Below are positions 1 through 44,786 of a stretch of 44,786 nt of DNA, one piece after another (the stretch's first letter is position 1; every line of letters begins with the position of its first letter). The DNA comes from Candidatus Aminicenantales bacterium (GTDB taxonomy: Bacteria > Acidobacteriota > Aminicenantia > Aminicenantales > Saccharicenantaceae). A program made the translations under genes and the position numbers. A model generated the notes under the pieces. It did no database searches. It saw nothing but the letters and a program-made list of their open reading frames with translations, and was not told the DNA's origin. The stretch is from contig JBEKXF010000025.1 in the NCBI GenBank assembly GCA_049512315.1, positions 1-44,786 on the forward strand, written 5' to 3'.

Positions 1-152
1 CGATCCCGCTCCTGGACCAGGCGGCGATCGACGCTGTCCGCCAGTGGGTGTACGAGCCGATGATCATCAACGGCCGGCCCCGGCCCGTCATCTTCACCGT
101 CACCGTCAGATTCCAGCTGAAACAAGCCCCGGGCGGACTCCCGGAGGGCTAG
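1..152 (+). CDS. C-terminal end of a TonB family protein (partial, starts outside the window)
   Basis: Manual translation from nt 3 gives IPLLDQAAIDAVRQWVYEPMIINGRPRPVIFTVTVRFQLKQAPGGLPEG, stop TAG 150-152. This is a TonB C-terminal domain closely matching the repeats in 12180-14318. Confidence 0.9.
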   Translation, partial: IPLLDQAAIDAVRQWVYEPMIINGRPRPVIFTVTVRFQLKQAPGGLPEG

Positions 153-363
153 CCCCCAGGAGAGGGGGGGATGTCCCTCTTTATTCTCCCCGATGATAAT
201 CCCCGTTTTTTACCCCCGCGGGGGGTGAGGGAATTCCCCCGCGAAATCACCTTTGCAGAGGATTGCCCCTTCTCCTCCCCACGCCCATAGTGTCCTTGCT
301 GAACATAAAGAAGGGACCGAGGGGAACCACGGAAAGCCCGAGCGCATCCGGAGACAAGAGAGC

Positions 364-1221
364 ATGAAAAACGGGAGACGGCGTCGGACGGTGCTTCTGG
401 CCATCGCCCTGCTCGTCCCCGCCTTCCTCGCTCTGCCGGCCTCGGCCAACGGCAAGAAGCTCCAGGTCGTCCAGGACCAGACCGTGGTCCGGCTGGATCC
501 CTCCGAGCGGAGCCCGGCCGTCGCAACGCTCGGCCGGGGCGCCATCCTCTCCCTGGCCAGCGCCGTCAAGATGAAGGTCAGCTGGTTCTATGTCTATTTC
601 ACCTCCCTCCAGTCGGGCAACACCCGGGCGGGCTACGTCCACGAGTCCTGCGTCCGGAAGCTCTTCCCGGCGCTCAAGGTGATCCAGATCACGTCGGGGG
701 ACGAGATCGTCAACCCGACGGAGATCGACCTGGAATCCTCGTACAGACCGAACGTGGAGTGGGGAACGACGAGGGAGGAGATCATCCGGGCCGAGGGCCG
801 GCCCCAGGTCCAGGACGCTTCCGAGGGCGTCGAGGTCCTCGTCTACCGGCGGGAGATCATGAAGAAAAAATGTCAGGTCGAATATGTCTTCGACGAGGGC
901 AGCCTCGTTTCGACCCGCTTCCGTCTCATGGAGAACTATGCGGACAAGAACCGCTACATCGAGGATTACAACAAACTCCGCCAGCACCTGACGGCCACGG
1001 TGGGCACGCCGCGCGCCGACCGGACGGTCTGGCAGGACCACTTTTACGAGAACCAGAACGACTGCTGGGGGATCGCCCTCAGCCAGGGCCAGGTGGAATT
1101 CTCTTCAGAGTGGGTCTTCCGCGACACCGAGGTCCGGCTCACCCTGGCCGGAGCCAACAATCACGTCCTTTTCGGCGCTGAGCTCAACGACGTCAAGGCC
1201 AAGAAACCAACCTCTTTTTAA
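364..1221 (+). CDS. Exported hypothetical protein, N-terminal SH3b-like domain plus uncharacterised C-terminal domain
   Basis: ATG at 364 gives a signal peptide (MKNGRRRRTVLLAIALLVPAFLALPASA). The pattern VRLDPS..SP.VATL..G...WFYV....GYVHES is SH3-like. Confidence 0.7.
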   Translation: MKNGRRRRTVLLAIALLVPAFLALPASANGKKLQVVQDQTVVRLDPSERSPAVATLGRGAILSLASAVKMKVSWFYVYFTSLQSGNTRAGYVHESCVRKLFPALKVIQITSGDEIVNPTEIDLESSYRPNVEWGTTREEIIRAEGRPQVQDASEGVEVLVYRREIMKKKCQVEYVFDEGSLVSTRFRLMENYADKNRYIEDYNKLRQHLTATVGTPRADRTVWQDHFYENQNDCWGIALSQGQVEFSSEWVFRDTEVRLTLAGANNHVLFGAELNDVKAKKPTSF

Positions 1222-1235
1222 TCCCTCCATTCTTC

Positions 1236-1268
1236 GCCCCCTTTTCCGCACCCCCCGGGAAAGGGGGC
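1236..1268. terminator. Hairpin between convergent genes, probable terminator
   Basis: gcccccttttcc (1236-1247) pairs with gggaaagggggc (1257-1268), between the stops at 1221 and 1278. Confidence 0.5.
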
Positions 1269-1277
1269 CCTTATCCC

Positions 1278-2231
1278 TCAGCCGACGTCCTTCTGGGTGA
1301 AGCTGAGGCTGATCCGGTTCTTCCCCAGCCACTTGCTGTGCAGCATGAGCTGCTCGGTCCGCTTGACGAGGGCCTCGACCGAGTCGTACCGCTGGACGAT
1401 GCTGGCCCCGAGGGACACGGTCGCGTTCAGCATGCCCGTCTCGGTCGTGATGTAGGACTCGGCGACGAGCAGGCGGAGCTTGTTGGCCACGATGTCGAGC
1501 CGGCTCTCGTCGATGTTGAGGAGGACGACGAAGAACTCCTCGTTGTTCCAGCGGCCCACGATGTCGAAGTAGCGGACGTTCTTGAGGAGCGTCCGGGCGA
1601 CCGTCCTCAGGATCTTGCTGGCGTTGAAGCGGCCGTATTTCTCGAGCGTTTTGTTGAAGTTGTCGATATCGACGTAGATCAGGGCGAAGGGCAGGCCGTA
1701 TTTCTGGAATTCCTCCAGGCGAGTCTTGAGGGTCATGTCGAGGAACTGCTTGTTCGAGATCCCCGTTTCGGTGTCGAGGAGGCCCATCTTTTCGAGCTCC
1801 GCGACGGCGAGGGGGACCCTGACCTTGGGGGCCGTGTCCGCGAAGGTTTCGACGGCCCCGATGATCGCCCCATCCTCCTTGAAGACCGGGATGATCCGGA
1901 GCGTGGCCGGGACGCGGAACCCGTCCTTGTGGCGGAGGTAGACGTCGAGGCTGCGGATGGTGCCGTCCTTGAGCGTGAGCTCGACCGGGCACTTGTCCCG
2001 GCAGATGTTCACGCCCTCCCTGTCGACGAACAGGGAGAGGTCCTCGAAACACGGCTTGTCCAGGATCTCGGAGCTTTCGAACCCCGTCATCTGCTCGGCG
2101 GCCTTGTTCCAAAAGAGGACCTTGCGGCTGTTGCTCAGGCAGGTGATGCCGTCCTGGACCTGGTTGAGGACCATGCTGCAGAATCCCTTGGTGGCGCCCT
2201 TGAAGAGGTCGGAGACGTTGTTTTCGGCCAT
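1278..2231 (-). CDS. PAS + GGDEF domain protein with degenerate active site (NNEEF)
   Basis: PAS segment WNKAAEQMTGF...YLRHKDG. GGDEF fold DTETGISN, DIDNF, DIVGRWNNEEF. Start placed at MAENN (2231). Confidence 0.85.
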   Translation of the reverse strand: MAENNVSDLFKGATKGFCSMVLNQVQDGITCLSNSRKVLFWNKAAEQMTGFESSEILDKPCFEDLSLFVDREGVNICRDKCPVELTLKDGTIRSLDVYLRHKDGFRVPATLRIIPVFKEDGAIIGAVETFADTAPKVRVPLAVAELEKMGLLDTETGISNKQFLDMTLKTRLEEFQKYGLPFALIYVDIDNFNKTLEKYGRFNASKILRTVARTLLKNVRYFDIVGRWNNEEFFVVLLNIDESRLDIVANKLRLLVAESYITTETGMLNATVSLGASIVQRYDSVEALVKRTEQLMLHSKWLGKNRISLSFTQKDVG

Positions 2232-2280
2232 GATGCAACCTTCAGCGGTGATGTGGCGGGCCTCCGCCCGCCGTCCAATA

Positions 2281-2361
2281 TTCTTAGCAGAGAACGAAGG
2301 AGATGTCAAAAAGAACGGATTCCGAGGCGGTTGACAGGTCCCCCTAACTTCATGTTATCCT
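2281..2361. promoter_or_regulatory. Divergent sigma70-like promoters for the GGDEF gene (-) and the XRE-ImmA gene (+)
   Basis: Minus strand: TTGACA (2309-2304)-N17-TAAGAA. Plus strand: TTGACA (2331-2336)-N19-TATCCT, with a TGn extended -10. Confidence 0.5.
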
Positions 2362-2386
2362 AGCGCCGCCCAGGGGGTGCGAAGCC

Positions 2387-3484
2387 ATGGACAAGATCCT
2401 CGGGACCCGGCTGAAGCGAGCCCGCGAAGAGGTCAACCTGAGCCAGGGGGCGTTTGCCAAGGCCGTCGGGCTTTCTTCGGAATACATCTCGCTCCTCGAA
2501 TCTGGAAAAAGGACGCCGAGCTTCGAGACCCTCCTGAAGGTCGCCGGCTTCCTGAACAAGGACATCGCCTTTTTCTTTGGGGAGAAAAAGCCCGTCTTCG
2601 AGTCTCTCCTGGCGGACGGCGCCGTCGACGAACGGGCCCGCAAGGAGATTTCGAGGTTCCGGGCCTACTGCGACAAGTACCTCGAGCTCGAGGATGCCAC
2701 CGGACGCCGCCTCGACCTGGCCCCCCGATACTCCCGCATCTCGCCCGAGCGGCTGGCCGAAGAGGAGCGCCGGCGCCTTGGCCTCGGCAACGAGCCGGTC
2801 CGCGACATCTTCAACCTCTGCGAGGCGAACGGCCTCCGGATCGTCCGCCATCCTTTTCCCGAGGAGTCACGGATCTCGGGCGTCTTCGTCTTCGACGCGG
2901 AGCGCCGGGCGGCCTTCGCGGCCATCAACGCCGCCGAGCCGCCGGGGCTCCAGGCCCTGATCGCCGCCCACGAATACGGCCACTACCTCAAGGACCGCTC
3001 CGAGAGCCCCATCGTCGACAACGCCGATGTCGTCGTCGACGAATACGTATCCCTGTACGCGCCCCGCGAACAGTTCGCCCAGTCCTTTGCCTCCGCGTTC
3101 CTGATCTCCCCGTCCAAGCTCCGGGAGCTCATCGACAAGGACTTCCGGGCGAGGAGCCTGCTCTACGAGGACGTCCTTTTCCTCAAGCGCTATTTCGGCG
3201 TGAGCACCCGGGCCATGCTCCGGTCGCTCCGAGGCCAGGGCCATTTTCCAGACACGAGGTTCGAGGAATTCTTCAAGCGGAACCCCGAAGACCGGGAAGC
3301 CGAGGTCTTCGGCAGCGTGTCGGGGCAGGAGGAGCGTCGGGGCCGGACCCTCTTCCGGAAGCCCCGGGCCCGGGCCGTGCCGTCGGACCGGTATCGGTTG
3401 CTCGCCGCCGAGGTCGCGGCGGCGTCCCGGACAGCAGGGGAGAAGCCGGTCCCACCCTCGAAAACAGGAGGCCCTCATGAATAA
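2387..3484 (+). CDS. XRE-family HTH regulator fused to ImmA/IrrE (peptidase M78-like) metallopeptidase
   Basis: N-terminal Cro/C1 HTH (LKRAREEVNLSQGAFAKAVGLSSEYISLLESGKRTP), HExxH motif AAHEYGH, downstream EQFAQSFASAFL and YFGVS motifs. Confidence 0.9.
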   Translation: MDKILGTRLKRAREEVNLSQGAFAKAVGLSSEYISLLESGKRTPSFETLLKVAGFLNKDIAFFFGEKKPVFESLLADGAVDERARKEISRFRAYCDKYLELEDATGRRLDLAPRYSRISPERLAEEERRRLGLGNEPVRDIFNLCEANGLRIVRHPFPEESRISGVFVFDAERRAAFAAINAAEPPGLQALIAAHEYGHYLKDRSESPIVDNADVVVDEYVSLYAPREQFAQSFASAFLISPSKLRELIDKDFRARSLLYEDVLFLKRYFGVSTRAMLRSLRGQGHFPDTRFEEFFKRNPEDREAEVFGSVSGQEERRGRTLFRKPRARAVPSDRYRLLAAEVAAASRTAGEKPVPPSKTGGPHE

Positions 3485-3920
3485 GGCGCTCAAGATCGTC
3501 GTGATCTTCCTCGTGATCGACGCCGCGGCCGTCGCCGTTTATTTCGGCATCAGGGCCCTCTCCGGCGGGCGCGGGTCGAGCCCTCAGGAGGCATACGCGT
3601 GGATGACCGTGGACGAGAGCTACCAACCCCGGAACTCCGTCGAGGAATTCGTCAAGGCCGACGCCGTCCAGAAAGGGCTCCTCCCGGTTTATCTCAAGAA
3701 TTACGGCCGGAACGCGGACGTGCTCAAGAAGTTCCGCGGGACCAAATTCGCCGGGGCCAACGAGGCGGTCCTGGAAATGGCTTACCGGGGACTCCAGGAC
3801 TGGATGCTCATCGACCTCAAGTACAAGGACGAGAAGGAGCGGGATATCCAGAGGACCATGCTGTACGTCCAGATCAGCGGCCAGTGGACGGTGGCCGACA
3901 GCGGCCGGCTGGTGAAGTGA
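3477..3920 (+). CDS. Membrane-anchored hypothetical protein, translationally coupled to the XRE-ImmA gene
   Basis: AGGAGG RBS, 8-nt overlap with the upstream gene, N-terminal hydrophobic helix, codon style typical of the window. Confidence 0.75.
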   Translation: MNKALKIVVIFLVIDAAAVAVYFGIRALSGGRGSSPQEAYAWMTVDESYQPRNSVEEFVKADAVQKGLLPVYLKNYGRNADVLKKFRGTKFAGANEAVLEMAYRGLQDWMLIDLKYKDEKERDIQRTMLYVQISGQWTVADSGRLVK

Positions 3921-3949
3921 CACTCCGCCGGCCCGTGGCCGGCCCCGGG

Positions 3950-4918
3950 TCATGAAGCCTGGCTGTTCTTGGCCGGCCGTCGCCTGATCCGGAAGGTGAT
4001 CTTTCCGCCCTTGGAGATCGTGACTTTCCCGCCGATGGGGACGGCCATGAGGTTGCGTTGGATGTTGTGGCCGAAGTTGGAGACGGCCAGGATCGGCAAG
4101 GGGAACCCTCTCTTCCGCCGTTCCCGGATCACGTCGTCGAGATAGGTCCGGACGAACCTCAGGGCCTCCCTTTGCTGTTTCCGGGCGTGGGAGTTCTTGT
4201 TCGACGGGTCCAGAGAGCCGACAACAAGGCCCTTGATCCCCTTAAAAACGTTGTGACGCCGCAGCGCGGCCAGCAGCCGGTGGAGGTCCTCGACGTCCAC
4301 CTGGATGTCCTCGACGAAGAGGACGTGCCGGCGCCAGCTGAAGCGAGGCGGTTTCTTGCGGTTGAGGAAGTTGACGAAGGTCGAGAGGTTGCCGCCGATC
4401 GGGATGCCGGAGAGTTTCCGGGGCGGCGGCGCGGTCAGCCAGGTCCGGCCCCGGTACTGGATCTCCTCTCCCGATATGAGGGCGAAGATCTTCTTGAAAT
4501 TGCCCTTGCCCAGTTTGAGCGAGGGAAAATATATGGCGGGGAGTCGGGACACGTAATAGATCTCGTTGAGAAGGAAGGTGAAGTCCGAAAAGCCGATGAA
4601 GAGGGGGCGGCGTTCGCGGATGATGCGGTAGTCCTTCTTGTCGATCCGGCGCAGGATATCTTCGGCCCCGGTGCCGCCCGCGACTGAGATGATCAGGTCG
4701 AGCTCCCGGATGGCTTTCTTGAAGACCTCGGCCCGCTCGTCGGCGGGCGCGGTGACGTGATCGATCTCTTCATCGCTCAAGAACAAGTGGGGGCTGAAGT
4801 AGATGTCCTTGACGCCGAAAGCCCTTTTCAGCAGGCCGGCCGTTTTCTTGAGCCGGGCCTTCGCCTGCCGCGGCAGACAGGTGGAGGGAGCGATGAAGCC
4901 GATCTTTTCGAAGCTCAT
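3950..4918 (-). CDS. LD-carboxypeptidase (peptidase S66 family)
   Basis: IAPS start motif and Ser-Glu-His triad motifs GFSDFT, LFVED and NFGH, plus GGNL. Start at MSFEK (4918). Confidence 0.85.
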   Translation of the reverse strand: MSFEKIGFIAPSTCLPRQAKARLKKTAGLLKRAFGVKDIYFSPHLFLSDEEIDHVTAPADERAEVFKKAIRELDLIISVAGGTGAEDILRRIDKKDYRIIRERRPLFIGFSDFTFLLNEIYYVSRLPAIYFPSLKLGKGNFKKIFALISGEEIQYRGRTWLTAPPPRKLSGIPIGGNLSTFVNFLNRKKPPRFSWRRHVLFVEDIQVDVEDLHRLLAALRRHNVFKGIKGLVVGSLDPSNKNSHARKQQREALRFVRTYLDDVIRERRKRGFPLPILAVSNFGHNIQRNLMAVPIGGKVTISKGGKITFRIRRRPAKNSQAS

Positions 4919-5212
4919 GTCTTGGCCCGGACCAGAATGCACAATAGACTACCAAAAAAGGGGTCGATTTTCAAGGACGAACGCCGGCCCGGAAAGTCTC
5001 ATGGGTCCCGTCAAACGGTTGTATGTTATTGATATAAAAAAAATAATAAGATTTGAGCTCTGCCGGCGGCCACAGAAATCCCCGGAGGGCCATTTCAAGT
5101 AACTCATTCGGTATCATTAAGATACATATTTATGGATTCCGATAATAAAAACGATCCTGCGGGTTTTTCGGGATGCTTGAGGGCCGTCGGGGTCTTGGCT
5201 CAGCGATAATCC

Positions 5213-6655
5213 TCAGAAGGACTTGAGCTTCTGCCCGGGCACGGACAACTGGATGGCCTTGAGAGCCTTGAGCTCGATCTGGCGGATCCGCTCCCGGGTC
5301 AGATTGAAGTGCTGGCCGACTTCTTCGAGGGTGTATTCGCGCCCGTCGCCGAGGCCGTACCTCATCCGGAGGACCATGGTCTCCCTTTCGGGCAGCGTCC
5401 GGAGCGCGGCCTCGATCTGCTCGCGGAGGTTGATATGGATCACCGTGTCGGGAGGGGAGGGGAAGGACTTATCCTCGAGCAGGTCGCCGAGGGCGCCTTC
5501 GCCGTTCTCGCCGAGCGGCGTTTCGATCGAAACGGGGTCCTGAGAGCTGTACATCATCTCGAGGACCTTGTTCACGGGGAGGTTCATCTTCTGGGCCAGG
5601 TCCTCAGGGGAGGGCGCCTTGCCCCGCTCCTGGACGACGGTCTGGGAGATCTTCTTGAGCCTGTGGATGGTTTCCGTTAAATGGACGGGGATGCGGATGG
5701 TCCGGCCCTGGTCGGCGATAGCCCGGGTGATGGACTGCCGGATCCACCACGTCGCGTAGGTCGAGAACTTGTGGCCCCGCCGGTAATCGAACTTCTCGGC
5801 CGCCCGCATCAGTCCGATATTGCCTTCCTGGATGAGGTCCAGGAGCTGGAGGCCGCGGCCCTGGTATTTCTTGGCGATGGAGACGACGAGCCGGAGGTTG
5901 GCCGAGACGAGCTCGTTTTTGGCCCGGTCCTTGGCCCTCTTTCCCGCGGCGACGGCCTGGAGAGTGGCCCGGACCTCTCTCCGGGCCAGCTTCGGGCACT
6001 TGCCCAAGCGCTCCTTCAGGCGCGCCTGGACCCGGTCGATGATCCGGTCCTTTTGCTCCGGCTTGATGTCCAGGCCGCGGGCGAGCTGGATCATCCGGAC
6101 GAGCAGGCGTCCCCTGGCGGTCCTGTTCCGGACCAGAGGCCGGACCTTGGCCAGCCGGGCGTTCAAGGCCTTGATCCGGCGGATCCTGTCCAGGATATCG
6201 TCCTTCCTGGCCTCGAGGTTCTCCTCCGAAAAATCCTCTTCAGCTATTGTAAAGAATCTTAACAAACACTCCGGGTTCTTCTTGATCATTGTTTCGATAG
6301 CCAGGATCTCATCGAGGGTCAAGGGGGTTTTGGCCAGGGCCTTGAAGATCGCCCTGTCGCCTTTTTCCATCCTCCGGGCCAGTGAGATCTCCTGGTCCCT
6401 GGACAAGAGCAGGATGCTCCCCATCTCCCGGAGATAGATCTTCACCAGGTCGGCGGTCTGCTCCATGTCCTCGGGGGAGGCCAGGCCCTTCCCGTTGGAC
6501 GGGGCGTCGTTCTTCGGCGCGTCGAACCGGGCGGGCGGGGAGGCCGACTCGGCGGACGGAAAGGCTTCTTCTTCCTCGGGGAATAAGGTATCCGAGCTGA
6601 CCCTGGGGATCAGGCTCAAGATTTCCTCTTTTTTGAACTTATATTGCGTGGCCAT
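5213..6655 (-). CDS. RNA polymerase sigma-70 factor, RpoD/RpoS-like paralogue
   Basis: Region 1.2 [11 protein letters not shown]; region 2 [36 protein letters not shown]; region 4 [20 protein letters not shown]. Short N-terminus and no dnaG neighbour. Confidence 0.92.
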
Positions 6656-6687
6656 TTCAGCTCCCTTTCTTTACTATTTATATAGGA

Positions 6688-6716
6688 ATACTATATAAGT
6701 AAGATTTTCGTTGCAA
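6688..6716 (-). promoter_or_regulatory. Proximal sigma70-like promoter of the sigma factor gene
   Basis: TTGCAA-N17-TAGTAT on the minus strand in AT-rich DNA, about 30 nt before the ATG, which has a GGGAG RBS. Confidence 0.5.
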
Positions 6717-6824
6717 AAGTAAAGCTTTTTTTTCAATTTTTTTGTCCTCAACCTTTTTCTTAAACGAGGTTGAGGCGTAAACCGTTACACCCCACAGGGC
6801 GAATCTTTCGGATATGAAACGCCG

Positions 6825-6853
6825 AAACTACACCTTTTTCCCCTCCTTGTCAA
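6825..6853 (-). promoter_or_regulatory. Distal sigma70-like promoter
   Basis: TTGACA (6853-6848)-N17-TAGTTT (6830-6825). Confidence 0.5.
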
Positions 6854-6920
6854 GAGGCTTTTTGTCATTTTTCCTTCCTCTCCGGGTCCCGTCGGTCCAT
6901 CGGCATTGCCCTTTATTTAA

Positions 6921-6936
6921 CCAAGATTCGTGCCAA
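6921..6936 (-). promoter_or_regulatory. Sigma54 (-24/-12)-like promoter
   Basis: Minus strand reads TTGGCACGAATCTTGG, versus consensus TGGCACGRNNNTTGC; one mismatch at the -12 C. Confidence 0.45.
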
Positions 6937-7106
6937 TCTTCCTCCCCTGGGTTCTTTTTTCGCGGCAAGGGAGGAGAGACCGGAGTGTCTTAAAAAGGGG
7001 ACAGCGTCTTCCTGGAGCCGGCCGGCTGCGGAATACCGTCCGGCGGGACTTTTCCTTCAGGCGAGGTCAGGGGTGATCGGGAGGGGAAGGCCAGGCCGTT
7101 CGGGGA

Positions 7107-8069
7107 TCAATGGCAGACCATACCGTGCTTTTCGAAGTACTTTTGGTGATCGTCCTCGGCCGGGTAAAAGGCCCCTGCCGGAACAAGCTCCGTCGCCAGG
7201 GACTCCTTGAAACGTCCCGACGCCCCGAGTTCCGCCATGACCTTTGCGGCGGTCTTTTTTTGTTTTTCGCCGTCGAAGAAGATCGCCGAGCGGTACTGGG
7301 TGCCGCGGTCCGGACCCTGACGATTGACCTGAGTGGGGTCGTGGAGGCTGAAGAATTGCCGGACGAGATCTTCGTAGCTGATCTTGACGGGGTCGAACGT
7401 CAGCCGGACGGCCTCCGCGTGTCCCGTTTGATCGGTGCAAACGTCCTCGTACGTGGGATTGGCCGCTTTCCCGCCCGTGTAGCCGACGACCGTCGAAAGG
7501 ACGCCCGGGATCTGCCCGAGCTTGTATTCGACACCCCAAAAACAGCCGGCGGCGAAGGTCGCGGTCTCGGCCTTTGGCCCTTCCTTTCCCGCCTCTGCTG
7601 ACTGCTCCTCGTCTGCCGTGCCCGACGGGCCCGCCGTCGCTTTCTCCCCGCGGCCTTTCGCCACCGGCTCGTCGGGGACGAAATCCAGGGACGCCGAGTT
7701 GATGCAGTAGTGGAGGAAGGTCGGTTCCGGGCCGTCGTCGAAGACATGGCCCAAGTGGGCGCCGCAGGGGGCGCAGCGGACCTCGACCCGCTTCATGATC
7801 AGGGAAAAGTCGTCCTTGTATACGAGGTTCTTATCGTCGACCGGGATCGTGAAGCTCGGCCAGCCCGTCCCGTGGTCGTACTTCGCCTCCGACCGGAAAA
7901 GGGGGGTGCCGCAGCCCGCGCAGATATACAATCCGGCTTCCCAGAAATCGTCGTACTCGCCCTGGAACGGCTGTTCGGTCCGGCCCTGCCGCATGACCTG
8001 ATAGCGTTCAGGGGTCAGGATCTTTTTCCACTCACTGTCCGTTTTCTTGATCTTCCTGGGCATATTCAT
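7107..8069 (-). CDS. msrAB: Bifunctional peptide-methionine sulfoxide reductase, MsrB-MsrA fusion
   Basis: MsrB: CAGC and CAPC Zn motifs, GWPSF, HLGHVF, YCINS. MsrA: AAGCFWG, GHAEAV, QGPDRGTQYRS, FYPAEDDHQKY. Confidence 0.95.
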   Translation of the reverse strand: MNMPRKIKKTDSEWKKILTPERYQVMRQGRTEQPFQGEYDDFWEAGLYICAGCGTPLFRSEAKYDHGTGWPSFTIPVDDKNLVYKDDFSLIMKRVEVRCAPCGAHLGHVFDDGPEPTFLHYCINSASLDFVPDEPVAKGRGEKATAGPSGTADEEQSAEAGKEGPKAETATFAAGCFWGVEYKLGQIPGVLSTVVGYTGGKAANPTYEDVCTDQTGHAEAVRLTFDPVKISYEDLVRQFFSLHDPTQVNRQGPDRGTQYRSAIFFDGEKQKKTAAKVMAELGASGRFKESLATELVPAGAFYPAEDDHQKYFEKHGMVCH

Positions 8070-8251
8070 TCCTCACGACATGGGCGTCGCTCGAAAGACC
8101 GACCTTTATATTAGTCGCCAAAGCCCCACAATGGCTGTCACCGACGGGTATCCCGTTTTTCGACTCTGGATCTCTTGTACCATAGAGAAAATGGGACGTC
8201 AAACGCGCCCGGCCGGCTGGGCGAAAAAGTGAAATATTCCAAATTTTTCCG

Positions 8252-8281
8252 TTGACTTTCAGTAAACCCGTTCACTATAAT
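8252..8281 (+). promoter_or_regulatory. Near-consensus sigma70 promoter with no downstream sense CDS
   Basis: TTGACT (8252-8257)-N18-TATAAT (8276-8281), with an AT-rich tract upstream. Confidence 0.65.
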
Positions 8282-8287
8282 GGAATC

Positions 8288-8358
8288 GCTGGCTGGAGAG
8301 GGATCCTCCTTAGCCCCGCTTCCTTTTCCTTTGAAACCTTGGCGCCTCACCAGCCAGC
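8288..8358 (+). ncRNA. Candidate small RNA (14-bp terminal stem enclosing a CU-rich loop)
   Basis: gctggctggagagg (8288-8301) pairs with cctcaccagccagc (8345-8358) with one mismatch. The stem starts 7 nt after TATAAT. Confidence 0.5.
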
Positions 8359-8424
8359 CTTCTTATCCATCAAGCAAAAATCTTTCAACACTGACAGGAT
8401 TTCTCCGCCCGGGCCGCCGGGACG

Positions 8425-9390
8425 TCACGGGTGGGACGCCGCCTTGCTCCGCTTCTGCTGATACATGAGATAGTCGGCGTGGGCCAGGAAGTCCTCCAGC
8501 GAGGAAAACTTTCTCAGGTCATAAAAGACGATTCCCATGCTCAATGACACGTGGAGACGCTTGGGGTTGGCCAGGTTGTGGGTCCGGATCTTTTCGTCGA
8601 TCCGGCCGAGGAGGATCTTCTCGCCGCCCCGCTTCGACCTCATGGCGAGAATGGCGAACTCGTCGCCTCCGATCCGGGCGATGATGTCGCTGTCCCGGAG
8701 GATCTCCCTGAGGATCGCAGCTACGGCCTCGAGGACGCGGTCCCCGGCCGGGTGCCCGAAGGTATCGTTGATTTGCTTCAAGTCGTCGACATCGAGGTAG
8801 AGGAGGAAGACGTCTTTCCGGAGGCGCTTGGCGATCTTCATCTGCTGCTGCCCCAGGGTGAAGAAGCCGCGGCGGTTGTTGAGCCCAGTCAAGTCGTCGG
8901 TGAGGGAGAGGCTTTCGAGCTTTTCATTGCCCGCCCGGAGCTTCTGGAGAGCCTGCTTCAGTCTTTTTTCCGCCCGTTTCCTCTCGGTGATGTCCAGGAG
9001 GATTCCGTCGAAGAACTGAGTCCTCCCGTTCGGACCCTTGATGGCCTGGCAGTAGTCCCGGACCCAGAACCTGCGGCCTTCGGCGCCCCGAAGCTCGAAT
9101 TCCGTGAAATAGCGGGGTTTTTTGTGCAGCTTTTCGAGGTGCATCGACCGGTCCGTCTTCTTGACGTAGAAGTCCTCGACGTTGAAGCTGAGGAGCCCGG
9201 CGGGCATTTTGACCCCCAGCATTCGGGCCAGAGCGGGGTTGGCCTCGATGAACGTCCCGTCCGGGGTCGTCCGATAGACGCCGACGGGGAGGTTCTCGAC
9301 GAGGGCGCGGTAGCGCTTTTCACTAACCCGAAGAGCCTCTTCGACCATCTTGCGATGGGGAAGCTGATCGGACATCTTGTTTTTTCCCAT
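8425..9390 (-). CDS. PAS-domain diguanylate cyclase
   Basis: PAS/PAC (YRALVENLPVGVY...DITERKRAE), coiled coil, DDLTGLNNRR, intact RIGGDEF, RDSD I-site. Start could be 9390 or 9375. Confidence 0.93.
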   Translation of the reverse strand: MGKNKMSDQLPHRKMVEEALRVSEKRYRALVENLPVGVYRTTPDGTFIEANPALARMLGVKMPAGLLSFNVEDFYVKKTDRSMHLEKLHKKPRYFTEFELRGAEGRRFWVRDYCQAIKGPNGRTQFFDGILLDITERKRAEKRLKQALQKLRAGNEKLESLSLTDDLTGLNNRRGFFTLGQQQMKIAKRLRKDVFLLYLDVDDLKQINDTFGHPAGDRVLEAVAAILREILRDSDIIARIGGDEFAILAMRSKRGGEKILLGRIDEKIRTHNLANPKRLHVSLSMGIVFYDLRKFSSLEDFLAHADYLMYQQKRSKAASHP

Positions 9391-9514
9391 CTCCGCCAGA
9401 GGCCGAATTTATCAAAGAAAAAGGGGAAAGTCAAAGCCCCCCGCTTTGAATCGCGGGCCCGTTTCTTGTTATAGTTACTAGTGAGATCCGATTTGCTTCG
9501 CGGTGGTGGACACG

Positions 9515-11062
9515 ATGAAGAAGATGACCGGCTTCCTATCGATCCTGAGCTTGATCCTGACCCTGGCCGCCTGCGCACCGTCCCGCAAGGTCGTGACCGT
9601 GGAGGTCACCGACCCGGGCCTGAAAACGCGGCAGGCCGCCTCTTTCGTCGACAAGGGCCATTACCTGGCCTTCAAGAGGGCCGTCCTCATCTACGGCGAG
9701 CTTTACGGGAACAGGGCCATGCGCCCCAAGATCGCGACCCCATACCTCGAGGCCAGCCTGCTCCTGGCGCTCCGGGAAAAGGAGATCGGCCTCGATAACC
9801 CGGCGACCATCGCCGCCGCTGAAAGGCTTCTCCAGGAGAATCCCATGCTGGCGGGGCTTGGGCCGTGGGTCACTCTCATTTCGGCCATCCCGCCCCGGAC
9901 CCGGGGCGTCATGCGGGACATCGATACGAGGAGCTGGGGAAAAGCAGGCCAGGACGCCCTCAAGGCCGCGGAAGAGTCGGTCCGGAAGAGCGCAGCAACG
10001 GACAAGCTCTCGGCCTGCGTCCTCGCCGCCTGGTCCTGCTCCTTTGGCCGGTACTCGGAAAAATGGCGGAATCCTGCCGAGCTTATGAAGATCTATCCCG
10101 ATTCCCTCCTCATGAAATACGAAATCGCCATCTGCGGCGAGGGGAGGCCGGACCTCCTCGAGGAGATCCTCGCCAAAGAGCCGGAGTTCGCCGAGGCCCA
10201 CTATCATCTGGGCGAGACCGCGCTCAAGAGCGGGAGGCTCCTCGACGCCGAGGCCCATCTCCTGAAGGCCTACGAGGCCATCCCCGAATCGCCGCAGACG
10301 CGGATCCTGCTCGCCGGCATCTATTTCGCGACCGAGGAGTTCGACAAGAGCCTCGAGTTTTACGACCTGTCCCTCCAGGTTTCGCCCGAATACCGGGACG
10401 CCCTTCTTGGAAAAGCCATCTGCCTGAGCTATCTCGGGAGATACGAGGACGCCATCCCGCCCCTCGACCGGATGCTCGAGCTCGGCTACTGGCTCCTCGG
10501 TGAGGCCCATTACTGGCTCGCCTGGAATCTTCACGAGCTCAAGCGGGATGCCGAGGCCCTCCGCCATGTCGATGAGGCGAAGGGGAGGCTGCCGACCAAT
10601 TCCGAGGTTTTCGGCCTGTCCGGGACGATCTCCCTGGAGATGGGCGAGCTCGACCGGGCAGAGAAGGATTTCCTCGAGTCGCTGAAATATAACCCGGCCA
10701 ACTCGGAATCCCTCTTCGGGCTGGGCACGGTCGCGGGCCGGAAAAACCTCTGGGAAGAGTCCGGCTCCTATTACGAGAAAGCGGGCCGGGCCTTTGAGTC
10801 GGCCGAAACCACACTCCAGGCCAAGGTCGAGGAGATCAAAGGGTCGGCCCTGTCCGGGGAGAGGAAGGCCCGGCTCCTCAGGAAGCGTGAGCTCCAGCTC
10901 GAGCGCGTCAGGCTGACGGGCGCCACGGCCTATTACGACGCGGCGGCCGCCTACATCAACGCCGGGCTTAAGGACAAGGCCATTCCCCCGGCCGCGAAAT
11001 CCGCCGCCCACCCCGCCCTGAAAGACAAGACCGAGGAGCTTCTCCGGTCCATCAGGAAATAG
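9515..11062 (+). CDS. TPR-repeat lipoprotein
   Basis: Lipobox LTLAAC after a signal peptide, then multiple TPR helices (AEAHYHLG, DALLGKAICL, ESLFGLG). Confidence 0.85.
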   Translation: MKKMTGFLSILSLILTLAACAPSRKVVTVEVTDPGLKTRQAASFVDKGHYLAFKRAVLIYGELYGNRAMRPKIATPYLEASLLLALREKEIGLDNPATIAAAERLLQENPMLAGLGPWVTLISAIPPRTRGVMRDIDTRSWGKAGQDALKAAEESVRKSAATDKLSACVLAAWSCSFGRYSEKWRNPAELMKIYPDSLLMKYEIAICGEGRPDLLEEILAKEPEFAEAHYHLGETALKSGRLLDAEAHLLKAYEAIPESPQTRILLAGIYFATEEFDKSLEFYDLSLQVSPEYRDALLGKAICLSYLGRYEDAIPPLDRMLELGYWLLGEAHYWLAWNLHELKRDAEALRHVDEAKGRLPTNSEVFGLSGTISLEMGELDRAEKDFLESLKYNPANSESLFGLGTVAGRKNLWEESGSYYEKAGRAFESAETTLQAKVEEIKGSALSGERKARLLRKRELQLERVRLTGATAYYDAAAAYINAGLKDKAIPPAAKSAAHPALKDKTEELLRSIRK

Positions 11063-11144
11063 TGGACTCCCTCCGAGTCCGCGACCTTAAACGGATGGCC
11101 TTCATCCGGCGTATTCTCTAATGGGAAAGGGGCCTGGCCGCTCC

Positions 11145-11693
11145 ATGGATGAGAGAGAGATCATCGCGGGCTGCTTGAAGGGAGCGGCCGGATCCTATCA
11201 GGAGATGGTCGAAGCCTACGGGCCCCTGGTGCTGGCCGTGGCGCTCAATGTCCTGGGGAACAGGGAGGATGCCGAAGATGTCTTCCAGGAGACCTTCATC
11301 CAGGTTTTCAAGAACCTCGGGCGCTACGATCCCGGAAGAAACTTCAAGACCTGGCTTCTGACCGTCGTTTACAGGAGATCGCTGGACATGATCAAGAAAA
11401 AGCGCCGCTTTTCGGAGTTCGCGGACCGGGCGAAGCATGAACCGGCGGTGGTCGCGAATAATCCCGGCCCGGATCATGGCGACCCCGCGCCGCTCCCGTC
11501 ACGCTTCCTCAAACCGCTTTCGGCGAAAGAGCGGACGGCCCTCTGCCTATGGGCTAACGAAGGCTATACGGCCCTGGACATCTCCGAAGTCCTGGGCTGC
11601 ACGACGAGCACGGCCCGGGTCACCCTCTTCAACGCCCGCCGGAAAATCAAGACGCTTCTGGAGAACGAGCATGGTATCCTGCAAAATTGTTGA
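11145..11693 (+). CDS. ECF-type RNA polymerase sigma factor
   Basis: Region 2 DAEDVFQETF..FKTWL; region 4 L..KERTAL...EGY....ISEVLG...STARVTLFNARRK. Confidence 0.92.
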   Translation: MDEREIIAGCLKGAAGSYQEMVEAYGPLVLAVALNVLGNREDAEDVFQETFIQVFKNLGRYDPGRNFKTWLLTVVYRRSLDMIKKKRRFSEFADRAKHEPAVVANNPGPDHGDPAPLPSRFLKPLSAKERTALCLWANEGYTALDISEVLGCTTSTARVTLFNARRKIKTLLENEHGILQNC

Positions 11694-12141
11694 CGTCCTT
11701 TACGGCGCGGTCCCGTCCCGCCTTTTTCGGAATTTCCTTATCCGGACGCATGTGGAGAGGTGCGGGCGGTGTCAGGCCCGGCTCGTCAGCCGGACGGAGG
11801 CCGAAGCCCTTTTCGTCAAGTCCGGCGATGTGAGGACCGTGGAAGAGCTGTGGAGTCGGATCGAACCCCGGACCGGCCCGGATACTGCCGTCCCGGAGAA
11901 AAAGCGGGCCAGGCTTCGCTGCGAGTGGGCCGCGGGCGCAGCGACTCTTCTCCTGGCCGCGGCCGCGAGCTTCTGGCTCCTCCGGGGTGTTCAGACGGAA
12001 TCCGTGCGGGCCGATTCCGCCAGGCCCGCGGACCGCTTCGAGATCAGCTATATCAACGTGGGCGGCGCGCCCGCGCAGGCCTATATCTATCAGCCCAAGG
12101 GGTTGGACATGATCATCGTTTGGGCCGGGAAGAATCCTTAG
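11671..12141 (+). CDS. Zinc-binding anti-sigma factor (ZAS), single transmembrane helix
   Basis: HVERCGRC matches HxxxCxxC, followed by a hydrophobic helix WAAGAATLLLAAAASFWLL. Overlaps the end of the ECF gene. Confidence 0.8.
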   Translation: MVSCKIVDVLYGAVPSRLFRNFLIRTHVERCGRCQARLVSRTEAEALFVKSGDVRTVEELWSRIEPRTGPDTAVPEKKRARLRCEWAAGAATLLLAAAASFWLLRGVQTESVRADSARPADRFEISYINVGGAPAQAYIYQPKGLDMIIVWAGKNP

Positions 12142-12179
12142 AGAATAGAGGTTAGACAATCTATAGAGGAGGTCAGGTC

Positions 12180-14318
12180 ATGTTTGGCAAAAGCTTCGTG
12201 AAAGCCGCGGCATTGACGTTCGCGGTCCTGGGCCTCTTGGCCTTGTCCGGACGTGGCCAAGAGCCCAAGTATGCGGAAGGGACCCAATATAAAGTTATCC
12301 AATGGGAGATGAAGCTCCGGGTTCTCGAGGGAGTGAGGGAAGGCGCCCCGGCGGCCCCCGCCGTTGTGACGTCCTCCTTTCTCAGGTACACGTTCTCGGC
12401 GAATTTCCTGTCCGAGGAGAACCTGGCGGAAGAACAGGGCCAGGTCAAGCGGATCTTCAACCTCAAGGACGCCCGGCTCCTGACCGAGGGCCAGCTGGAC
12501 TGGAGAATCGGGAAGCCGGAAAAAGTCGACTATGTCTTCCGGCTCGACGGAAAAGAATACCTCATCCGGGTGAGGGGCGGGGACCTCAACGCAAAACCGG
12601 GGTCCGTCGCCACGCAGTCCTTCGGCGTCGAGGTCTTTGAGATCATGACGCAGACTATCGCAGATAAGATCGAGAAGACAGTCCCCATCGTCGCGAAGAA
12701 AGAAGTCAGCCTCCTGGATACCGAATTCACAGTCTCCAGCCTGAAAAATGTCACGGTCTTCGGATTCGAGGACAGTCAGGGGAAACCTTATTTCATCTCC
12801 CTCCGGCAGACGAAGATGTACGCGGACGAAGCCGTCGTCAAGCGGAGCGGAGTGGCGATTGGCCAAGTCGTCTCCGGTATCACCCCCCCGAAGCTCGTCA
12901 AGCAGGTGGACCCTGTCTATCCTGAAATAGCCAAACAAGCCATGGTGTCAGGGGTGGTCGTCGTTGAGGCGACCATCGATGCCAACGGCCGTGTGGCAAG
13001 AGTCGCCGTCCTCAGGTCCATTCCGCTTCTGGACCAGGCCGCTGTCGACGCCGTCAGGCAGTGGGTTTACGAGCCGATGATCGTCGACGGCCAGCCGAGG
13101 CCGGTCGTCCTGACGACGTCCGTTCAGTTCATGCTCGCCAAGGATAGGGACGGCAAGGTCCGCGGCATCACGGGTGGGGCCACGGGAGGCGTCGAGGGAG
13201 GAGTGGAAGGCGGAGTTCTCGGAGGTGTCGTGGGCCAAGTCCTCGGCGGGGTCGAAGGCGGGGTGACCGGGGTTTCTCCGGAGGCAAAGGCGAAGACGAT
13301 CCGGGAGCGTGAGGAGTTTGAAAAAGACGCGCTGAGGGCCACGGGTGCCATCAAGCCGCCCCTGCTCATCAAGGCTGTCGACCCCGTCTACCCCGAGATT
13401 GCCCGGCAGGCCCAGATCGAGGGAGTCGTTATCCTCGAGATCCGGGCCGATGAGAAGGGCAACGTCGAAGCCGCAAGGATCCTGAGGTCAATCCCCCTCC
13501 TCGACCAGGCCGCCATCGACGCCGTCAAGCAGTGGAAATACGAACCGCTCGTCATTAACGGGAAGCCGCAGAAAATCCTCTTCACCGTGACCGTCCGGTT
13601 CATGATGAAGCCGGGGGACAAGGAGAAGGCGCTCGATAAGTTCGCCGAGGGCGCCGTCAAGGCCGAAGGCTCCGTCAAGCCGCCCCTGCTCATTAAGGCC
13701 GTCGACCCGGTTTATCCCGAAGAAGCCAAGAAGGCAGGCATCGAGGGTGTCGTCATCCTGGCCGCCAAAACCGACGCCACCGGTCACGTCCAGGACGTCA
13801 TGGTCCTGAGGTCGATCCCCATGCTCAACCAGGCGGCCGTCGACGCCGTGAAACAGTGGGCTTACGAGCCGATGATTATCAACAACGTCGCACAGCAGGT
13901 CGTTTTCACCGTGACCGTGCGTTTCCAGCTGGACAGTAAGAATAAAGCGGGTTCCAGCGGCGTCGTAGGCGGTGTCGTCGGTGGCGTTCTGGGCGGCGTG
14001 CCCGGCAAGGAGCAGCAGGAATTCGCAAAAGGCGCGGTGAGGGCCATGGATACCATCAGGCCGCCGGCGCTCATCAAGTCTGTCGACCCGGTCTATCCTG
14101 AAAAAGCCCGGCAGGCCCAGGTCGAGGGCATGGTCATCTTGGAGGTGCGGACCGATGAGAAGGGCAACGTCGAGGACGCCAGGGTCCTGAGGTCGATTCC
14201 CGTCCTCGATCAGGCGGCCATCGATGCCGTGAAACAGTGGAAATACGAACCGCTCGTCATCGACGGGAAACCGAAGAAAATCCTGTTCACGGTGTCCGTC
14301 CAGTTTAGGCTGAAATGA
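12180..14318 (+). CDS. Exported protein with four tandem TonB C-terminal domains
   Basis: GAGGAGG RBS and signal peptide. Four copies of PP.L.K.VDPVYPE.A....G.V......G.V....LRSIP.L.QAA.DAV.QW.YEP.....F, with Gly-rich GGVEGGV linkers. Confidence 0.9.
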   Translation: MFGKSFVKAAALTFAVLGLLALSGRGQEPKYAEGTQYKVIQWEMKLRVLEGVREGAPAAPAVVTSSFLRYTFSANFLSEENLAEEQGQVKRIFNLKDARLLTEGQLDWRIGKPEKVDYVFRLDGKEYLIRVRGGDLNAKPGSVATQSFGVEVFEIMTQTIADKIEKTVPIVAKKEVSLLDTEFTVSSLKNVTVFGFEDSQGKPYFISLRQTKMYADEAVVKRSGVAIGQVVSGITPPKLVKQVDPVYPEIAKQAMVSGVVVVEATIDANGRVARVAVLRSIPLLDQAAVDAVRQWVYEPMIVDGQPRPVVLTTSVQFMLAKDRDGKVRGITGGATGGVEGGVEGGVLGGVVGQVLGGVEGGVTGVSPEAKAKTIREREEFEKDALRATGAIKPPLLIKAVDPVYPEIARQAQIEGVVILEIRADEKGNVEAARILRSIPLLDQAAIDAVKQWKYEPLVINGKPQKILFTVTVRFMMKPGDKEKALDKFAEGAVKAEGSVKPPLLIKAVDPVYPEEAKKAGIEGVVILAAKTDATGHVQDVMVLRSIPMLNQAAVDAVKQWAYEPMIINNVAQQVVFTVTVRFQLDSKNKAGSSGVVGGVVGGVLGGVPGKEQQEFAKGAVRAMDTIRPPALIKSVDPVYPEKARQAQVEGMVILEVRTDEKGNVEDARVLRSIPVLDQAAIDAVKQWKYEPLVIDGKPKKILFTVSVQFRLK
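12885..14315 (+). repeat. Four intragenic ~250-bp repeats encoding the TonB_C domains
   Basis: Units at about 12885-13137, 13352-13605, 13677-13932 and 14058-14315. Units 2 and 4 share long DNA identity (gcccggcaggcccag, gatgagaagggcaacgtcga, cagtggaaatacgaaccgctcgtcat). Confidence 0.85.
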
Positions 14319-14330
14319 AGAATCCCGACC

Positions 14331-14726
14331 CTAGCTCCTCTTGACTCCCTGAAGCCAGGCCTTGAGGATCTCGATGTCCGCGGCGGGCAGCTTTTTTCCG
14401 AAGCGCGGCATCCGGCCTCCCTTGATGTCGCTCGCCCCCTGGACTTTTTTCAGGAGGTAGCTCGCCTCGGGATCGGCCGTGTCGATGATCTTCAAGGCCG
14501 GCAGTTCCTTGCTCGGGGCGTCGATTACCGCCTGGATTTTCCCGGGTTCGAGATTCAGCCCCTTGGAAGGGCTCTTGCCCGAGTGGCACCCGGCGCAATG
14601 CTTCTTGATGGTCTGCAGGACATTGGCAGGGACGTCCTTGGCGGATTGTCCCTGGGCTTGGGACAGAGCGGCCGCCAGGCCTGAGAACGCCAGGACAACG
14701 CAAAGAACGAAAGCGGTTTTCTTCAT
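14331..14726 (-). CDS. Small exported monoheme c-type cytochrome
   Basis: Signal peptide MKKTAFVLCVVLAF, CAGCH heme motif, distal GGRMP Met. Confidence 0.85.
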   Translation of the reverse strand: MKKTAFVLCVVLAFSGLAAALSQAQGQSAKDVPANVLQTIKKHCAGCHSGKSPSKGLNLEPGKIQAVIDAPSKELPALKIIDTADPEASYLLKKVQGASDIKGGRMPRFGKKLPAADIEILKAWLQGVKRS

Positions 14727-15532
14727 TTTACCCCTCCCCAATTCATTTTAGTATACTTGAGCTCCGACCCCAACAGGCTGTGGGGGACGAGGTAGACGAA
14801 AAGAGTCACGATCGAGGCGAAAAGGACAGTCGCCCGGGCGGGCTTCCCCTTCCTGCCCGCGATCAGGGCCACGACCCAAATGAGGAACGTGATCAGGGTC
14901 TTGTTGTCCGTCAGGTCCATCCCGAAGGGGACGCCGCTCCAGAAAACACCGAACGCGCATTTCTGGACCAGGGGCCCCAGGATGAAGCCGCCGACGAAGA
15001 TCAGGGCCGCCGCGTAGAGGACGAAGCGCCGGGGGTTCCTGTTCTTGTCCAGGGCCGCCAAACCCGCCGCCGTGGCCGCCAGCATTCCCGCGAACATGAC
15101 GATGATATGGATGATGAGGAGTTCTATCGGCACCGGGCCCTTGAACCGGACGACGACGGGCGCTTCCCCGCTGAGCAGGATATCCTTTCCGCCAGATATG
15201 AGGTGGACCCGGTAGAGAAGCTTCCCGGCCGCCGGCTGTTTGGGCAGGAACCCGACAAGCTCCGCGTCCCGGCGGACGAGCGGCTCCCGGACCCAGGGCT
15301 CGTCGGTCTTGTATCGCTTGTATTCGAGATAACCCTCGGCCGGAGCCGGGAGCGGAAGGGCGACCTTGAGATTCCCTGTCGTCTCACCGCTCCGGGGAAG
15401 CCGATAACGGATGAGCGAGCCGTCGACGGCGGTCTTTCCCCGCAGCGGGTGAGTCGGGCCCGTCGTCCTTTGATAGACGGCCGACGTCAGGGTGATCAGA
15501 ACGGCCAAAACCCAGAATAAGGACTTCTTCAT
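14723..15532 (-). CDS. Hypothetical integral membrane protein (periplasmic N-domain plus about 4 TM helices)
   Basis: N-terminal signal/anchor, soluble domain, C-terminal hydrophobic helices with GPLVQK..FG..WSG.P.G.DLTDNKTL. Its stop overlaps the cytochrome start. Confidence 0.8.
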   Translation of the reverse strand: MKKSLFWVLAVLITLTSAVYQRTTGPTHPLRGKTAVDGSLIRYRLPRSGETTGNLKVALPLPAPAEGYLEYKRYKTDEPWVREPLVRRDAELVGFLPKQPAAGKLLYRVHLISGGKDILLSGEAPVVVRFKGPVPIELLIIHIIVMFAGMLAATAAGLAALDKNRNPRRFVLYAAALIFVGGFILGPLVQKCAFGVFWSGVPFGMDLTDNKTLITFLIWVVALIAGRKGKPARATVLFASIVTLFVYLVPHSLLGSELKYTKMNWGGVK

Positions 15533-15553
15533 CGGTCCCTTCCGTGGCCGGGG

Positions 15554-16249
15554 TCAGTCCTTGATATGGATGGAGCCGATGACGACGGAGGCGGCGATGA
15601 GAAGGACGCCCTTTTTGTCGGCGTCCGCAGGCTGATTCCGTTTCTGATCGATCGAGCCGAGGACCGGATTCCCTTCGACCACGACCTGCCATTCCGGGCG
15701 CACCCTGAGCTCGATGCTGCCGAAGACAACAGATAGGGACAGCGTGGCTTTCCCGCCCTCGAGCCCGGCCCCGGAGAGGTCAATTTCAGCCGATCCGAAG
15801 ACGACCTCGGCCGAACCTCCCTTGAAGCTCGGCGATTCGACGCGGCGCGACGTGCCGGAGAAGACCTGGGAGATCCGGAGCTCGTCGGCGGTCAGCTCAG
15901 GGATTTTTTTTTTATCCACCGCCCGGGCCGGTTTGATGAGGATCCATATCCCGACCGCGATGATCACGAGCGGCCAGAAATAGTGCCAGACCGTGCGGTC
16001 GAAGATCCGCATCTCCATCAGCAGGAAGAAGGCCCCGAAGAGGATGAAAAAGAGCCCGGCGCCAGTGTTCTTGAAGTCGTTGGCGATGAGGATCGAGACC
16101 CCGATGAGGATGAAGATCGCCGGCCAGTAACGGCTGATGATGTACCCGATATCGACCCGGCCCATCTGGTCGAGGAGGACCAGGACGCCGATGATGATGA
16201 AGACGAGACCCCAGAAGATGCGGCTTTGTGTCCCTCTTGTTCTGGCCAT
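15554..16249 (-). CDS. LiaF-like cell-envelope stress membrane protein
   Basis: Four N-terminal TM helices with WP..I..G motifs; C-terminal repeats VFSG, VVFGS.EIDL, VVFGSIELRVRPEWQV. Confidence 0.85.
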   Translation of the reverse strand: MARTRGTQSRIFWGLVFIIIGVLVLLDQMGRVDIGYIISRYWPAIFILIGVSILIANDFKNTGAGLFFILFGAFFLLMEMRIFDRTVWHYFWPLVIIAVGIWILIKPARAVDKKKIPELTADELRISQVFSGTSRRVESPSFKGGSAEVVFGSAEIDLSGAGLEGGKATLSLSVVFGSIELRVRPEWQVVVEGNPVLGSIDQKRNQPADADKKGVLLIAASVVIGSIHIKD

Positions 16250-16311
16250 TGTTCCCTCCGTCTCCGCCCAGAATAACAGAAACGCGCCGGGATGTAAATT
16301 CGTGCGGTGCT

Positions 16312-17118
16312 CTACAGCCTGCGGAGGTTCATCCCGCCGCTGACCTCGATGACTGCTCCGGTCGAGAAGCCGAACGCGCCGCTGGCCAGGGCGGCGACGG
16401 CCCGGCCCACGTCCTCGGGCAGGCCCCAGCGACCCTGGGGGACGACCCCGCCGGCGATCAGCCGGTCATACTTGGCCTTGGCCGGCGCGGTCATGTCCGT
16501 GGCGATGATCCCCGGCCGGATCTCGTAGACGGCGATCCCGTGGGAGGCGAGGGCGTGGGCGAAGAGCGTCGCGGCCATGCTCAGGGCCGCCTTGGAGAGG
16601 CAGTATTCGGCCCGGGAAGGGGAGGACACGGCCGCGCTGATGGAAGTGATGAAGATGATCGACGGCTGGACCGCGTCCTCGCTGCTCGTCCGGGCGACCA
16701 TCCGCCTCGCCACGTTCTGGGTCAGGAAAAAGGCCCCCCGGGCGTTGACGCCCATCACCCGGTCAAAGCTTCCGGGCTTCGTTTCGAGGATATCGAGCCG
16801 CTTTTCCGGCGCGACGCCGGCGTTGTTGACGAGGACGTCGACCCGGCTGAACCTCGCGAGCACGGCTTCGATAGCGCGGTCATGGTCCGGGAGCGAGGCG
16901 ATGTCGCAGCGAACGGGAAGGAACCGCCTGCCCAGCCGCTCGACCCCGGCCTTGACCTCGAACAGCCCCTTCCTTTTGTTTTTGGGGTCGAAGCCGATGT
17001 CGAGGCCGGCGATATCGAAGCCTGTTCGGGCCAGCTCGATGACGATGCCCCTTCCGATTCCCTGCCCGGCCCCTGTGACCAGGGCGACGGGCCTTTTGGC
17101 GGAGCTCCTTTTGGCCAC
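16312..17118 (-). CDS. Short-chain dehydrogenase/reductase (3-ketoacyl-ACP reductase-like)
   Basis: VALVTGAGQGIG, LVNNAG and YCLSK motifs. GTG start at 17118 after a GGAGGA RBS. Confidence 0.9.
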   Translation of the reverse strand: MAKRSSAKRPVALVTGAGQGIGRGIVIELARTGFDIAGLDIGFDPKNKRKGLFEVKAGVERLGRRFLPVRCDIASLPDHDRAIEAVLARFSRVDVLVNNAGVAPEKRLDILETKPGSFDRVMGVNARGAFFLTQNVARRMVARTSSEDAVQPSIIFITSISAAVSSPSRAEYCLSKAALSMAATLFAHALASHGIAVYEIRPGIIATDMTAPAKAKYDRLIAGGVVPQGRWGLPEDVGRAVAALASGAFGFSTGAVIEVSGGMNLRRL

Positions 17119-17120
17119 GG

Positions 17121-19139
17121 TCAATCCTCCTCCCGGACGGTCCTGTCCTTGAGAAAATCGTTCCAGACGTTTTCGAACCAGCTGTCCCCGGACGGGACAG
17201 GCCGGACATCGACCCAGCTCTTTTCGACTTTCCCCTTCCGGTCCAGGCTGACCTCCAGGATCTTCCGGCTCGTGAAATCGTCCGCCGACGCGAGCGTGAA
17301 GGCCCAGCGGCCGTCCAGCCCGGGGCAGGGGACGCGCCCGCCGCCGTCCGGGACGATGTAAGAGCCCCGGCTTTTTCCGCCGCGTTCGAGGTATTCCCGG
17401 ATGGCTTCGAGATAGACCGCGTGGGTCAGGGCCATGTCCAGCGCTTTGAAGGCCTCGGGAAGCGAGTTCGGAGACGCGACCCTCAGATCCCGGCGGAGGC
17501 GCCTGACGAGGTCCCAGGCCCGCGGCGCTTCTCTGGTCACGTCCGCCAGGCTTCTGACGTGCGCCCCGCAGGCCGACATCCGTTCCCTGATCTCGGCGAC
17601 GGCCTTCGCGATGAGGCTCCGGTCGCCGGCCGGTTTTTCGATCGATCCGCGGGCGAATTCCATTATTCCCGAGATCCGGGGTCCCGACAGCTTGGCGAAT
17701 TCCTGTACCGAAGGAGGCCCGCCCGCGTACCTTTTTGCTATGAAGCGGGCCGCCCTTGTGCTCCCGACCTGACCCGAGTTCAGGGCCGATCCGCCCGGGC
17801 GGCGGGCGCCGTGGGTCCCGTTCACTTCGCCTACCGGGAAGAGGTGCCGGACGTTGGATTCCCACCAGATCGTTCCCTTGAAACCGCCGTTGTTGTGCTG
17901 GGCGCAGACGGCGATCTCGAGAGGCTCCCGGCCGAGGTCGATGCCGTGGGCCTTGAAAAGCTCGACGGCTGGCCGGTTCATCCTGCGAAGCCGGGCGATG
18001 GGAGTCGGCAGGAGGGCGCCCGATCTTTCGAGATAGGCGCGCGCTTCGGGGCCGAGGCGGCCGGGATCGAACTCGGCGCGCTTTCCGGCCCCGCCGGGAT
18101 TGCGGCGGAAGTCCATGAAGACGCGCCGCCCCTTGATGACCGTTTCCTCGTAAACGAGGAGGTCGACGAGCGATGACCCGTAGTCCAGGGTCTTCCCCGG
18201 GTCGAACGGCCACTCGTATCCTTTGAGAAAAACGGCCGTCGCGAGCGCCCCCATGTCGGGGAAATGATCGTTCAGGAATTCCCGCTCGTCGCCCCCGCCC
18301 GCATCCGTCGAGAAATACCTGGGGATCGCCTGCTGGTAGGTCCCGGACAGGTTCCAGCGGAATTTAATCGAGGCGATCCCGAACTGGGATTCCGTGAGGT
18401 TATGGGCGACGGCCCCGGCCTTGAAGGCCAGTCCGTGGGAGCCGGTCTGGCCTTCGGGATAGACGGAGGTCTTGTACATTCCGCCGGGTCCGCCCGTGGC
18501 CAGGACGATGTTGACGGCGTTGAAGAGGACGAAACCGAAACTCTTCGACTTCGCGCTCTTCTTGTCCAGGGCGACCGCCCCGATGACCTTTGTCCGCCCG
18601 CCCCGGCCTGCAGTGAGCAGGGAGACGACTTCATGGCCGTCGAGGACCGGGATCTCCCTTCGCCGGACTTCCCGGGCCAGGGCTTCGAACATCAGGCGGG
18701 ACGTGAGGGGGCCGGCCGAAGTGGCCCGTTGCCGGGGGTCGTTGTCGGTCTTGTAGCCGACATAGGCCCCGTATCTGTCCTGGGGGAAGGGAACGCCGAG
18801 GGCGGCCAGGTGGAAAAAGGCTTCGGCGGAATTGAGGGCTTCGCAAAGGGCGATGTCCCCGTGCATCGAACCGCCGGCCGCGAGGTCCCGGGCCATCTCC
18901 GACGGCGAGTCGGGTTGGTCGCCGGCGAGCGAAAGCTTGTAATAGGTCTGCTTGTCCGAACCGGAGTTACGGGACGTCCCGCCTCCGAAACGGTCCGTGA
19001 CGATGGCGATGTCGCGCTGGCCTTCACCGTGAAGGCGGACGGCGGCGTTGAGCCCCGCGGCCCCGCTGCCGATAACGATGGTGTTCAGGGAGCAGACGGG
19101 GAACGATGTCCCGCCGATCCGCGTCCGGGTCACCTTCAT
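17121..19139 (-). CDS. FAD-binding oxidoreductase (succinate dehydrogenase/fumarate reductase flavoprotein superfamily)
   Basis: IGSGAAG dinucleotide fold, VLATGG, QHNNGG, LFPVGE..GTHG..RPGGSAL. ATGA overlap with the upstream gene. Confidence 0.85.
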   Translation of the reverse strand: MKVTRTRIGGTSFPVCSLNTIVIGSGAAGLNAAVRLHGEGQRDIAIVTDRFGGGTSRNSGSDKQTYYKLSLAGDQPDSPSEMARDLAAGGSMHGDIALCEALNSAEAFFHLAALGVPFPQDRYGAYVGYKTDNDPRQRATSAGPLTSRLMFEALAREVRRREIPVLDGHEVVSLLTAGRGGRTKVIGAVALDKKSAKSKSFGFVLFNAVNIVLATGGPGGMYKTSVYPEGQTGSHGLAFKAGAVAHNLTESQFGIASIKFRWNLSGTYQQAIPRYFSTDAGGGDEREFLNDHFPDMGALATAVFLKGYEWPFDPGKTLDYGSSLVDLLVYEETVIKGRRVFMDFRRNPGGAGKRAEFDPGRLGPEARAYLERSGALLPTPIARLRRMNRPAVELFKAHGIDLGREPLEIAVCAQHNNGGFKGTIWWESNVRHLFPVGEVNGTHGARRPGGSALNSGQVGSTRAARFIAKRYAGGPPSVQEFAKLSGPRISGIMEFARGSIEKPAGDRSLIAKAVAEIRERMSACGAHVRSLADVTREAPRAWDLVRRLRRDLRVASPNSLPEAFKALDMALTHAVYLEAIREYLERGGKSRGSYIVPDGGGRVPCPGLDGRWAFTLASADDFTSRKILEVSLDRKGKVEKSWVDVRPVPSGDSWFENVWNDFLKDRTVREED

Positions 19140-20458
19140 CGAGCGCTCCGGTACTCCGGGTCCCGCACGACACAGCCGACCCGCTTCTGCTGCCGCAGAA
19201 GGTGCGAGCAAAGCGAACAGGCCGTGCACACTTTTCTCGGGCTGAGGCGGCCCTTGACCATGAGGTCCTTCGGAAAATCGGGACAGGCGAGGGCCCCCCG
19301 GCCCTGGCCGATGACGGCGGTCCTTCCCGAGCGGACCATGGCCGCGCCGACATTTGGGAAGAATTGCCGCAGCCAGGAGTAGCCGGACCCGACGACGGCC
19401 GTTCCCGGAAAGCTCCGCTGGAGGTCCGAGGCGAAACGGAGGTGCCTGGCAACCCCCTCGAGCGGATGCTCGTCGGGGACGCTCCCGCCGGGCACGGGCT
19501 TGTCGAAAGGCCGGCCGAAATGAGCTTTCCAGGCGGGAACTCCCATGGACAGGGCCAGGAACCTGACCCCTTCCTTGGCGAGCAGGGAAACGAGCTCCCT
19601 GGCTTCCTTGAGGCTGGGCGTTTTGCGCTTGTTCGGGTCCATGCCGAACCCGTAGGGGAAGGGGACCATATCGGCGGCGCTCAGCCGGCTCGTCACGAGA
19701 AGGCGGGGCACTTCCTGGCGGATGCGTCGGACGGTTTCGAGAAGAAAGCGGACCCTGTTTTCGAAGGGGCCGCCGTAGCGGCTCCCGGTCCGGGTGAACG
19801 AAGCCAGGAGCTCGGAGACGAGGTAACCGTGGCAGGCCTTGATGTCCACGCCGTCGAATCCGGCCGAGGCGGCGAGGTCGGCGGCGTTGACGAAATCATC
19901 CTGGATCTCGCTGAGGGACTCGTCGGTGAGAAGGGGATGGTCGGCCGGGAGCCCGTGCAGGGGGTCGAGGAAAGGGCTCCTGTGGACGATGAGCGGCTCG
20001 GGTTTCCCTTCGGGTTTGGCGAAGCGGCCGGAATGGGTGATCTGGAGGACGAGGAGCGGCTGATGGTCCGGGCCGAAGGCCCTGGCCGCCGCATCCCTGG
20101 TCCCGGCCACGAGCTTCTTGAAGGCGTCCTCCGTCCCGTCGGTCAGCATGAGCTGGCGGGGATTGGACCGCCCGTCCCTGCGGACGGCCGTCGCCTCGAA
20201 CCAGATAATCCCGCTCCCGCCGGCCGCATATCTTTCGTACCGGCGGCATGTCCACTCGGACGGACCTCCGGCCGGGACCGCGTCCGCCCCCTCCATCGGC
20301 AGGACGGCCAGACGGTTGGTGATGCGCCGTCCGGCGACCGTGGCCGGCTCGAGGAGGACGGAGATATCGTCCGAGAACGGAATCGCCAGGTCGAGAGCCT
20401 CGATCTTCGCCCTCAGCTCATCCGGGCTGCGGAAGGAGAATTTTTCGTGGGCGGCCAT
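19136..20458 (-). CDS. NADH:flavin oxidoreductase (old yellow enzyme family)
   Basis: NRLAVLPMEG, GGSGIIWFEAT, LQITHSGR, AGFDGVDIKACHGYL, YGGPFENR.RF, and C-terminal CTACSLC. Confidence 0.88.
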   Translation of the reverse strand: MAAHEKFSFRSPDELRAKIEALDLAIPFSDDISVLLEPATVAGRRITNRLAVLPMEGADAVPAGGPSEWTCRRYERYAAGGSGIIWFEATAVRRDGRSNPRQLMLTDGTEDAFKKLVAGTRDAAARAFGPDHQPLLVLQITHSGRFAKPEGKPEPLIVHRSPFLDPLHGLPADHPLLTDESLSEIQDDFVNAADLAASAGFDGVDIKACHGYLVSELLASFTRTGSRYGGPFENRVRFLLETVRRIRQEVPRLLVTSRLSAADMVPFPYGFGMDPNKRKTPSLKEARELVSLLAKEGVRFLALSMGVPAWKAHFGRPFDKPVPGGSVPDEHPLEGVARHLRFASDLQRSFPGTAVVGSGYSWLRQFFPNVGAAMVRSGRTAVIGQGRGALACPDFPKDLMVKGRLSPRKVCTACSLCSHLLRQQKRVGCVVRDPEYRSAR

Positions 20459-20464
20459 GGGAGA

Positions 20465-21460
20465 TCAGACCTTCCTTTCTTCGACGATCTTGCGGACGGC
20501 CCTCAGGTCGCTCTTCACCCGGCGCTCGCATCTCTCGGGCCAGCGGTCGCGGTCCAGGACGGCGATCTTCCCTTTCTCTTTCAGGGCCCGGCTCGCGGCG
20601 GCGAGGCCGAGGAGCTTCGCCAGCTCGGTGGCCGTGAGGTCGGGGAATCGCGCCAGGAAGTCCGGGTCGAAGACGGGGATGAGAGTGTCGCCGCCGTGGT
20701 CTTCGATCGACAGGTTGAGCTTCCTCGGTCTTGCGGAGAGCTTTTCGAAGATGCCGGCCAGGTCCACGACCCCGGTCCCGGCCTCGGCGGTGAAAGAGAC
20801 GAGCCCGTCCTCGGTGAGCAGCAGCCCGCCGTCCTTGACGTGGGTCGTCACGACCCAGGGGAGGAGCCGCTCCGTTGCGGCGACCGGGTCCTCGAGCATG
20901 GTCAGGAGGTTCATGGTGTCGAGGCAGACGCCGAGGTATTCGCCGGGGGCGGCCCCGCACATGTCGAAGAGCCTCAGGAGCTCGAACGACGTGAACTCGA
21001 AATGCGTCTCGATGGCCAGGATGACGCCGGATTCGCGGAGCATCGGCTTCTCCTCCCGGAGGGATGCGGCCATGAGCCGGAGGAGCTCTTCGGTCGTCGG
21101 GGAGTCCTTTTTCCAGCGCATCAGGCCGCCCGAACAGGACCGGACGGTGTCCACGCCGAGTAGGCAGGCCTCTGCCGCGGCCTTCTTATTGACGGCCAGG
21201 ATGTCCTTCTTTTTCCCCGTGGCCAGGTCCAGGGGAATGTGCTCGCCTCCGCCCCACTCGATGTAGAGCCCGTTTTCCGCGGCGTAGCTCCGGAGGTCCT
21301 CGAGCAGGGCCTTGTCCGGCGCCGCCGAGGGAAGAAAGTCCGTCTCGGAGAACTGGACACCGTCGGCTTCGTTGATGATGACCCACTCGAGGAGCTCGAA
21401 CGCGGAGAGGTCGAGGGGCTTGAGGCTGTAGCTATCGATCCCGACCTTGAAGGGTTTCAT
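20465..21460 (-). CDS. Sugar phosphate isomerase/epimerase (xylose isomerase-like TIM barrel)
   Basis: Metal-ligand motifs LAIETH, CLDTMN, THVKD, GTGVVDL, LSIED. Confidence 0.85.
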   Translation of the reverse strand: MKPFKVGIDSYSLKPLDLSAFELLEWVIINEADGVQFSETDFLPSAAPDKALLEDLRSYAAENGLYIEWGGGEHIPLDLATGKKKDILAVNKKAAAEACLLGVDTVRSCSGGLMRWKKDSPTTEELLRLMAASLREEKPMLRESGVILAIETHFEFTSFELLRLFDMCGAAPGEYLGVCLDTMNLLTMLEDPVAATERLLPWVVTTHVKDGGLLLTEDGLVSFTAEAGTGVVDLAGIFEKLSARPRKLNLSIEDHGGDTLIPVFDPDFLARFPDLTATELAKLLGLAAASRALKEKGKIAVLDRDRWPERCERRVKSDLRAVRKIVEERKV

Positions 21461-21532
21461 CGGGCCTCCCTTGTCCGCATCTTCATCATATCAGAATCCC
21501 GCCGCCGTTGGCTATATCCCGCCTTCGGATTC

Positions 21533-21561
21533 TTGACAACGGCGGGCATTTGTTGTGAGAT
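21533..21561 (+). promoter_or_regulatory. Sigma70-like promoter of the corrinoid protein operon
   Basis: TTGACA-N17-TGAGAT upstream of an AAGGAG RBS. Confidence 0.45.
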
Positions 21562-21595
21562 AGAAAAAACTCCGGAGCGTCCAAGGAGAGACGAG

Positions 21596-22219
21596 ATGTT
21601 CAAAGAGATGCAGGAAGCCCTGATCGCGGGCAAAAAGGCCGAGGTCGAGTCGCTGGTCGACCGGGCGCTCGGCGCCGGGCTCGCCGCGGCCAAGATCCTG
21701 AACGAAGGCCTCATCCCGGGCATGGAGCGCCTGGGCGAATTGTTCAAGAATAACGAGGTGTTCATCCCCGAGGTCCTCGTCGCCGCCCGGGCCATGAACG
21801 CGGGGCTGGCCAAGCTCGAGCCTTTCCTGATCAAGGACAAGGTCCAGCCCAAGGGCGTGGTCGTCATCGGCACGGTCAAGGGCGACCTCCACGACATCGG
21901 CAAGAACCTCGTGGCCATGATGCTCCGCGGCAACGGCTACAAGATCGTGGACATGGGCATCGACGTCTCTCCGGAAAAGTTCGTCGAGGCCGCCCGGTCG
22001 AGCGGGGCCAGCATCGTCGCCTGTTCCGCTCTTCTCACGACGACCATGGTCCAGATGAAGAAAATCGTCGAGGCGGTCGAGGCCTCGAGCCTCAAGATCC
22101 CGGTCATTATCGGCGGCGCCCCGGTGACGAGGGAATATGCTACCCAGATCCGGGCCCAGGGCTTCGCGCCCGACGCCGCCAGCGCCGTCGAGGCGGTCGG
22201 GAAGCTCCTCGGAGTCTGA
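21596..22219 (+). CDS. Methyltransferase corrinoid (B12-binding) protein
   Basis: Cap domain GLIPGM..LG..F...EVFIPEVL, then GTVKGDLHDIGKNLV (DxHxxG), SALLTTTM, IIGGAP. Confidence 0.95.
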   Translation: MFKEMQEALIAGKKAEVESLVDRALGAGLAAAKILNEGLIPGMERLGELFKNNEVFIPEVLVAARAMNAGLAKLEPFLIKDKVQPKGVVVIGTVKGDLHDIGKNLVAMMLRGNGYKIVDMGIDVSPEKFVEAARSSGASIVACSALLTTTMVQMKKIVEAVEASSLKIPVIIGGAPVTREYATQIRAQGFAPDAASAVEAVGKLLGV

Positions 22220-22262
22220 GAGCTCGAGGTTCGGCCTTCCCGGGTCTTTTGAGGGTTTTCTC

Positions 22263-23276
22263 ATGAGCCTCACTTCGCGAGAGCTCGTCGTCAGCGCCCT
22301 AGAACTCCAGTCCCCGCCCCGGATCCCGCGCCAGCTCTGGATTCTGCCGTGGGCGGAACGGAATTACCCGGGTCAGCTCGCAGCCATTCAGAAAAAGTAC
22401 CCGGACGACATCCTCAGGTGCCCCCCTTTCCTGAAAAAGCCGCTGAAGATCTCCGGGGACGAGTATTCTCCCGGGCTTTACGTTGACGAATGGGGCTGCC
22501 GGTTTGAGAGCCGGCAGGAGGGAGTCATCGGGGAGGTCAAGGAGCCGCTTCTCAAGGACTGGAAAGACCTGGACATCGTCCGGCCCCCCGCGGAGCGGAT
22601 GAGCGTTGACGCTGCGAAGGTCGACGATTTCTGCCGGACAAGCGACGCCTTCGTCTACTCCCATCCCCTCGTCCGGCCCTTCGAGCTCCTCCAGTTCATC
22701 CGCCGCCCCGAAAACCTCTACGTCGACCTGGCCGAGCGGCCGGACGAGCTCTTCGTCCTCATCCGGCGCATCCACGCCTTCTTCAAGGAGGAGCTCGAGC
22801 TCTGGGCCTCGACCGAGGTGGACGCCCTTTTCTTCGCCGACGATTGGGGAAGCCAGAAGTCCCTCCTTGTTTCGCCCGGTCTCTGGCGCGAGGTCTTCAA
22901 GCCGCTCTACCGGGATTACGCGGACATCGCCCACCGGAACGGCAAGTACGCCTTCATGCACAGCGACGGCTACATTGCCGACATTTTCCCGGACCTCATC
23001 GAGATCGGGGTGGACGCCGTCAACTCCCAGATCTTCTGCATGGACGTCGGGGAGCTGGGCCGCCGATTCGCAGGCCGGATCACGTTCTGGGGGGAAATCG
23101 ACCGCCAGCATCTTCTGCCCTACGGCACGCCCGCGGCCGTCGCCGCGGCCGTGCGGACCGCCAAGGAGGCCCTTTTCCGGGGCGGGGGCGTCATCGCCCA
23201 GTGCGAGTTCGGGATCGGCGCCAGGCCGGAGAACGTGGCGGCCGTTTTTGAAACATGGAATAATATTGGCGGCTGA
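22263..23276 (+). CDS. UroD/MtaA-fold protein (putative corrinoid-dependent methyltransferase)
   Basis: LTSRE.V, YVDEWG, FFADDWGSQ.SLLVSP..WRE.FKP.Y, MHSDG, ITFWGEIDRQ.LLP.GTP, ENV. Confidence 0.85.
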   Translation: MSLTSRELVVSALELQSPPRIPRQLWILPWAERNYPGQLAAIQKKYPDDILRCPPFLKKPLKISGDEYSPGLYVDEWGCRFESRQEGVIGEVKEPLLKDWKDLDIVRPPAERMSVDAAKVDDFCRTSDAFVYSHPLVRPFELLQFIRRPENLYVDLAERPDELFVLIRRIHAFFKEELELWASTEVDALFFADDWGSQKSLLVSPGLWREVFKPLYRDYADIAHRNGKYAFMHSDGYIADIFPDLIEIGVDAVNSQIFCMDVGELGRRFAGRITFWGEIDRQHLLPYGTPAAVAAAVRTAKEALFRGGGVIAQCEFGIGARPENVAAVFETWNNIGG

Positions 23277-23346
23277 ACGTCTAAATATGTGGACGCTGAA
23301 GAGTGCACGTTTTCAAAGAAGGGCCGTCAGGGCCCGAGGAGGTCGC

Positions 23347-24204
23347 GTGACAAGGAAATGGATCGTTTACCCCCTGATCGCGGCCGCGGTCGCCGCCCTG
23401 GGCGCCGCTGGCCTGGCCAAGGACACGGTCGTCGCGAGCCAGTGGGCGGCCGGGCCGGTCAAGATCGACGGCCTGGACCAGGATTGGCAGGACGCGACGT
23501 TCCTGACCGATCCGGCGTCCAAGGCCCAGTACGCGGTGAAGAACGACGGGAAGAACCTCTACGTCCTTTTCCTGTTCAAGGACCCCGCCGCGGCGTCCAC
23601 GATCGAGTACACCGGGATGAAGGTCTTCCTCAACGCCGAGGGCAAGAAAAGCAAGGACTTCGGCGTCCATTTCACGAAGAAAGAGGTCACGGCCGAGGCC
23701 CTGATCTCTTCTCTCGAGAAAACGGGCGAGGTCCTGACCGATGAGAGGAAGGCCGAGCTCCGGAAGCAGGGCGTTTTTCACATGTTCGAGGCCGACGTGA
23801 TCAACGCGAAGAAGGCGGCCGCCCCGGCCGACCCGACCGTCAAGACCGATCCTCCGGCCTACCGGTCCGCCAGGAACCAACGCGTCCTTTGTTGGGAGCT
23901 CCGGATCCCCCTCAGCCGCGTCAACCAGCCCGGCGGCCTCGGCTCCGAGCCCGGCCAGATGGTCAAGATGGGCTTCGAATGGGGAGGCATGACCTCGCAG
24001 GTCATGAAGGAGATGATGGCCGGGATGTCCTCCCAGGGCGGCACGTCGCGACAAGGGGCAGGCGTGACGGGATCCGTCGGCACGCCCCGGGACGAAACGG
24101 CACGGGAAGAAGATACCGGGATCGAGAGCAGCTTCAAATATCAACGGGATCCGCGGACCAGACTCCATTCCTTCTGGATCGACCTGAAGCTGGCGGCCCA
24201 GTAA
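23347..24204 (+). CDS. Exported hypothetical protein, possible CBM9/DOMON-like beta-sandwich
   Basis: GTG start after GAGGAGG and a signal peptide. The pattern P.KIDG...DW...NDGKNLYV...WELRIPL resembles CBM9-like domains. Confidence 0.65.
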   Translation: MTRKWIVYPLIAAAVAALGAAGLAKDTVVASQWAAGPVKIDGLDQDWQDATFLTDPASKAQYAVKNDGKNLYVLFLFKDPAAASTIEYTGMKVFLNAEGKKSKDFGVHFTKKEVTAEALISSLEKTGEVLTDERKAELRKQGVFHMFEADVINAKKAAAPADPTVKTDPPAYRSARNQRVLCWELRIPLSRVNQPGGLGSEPGQMVKMGFEWGGMTSQVMKEMMAGMSSQGGTSRQGAGVTGSVGTPRDETAREEDTGIESSFKYQRDPRTRLHSFWIDLKLAAQ

Positions 24205-24214
24205 TCCCGCCCGA

Positions 24215-25132
24215 TCAGAAGGGCGTCGCGGCGAAGTAGGCCCCGACGAACGCCAGGACGACGGCCGCGACCTTCCACAAGGTCAGCCGCTCCTTCAGGA
24301 ACAGGGCGGCGAGGACGACGATAAAGATCGTGTTCAGCTGGTTGAGGGCCGCGGCCACCGAGACCTTGGCGTATTTCATGCCTCCCATCCAGAAAATGAG
24401 GGACAGGTAGGAACCGAAGAACGCGGCCGGGATCATGGACTTCCAATTGGCCCGGTCGAGGAGGGGCTTGAGAATAGCCCGTCGTCCGGGAACGAGCGGG
24501 ATGACGAGCCCGAGCGGGACCGTGCCCCCGACGAGCCTGACCAGGGTCGCCCAGACCAACGATTCCGTCACCAGGACGGGCTTGACGATGACGATCCCGA
24601 CGGCCACGAAAAACATGGCCAGCACCCCGAAGATCAGGCCGAGGATGAGGTCTTTCCGCGGGACCGGCTCGCCGGAATTGGAGCGGGAGGCGGCCAGGAC
24701 GGCCGAGATGATGAGGGCGACGCCGACGAGCTGCCAGGCCGCCATGCGCTCCCCCAGGAGGAGGAAGGACAAGCCGATGACGAAGGGGCTGTAGAAGCAG
24801 TCGACGATGGCCACGAGGCTGGCCCCGAGCCGGTTGAGGCTGTAAAAAAAGAGGGTGTCGGAAACGGCGATCCCCAGGAAGCCGCTCAGGAGGAGAAGGC
24901 CGACGGATTTCGGCGGGACGGCTGGGAACAAGGACTCTCCGAGGATGAGCATGGTGGGGACCGTGAAGCCGATGGCCACGATGTTCTTGAAGAGGTTGAG
25001 ACCGAGGGGGTGGACGGTCCGGCCGCTGATCTTGTAGAGGATGACGGCCACGGCCCAGACGACTCCCGAGGCGATGGCCAGGACTTCCCCGAGCGAGTGG
25101 AAGCCGCTGAGCGAATGGAAGAAGGATGTCAA
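24215..25132 (-). CDS. DMT/EamA family transporter
   Basis: About 10 TM helices in two EamA repeats (LLLGERM and LFLKERL). TTG start at 25132 after AGGAGA. Confidence 0.9.
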   Translation of the reverse strand: MTSFFHSLSGFHSLGEVLAIASGVVWAVAVILYKISGRTVHPLGLNLFKNIVAIGFTVPTMLILGESLFPAVPPKSVGLLLLSGFLGIAVSDTLFFYSLNRLGASLVAIVDCFYSPFVIGLSFLLLGERMAAWQLVGVALIISAVLAASRSNSGEPVPRKDLILGLIFGVLAMFFVAVGIVIVKPVLVTESLVWATLVRLVGGTVPLGLVIPLVPGRRAILKPLLDRANWKSMIPAAFFGSYLSLIFWMGGMKYAKVSVAAALNQLNTIFIVVLAALFLKERLTLWKVAAVVLAFVGAYFAATPF

Positions 25133-25365
25133 GGGTTGTATCTCCTGAAGGGCTTGCCAGCCGGGTCCCTGCGATCTCGCGTCGGACGCCATTTATAGCA
25201 AAGAATAGGCTAGGGGTCAAATAAGGCTTCCTCCGGGTAACGACCCTGCGCCATCTATCTCTATCCGTTTCAGCCGTCCCGGAGGCGCTTATTTGACCGG
25301 CGCCGAAGCGGCGTGTTATAAACGGATGAGGTCGCGCCGCGATAAAACGAACGAGGAGCGCTCCG

Positions 25366-26958
25366 ATGAAGAAAACCCGATCCCTGTCCCTTCTGGCCGT
25401 CGGCTTGGCCGCTTTGTCGCTGGCCTTCTTTCCCGGGACGGCCGCGAAACGGACGGCGGCCACAACGCCCCCGGAATTCGATTCGTGCACGAGCATCCTG
25501 GTCGGCCGCCTGGCCTCGGCCGACGGCTCGACCATGACGTCCCATTCCTGCGACTCCGGGTCCGACCGGACCTGGATGTCGATCGTCCCCAACCGGAAGC
25601 ACAAGCCGGGCGACACGGCCAAGCTCTATCTCGAGCCCAATCTGGTCAAGGGCCCCGACGACCCCGACCGCCTGGAAGCGGGCGAGATCCCCCAGGTTCC
25701 GGAAACCTACGCCTATCTCAACGCCGCCTATCCCATCATGAACGAGCACCAGCTGGCGATCGGCGAGACGACGGTCGGCGGCCGGCGCGAGCTCGTCAGC
25801 CAGGCGGGGATGATCGACGCCCCCGAGCTCTTCCGGCTCTGCCTGGAGCGGGCCAAGACGGCCCGGGAAGCCATCCGCGTTGCCGATGAGCTCACCGCGC
25901 TCCATGGCTACAACGATTGGGGCGAGTGCCTCACCTTCGCCGACCCGAAAGAGGTCTGGCAGTTCGAGATCTACGGCCCCGGAAAGGGGAAGAAGGGCGC
26001 GGTCTGGGCCGCCCAGAGGGTCCCGGACGCTGAGATCGGCGTCTCAGCCAACGCCGGCCGCATTCTGAAGATCGATCTTGCCAACGAGGATTTTTTCATG
26101 GCCTCGGCGAACGTCATGTCTCTGGCGGAAGACATGGGCTTCTGGTCCAGGGCCAGCGGAAAACCGTTCGAATTCTCCTACGCCTATAACCCGGAATCCC
26201 GGACGAGCCTCTACTGCCGGCGCCGGGAATGGCGCGTCCTGAGCCTGCTTGCCCCCGGCCTCAAGCTCAATCCCGAATCCGAGAACTATCCCTTCTCCGT
26301 CAGGCCCGAGAAAAAGGTCACGGTGCGGGACCTCGTCGCGATCTTCCGCGACGCGTACGACAGGACGGAGTACGACATGACGCGGACCCTCGTTGCCGTC
26401 AACCGGAGAGGGGAGACCGCCAAGAGCCCCGTCGCCAGCCCCTTCATGAGCAACGACCTCCGGGAGCTCCTCCGGATCAAGCGGGAGCGAACGATCTGCT
26501 CGCCCGCCTCGACCTACCTTCAGATCACGCAGTCCAGGGACTGGCTCCCCGCACCCATCGGCGGTGTCGTCTGGCTGGGCTACGATAACCCGGCGACGAC
26601 GCCCCACACGCCTTTCTATATCGGCATCGACCGGATGCCCGGATCCTACATGGTCGACGGCCGCCGGGCCTATCGACGGGACTGCGCCTGGTGGGCCTAC
26701 CGGACCGTGAGCAAGCTGGCCCTCTTCCGCTGGCAGGAGATGACCAAGGACGTCGAGAAGGTCTGGAAGGACATCGAAGACAAAATTTTCACCGGCCAAG
26801 CCAAGCTCGAGGAGGAGGCGCTGGCCCTCTATAAGAAGGACCCGAGGAAGGCCAAAGAGCTGCTGACGAAATACTGCCTCGACCAGGCCGACCAGGCCGT
26901 GGCCGCCTACTGGAAGCTCGCCGACGAGCTCTGGGTCAAATATTCCGGCAATTTTTAA
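25366..26958 (+). CDS. Exported dipeptidase, peptidase C69 family (Ntn hydrolase)
   Basis: Signal peptide, CTSILVG.LASADGSTM nucleophile Cys motif, MNEHQLAIGETT, GAVWAAQRVPD. Confidence 0.9.
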   Translation: MKKTRSLSLLAVGLAALSLAFFPGTAAKRTAATTPPEFDSCTSILVGRLASADGSTMTSHSCDSGSDRTWMSIVPNRKHKPGDTAKLYLEPNLVKGPDDPDRLEAGEIPQVPETYAYLNAAYPIMNEHQLAIGETTVGGRRELVSQAGMIDAPELFRLCLERAKTAREAIRVADELTALHGYNDWGECLTFADPKEVWQFEIYGPGKGKKGAVWAAQRVPDAEIGVSANAGRILKIDLANEDFFMASANVMSLAEDMGFWSRASGKPFEFSYAYNPESRTSLYCRRREWRVLSLLAPGLKLNPESENYPFSVRPEKKVTVRDLVAIFRDAYDRTEYDMTRTLVAVNRRGETAKSPVASPFMSNDLRELLRIKRERTICSPASTYLQITQSRDWLPAPIGGVVWLGYDNPATTPHTPFYIGIDRMPGSYMVDGRRAYRRDCAWWAYRTVSKLALFRWQEMTKDVEKVWKDIEDKIFTGQAKLEEEALALYKKDPRKAKELLTKYCLDQADQAVAAYWKLADELWVKYSGNF

Positions 26959-26964
26959 TCGGAC

Positions 26965-29070
26965 ATGACGATCTTCGGATTGCATTGGCTGGATTTCGCG
27001 ATCGTCGTCGCCTTCGTCCTGATCGTGCTTTGGCTCGGCTGGCGGGCCGGCCGAAAGACGAAGAGTGCCGAGGATTTCTACGTCGCCGGCCGGCGGCTCG
27101 GCAAGTTCTACCAGTTCTTCCTCAACCTGGGGACATCGACCAACGCGGACCAGGCCGTCGTCGTGACCCGCGAAGTCTATCGCCAGGGCATCGGCGGCAT
27201 GTGGATCCAGTACCTGGTCCTGTTCCTGACGCCTTTCTACTGGTTCACGACGGGCTTTTTTCGCCGGGTCCGGCTGGTGACGATCGGGGATTTCTTCTCC
27301 GAGCGGTTCAAGAGCCGGTTCCTGGGAGCCGCTTTCGCCGTTTTCACCCTGTTCATGGCCTTTCTCGGGAACGGTGTCGGCTACATGGTGGCCGCCAAGA
27401 CCATGATGGCCCTGACGCCCAAGCCCGCCGCCAAGTATACGGCCCGGGAGAAGCTCAGCGTCGACCTCTTCCGCGAATACCAGGCCCTCCAGCAAAGAGC
27501 AGCGGCCGGGCTTTCCGCCGACGAGCAGAGGCGGTTCGACGAGCTGGCCGAGCGGTCGAAAAAAGAAGAGCTCAAGGCCTTCATCTCCTATACGGACCCG
27601 GTCGTGATCTACACGATCTACACGGTCATCGTGGCGATCTACACGATGATGGGCGGTTTTTTCGCGGCCGCGATCACGGACGTCATCCAGGGCTTCCTCC
27701 TGACGACATTTTCCGTCATGCTGATCCCCATCGCCCTCTCCCGCATCGGCGGATTCGCCGGCCTCCACGCCGCGGTCCCGGACTTCATGTTCCGGCTCTT
27801 CGGCTCGGCCGCGACGAGCGAGTACGCCTGGTACACGATCCTGGCGATGGTTCTTTCGAACCTCGTCTCCATCATCGCCGTCGCCACGGGCATGCAGACG
27901 GCCGGCTCCGCCAAGAACGAAACGGCTGCCCGGGCCGGCATGATCGGCGGAATGTTCTTCAAGCGCTTCATCATGATCTTCTGGGCTCTGACCGGGCTCC
28001 TGGCCATCGCCCTTTATTCGGGAAAGCTCCACGACCCGGACCTCATCTGGGGCCACATGACCATGGACCTCCTCTTCCCCGGGGCCATCGGGCTGATGAT
28101 GGCCGGGATCCTGTCCGCCAAAATGTCGGCCCTGGCGGGGTCGAGCGTGTCCTATTCGGCCCTCTTCATCCGCAACCTCTACCAGCCGTTCGTCAAGCCG
28201 AAGTCGGACCGCCACCTCATCAACGTCGGTCGCGTCGCGATCGCCGTGACGCTCGTCGGGGGCGTCGGGGTGGCGCTCTTCATCGGCAACCTCCTCGACA
28301 TGTTCAAGTATTTCATCTCGCTCCCGGCGATCTTCGGCGCGGCGATCTGGCTCGGGTTCACCTGGCGCCGGCTGACGAAAGCGGCCGTCATCGTCCAGAT
28401 CTTCGTCTGCTTTGCCGTCTATGCCGTCGTCCCCAACCTTTTCCAGTCCATGGAGTGGGCCAGGACCCGGCCAGCGTTTCTGCGCGAGACGAGGCCCCAG
28501 GTGCTGACCATCACGACCAAGGCCCTGCGCGAGGACGTCGAGGCGGGCCGGGCGGCCGCGGTAGGAGAGATGATCCGGAAGCCGCATGTCAACCCGCCGG
28601 CCGGCATCTTTTTTGAAAAGGTGGCCCTGACCGAGCCCAAGGACCTGAACTCGCCGCGGATCGGGATCGGCCGGTTCCAGGCGGAGGTCTGGGTTTTGAG
28701 CTGGTTCGGGGCTGATTTCTCGGGATTTTCAAAGGCCCAGCTCAACGCCATCCGGTTCGGGTTCGACGCCCTGTTTCCGTTCCTTTTGCTTTTCCTGCTG
28801 AGCCCCCTGACCAGACCCATCCCGAAGGCGGACCTGGACCGCTTCTTCGCCAAGGTCCATACCCCGGTCCAGCCGACGCCCGGGGACGAGGAGCGGGCGC
28901 TCCGCCGCGCGGTCGAGCATTACGACGAGATCGAGAGGAAGAAGCTCTGGCCGGGCTCGAGCTGGGAGCTCATGAAGCCGGTCCGGGCCGACGTCCTCGG
29001 CTTCTTCGGAAGCTGGCTCCTTGTCGGGGTCATCATCTTCCTCCTCTGGCTCATGGTTAATATTAAGTAA
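26965..29070 (+). CDS. Sodium:solute symporter (SSS) family protein
   Basis: EDFYVAGRRLG, T.GDFF.ERF, YTMMGGFFAAAITD.IQG, G..GL..AGILSA.MS; multiple TM helices. Confidence 0.9.
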   Translation: MTIFGLHWLDFAIVVAFVLIVLWLGWRAGRKTKSAEDFYVAGRRLGKFYQFFLNLGTSTNADQAVVVTREVYRQGIGGMWIQYLVLFLTPFYWFTTGFFRRVRLVTIGDFFSERFKSRFLGAAFAVFTLFMAFLGNGVGYMVAAKTMMALTPKPAAKYTAREKLSVDLFREYQALQQRAAAGLSADEQRRFDELAERSKKEELKAFISYTDPVVIYTIYTVIVAIYTMMGGFFAAAITDVIQGFLLTTFSVMLIPIALSRIGGFAGLHAAVPDFMFRLFGSAATSEYAWYTILAMVLSNLVSIIAVATGMQTAGSAKNETAARAGMIGGMFFKRFIMIFWALTGLLAIALYSGKLHDPDLIWGHMTMDLLFPGAIGLMMAGILSAKMSALAGSSVSYSALFIRNLYQPFVKPKSDRHLINVGRVAIAVTLVGGVGVALFIGNLLDMFKYFISLPAIFGAAIWLGFTWRRLTKAAVIVQIFVCFAVYAVVPNLFQSMEWARTRPAFLRETRPQVLTITTKALREDVEAGRAAAVGEMIRKPHVNPPAGIFFEKVALTEPKDLNSPRIGIGRFQAEVWVLSWFGADFSGFSKAQLNAIRFGFDALFPFLLLFLLSPLTRPIPKADLDRFFAKVHTPVQPTPGDEERALRRAVEHYDEIERKKLWPGSSWELMKPVRADVLGFFGSWLLVGVIIFLLWLMVNIK

Positions 29071-29138
29071 CTCCGTTCCCGAATCATCGTCATGGTAAGA
29101 CTCCGGATACGGCTTCCGCTTCCTTTGAGGTTGAGCTC

Positions 29139-29277
29139 GGGGGATTCCCTCCGTCGGGTCGCGGGTTTGTCCCGGCGAGCCAAATCCGCTTCGGTTCCGG
29201 GCCTCGCTCCCCTCGCCCAAGGGGCGAGGGTCCGTGCCCGCTCGGCCCTCCACACGCCCTCCTCCGGGAACACCCCC
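29139..29277. repeat. Nested palindromic intergenic element (REP/MITE-like or structured RNA)
   Basis: gggggattccc pairs with gggaacaccccc; inner cgagc/gctcg and cgggc/gcccg; central hairpin ccctcgccc/gggcgaggg. Confidence 0.6.
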
Positions 29278-29437
29278 TGCGCATTTTCCCTACGTCGCTT
29301 CAGCCATCACCATAGCCCCTCTTGACGCACCGTGCCACCCGTCACCGCATCATATCTTGAAGAAAGAGTTTTCCTGCGTCCGCTGATTCATTGAAATTCT
29401 ATTATGTCCACCTGCGATTATCGATATAATAAGAAAA

Positions 29438-30481
29438 ATGAAGGACATCCGCGACCTGACGCTTGAGGAGCTCCGGGCGGAACTCGAAGCAATGGGGGAG
29501 AGACCGTTCCGGGCCGCCCAGATCTTCGACTGGCTCTACCAGAAAGGCGGCTCGGACTTCGCCGGATTCACCAGCCTGTCCAAAAGCTTGCGCGAGAAGC
29601 TCGCGGCCCGATACACGATCGGCCGTCTCGACCTCGAGGCCCGGATGGAAGCCAGGGACGGAACGACCAAGCTCCTCTTCCGCCTCACGGACGGGAGGTT
29701 CGTCGAAACCGTCCTCATCCCGGCGGGGAGACGGACGACCGTCTGCCTCTCGACCCAGGTCGGCTGCAAGTTCGCCTGCGCCTTCTGCGCCAGCGGCCTC
29801 CACGGGTTCAAGCGAAACCTGAGTCCGTCGGAGATCGTCGGCCAGGTCCTTGACCTGGAAAAGGCGCTCGGCGCCGAGATCACCAACTACGTCTTCATGG
29901 GCATGGGAGAGCCCCTGGACAACTTCGACAACCTGGCCAGAGCGATCCGGATCATGAACGCTCCGGAGGGGCTGGCGATCGCGGCCCGCCGGATGACGAT
30001 CTCGACGGCGGGCTTTATTCCGGGCATCGAGCGGCTCAAGGAGCTCGACCTCCAGGTCAACCTCTCGATCTCCCTTCACGGCGTCACGGACAGGCTGCGG
30101 AGCCGGCTCATGCCCATCAACCTGAAATATCCGCTGGAGAAGCTCGTCGCCGCCTGCGAGGATTATGTCCGTTCCGGCGGCCGGATGATCACCCTGGAGT
30201 ACATCCTCATCCGGAACGTCAACGATTCGCTCAACGACGCCGACGGGCTGGCCGGGGTCGCCCGGCGGCTCCGGGCCAAGGTCAACCTGATCGCCTACAG
30301 TCCCGTCGCCGGCCTCGCCTTCGAGACGCCCCCGGAGGCCGACGTCGCGCGCTTCCGGCGCTGGCTCGGGGAGCGCAAGGTCCACGTCACGTTGCGCCAG
30401 TCCAAGGGCCAGGACATCCTCGCGGCCTGCGGCCAGCTCGGCGGGCGGTTCCTGGAGAAGGATCAGGCGGGGGAAGGGTAG
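29438..30481 (+). CDS. rlmN: Dual-specificity 23S rRNA/tRNA m2A methyltransferase RlmN
   Basis: FRAAQIFDWLY, DGT.KLL, CLSTQVGCKFACAFCASG (radical SAM CxxxCxxC), VFMGMGEP, AACGQL. Confidence 0.96.
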   Translation: MKDIRDLTLEELRAELEAMGERPFRAAQIFDWLYQKGGSDFAGFTSLSKSLREKLAARYTIGRLDLEARMEARDGTTKLLFRLTDGRFVETVLIPAGRRTTVCLSTQVGCKFACAFCASGLHGFKRNLSPSEIVGQVLDLEKALGAEITNYVFMGMGEPLDNFDNLARAIRIMNAPEGLAIAARRMTISTAGFIPGIERLKELDLQVNLSISLHGVTDRLRSRLMPINLKYPLEKLVAACEDYVRSGGRMITLEYILIRNVNDSLNDADGLAGVARRLRAKVNLIAYSPVAGLAFETPPEADVARFRRWLGERKVHVTLRQSKGQDILAACGQLGGRFLEKDQAGEG

Positions 30482-30542
30482 GGGCCCCCGGATTCTTGGG
30501 GGATCCGCTCATGATAACGCTCGCGCCGTTTTGGAGGAGATC

Positions 30543-32642
30543 ATGAAACGATGGACCGTTCTGGGTTTGGCGTTCTTGCTGGCCAGCCTCGGCTTCGCGC
30601 CGTCATCCCGGGCCCAGGAGGCGCGGAGGTTTTTCCCGAAAGCCGACCTGATGAAGATCGGCGTCTATTATTATCCGGAGCACTGGCCCACCGACCAGTG
30701 GGAGCGCGATTTCCGGAAGATGACCGAGCTCGGCTTCGAGTTCACCCATTTCGGCGAGTTCGCCTGGGCCTTCCTCGAGCCGGCCGAAGGGAAGTTCGAC
30801 TTCGCTTGGCTCGACCGGGCTATCGACCTCGCCTCCAGGGCCGGGCTCAAGGTCGTCCTGTGTACGCCGACCCCCTGCCCTCCGGCCTGGATGGGAGAGA
30901 AGTACCCCGAGATCTACCTTGTCGGCGGCAACGGCCGGCGCTTGGAACACGGGACTCGGGCCAACGGCTCCCTGGCCAGCGACGTCTTCCGCCGGGCCAC
31001 GAAGCGGATCGTCGAGGAGCTCGCCCGCCGCTATGGACGGGACGAACGAGTCTGGGGCTGGCAGCTCGACAACGAGCCCAGCGCGCCGGCCGACTACAGC
31101 CCCGCGGCCCGGGCGAAATTCCAGTCCTGGCTCGAAAGGAAATACGGGACCATCGATGCTTTGAACAAAGCCTGGGGAGGGAATTTCTGGAGCACCAAGT
31201 ACGATCGGTTCGGCCAGGTCCTCATCCCGAACGAGAGCCTCTTCGGGGAAGACGCCCTGAGCCCCCACGCCCTTCTCGACTTCCGGCGGTTCACGGCCGA
31301 CACCCAGGCCGATTTCCTCCATTTTCAGCGGGATATCCTTCGCGCCTACGTCCGGCCGGAGCAGTGGATCACGACGAACTACATCAACGTCATCGATTCG
31401 GCCGACCCGCGGCGGACCGACCGGCTCGATTTCGCTTCGTTCACGATGTACCCCGTGCGCGGCGAGAAGAACCTGGGAGAGCTCGGCTTCCGCTTGGGAT
31501 CGCCCTACCGGCTCACGTTCGCCACGGATTTCTACCGTTCGATCAAGGGCGTCACCGGCGTCATGGAGCTCCAGCCGGGCCAGATCAATTGGGCCCCGGT
31601 CAATCCCCAGCCGCAACCAGGGGCGGTCCGGATGTGGCTCTGGCACGCCTTCGCCGGCGGGTGCTCTTTCGCCTGCACCTACCGCTACCGTCAGGCGCGC
31701 TACGGGAGCGAGCTCTATCACGCGGGTATCGTCGGCCCGGACGGAGTGACGCCCTCCCGCGGGGGGCTGGAATACGCCCAGGTCGCCGCCGAGATGAAGA
31801 AGCTCCGCGGCCTTTACGACCCGAAAGCGACCCTGCCCGCCCGGCTCGCCGGCCGGAAGACAGCCATCCTCTGGAGCTACGACGTGATGTGGGACCTCGA
31901 CATCCACAAGCAAACGGGGCTCTGGGATACCTGGGACCACCGGTTCAAGCTGATGGCCGCGGCCAAGGCCCTGGGGGCCCCGCTGGACTATGTCGGCGAG
32001 GAAGACGATTTCAGCAAGTATCCCTTCCTCATCGCCCCGGCCTATCAGCTGGTGGACGCGGCCCTCATCGAAAAATGGCGCCGCTACGCCGAGGCCGGCG
32101 GCCATCTCATCCTGACCTGCCGGACGGGCGAGAAGGACAAGAACGGCCAGCTCCCGGAGGCGCCCTGGGCGGGGATGATCGCGCCGCTCATCGGGGCCGA
32201 GGTCGAGATGTTCGATGGTCTGCTCGCGGACGGTCGCGGCGAGGTTAGGATGAACGGCGCGGGCTATGAATGGAACCGCTGGGCCGATGTCCTCAAAGCC
32301 GGGGAAGGAACGGAGACGCTGGCCGTCTACGCCGATCAGTTCTACGCTGGAAAGCCGGCCGTCGTGACGCGCAAGCTCGGCCGGGGAACGGTCACCTATA
32401 TCGGCGTCGATACGCTCGAAGGAAAGCTCGAACGGGACGTCCTGAGGGTCGTTTATCGCCGGGCCGGGGCCGAGATCGAGAACTATCCTCCCGGCGTTTA
32501 TGTGGAATGGCGGGACGGTTTTCTCGTCGCGGTCAATTACTCGTCAACGGCTTACGTCGTGCCGGTCCAGCCGGGCTCGACCATCATCTTTGGTTCGAAC
32601 CCGCTTCCGCCGGCCAGCGTTCTCGTCTGGCGCGAGCGTTAG
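30543..32642 (+). CDS. Exported beta-galactosidase, GH42
   Basis: GVYYYPEHWP, GEFAW..LEP.EG.FDF.WLD, LCTPT..PPAW, WQLDNE (acid/base), MELQPG (nucleophile), trimerisation domain, N-terminal signal peptide. Confidence 0.92.
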   Translation: MKRWTVLGLAFLLASLGFAPSSRAQEARRFFPKADLMKIGVYYYPEHWPTDQWERDFRKMTELGFEFTHFGEFAWAFLEPAEGKFDFAWLDRAIDLASRAGLKVVLCTPTPCPPAWMGEKYPEIYLVGGNGRRLEHGTRANGSLASDVFRRATKRIVEELARRYGRDERVWGWQLDNEPSAPADYSPAARAKFQSWLERKYGTIDALNKAWGGNFWSTKYDRFGQVLIPNESLFGEDALSPHALLDFRRFTADTQADFLHFQRDILRAYVRPEQWITTNYINVIDSADPRRTDRLDFASFTMYPVRGEKNLGELGFRLGSPYRLTFATDFYRSIKGVTGVMELQPGQINWAPVNPQPQPGAVRMWLWHAFAGGCSFACTYRYRQARYGSELYHAGIVGPDGVTPSRGGLEYAQVAAEMKKLRGLYDPKATLPARLAGRKTAILWSYDVMWDLDIHKQTGLWDTWDHRFKLMAAAKALGAPLDYVGEEDDFSKYPFLIAPAYQLVDAALIEKWRRYAEAGGHLILTCRTGEKDKNGQLPEAPWAGMIAPLIGAEVEMFDGLLADGRGEVRMNGAGYEWNRWADVLKAGEGTETLAVYADQFYAGKPAVVTRKLGRGTVTYIGVDTLEGKLERDVLRVVYRRAGAEIENYPPGVYVEWRDGFLVAVNYSSTAYVVPVQPGSTIIFGSNPLPPASVLVWRER

Positions 32643-32644
32643 GC

Positions 32645-33928
32645 CTACCGCCTCCTCAGCACGGCGAGGGTTTCGATGTGCGGAGTGTGGGGAAAGAAGT
32701 CGTAGATTTTCAACCCGCTGATTTCGTAGGCCGTGAGCAGGGTCTTCAGGTCCCGGGCGAGGGTCGTCGGGTTGCAGGAAAGATAAAGAACGAGGGGCAC
32801 CCCCGAGGCCGCCAGCTCCCGGAGCATCCCCGTGTCCACGCCCTTGCGCGGCGGGTCGAGGATGACAACGCCGATGTCCCTTTCGAGGAGCGACGGCAGC
32901 CACTCTTCGCTCGTCCCCTCGCAGACGGTGAAGTTCCCGGCCCTGTTGAGGCTCATGTTCTTCCTCAGGAACGGCATGTTGGCCGGGTCCGGCTCGACGC
33001 CGAAGACCTCCCTGGCATCTCCGGCCAGGAACAATCCGAACGTCCCGAGGCCGCAGTAGAGGTCGGCAATGCCGGCCCCGGAAAAATCCCGGAGGGTTTC
33101 TTTCAGGTCGTCGAGAACCTTCTCCAGGATCCCCACGTTGACCTGGAAGAACGACCGGGCCCCGATCCTGTATCTCGTCCCCCGGATCTCCTCTTCAAGC
33201 CGGGCGACGCCCCCGAGCGTTTCCTCGCGGATCCTCTGGCCTTCTCTCACCAGCCCGACGATCCCGGAAAGCGGGAACCGGTCGTGAAGCCCGGCCATCT
33301 TCCCGGCCATTTCTTCGATCCTCGACGCCGACTCGAGATGGATAACAGCCAGGAGCCTCCCCCGGGACCGGCTCTCCCTGACCTCCAGACCGGAGACGGC
33401 CTCCCATTCTTCCCGGTTGATGAACCCGAGGAGCTCGGTCACGAGGTCGTTCGTCCGGTCGGAGACGAGATAGCACCGGTCGACCGGGAGGAAAGCCGTT
33501 TCCTCGCCGGGCTCGTGGTAGAAGGCCCGGGCCTGTCCGTCCTCCCGGAGGATCCGGAGCCGGATCCTGTTCCTGTAGCCCCAGATCTCGGGCGACGGCG
33601 TCACCGTCAACCTCTCGAGTTTGAGCTTCAGCTCGCGGTTGACGATCTCCTCGACCTGGGCTTTCTTGACGGACAGCTGAGTCTCGTAGTCGATGTCCTG
33701 GTAAGGCGAGCAGGCCAGGAAATGGCCGCATCGCGGTTCGACCCGGGAGGCCGATCTTTCGAGAATGCTCTTGGTCCTGCCTTCGGCGAAGGTCTTCCGG
33801 TCCCTGACGATCTCGACCTCCACCGTCTCTCCGGGAAGCCCCCGGTCCGTGAAGACGACCTTTCCCTGGTCGAGGGCTAGCCTCCGGCCCGGGTAGACGA
33901 TTTTATTGATCTTCAAAATTGGGGACAC
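32645..33928 (-). CDS. rlmD: 23S rRNA (uracil-C5)-methyltransferase RlmD/TrmA family, with TRAM domain
   Basis: GLPGE TRAM domain, GYRNR, SFFQVN, DLYCGLG, ILDPPRKG, YLSCNP.TLARDL, DFFPHTPHIE. Confidence 0.9.
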   Translation of the reverse strand: MSPILKINKIVYPGRRLALDQGKVVFTDRGLPGETVEVEIVRDRKTFAEGRTKSILERSASRVEPRCGHFLACSPYQDIDYETQLSVKKAQVEEIVNRELKLKLERLTVTPSPEIWGYRNRIRLRILREDGQARAFYHEPGEETAFLPVDRCYLVSDRTNDLVTELLGFINREEWEAVSGLEVRESRSRGRLLAVIHLESASRIEEMAGKMAGLHDRFPLSGIVGLVREGQRIREETLGGVARLEEEIRGTRYRIGARSFFQVNVGILEKVLDDLKETLRDFSGAGIADLYCGLGTFGLFLAGDAREVFGVEPDPANMPFLRKNMSLNRAGNFTVCEGTSEEWLPSLLERDIGVVILDPPRKGVDTGMLRELAASGVPLVLYLSCNPTTLARDLKTLLTAYEISGLKIYDFFPHTPHIETLAVLRRR

Positions 33929-33993
33929 GATACTAATTTCCTATTTTCGGAGGGCCTGACTGGATTTCATGGCTGAAGCTTCACGGTAAAGCT

Positions 33994-35247
33994 CTATTCA
34001 GGGGACCCGGCTTTTGCGGAATTCGGAAATGAATATTGTATCCCCAATTTGACAAGACGGCCTTTCGCGCTCCAGGAGATGCCCAGCTCGGAAGGCAGGG
34101 CGTTGGCCGCATAACAGCCTTCGAGTGCGTCATCCAGGCCTTCCACCCAGATCCTCCGGGATCCTTTTTCCTCGAGCAGGTGCCGAAGCCCTTCGGGAAA
34201 ATCCCTGATCTCCGGCATGGAATCCTGCATCCCGTTGATGCAGAGCGTCTGGCTCGAGGCCGCTTCCAGTCCGCAGACGGGCCGCTCCCCGGTCCGCACG
34301 CTCCGGATCGCCTCCCAAAGCTTGTTCATGCCTCCTGCGTCGGGGACGCCGTAGCTCTTGGACGCTCCGGTCGCGGGCTCGGCCCAGATGCCCGAGGTGC
34401 GGCTCGAGCAGCGGACGACCCCCTTTTCGAATTCATAGGAGAATACGGGGCCGTTTTCCTTGCGAGGCGCATGGCTGACATAGAACAGGATCTCAACGCC
34501 GTCCCCGGTCCTGGCCCGCATCGCCGCCGTATCGAAATTCTCGATGGGGTTGGCCCGGAAGAGCTCGGCTTCGACCTCGACCGGCACGGCCGCCGCGCTC
34601 CTCTCCTTCCCCAGGACATAGAACATGTTGTGGAGGTCGTGGGCCATGGCGTTCTGGGCCGGGCTGTCGAGGACCCAGCCGCCCGTCGCGTCCCGCTTTT
34701 TCCCCGCCCAGCTCGTCCGCTCATAATATTTTTCGTCCCGGGGCCACAGGTAGAGGCACTTCAGGCGCTTCGGCCGGCCGAACAGGCCGTCCATGATGTC
34801 CCTCTTCAATTCCTGGACCGCCGGGCTGAACGACCACTGGTAGCCGACGGATACCCAACGGTCCGCCGTCCTTTCCGCCTCGATCATCGCCCGCGCTTCC
34901 CGGATCGTCCCAGCCACGGGCTTCTCACAGAGGACGTCGCTTCCCTTCGTCAGGGCGAGACACGTCTGGTCGGCGTGGAACTGGATGGGGGAGGAGACGA
35001 CGGCCAGCTCGGCCGTCCTGTTCCTGAAGAAGTCCTCGAGGGTCGCGAACACGGGGACCCCCGCGGCTCGAAGCTCCTCGAGCCAGGCGCAGCGCTCCGG
35101 CTCGGGGTCGACGGCGCCGGCGATCCGGAACGTCCCGGAATCTTTCGCATCCAGGAGCTCCCGGACATAGACGGCGCCCATCCCGCCGATCCCGACCAGG
35201 ACGAGCGAAACGGGAGCCTTGACCATTTGCCGCACCTGAATCCTCAT
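33994..35247 (-). CDS. Gfo/Idh/MocA family oxidoreductase
   Basis: LVGIGGMG, SSPIQFH, VLCEKP, VGYQW, GGWVLD....AMAH. Start may be 35226. Confidence 0.9.
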   Translation of the reverse strand: MRIQVRQMVKAPVSLVLVGIGGMGAVYVRELLDAKDSGTFRIAGAVDPEPERCAWLEELRAAGVPVFATLEDFFRNRTAELAVVSSPIQFHADQTCLALTKGSDVLCEKPVAGTIREARAMIEAERTADRWVSVGYQWSFSPAVQELKRDIMDGLFGRPKRLKCLYLWPRDEKYYERTSWAGKKRDATGGWVLDSPAQNAMAHDLHNMFYVLGKERSAAAVPVEVEAELFRANPIENFDTAAMRARTGDGVEILFYVSHAPRKENGPVFSYEFEKGVVRCSSRTSGIWAEPATGASKSYGVPDAGGMNKLWEAIRSVRTGERPVCGLEAASSQTLCINGMQDSMPEIRDFPEGLRHLLEEKGSRRIWVEGLDDALEGCYAANALPSELGISWSAKGRLVKLGIQYSFPNSAKAGSPE

Positions 35248-35290
35248 GGACCTTCAATCATTATGTCATAGCGAGGAGTGGCTTTCCCTC

Positions 35291-36430
35291 TCAATATTCG
35301 CACAGTTTCCGGTACTCGTCCAGCATGGCCAGGTAGTTGTCGTACTTCGTCCCCACGGCGACGCTGTGGCTCGAGCCGAGGATGAACCGGCCGCCCGGCT
35401 TGGCGCAGGCCATGGCCCGCCGAACGTCCCGCCGGACGTCTTCCATAGTCCCCCCGACCAGGTTCTCGACGGCGACTCCGCCCCACAGCGTGATCCTGTC
35501 GCCATGGCTCTTTTTCAGGGCGCAGATGTCCATGCCGGCCGTGGGCTGGATGGACTGGTAGGCGTCGAAGCCGATCTCGACGAAATCATCCATCAGGGCG
35601 TTGACGTTGCCGCAGCAGTGCTTGAGGATCTTCTTCCCGAATATTTCCCTGACGTTCCGGGCCCGGGCCTTGTTGGCCTCAAGAAACAGATCGCGGAACA
35701 TCCGCGGGCTGATGAGCGGGCCCTTGCCGTAGCCCAGGTCCTCTGCCCAGAGGACGGCGTCGGAGTCCGGATGGATCATGACCCCATCGGCCAGGTTCTG
35801 CTGTTTGACGAGGAAGGCCGTCGCCGCCCGGACGGCGTCCCGGTTCCCCCCGATCTCGAGAAGACCGCGCTCCATGCCGCCGAGGAGGACGATCCCGATC
35901 GACCCGCCCGAGGGCCCGCAGATGAACTTTTCGCCCCTGAGTTCTTGGATGACCGCGTCCAGGATCTTCCAGGACCGGTCGTCGCGCCGCGGCGGGTCCG
36001 GCTCCCTCTCGAATTCGGCCGCGGTGAAGACCTTCGCGTCCCTCACTGGGTCGCGGACGCAGGTGATGTCGTGGGTGATGTCCGAGAGCTTCCAGACGCG
36101 GCCGTACCTGTCTTCCCAGGTCGCCGGGTCGATGCGGCGCGGCGGCGGGTCGCCGGTCTCGGGCGGCATCTCCCAGGTCGCCATGGGGAAGGTGACGATG
36201 TCGAGCCCGAGCCTGCGGTGGAGTTCGAGGTGGTCTTTGAGCCAGCTTTCGGCGACCTCGTCACGCCGGCCTTCCCAAAAGGCGATCTGGGACCTGGCCT
36301 TGGCCCTCAGGTAGGTCTCGTGGCCGATGATCTTCTCGACGGTGTCGAAATCGACAGCGAACTCCCCGTAGGGGACCGTGTCGGGGATTCGCCCTTCGAG
36401 GGCCGCGAAGACCCTTTCCCGTGAGTTCAC
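35291..36430 (-). CDS. UroD/MtaA-fold protein
   Basis: NSRERV, EDLGY..GPLISP.MFR, KHCCGN, QSIQPTAGMD, ITLWGGV, GGRFILGSSHS. GTG start overlaps the GH38 stop. Confidence 0.85.
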   Translation of the reverse strand: MNSRERVFAALEGRIPDTVPYGEFAVDFDTVEKIIGHETYLRAKARSQIAFWEGRRDEVAESWLKDHLELHRRLGLDIVTFPMATWEMPPETGDPPPRRIDPATWEDRYGRVWKLSDITHDITCVRDPVRDAKVFTAAEFEREPDPPRRDDRSWKILDAVIQELRGEKFICGPSGGSIGIVLLGGMERGLLEIGGNRDAVRAATAFLVKQQNLADGVMIHPDSDAVLWAEDLGYGKGPLISPRMFRDLFLEANKARARNVREIFGKKILKHCCGNVNALMDDFVEIGFDAYQSIQPTAGMDICALKKSHGDRITLWGGVAVENLVGGTMEDVRRDVRRAMACAKPGGRFILGSSHSVAVGTKYDNYLAMLDEYRKLCEY

Positions 36431-38928
36431 TTCTTCCCGAGCCTCCGTTCGATGAGGTCCGCGTCGACCCATTTTTTGGACCTCGGGTTGAAGCGAAGCG
36501 TCCTCACTTCGAACCCGCCTAGGCGGACCTTCTTGCTGATGCCGGACGCGGGAAGACGGAGCGTCGTCGTCCGGGGCTTCCCCGTAGGCTCGAAGAGGCG
36601 AATGACGATGTCGTTCCCGTCCTCGGACTTCTTGAAAGCCGTGACCTCGACGGCGGGTCCGTCGACGATGACTCCGGCCCTTGTTTTTTTGCCCTGCCCG
36701 GCCGGGCAGAAGGGAAGGACATAGGGCCTCTCGTTCCTGACGAGAGCCTCCCGGTCGATTCTCTCCAGCCGCTCGTCCAGAGGCCCGCCGTTGATCCAGA
36801 AGTGGAAAAGGCGTTCGCCCTGGTCCTGCCTCGGGATGAAGCGGTCCTCCGCGACAACGAGCCTGTCCTCCCAGGTATCGGCGGAGTAGGCGGGCGACCG
36901 GAGGAGCGAGAGCCGCAATTCCCTGTCACAGAAGTCTGACCCGTAGATGCAATCGTTGACGACGGTGAAGGCCGCGCCGTCCTTTTCCGAAAGCAGGGCC
37001 AGCCACTTCTGGGCGACGGCCTCGTCGCCGTTTGACGGAAGCTCGTCGGCGCCGAAGGCGACCTGGCCCATGAAGCGCGGCGCCCGGAGGAGCGACGGCA
37101 GGGAGAGCTTCAGCATCCTGTCCTTCTCGGCCCAGAAAACGCGGACCTCGCACTCGAGCTCGGTCCCTCTCTTCGGGACCTTGTAGCGGAGGGCGGCGGT
37201 TGATCTCCCGAACGAAAGGACGGCCTCGATGACCGTCCGGACGCCGCCGTCTTCGATGACCGTCACCGGGGGAACGAGCCCGCCGGCGAACCCGGAGAAC
37301 GCGGCGGCCTCCTCGGGCGTCGCCAGCCTGAACTCTCCGGCCAGGTTCCGGAAGCTCCGGACCTTCATCCCCCAGGGGTCGGCGTTGTCCTGGACGACCA
37401 GCGGCCGGAAGGACCCTTCCTTCAGATAATTGACGCCTTTGACCTCGTACCTGTCGAGAAGCCCCGTTCGGGCGTTGACGGCGGCCGTGAGGTCGGCGGT
37501 CCTGACCGTGACGGACCCGTCCTCCTCCCGGACGGCGGGTTTCGGTCTTGCGGCGACCGGTTCGAGCCGGCAATCGAACCTGTTCATCCGTGACGGCCGG
37601 AGCTCGGCTTCGAAGACGACCTTCTTCCGCCATTCGAGGCTGAGGTTGCTCGCCTCCTTCTCGACCTGGGACGCGAGGCCCTTGCCGCTTGCCGAGAGAC
37701 GCGGGTTCCAGAAGTCGGCCTTGGCATAGTTCGGCTCCCAAGGCTCGAACTCGCACTCGACGATCGCCCTGACCGCAAACGGGTGAGGGTTGTAAACGAA
37801 GAACGGCATCTCGCCGGCCGCGGCCTTTGGCTCGCCCGACGTCAGGGCGAAGAAGGCCCTGGCCTTGAGACGGGCCAGGATCTCGAGGCCGTGGTCGACC
37901 TGGCGGACGGCGGCTTCCTCGCCGGCGGGGATGGCCGAGCCAGGCAGGATGTCGTGGAACTCAGTCAAGGCCAGGTCCTCCATGACCCTCCTCAGGTCGT
38001 CCTGAGGGTAGCGCATCAGCCCTTGCGACCAGGCGGCCGTGATCATCTTCTCGGCGGAGAAGAGCTCGTTCTCGAGCCGGCGATGACCCTGCTTGACCCG
38101 GCTCATGGACGTGTAACAGCCCACGGCCCAGGGATTGATGTCTTTGGCCCGGCGGGGCAGGCAGGAGCGCATCGCCTCGAGCTCCTCGAAATAGGCGTCG
38201 GGGGTCGAATGAACGATCTCGAGGTCCGGCCGCTCGGCCTTAAGGCTTTCGAGGTCGCCGAGGTCTTTCCGCGAGGGCCCGCCGCCGTGGTTGCCGATCC
38301 CCCAGAGGTGGATGATCAGATCTTTGGCCGGGTTCTTCGCCAGCCATTCCTCGAGGCGCTCGCGCTCCTTCCCGCCGATAGAACAGTAATGGGCCGAGGC
38401 CCTGTTGGCCAGGACCTCGGACCCGTCATAGCCGACCCAGACGAATTCGTCGCCCGGGAGAGGGCACCAGGCATCGCTCGGCCGGCAGCACAGGTAGGCA
38501 CTGTAGCCGCTCTTCGCCAGGATCTGGACGAGGCCCCGGGTGTGGCCGAAAGGGTCCAGGTTGACCGCCGTCTTGGGCTCGACCCCGAATTTCTCCCTGA
38601 AATACCTTTTCCCGAGAATGATCTGACGGACGAAGGATTCGCCGCTCGGCATGTTGCAGTCGGGCTGGAGGTACCAGCCGCCCATGACGTGCCATTTCCC
38701 GGCGCGGACGAGCTTCTGGATCCTTTTGAAGAGGGCGGGCTCGTATTCCTCGACCCACTGGTAAAGGACCGCCTCGTTGTGGCAGAAGATATAGCCCCGG
38801 TAGTGCTCGCAGAATTCGGCGGCCTGGCGGAAGGTCGAGAGGGTTTCGCCGGCGCCCTCCTCCCATTCCCAGAGCCAGACCGGGTCCAGGTGGGCGTTCG
38901 AAACCAAGTGGATCTTTTTCCGGGCCAT
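36427..38928 (-). CDS. Alpha-mannosidase, GH38
   Basis: NAHLDPVWLW, GGWY.QPDCNMPSGES.VRQ, LDPFGH, G.GNHGGGP, EFHDILPGS. Confidence 0.93.
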   Translation of the reverse strand: MARKKIHLVSNAHLDPVWLWEWEEGAGETLSTFRQAAEFCEHYRGYIFCHNEAVLYQWVEEYEPALFKRIQKLVRAGKWHVMGGWYLQPDCNMPSGESFVRQIILGKRYFREKFGVEPKTAVNLDPFGHTRGLVQILAKSGYSAYLCCRPSDAWCPLPGDEFVWVGYDGSEVLANRASAHYCSIGGKERERLEEWLAKNPAKDLIIHLWGIGNHGGGPSRKDLGDLESLKAERPDLEIVHSTPDAYFEELEAMRSCLPRRAKDINPWAVGCYTSMSRVKQGHRRLENELFSAEKMITAAWSQGLMRYPQDDLRRVMEDLALTEFHDILPGSAIPAGEEAAVRQVDHGLEILARLKARAFFALTSGEPKAAAGEMPFFVYNPHPFAVRAIVECEFEPWEPNYAKADFWNPRLSASGKGLASQVEKEASNLSLEWRKKVVFEAELRPSRMNRFDCRLEPVAARPKPAVREEDGSVTVRTADLTAAVNARTGLLDRYEVKGVNYLKEGSFRPLVVQDNADPWGMKVRSFRNLAGEFRLATPEEAAAFSGFAGGLVPPVTVIEDGGVRTVIEAVLSFGRSTAALRYKVPKRGTELECEVRVFWAEKDRMLKLSLPSLLRAPRFMGQVAFGADELPSNGDEAVAQKWLALLSEKDGAAFTVVNDCIYGSDFCDRELRLSLLRSPAYSADTWEDRLVVAEDRFIPRQDQGERLFHFWINGGPLDERLERIDREALVRNERPYVLPFCPAGQGKKTRAGVIVDGPAVEVTAFKKSEDGNDIVIRLFEPTGKPRTTTLRLPASGISKKVRLGGFEVRTLRFNPRSKKWVDADLIERRLGKK

Positions 38929-38939
38929 CGTCAATCTCC

Positions 38940-40985
38940 TTAGCTTGGCAGGATCGCCTCAACTTTTGCGATTTGGGAATCCGCGGGGAGGGGGATTTCG
39001 ATTCCGGCCTTCCGATATGGATGAAACCTGCCTTCGATTCGGTAGCCGGGTTTTTCGCGGCGCCGGGCCTTTCTGACGGTCATCTCGAGCCGGCCGCCGC
39101 GGAGACGCACGGAGGCCTCGATCGACTTCAAGCCGCGAAGGAGCCGCGGCCGGAGCCGGAGGCTTTTCTCCGAGGGCCGGACGCCCAGGATGTGGTGGAT
39201 GAAAAGGAAGAGAATCTCGGCCCAGACCCAGGGGACGATGCCGACCTGGGGGTAGGGAGGGACGGGTCGCGGGCCGTAAAACTCGAACCACGTGCCGGAC
39301 CCTGACCCGGGCAGGCGGCCGAGCCACTCTAGGACGCGGCGAACCTTCCGGTCGTTCCCGGCTTCGAAGTTGGCTCGGGCAACGAACAGCGAGGCGAACG
39401 GCCACGGCCCGGGGGAGTCCGGCTCGGAGGTCACATGGTAGCGGCCGTAGCCGCCGCCGGTCCAGCGCTGGTCCCAGAGCAATTCGAGGGAAGCCAAGGT
39501 ACGGCGGGCGATGCGGCCGGCCGGCTCGACGAATTCCCAGGCGATGGGCAGGGCTGCCGAAGTGTCGGGGTTGAGGAGATGGCGGCCTTTTTCGAAGAGC
39601 GGCGCTTGGACAGGAAGGAGCGAGTCAGGCAGGGGTCTGACCTCCGCCTGGACCCGGCCATCGGTGCCGCGCCTCTTGATGAGCCGGCCGTTCTCGACGA
39701 GGGAGAATCGCCCCCGGCCGAGGGCCGTCTTTTTCAGGCGGGCGGACGCGTTCCGCCACGCCCGGGCCTTCCGGGCATCGCCCATCCGGCGGGCGAGGCG
39801 GGCCGCGGAATCCAGGCCCATGGAGACGAAGAGCTGGTGAGCCAGCTCCATCCCGTCGCGGATCCCGTGCGCGCTGTGACGTTCCCAGAACTCCCGCCGG
39901 TTCGAAAGAAGCCCCGAGCCCGGGTGGCGGAAAACCTTCCTGAGGGGGAAGTCGGCCGCCTTGATGATCTTGGCCCGATGGCGGGGGAGGAGACTCATGT
40001 CCCCCGTCCAGTTGATATAGTTCTCGAGGGCGAAAAGAAGGACCCCGTTCTGGTCGAACTCGCTCTCCTCCCACGACCGGAGCCGGCTCGAATCCATGGT
40101 CGCCCCTTCCTTGCTGACGAACCGATCGAGGAGCCGGTCGAGGATGGCCCGGGCCGGGCCGAACTGGCCGGACATGGCCAGGGCCATGGCGATGAAGGCC
40201 TGGTCCCTGACCCATTCGAGGTTGTATTGCCAGATCCCGCCGTCGAGCTTTCCCGAGCTCGCCACGGCCGCCCGGAGTCCGAATTTCGCTGCGGAGAAAA
40301 AGCGATCGAGGAGGAGTTCAGAGGCATGCCACGATGCGGTTTCCGCCCAGTACGTTGCCTCGTCCGGGTCGATCTCCAAGCTCGCGCCGAGCGAAAGCCT
40401 GACGGTCGGCTTGGAGCCGGCGTGGAGGATCCTGTACTCGAAAACGGCCGTCCTCTTTTCCCGGCCTTGGAACCGCAGGCTCTTTTCGAGAACGCGGCCC
40501 CTGACGCCCGTCCTGACGCCCGTCCTGACGCGCGCCCTGCATTCGCCAGGCTCGAGATGGGTCACCGTGACTTGCCGGATGAGCCGGGGAGTCTTACGGT
40601 CGGGGCAACAGAAAAGCTCGCTGACCTGGAATGGTCCATCCCGCCAGGCGACGTCGACCCGGGGCACCAGCCCCTCCAGGGCCCACTGGGCCCGGACGGA
40701 CTTCCCGGCAGGCCGATAAACGTTCCGGCCTTCGACGATCGAGATCTGCGTCGGAACGATTCCGGAAACGGGGTCGAAGGTCAGGGCGCGCCGCTTCGGC
40801 CCCAGCCGCTCGGGGTCCATGATGAGCAGGCCGGCCGCTGTGGCTCCGGGTGCGCCGCAGACTTGGACGGCCGCTTGGATCAGGCCATTCCCGAGGAAAA
40901 AGTATTCGACTCCCGGGAGGGTCGTCCTGGCGTCGGCGGGCCCTTTCGAGGGGTCGTCGGCATAGAAGTGTTCTTTGACTTCCAT
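38940..40985 (-). CDS. Six-hairpin (alpha/alpha)6 glycosidase, GH15-like
   Basis: Y.LEWVRD, E.DQNG, EFWER, GGYGRY...S, PWP and HHILGVRP motifs resemble GH15-type catalytic barrels. Exact family not determinable by eye. Confidence 0.65.
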   Translation of the reverse strand: MEVKEHFYADDPSKGPADARTTLPGVEYFFLGNGLIQAAVQVCGAPGATAAGLLIMDPERLGPKRRALTFDPVSGIVPTQISIVEGRNVYRPAGKSVRAQWALEGLVPRVDVAWRDGPFQVSELFCCPDRKTPRLIRQVTVTHLEPGECRARVRTGVRTGVRGRVLEKSLRFQGREKRTAVFEYRILHAGSKPTVRLSLGASLEIDPDEATYWAETASWHASELLLDRFFSAAKFGLRAAVASSGKLDGGIWQYNLEWVRDQAFIAMALAMSGQFGPARAILDRLLDRFVSKEGATMDSSRLRSWEESEFDQNGVLLFALENYINWTGDMSLLPRHRAKIIKAADFPLRKVFRHPGSGLLSNRREFWERHSAHGIRDGMELAHQLFVSMGLDSAARLARRMGDARKARAWRNASARLKKTALGRGRFSLVENGRLIKRRGTDGRVQAEVRPLPDSLLPVQAPLFEKGRHLLNPDTSAALPIAWEFVEPAGRIARRTLASLELLWDQRWTGGGYGRYHVTSEPDSPGPWPFASLFVARANFEAGNDRKVRRVLEWLGRLPGSGSGTWFEFYGPRPVPPYPQVGIVPWVWAEILFLFIHHILGVRPSEKSLRLRPRLLRGLKSIEASVRLRGGRLEMTVRKARRREKPGYRIEGRFHPYRKAGIEIPLPADSQIAKVEAILPS

Positions 40986-41012
40986 CGAGACGCTTATTAT
41001 ACACACCAAGCA

Positions 41013-41218
41013 GGGTCAAACCTACGGATTACGGCCGAATTACGGTGACACACAACTAATTACCGAAATAGGCACAGTTTTTTTTAGTGTATTTAGTTGT
41101 ATGTCACCGTTATAGAAAACCGCCCAAGTTGACGATATTTTTTGTCTATAAAGTTGATAATATTATAGTTGGAATGGGGTCAGGTCTCGCCAGAGTGCAA
41201 GAATGAAGATTTGACCCC
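41013..41218. repeat. AT-rich segment with stacked inverted repeats (REP/MITE-like)
   Basis: acggtgacacacaactaa (41042-41059) / ttagttgtatgtcaccgt (41093-41110); ggggtcaggtct (41176-41187) / agatttgacccc (41207-41218); gggtcaaacct (41013-41023). Confidence 0.65.
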
Positions 41219-41219
41219 G

Positions 41220-41420
41220 TCAGACCCTGGACGGGCCTCGGAGCATCCGGGTCGGGAGCATGATAATAGCCTTGAAGAGCTCGAAAACGGCCGTCACCGT
41301 TATCCCCAGCAGCCGAAGGGGGAGAAGGAGAAGCCAGACGATCGGGTAGAGAAGGAGCGCGAGAAGAGCCAAGGGCCAACAGAACACCAGAAGGATCAGC
41401 CACAGCAGGAATTTCGTCAT
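41220..41420 (-). CDS. Small (66 aa) hydrophobic membrane protein
   Basis: AAGGAG RBS, MTKFLLWLILLVFCWPLALLALLLYPIVWLLLLP, codon style typical of the window. Confidence 0.8.
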   Translation of the reverse strand: MTKFLLWLILLVFCWPLALLALLLYPIVWLLLLPLRLLGITVTAVFELFKAIIMLPTRMLRGPSRV

Positions 41421-41483
41421 TGTTTTTCTCCTTCATTTCAATTATACGCTTTGATTCCCCGAAAAGTTCATCGCATCATATAT

Positions 41484-41511
41484 TTGACCCGGGGAGCGAT
41501 TCGGGTAAAAT
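41484..41511 (+). promoter_or_regulatory. Sigma70-like promoter of the aldo/keto reductase gene
   Basis: TTGACC-N16-TAAAAT upstream of an AAGGAG RBS. Confidence 0.45.
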
Positions 41512-41534
41512 AGACCGGAAGGAGTACAGACATC

Positions 41535-42770
41535 ATGACGGATTCCAGAAAAAAGCTCGACCGGAGAGCGTTCTTTTCCAAGGCCCTGGCCGGAGCGGGA
41601 GCCGTGGCGGTCCTCGGCCGTCTGGGGAAACCCGCGGGTCTTGATGCTCAGACCTCCCCCGCCGCAGTCGCCGCCGGGCCGCTCCTGACCCGCGCCCTCG
41701 GCAAGACCGGGATCGCGCTCCCCGTCGTCAACATGGGCGTCATGAACGCGGATAATCCCGAGCTTGTCCGGAAGGCCTACGAGCTTGGGATCCGCCATTT
41801 TGACACGGCCGCAGGCTACCAGCGGGGCCGGAACGAGGAGATGGTCGGCCAGGTCCTCGAGGAGCTCAAAGGCCGCGATAAGTCCGTCATCGCCACCAAG
41901 GTCGCTATCCCCCCCGACAAGCGCGAATCCATGTCCCCGACCGAGCTTAAGGCCGCATTCATTAAGGTCTTCGAAGGCAGCCTCCGGAGGTTGAGGACCG
42001 ATTACGTCGACATGCTCTACATCCACGACGTCAGCCGGGTCGAAGACCTCCAGCGGAAAGGGTTCGAGGACGCCCTGGCCGAGCTCAAGGCCCAGAAGAA
42101 GATCCGCTTCGCCGGATTCTCGACCCATCGAAACATGGGGCCCTGCCTCGACGAGGCCGTCCGCGGCGGGTTCTATGAGGTCGTTCTCGTTGCCTTCAAC
42201 TACGCCATGTCCGAGGACGCCGGGCTGCGCCGCTCCCTCGAGAACGCGTCCGCCAAGGGGATCGGGCTCATCGCCATGAAGACCCAGTGCATGCAGTCCT
42301 GGTACAAAGAGGATCTTCCGGCCGAACAGCAGGCCTTATACGGCGGCTCCATTCTCCAGACCGCCGTTCTCAAGTGGGTGCTCCAGCACAAGTTCATCCA
42401 CGGCGCCGTCCCCGGCTTCACGACCTTCGGCGAGCTCGAGGAAAACGTCGCCGTGGGCCGCGACTTGGCCCTCACGCCCGAGGAAAAGCGGTTCCTGTCC
42501 GACCGGAAGATCAAGCTGGCCATGGCCCACTGCGTCCAGTGCGGTGGCTGCCTGGAAACCTGCCCCGCCGGCGTGGACATGCCGACTTTGATGAGGGCCC
42601 ACATGTACCTCCGCTACCCGAACGTCTTCCAGGCCAAGGACACGCTCGCCAGCCTGCCCTCCGGCCGGGGCCTCGACCGGTGCGTTTCGTGCGACTCGTG
42701 CCAAGCCCGGTGCCGGGGCCGGATCGACATCGGGAAGAGGATCGAGCAGCTCAAGCTCCATTTCGCCTGA
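41535..42770 (+). CDS. Aldo/keto reductase with Tat-like leader and C-terminal Fe-S domain
   Basis: LDRRAFF twin-arginine leader; RALGKTG, GIRHFDTAAGY, IATK, SLRRLRTDYVD; CVQCGGCLETCP and CVSCDSCQARC. Confidence 0.9.
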   Translation: MTDSRKKLDRRAFFSKALAGAGAVAVLGRLGKPAGLDAQTSPAAVAAGPLLTRALGKTGIALPVVNMGVMNADNPELVRKAYELGIRHFDTAAGYQRGRNEEMVGQVLEELKGRDKSVIATKVAIPPDKRESMSPTELKAAFIKVFEGSLRRLRTDYVDMLYIHDVSRVEDLQRKGFEDALAELKAQKKIRFAGFSTHRNMGPCLDEAVRGGFYEVVLVAFNYAMSEDAGLRRSLENASAKGIGLIAMKTQCMQSWYKEDLPAEQQALYGGSILQTAVLKWVLQHKFIHGAVPGFTTFGELEENVAVGRDLALTPEEKRFLSDRKIKLAMAHCVQCGGCLETCPAGVDMPTLMRAHMYLRYPNVFQAKDTLASLPSGRGLDRCVSCDSCQARCRGRIDIGKRIEQLKLHFA

Positions 42771-42843
42771 TGATTATCGGAGAGGGTGTCCGGGTGATCC
42801 TCGTCAGCGGAATCCCCGCCGAATTAGCTATCCTGCCTGACGA

Positions 42844-43881
42844 TCAACTGATCCCGGCCGAGAATTCGTCGAGGGCGGCCCGGAGGGCCAGGACGTTGGC
42901 GGGGTCGGTGTCGTAGGCCACGACGCCGCATCCGAAGGAGAGGCCGGGTTGGCCCGCGGTAGCTCCGAGGAGGCGCAGCGCTTCGGCCCGGATCTCGTCG
43001 GGGCGGCCCCGGTGGACGAGCCGGGCGTCGATACTGACCCGGAACGGGCGGCGCTCCTCCCGGCACCTTTTTTTGAAGGCCTCGATATCCGCTCCCGCGT
43101 CGCAGAGGAGCTGGGTCGCCCCGGTCCGGAGCAGGTCATCCAGGATGGGCGTCGTATCGCCGCCGATGATCAGGGGCACGGGCCTCGCCCCCGCGGCGGA
43201 TAAACCCGGCATGACCAGGTCGCGGTAGACGGGCAGGACGAGATCGTGGAAGACGCCGGGCGAAGCCGCCCCCGGCGAGGCCTTGGAATCGAAAATGGCG
43301 ACATCGACGCCCTTCTCCCGGAAGGCCCTTCCGTAGGCGACCGTCACCCGGCCGCAGAAATCCAGGAGCCTTGCGATCGACGAGGGGTCGTCCGCCGTCT
43401 CCACGAGGACCGCCTCCGTCCCCAGCAGGGCGCAGGCCAGGGAGAAAGGACCGCACACGGCACCTCTGACGGGCACCTCCGAGCCCAGCTCGCGGCGGAG
43501 GCGGTCGGCCGTTTCGAGAAAGAGGGGCATCCGGCCGTCCCTTTCCGGGTCCGGAACCCTCAGCTCATCGACCGCGACCGCGCCCCCGAGAAGGGGAGAG
43601 GCGACGGCCGGGACGTCGTTCGAGTCCTCGAAATAACGAACCCGGCAGCCGAGCGCCTCGGCTTCGACATTGTAGACGTCGATGCCGACAGTCAGCACGT
43701 CGGGGTCGTAGATCTCGAACTCCCTGAGAAGGGCCTCATGAAGCAGTCCGTCGTCGCGGCAGACCTCCGAAGGCGTCCGGCCGACGAGGGCGGCCTTATG
43801 CTCGTAGACGGCGGGGACGAAGGGAGGGCGGTCGGGGATGCCGAAGCCGTACGTCTTTTCGACCCGCTCGCGCTTGGTCAT
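42844..43881 (-). CDS. UroD/MtaA-CmuA-fold protein
   Basis: MTKRERV, DRPPFVP, D.YNVEAEALGC, PDPE.DGRMP, GPFSLA..L.G, FGCGVV.YDT.P.N. Confidence 0.85.
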   Translation of the reverse strand: MTKRERVEKTYGFGIPDRPPFVPAVYEHKAALVGRTPSEVCRDDGLLHEALLREFEIYDPDVLTVGIDVYNVEAEALGCRVRYFEDSNDVPAVASPLLGGAVAVDELRVPDPERDGRMPLFLETADRLRRELGSEVPVRGAVCGPFSLACALLGTEAVLVETADDPSSIARLLDFCGRVTVAYGRAFREKGVDVAIFDSKASPGAASPGVFHDLVLPVYRDLVMPGLSAAGARPVPLIIGGDTTPILDDLLRTGATQLLCDAGADIEAFKKRCREERRPFRVSIDARLVHRGRPDEIRAEALRLLGATAGQPGLSFGCGVVAYDTDPANVLALRAALDEFSAGIS

Positions 43882-43887
43882 GCGAGA

Positions 43888-44511
43888 TCAGAAGAAGATC
43901 GAGGCGATCGTGTAAATGCCCAACAAGCCCAGGGCCAACCCCAGATAAAGCAGGATCTTCCGGAACATCTCGGGGTGGATCTTGGATTGACGCCGCGACA
44001 CGAACCGGACGAGGAGAACGTACCAGAGGAATGATCCCAGCCCGCAGGTCGCGGCGAAGGCGATGGCCGTCCAGCCGGTGTTATGGACCAGGTTGTGACC
44101 GGTCATGGTCCCGGCCACGGCGAACCAGAACATGTACAGGGAGGGGTTGGTCACATAGAGAAATAAGACGCCGAGGATGGGCCGGTGCGACGCCGCCGGG
44201 ATCTTGTCGCCGTTCTGGGGAAGGCTGAAGGTCTTGGAGTCGCGGACGAGCCGGTAGCTGATGAGGAGGATGATCAGCCCCGCGACGACCTTCATGACCG
44301 ACATGAGGGTCGGGCTGACCCTGAACTTGATCTGGAAAAACCCCATCAGGGCGATGAGGCAATAGGCCATGTCCAGGACGGCCGTGGTGATCCCGGCCAG
44401 GATGCCGTGGAAGAAATCCCGCTTGAGGGTCTGGGAAACGACGAAGACGTTGACCGGCCCCAGGGGGATGGCGGCGACAAAGCCGATGACCAGGCCGATG
44501 ACGATGAACAT
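43888..44511 (-). CDS. LysE family transporter
   Basis: GLVIGFVAAIPLGPVNV, G...G...LD, TNP...FW; about 6 TM helices. Confidence 0.88.
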   Translation of the reverse strand: MFIVIGLVIGFVAAIPLGPVNVFVVSQTLKRDFFHGILAGITTAVLDMAYCLIALMGFFQIKFRVSPTLMSVMKVVAGLIILLISYRLVRDSKTFSLPQNGDKIPAASHRPILGVLFLYVTNPSLYMFWFAVAGTMTGHNLVHNTGWTAIAFAATCGLGSFLWYVLLVRFVSRRQSKIHPEMFRKILLYLGLALGLLGIYTIASIFF

Positions 44512-44643
44512 AACCGCCCAGTTTATAACAAAACCTCACCCGGGAGTCAATGAATGAACAGACGGGGATTCGGGGGCGGAAAAGATCGTATCAGGCGGGA
44601 GAAGGCATGGCGGGGGTGTCCGGCTGGGCCGGCCCGGCCCCTC

Positions 44644-44786
44644 CTACATCTTGGGCGAGGCGGACGCCTGGTCGCCGGCGTCCTCGTCCTCCGACTCGAC
44701 CTCGATGCCCAGGAGCTTGGCCGTGCCTTCATAGACCATCTTCAGGGATTTCTTGGATTCCTGAAGCTCGGCCAGGCGTCTCCGGA
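44644..44786 (-). CDS. C-terminal end of a hypothetical protein (partial)
   Basis: Manual translation gives ...RRRLAELQESKKSLKMVYEGTAKLLGIEVESEDEDAGDQASASPKM, stop at 44646-44644, with typical GC3-rich codons. Confidence 0.7.
   Translation of the reverse strand, partial: RRRLAELQESKKSLKMVYEGTAKLLGIEVESEDEDAGDQASASPKM

Follow-up and report, generated by a model that had tools for sequence, protein, structure and literature searches.

What is transcribed from a near-consensus promoter that lies between two genes of the opposite strand? This question is raised by an intergenic gap in a 44,786-nt stretch of DNA from a Candidatus Aminicenantales bacterium, the whole of which is here called the window. 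On its + strand, a −35 box TTGACT (8252-8257) and a −10 box TATAAT (8276-8281) were recognized by direct reading and by a promoter scan, the −10 box also standing out in an alignment of homologous loci, and the two are separated by an 18-nt spacer (8258-8275) whose sequence is free to vary among relatives. With a score of 11/12, this site ranked first among 12 promoter-like sites found in the whole window, the runners-up reaching 10/12, so that an earlier sequence-only reading of this DNA had rightly picked it as the best promoter of the window. That reading was also correct in placing both flanking genes on the opposite strand, namely an msrB-msrA fusion (7107-8069, − strand), whose start faces the promoter, and a PAS-GGDEF gene (8425-9390, − strand), which ends 66 nt past the stem described below. 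The expected +1 coincides, as had been claimed, with the first base of this stem, G8288, at a distance of 6 nt from the −10 box.

The putative small RNA body comprises 71 nt of the + strand from G8288, the presumed start, to the last stem base (8288-8358), as delimited by the covariance model R1 and the alignment A2. Its first 14 nt, GCUGGCUGGAGAGG (8288-8301), and its last 14 nt, CCUCACCAGCCAGC (8345-8358), were assigned as the two arms of a closing stem by the predicted fold and by a stem test on 35 distinct sequences. The position and the closure described in the sequence-only reading hold, while the 14-bp helix claimed there amounts to 13 pairs out of 14, with A8297 unpaired against A8349. 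Enclosed by this stem is a C/U-rich interior (8302-8344) that, based on the fold, the alignments and the pyrimidine count, is taken as a single-stranded pairing surface; the enclosed region is indeed as pyrimidine-rich as first noticed (32 of 44 nt, 73%). The minimum free energy fold of 8288-8375 has −28.3 kcal/mol (z −2.29), and equally good folds were obtained from 4 of 200 shuffles. Taken alone, the fold stability of the own sequence is thus modest, and it is the conservation across relatives, not the own sequence by itself, that puts the locus beyond chance.

Downstream of the stem this copy reads CUUCUUAUCC, and the sequence following the stem is generally pyrimidine-rich, with a mean of 7.8 pyrimidines per 10 nt over 114 distinct copies; only 33 of these copies carry a run of at least four T within 14 nt past the stem. 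Because the U-tract is weak here and in most copies, the 3′-end of the RNA is uncertain, lying probably within the pyrimidine-rich tail at 8359-8370. The 3′ arm of the stem probably doubles as a terminator hairpin, termination at this point being weakly indicated, and a terminator scan called no site at 8288-8358 on either strand.

Whether this element is a gene at all was judged from its relatives. When the 355-nt gap was searched as DNA against 40 relatives, its core was matched in 27 of them at 84-96% identity, and the matches contracted to about 70-110 nt outside the genus. In an alignment of 20 loci, the 71-nt element was almost invariant and both flanks became unalignable beyond the genus, with TTGAC(A/T)-N17/18-TATAAT kept at a fixed upstream distance and the spacer free. 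Promoters were then counted in 114 distinct homologous copies having 50 nt of upstream sequence: a strict pattern was present in 81 and a relaxed −35/−10 pattern in 93. Among the latter 93 copies, the −35 box was TTGACA in 71 and TTGACT in 22, TATAAT was exact in 84, the spacer measured 18 nt in 83, and the distance from the end of the −10 box to the first stem base was 6 nt, again in 83. Inspected by eye, the other 21 copies mostly had TTGAC(A/T) and a TATAAT-like box as well, but located 11-15 nt before the stem. That the position of the promoter is kept while its spacer varies indicates that the + strand is the transcribed one.

The neighbourhood of the element was less constant than the element. 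On the divergent side, the msrB-msrA fusion is found at 13 of the 20 loci, covering five genera; an HAD hydrolase replaces it at three loci of genus g7 (L012, L017 and L018), and at four others (L005, L008, L013 and L020) the ORF on the divergent side had no family match. On the downstream side the gene changes across the 20 loci, among PAS-GGDEF, peptidase S9, DUF5777, TPR and sigma-70 genes, mostly in convergent orientation, and so the element is neither a leader nor a hairpin serving solely to end the GGDEF gene. It has to be considered, nevertheless, that there may be no RNA gene here, and that the hairpin is the GGDEF terminator, a DNA-level site, or a functional − strand CsrA sponge with GGA motifs. 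A hairpin 66 nt past the GGDEF stop could also end the convergent transcript, since on the − strand it is followed by the A/U-rich stretch complementary to the −10 box, but the element and its promoter are maintained beside unrelated downstream genes in nine families; the right flank holding the proposed − strand promoter displayed no conservation among the 20 loci, the conserved promoter being on the + strand, and a search of the own genome (96.6% complete) for CsrA (PF02599) was negative. The − strand promoter and the CsrA sponge, both put forward in the sequence-only reading, have thus to be given up together with the role of a mere GGDEF terminator, and a locus without an RNA gene is highly improbable. 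We conclude that 8288-8358 is very probably a real small RNA gene of the + strand.

The stem itself is conserved in relatives, as 96.9% of 449 stem cells were paired over the 35 distinct sequences, compared with 21-51% once the register was slid. Changes in it comprised one two-sided replacement (G-C to A-U) and wobble-compatible one-sided changes at five pairs; the covariation in these 35 sequences was not above that of shuffles (86 of 500 did as well), since the stem hardly varies. The base facing A10 (position 62) is variously A, G, U or C and does not form a Watson-Crick pair in most copies, and in 13 of the 35 sequences a G-A at pair 9-67 produces a tandem purine mismatch. An inner helix of the minimum free energy fold, formed by C30-G57 and neighbouring pairs, was rejected: G57 (G8344) varies among G, U and A with its partner unchanged, and given this lack of compensation the interior was treated as single-stranded.

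An invariant stem with such mismatches (A-A, A-G and tandem G-A) would also suit a protein-binding or sponge RNA, in which the stem is a platform, the loop titrates an Hfq-like protein, S1 or Rho, and any pairing with a leader is secondary. Consistent with this, 28 sequence variants share an unchanged 5′ stem arm instead of showing co-variation, A10 mostly lacks a Watson-Crick partner, and an Hfq-like Sm protein is encoded on contig C9 of the own genome. The check for csrA and hfq proposed earlier has in this way come out for the second gene only; ProQ was not found in the own genome, and the lineage appears to possess a divergent Hfq-like protein alone. Against a sponge, the locus offers no linked candidate protein, its neighbours varying except for msrBA, and a pure sponge would not predict the changes, described below, that are mirrored between the linker of the RNA and its target. 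We consider this explanation unlikely.

The RNA is widely distributed in the order and, by the covariance model, confined to it. The covariance model R1 scored 106.8 bits at this locus and matched 118 of 151 genomes of the order (those titled Candidatus Aminicenantes or Aminicenantales), or 85 of 106 when the high-quality genomes were considered; by taxon, matches were obtained in 48 of 60 genera and in all 9 families sampled, and most genomes with the RNA have a single copy. Among 150 genomes sampled evenly from the rest of the phylum, R1 gave no convincing match, one reaching 29 bits, and in other orders of the same class it matched none of 11 genomes. An exact 20-mer scan of species-representative genomes returned 99 stretches, of which the 80 listed were nearly all titled as Candidatus Aminicenantes, Aminicenantales, Saccharicenans or Acidobacteriota metagenome-assembled genomes, the remaining titles among those listed being the generic ‘uncultured Eubacteriales’ and single Clostridiales or Desulfaltia records. 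Of the 74 positions that this copy contributes to alignment A2, 57 fall in columns that are invariant over the 28 variants. As four relatives drawn from three families share 92-96% identity in their 16S rRNAs, the identity of the RNA core makes it about as conserved as 16S rRNA. The RNA is uncatalogued: the cmscan that had been recommended, run on 7800-8800 against 4227 families of Rfam 15 with E up to 10, yielded chance matches only (mir-550, snoR113 and RFPL3-AS1_2).

What, then, might the exposed interior pair with? A genome-wide seed scan flagged C2:194298-194356, where three colinear blocks are complementary to the RNA, and this site turned out to be where a 129-aa ORF starts (ATG at C2:194337 of the own genome, G000), encoding a protein referred to below as PilZ-like. 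The predicted duplex between RNA and leader has 34 bp and −48.9 kcal/mol and covers the mRNA from −29 to +15. Its centre is the invariant core CCGCUUCCUUUUCC (8316-8329, RNA nt 29-42), which is complementary to the GGAAAAGGAAGCGG-type Shine-Dalgarno region of the PilZ-like mRNA; here nt 31-38 would pair with −13 to −6, the Shine-Dalgarno region AAGGAAGC, and nt 40-45 with −20 to −15. Farther upstream on the mRNA, CCUUGGCG (8337-8344, RNA nt 50-57) would pair with CGCCAAGG at −29 to −22, and on the other side of the core nt 25-27 would pair with +3 to +5 and the 16S-tail-like stretch GAUCCUCCU (8302-8310, RNA nt 15-23) with codons 3-5 (AGGAGGAUU, +7 to +15).

Among 2526 start regions, defined by our own crude gene caller, the PilZ-like leader ranked second (z −3.9) by RNAduplex energies, which are hybrid-only and carry no accessibility term; none of 500 shuffled interiors reached −48.9 kcal/mol. 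The start region ranked first belongs to an internal GTG start and is doubtful, and the high scorers other than the PilZ-like leader included C5:61951 (−49.2 kcal/mol) and C12:72059 (−46.5 kcal/mol). When the leaders of 61 genomes were compared, i.e. the own one and that of the best homologue in each of 60 others, many orthologues had GCCAAG(G) in the leader 5′ of the Shine-Dalgarno region, and GGAAAAGGAAGC(GG) occupied the Shine-Dalgarno position in those of most RNA-bearing genomes.

Several other candidate targets were tried and discarded. The local msrBA and GGDEF start regions ranked only 1207 and 2416 of 2526. SRP RNA was considered as well, the complement of the interior resembling, as we supposed, its domain IV, and a duplex with the own SRP RNA was no better than 33 of 300 shuffles. 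Genome-wide duplex energies computed without a filter for starts, as well as lists of longest complements, were dominated by generic purine-rich sites, because the C/U-rich loop pairs with any purine-rich Shine-Dalgarno sequence and so swamps generic target searches. A 14-nt perfect complement on contig C4 falls within coding sequence, and chance alone would produce about one match of this kind; a leader on C11 (ATG at 40921) offers 15 contiguous pairs to the linker region, for which roughly 90 sites are expected genome-wide.

Such promiscuity raises the possibility of a general anti-Shine-Dalgarno RNA, in which CCUCCUU and CUUCCUUUUCCUUU bind many Shine-Dalgarno sequences, or in which a mimic of the 16S tail titrates a tail-binding factor. 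With G-U pairs allowed, 91 of 2528 crude start regions can pair with the interior over at least 12 contiguous positions, for the most part where the Shine-Dalgarno sequence is rich in purines; GGAUCCUCCUU resembles the 16S end GGAUCACCUCCUUU, which terminates the 16S rRNA in four relatives (the own 16S is cut at the contig end), and one weak paralogue (L174) carries ACCUCCUUU. The likeness of GGAUCCUCCUUA (8301-8312) to the 16S tail, on which the sequence-only reading laid weight, is therefore real as far as GGAUC plus CUCCUU with a 2-nt gap goes, but it is not a conserved determinant. In the five genomes of genus g130 (L165-L169), GGAUCCUCCUUAG is replaced by GGAUCUUUCGAG, GGAAUUUUCGAG or GGUUUUUUCGAG, so that CCUCC becomes U-rich, whereas the rest of the RNA, with AGCCCCGCUUCCUUUUC and AAACCUUGGCGCC, stays invariant; AGCCCCGC and AAACCUUGGCGCC, although invariant, are not complementary to Shine-Dalgarno sequences and yet match the PilZ-like leader. 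In the own genome, moreover, CCUCC pairs with target codons 3-5 (AGG AGG AU) and not with the Shine-Dalgarno sequence. Considering also the high rank of the PilZ-like leader against those of msrBA and GGDEF, a general anti-Shine-Dalgarno function is quite unlikely; mimicry of the 16S tail is incidental, and the conserved pairing part is CCGCUUCCUUUUCC. Of the trans-acting small RNA on Shine-Dalgarno sequences suggested at the outset, an unannotated + strand gene with a C/U-rich interior complementary to a ribosome-binding site has been borne out, but in place of Shine-Dalgarno sequences in general our results point to one specific conserved target.

The link between RNA and target was examined for co-variation across genomes. 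In G010 the RNA reads CCUUGAAAC, with one U fewer, and the target GUUUCAAGG, giving 21 nt of perfect complementarity; in G013 the RNA reads CCUUAAAAAC and the target GUUUUUAAGG, giving 22 nt; and in G024 the target reads GCCAAUUUCAAAGGAAAAGGAAGC. Lineage-specific changes in the linker of the RNA are thus mirrored in the unlinked target. Accordingly, each of these targets paired better with its cognate RNA than with swapped ones, at −53.7 versus −48.6 and −47.7 kcal/mol for G013, −48.9 versus −45.1 and −41.0 kcal/mol for G010, and −48.9 versus −40.9 and −44.2 kcal/mol for G024, and the cognate pair of G000 was better than swapped pairs as well. In an all-against-all comparison of 32 genomes, the cognate RNA outperformed the median non-cognate one in 25, with 5 worse and 2 ties; when one genome per RNA class was retained, it was better in 15 of 22 and worse in 5 (Wilcoxon p 0.029). 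Only family f1 shows this co-variation clearly; in genus g130, where pairing is weak, it is faint or missing, and cognate RNAs were no better than swapped ones (G236, −23.6 versus −25.7 kcal/mol; G251, rank 22 of 22).

Co-absence pointed in the same direction. In genus g15 the RNA was found in none of five genomes, and all five orthologous leaders are without the site (5 mismatches of 12), which supports the link between RNA and target. Overall, 22 of 35 RNA-bearing genomes carried the site with at most one mismatch, compared with 6 of the 26 that lacked the RNA (Fisher 0.004, a test that overstates the association because the genomes are kin and not randomly sampled). The six genomes having the site but no detected RNA have fragmented assemblies and belong to genera in which other members carry the RNA, so they may reflect assembly gaps; in some RNA-bearing genomes (e.g. 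G027 and G039) the core site is absent from the best homologue.

The 129-aa protein has homologues, about three in each case, in 147 of the 151 genomes of the order. It matched no Pfam family at E up to 1, the PilZ model included, and the 120 homologues listed were all unnamed or hypothetical, none having a Pfam domain. An AlphaFold2 model built from 32 sequences (mean pLDDT 80.3) predicts a small β-barrel, and the top Foldseek matches in the PDB were PilZ proteins or domains, namely MotI/DgrA, Alg44, YcgR, MrkH and BcsA (E from 5e-4, TM 0.43-0.55), split-barrel FMN-binding proteins scoring alike in the same search. By eye, an arginine-rich N-terminus (RxxxR-like) and an MSHxG motif (hSxxG-like) give the sequence a PilZ-like look. 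‘PilZ-like’ is accordingly a fold-level label only, resting on the predicted fold.

Taken together, we propose that the RNA represses translation of the PilZ-like mRNA by base pairing, a reading to which we assign a probability of roughly 0.65. The near-consensus sigma-70-type promoter would set the start at or next to G8288 and yield a trans-acting RNA encoded by 8288 to about 8360-8370 of the + strand. Pairing of its first 14 nt with its last 14 nt would protect both ends and probably furnish the terminator too, and the stem so closed would expose about 43 nt of unstructured C/U-rich RNA. This loop would pair with the PilZ-like mRNA, encoded on a separate contig, over some 34 bp that span its leader and initial codons (−29 to +15), with CUUCCUUUUCC / GGAAAAGGAAG as the core pairing, and the duplex over the Shine-Dalgarno sequence and start codon would block the 30S subunit and hence translation; RNase III might also cut such a long duplex.

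Repression rather than activation is favoured solely because of the position of the duplex, and the same pairing could have the opposite outcome, the mRNA being activated or stabilised, or an abundant leader sponging an RNA whose main targets are elsewhere. That C5:61951 and C12:72059 score about as well as the PilZ-like leader would fit main targets elsewhere, but these and other high scorers have dubious start calls, and repressing small RNAs typically form their duplex in just this way, over both the Shine-Dalgarno sequence and AUG; we give the opposite outcome a decidedly small chance. As a doubtful extension of the repression model, the RNA could be an order-wide, co-evolving switch on a c-di-GMP receptor-like protein, its constitutive-looking promoter keeping the protein off through a near-antisense duplex of about 34 bp; its gene might even have originated by inverted duplication of the target leader, and its stem, with the purine-purine mismatch, might be a dock for an RNA-binding protein or nuclease.

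Public sequencing runs were queried for traces of expression. Three or four of six sampled sequence words occurred in 20 runs, seven of which are on record as RNA. Three RNA-labelled runs gave contigs of 641, 1909, 223 and 253 nt with 95-100% identity to the element, the three longer ones spanning 8275/8288-8361 and the 223-nt one 8328-8363; one raw-read run gave no sequence assembled over the element. On one or both sides, every one of these four contigs passes into dissimilar sequence, which at the 5′-end looks like a promoter, and since they extend past the element they may be DNA or longer transcripts. Transcription is a prediction from sequence, as are the ends of the RNA, the sign of regulation and any binding of c-di-GMP by the target protein.

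Occlusion of a Shine-Dalgarno sequence by a C/U-rich loop is a textbook mechanism, and the RNA resembles several described kinds. With the classical trans-encoded small RNAs, e.g. Hfq-dependent repressors, it shares a promoter of its own that does not depend on the neighbouring genes, a hairpin at the 3′-end, a conserved seed left unpaired, and a target site at the Shine-Dalgarno sequence and AUG that co-varies with it; the conserved complementarity to the target with compensatory change, which marks this class, is clear in f1 and weak or absent in g130. It differs from them in that its 5′-end is locked in the terminator stem and its duplex is unusually long. The strongly conserved RsaE/RoxS and LhrC-type RNAs of Firmicutes use unpaired C/U-rich motifs to pair with Shine-Dalgarno regions and repress translation, acting through short UCCC seeds on many targets, whereas the RNA described here has no sequence or Rfam match to them, another architecture, one composite duplex of about 34 bp and a single conserved target.

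The closest described kind are the cuckoo RNAs, CcsR1-4 and alpha-r14 of Rhodobacter and Sinorhizobium, which likewise have C/U-rich anti-Shine-Dalgarno-like loops that pair with mRNAs. The CcsR RNAs are described as having two hairpins each, with CCUCCUCCC in each loop (PMC8034643); by comparison with that description, our RNA has one stem joining its 5′- and 3′-ends around one 43-nt loop, and a single CCUCC that is dispensable in one genus, with no CCUCCUCCC. It also differs from cuckoo, CcsR and alpha-r14 RNAs in lacking an Rfam match and in belonging to Acidobacteriota instead of Alphaproteobacteria, and DUF1127 was not among the Pfam families found beside the element at the 20 loci. The RNA is thus an uncatalogued family of a familiar kind, a member of neither the cuckoo/CcsR, the RsaE/RoxS nor the LhrC families, and a candidate for a new Rfam entry.

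Aminicenantales are widespread and uncultured bacteria, and a full-text literature search for Aminicenantes together with small RNA or riboswitch found no paper. As far as that search reaches, this would be the first regulatory RNA for the order, one for which sequence alone has led to a small RNA with its promoter and to a specific predicted target that partly co-varies with it.

The promoter of the small RNA gene diverges from an msrB-msrA fusion gene on the minus strand (7107-8069 in the window), and the same fusion was the divergent neighbour in 13 of the 20 loci compared, spanning five genera (L003-L021), while the gene on the other side of the small RNA varied from locus to locus. No special complementarity to the small RNA was detected in the msrBA start region, which ranked only 1207th by duplex energy among the 2526 crudely called start regions of the organism's own genome. 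A sigma-70 family gene encoding 480 aa with regions 1.2, 2, 3 and 4 (rpoD-like; 5213-6655, minus strand) lies 1.6 kb away from the small RNA gene, and at L020, a locus from another family, a sigma-70 gene immediately follows the small RNA on the same strand.

Within the closing stem, a purine-purine mismatch is kept, being A-A or A-G in the window (8296-8297 with 8349-8350) and a tandem G-A/A-G mismatch in 13 of the 35 distinct sequences of the stem alignment (pair 9-67); its replacement by a Watson-Crick pair was never seen in most lineages. The mismatch could be a feature recognized by a protein. By searching the own genome, which is 96.6% complete, neither ProQ nor CsrA was found, and the sole candidate RNA chaperone was an Hfq-like frame of 142 aa, listed from a TTG start (contig C9, 102035-102463, plus strand; positions 1285-1713 of locus L123). 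Its C-terminal Sm/Hfq-like core scored 29 bits against the Pfam Hfq model (cut-off 27), and the frame also has a long extension at the N-terminus and a tail rich in lysine. The assembly contains a single 16S rRNA gene (contig C4, 166745-167597), which covers model positions 9-902 and is truncated by the contig end, so the anti-Shine-Dalgarno tail was taken from relatives.

A conserved inverted repeat, TCACCCC and GGGGTGA separated by about 13 nt (contig C2, 194230-194275; about 130-175 of locus L181), lies in the promoter of the gene for the PilZ-like target; it was also seen in the orthologous leaders and is common to most genera of the order. Its right arm is directly adjoined by a TTGACC -35 box, followed by a CATTTTAG-like -10 box, and the repeat looks like an operator for a transcription factor.

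Weak second copies of the small RNA, scoring 30-47 bits with the covariance model, were found in four genomes, i.e. L170 (G306), L172 (G273), L174 (G230) and L176 (G220). These retain the GCUGGCUGG...CAGCC(A/G)GC stem around an interior that is still C/U-rich and differs in sequence; the L174 copy reads ACCUCCUUU and then enters a T-run, and those at L170 and L172 have no TTGAC box. The weak copies are possibly paralogues that are diverging and have other targets.
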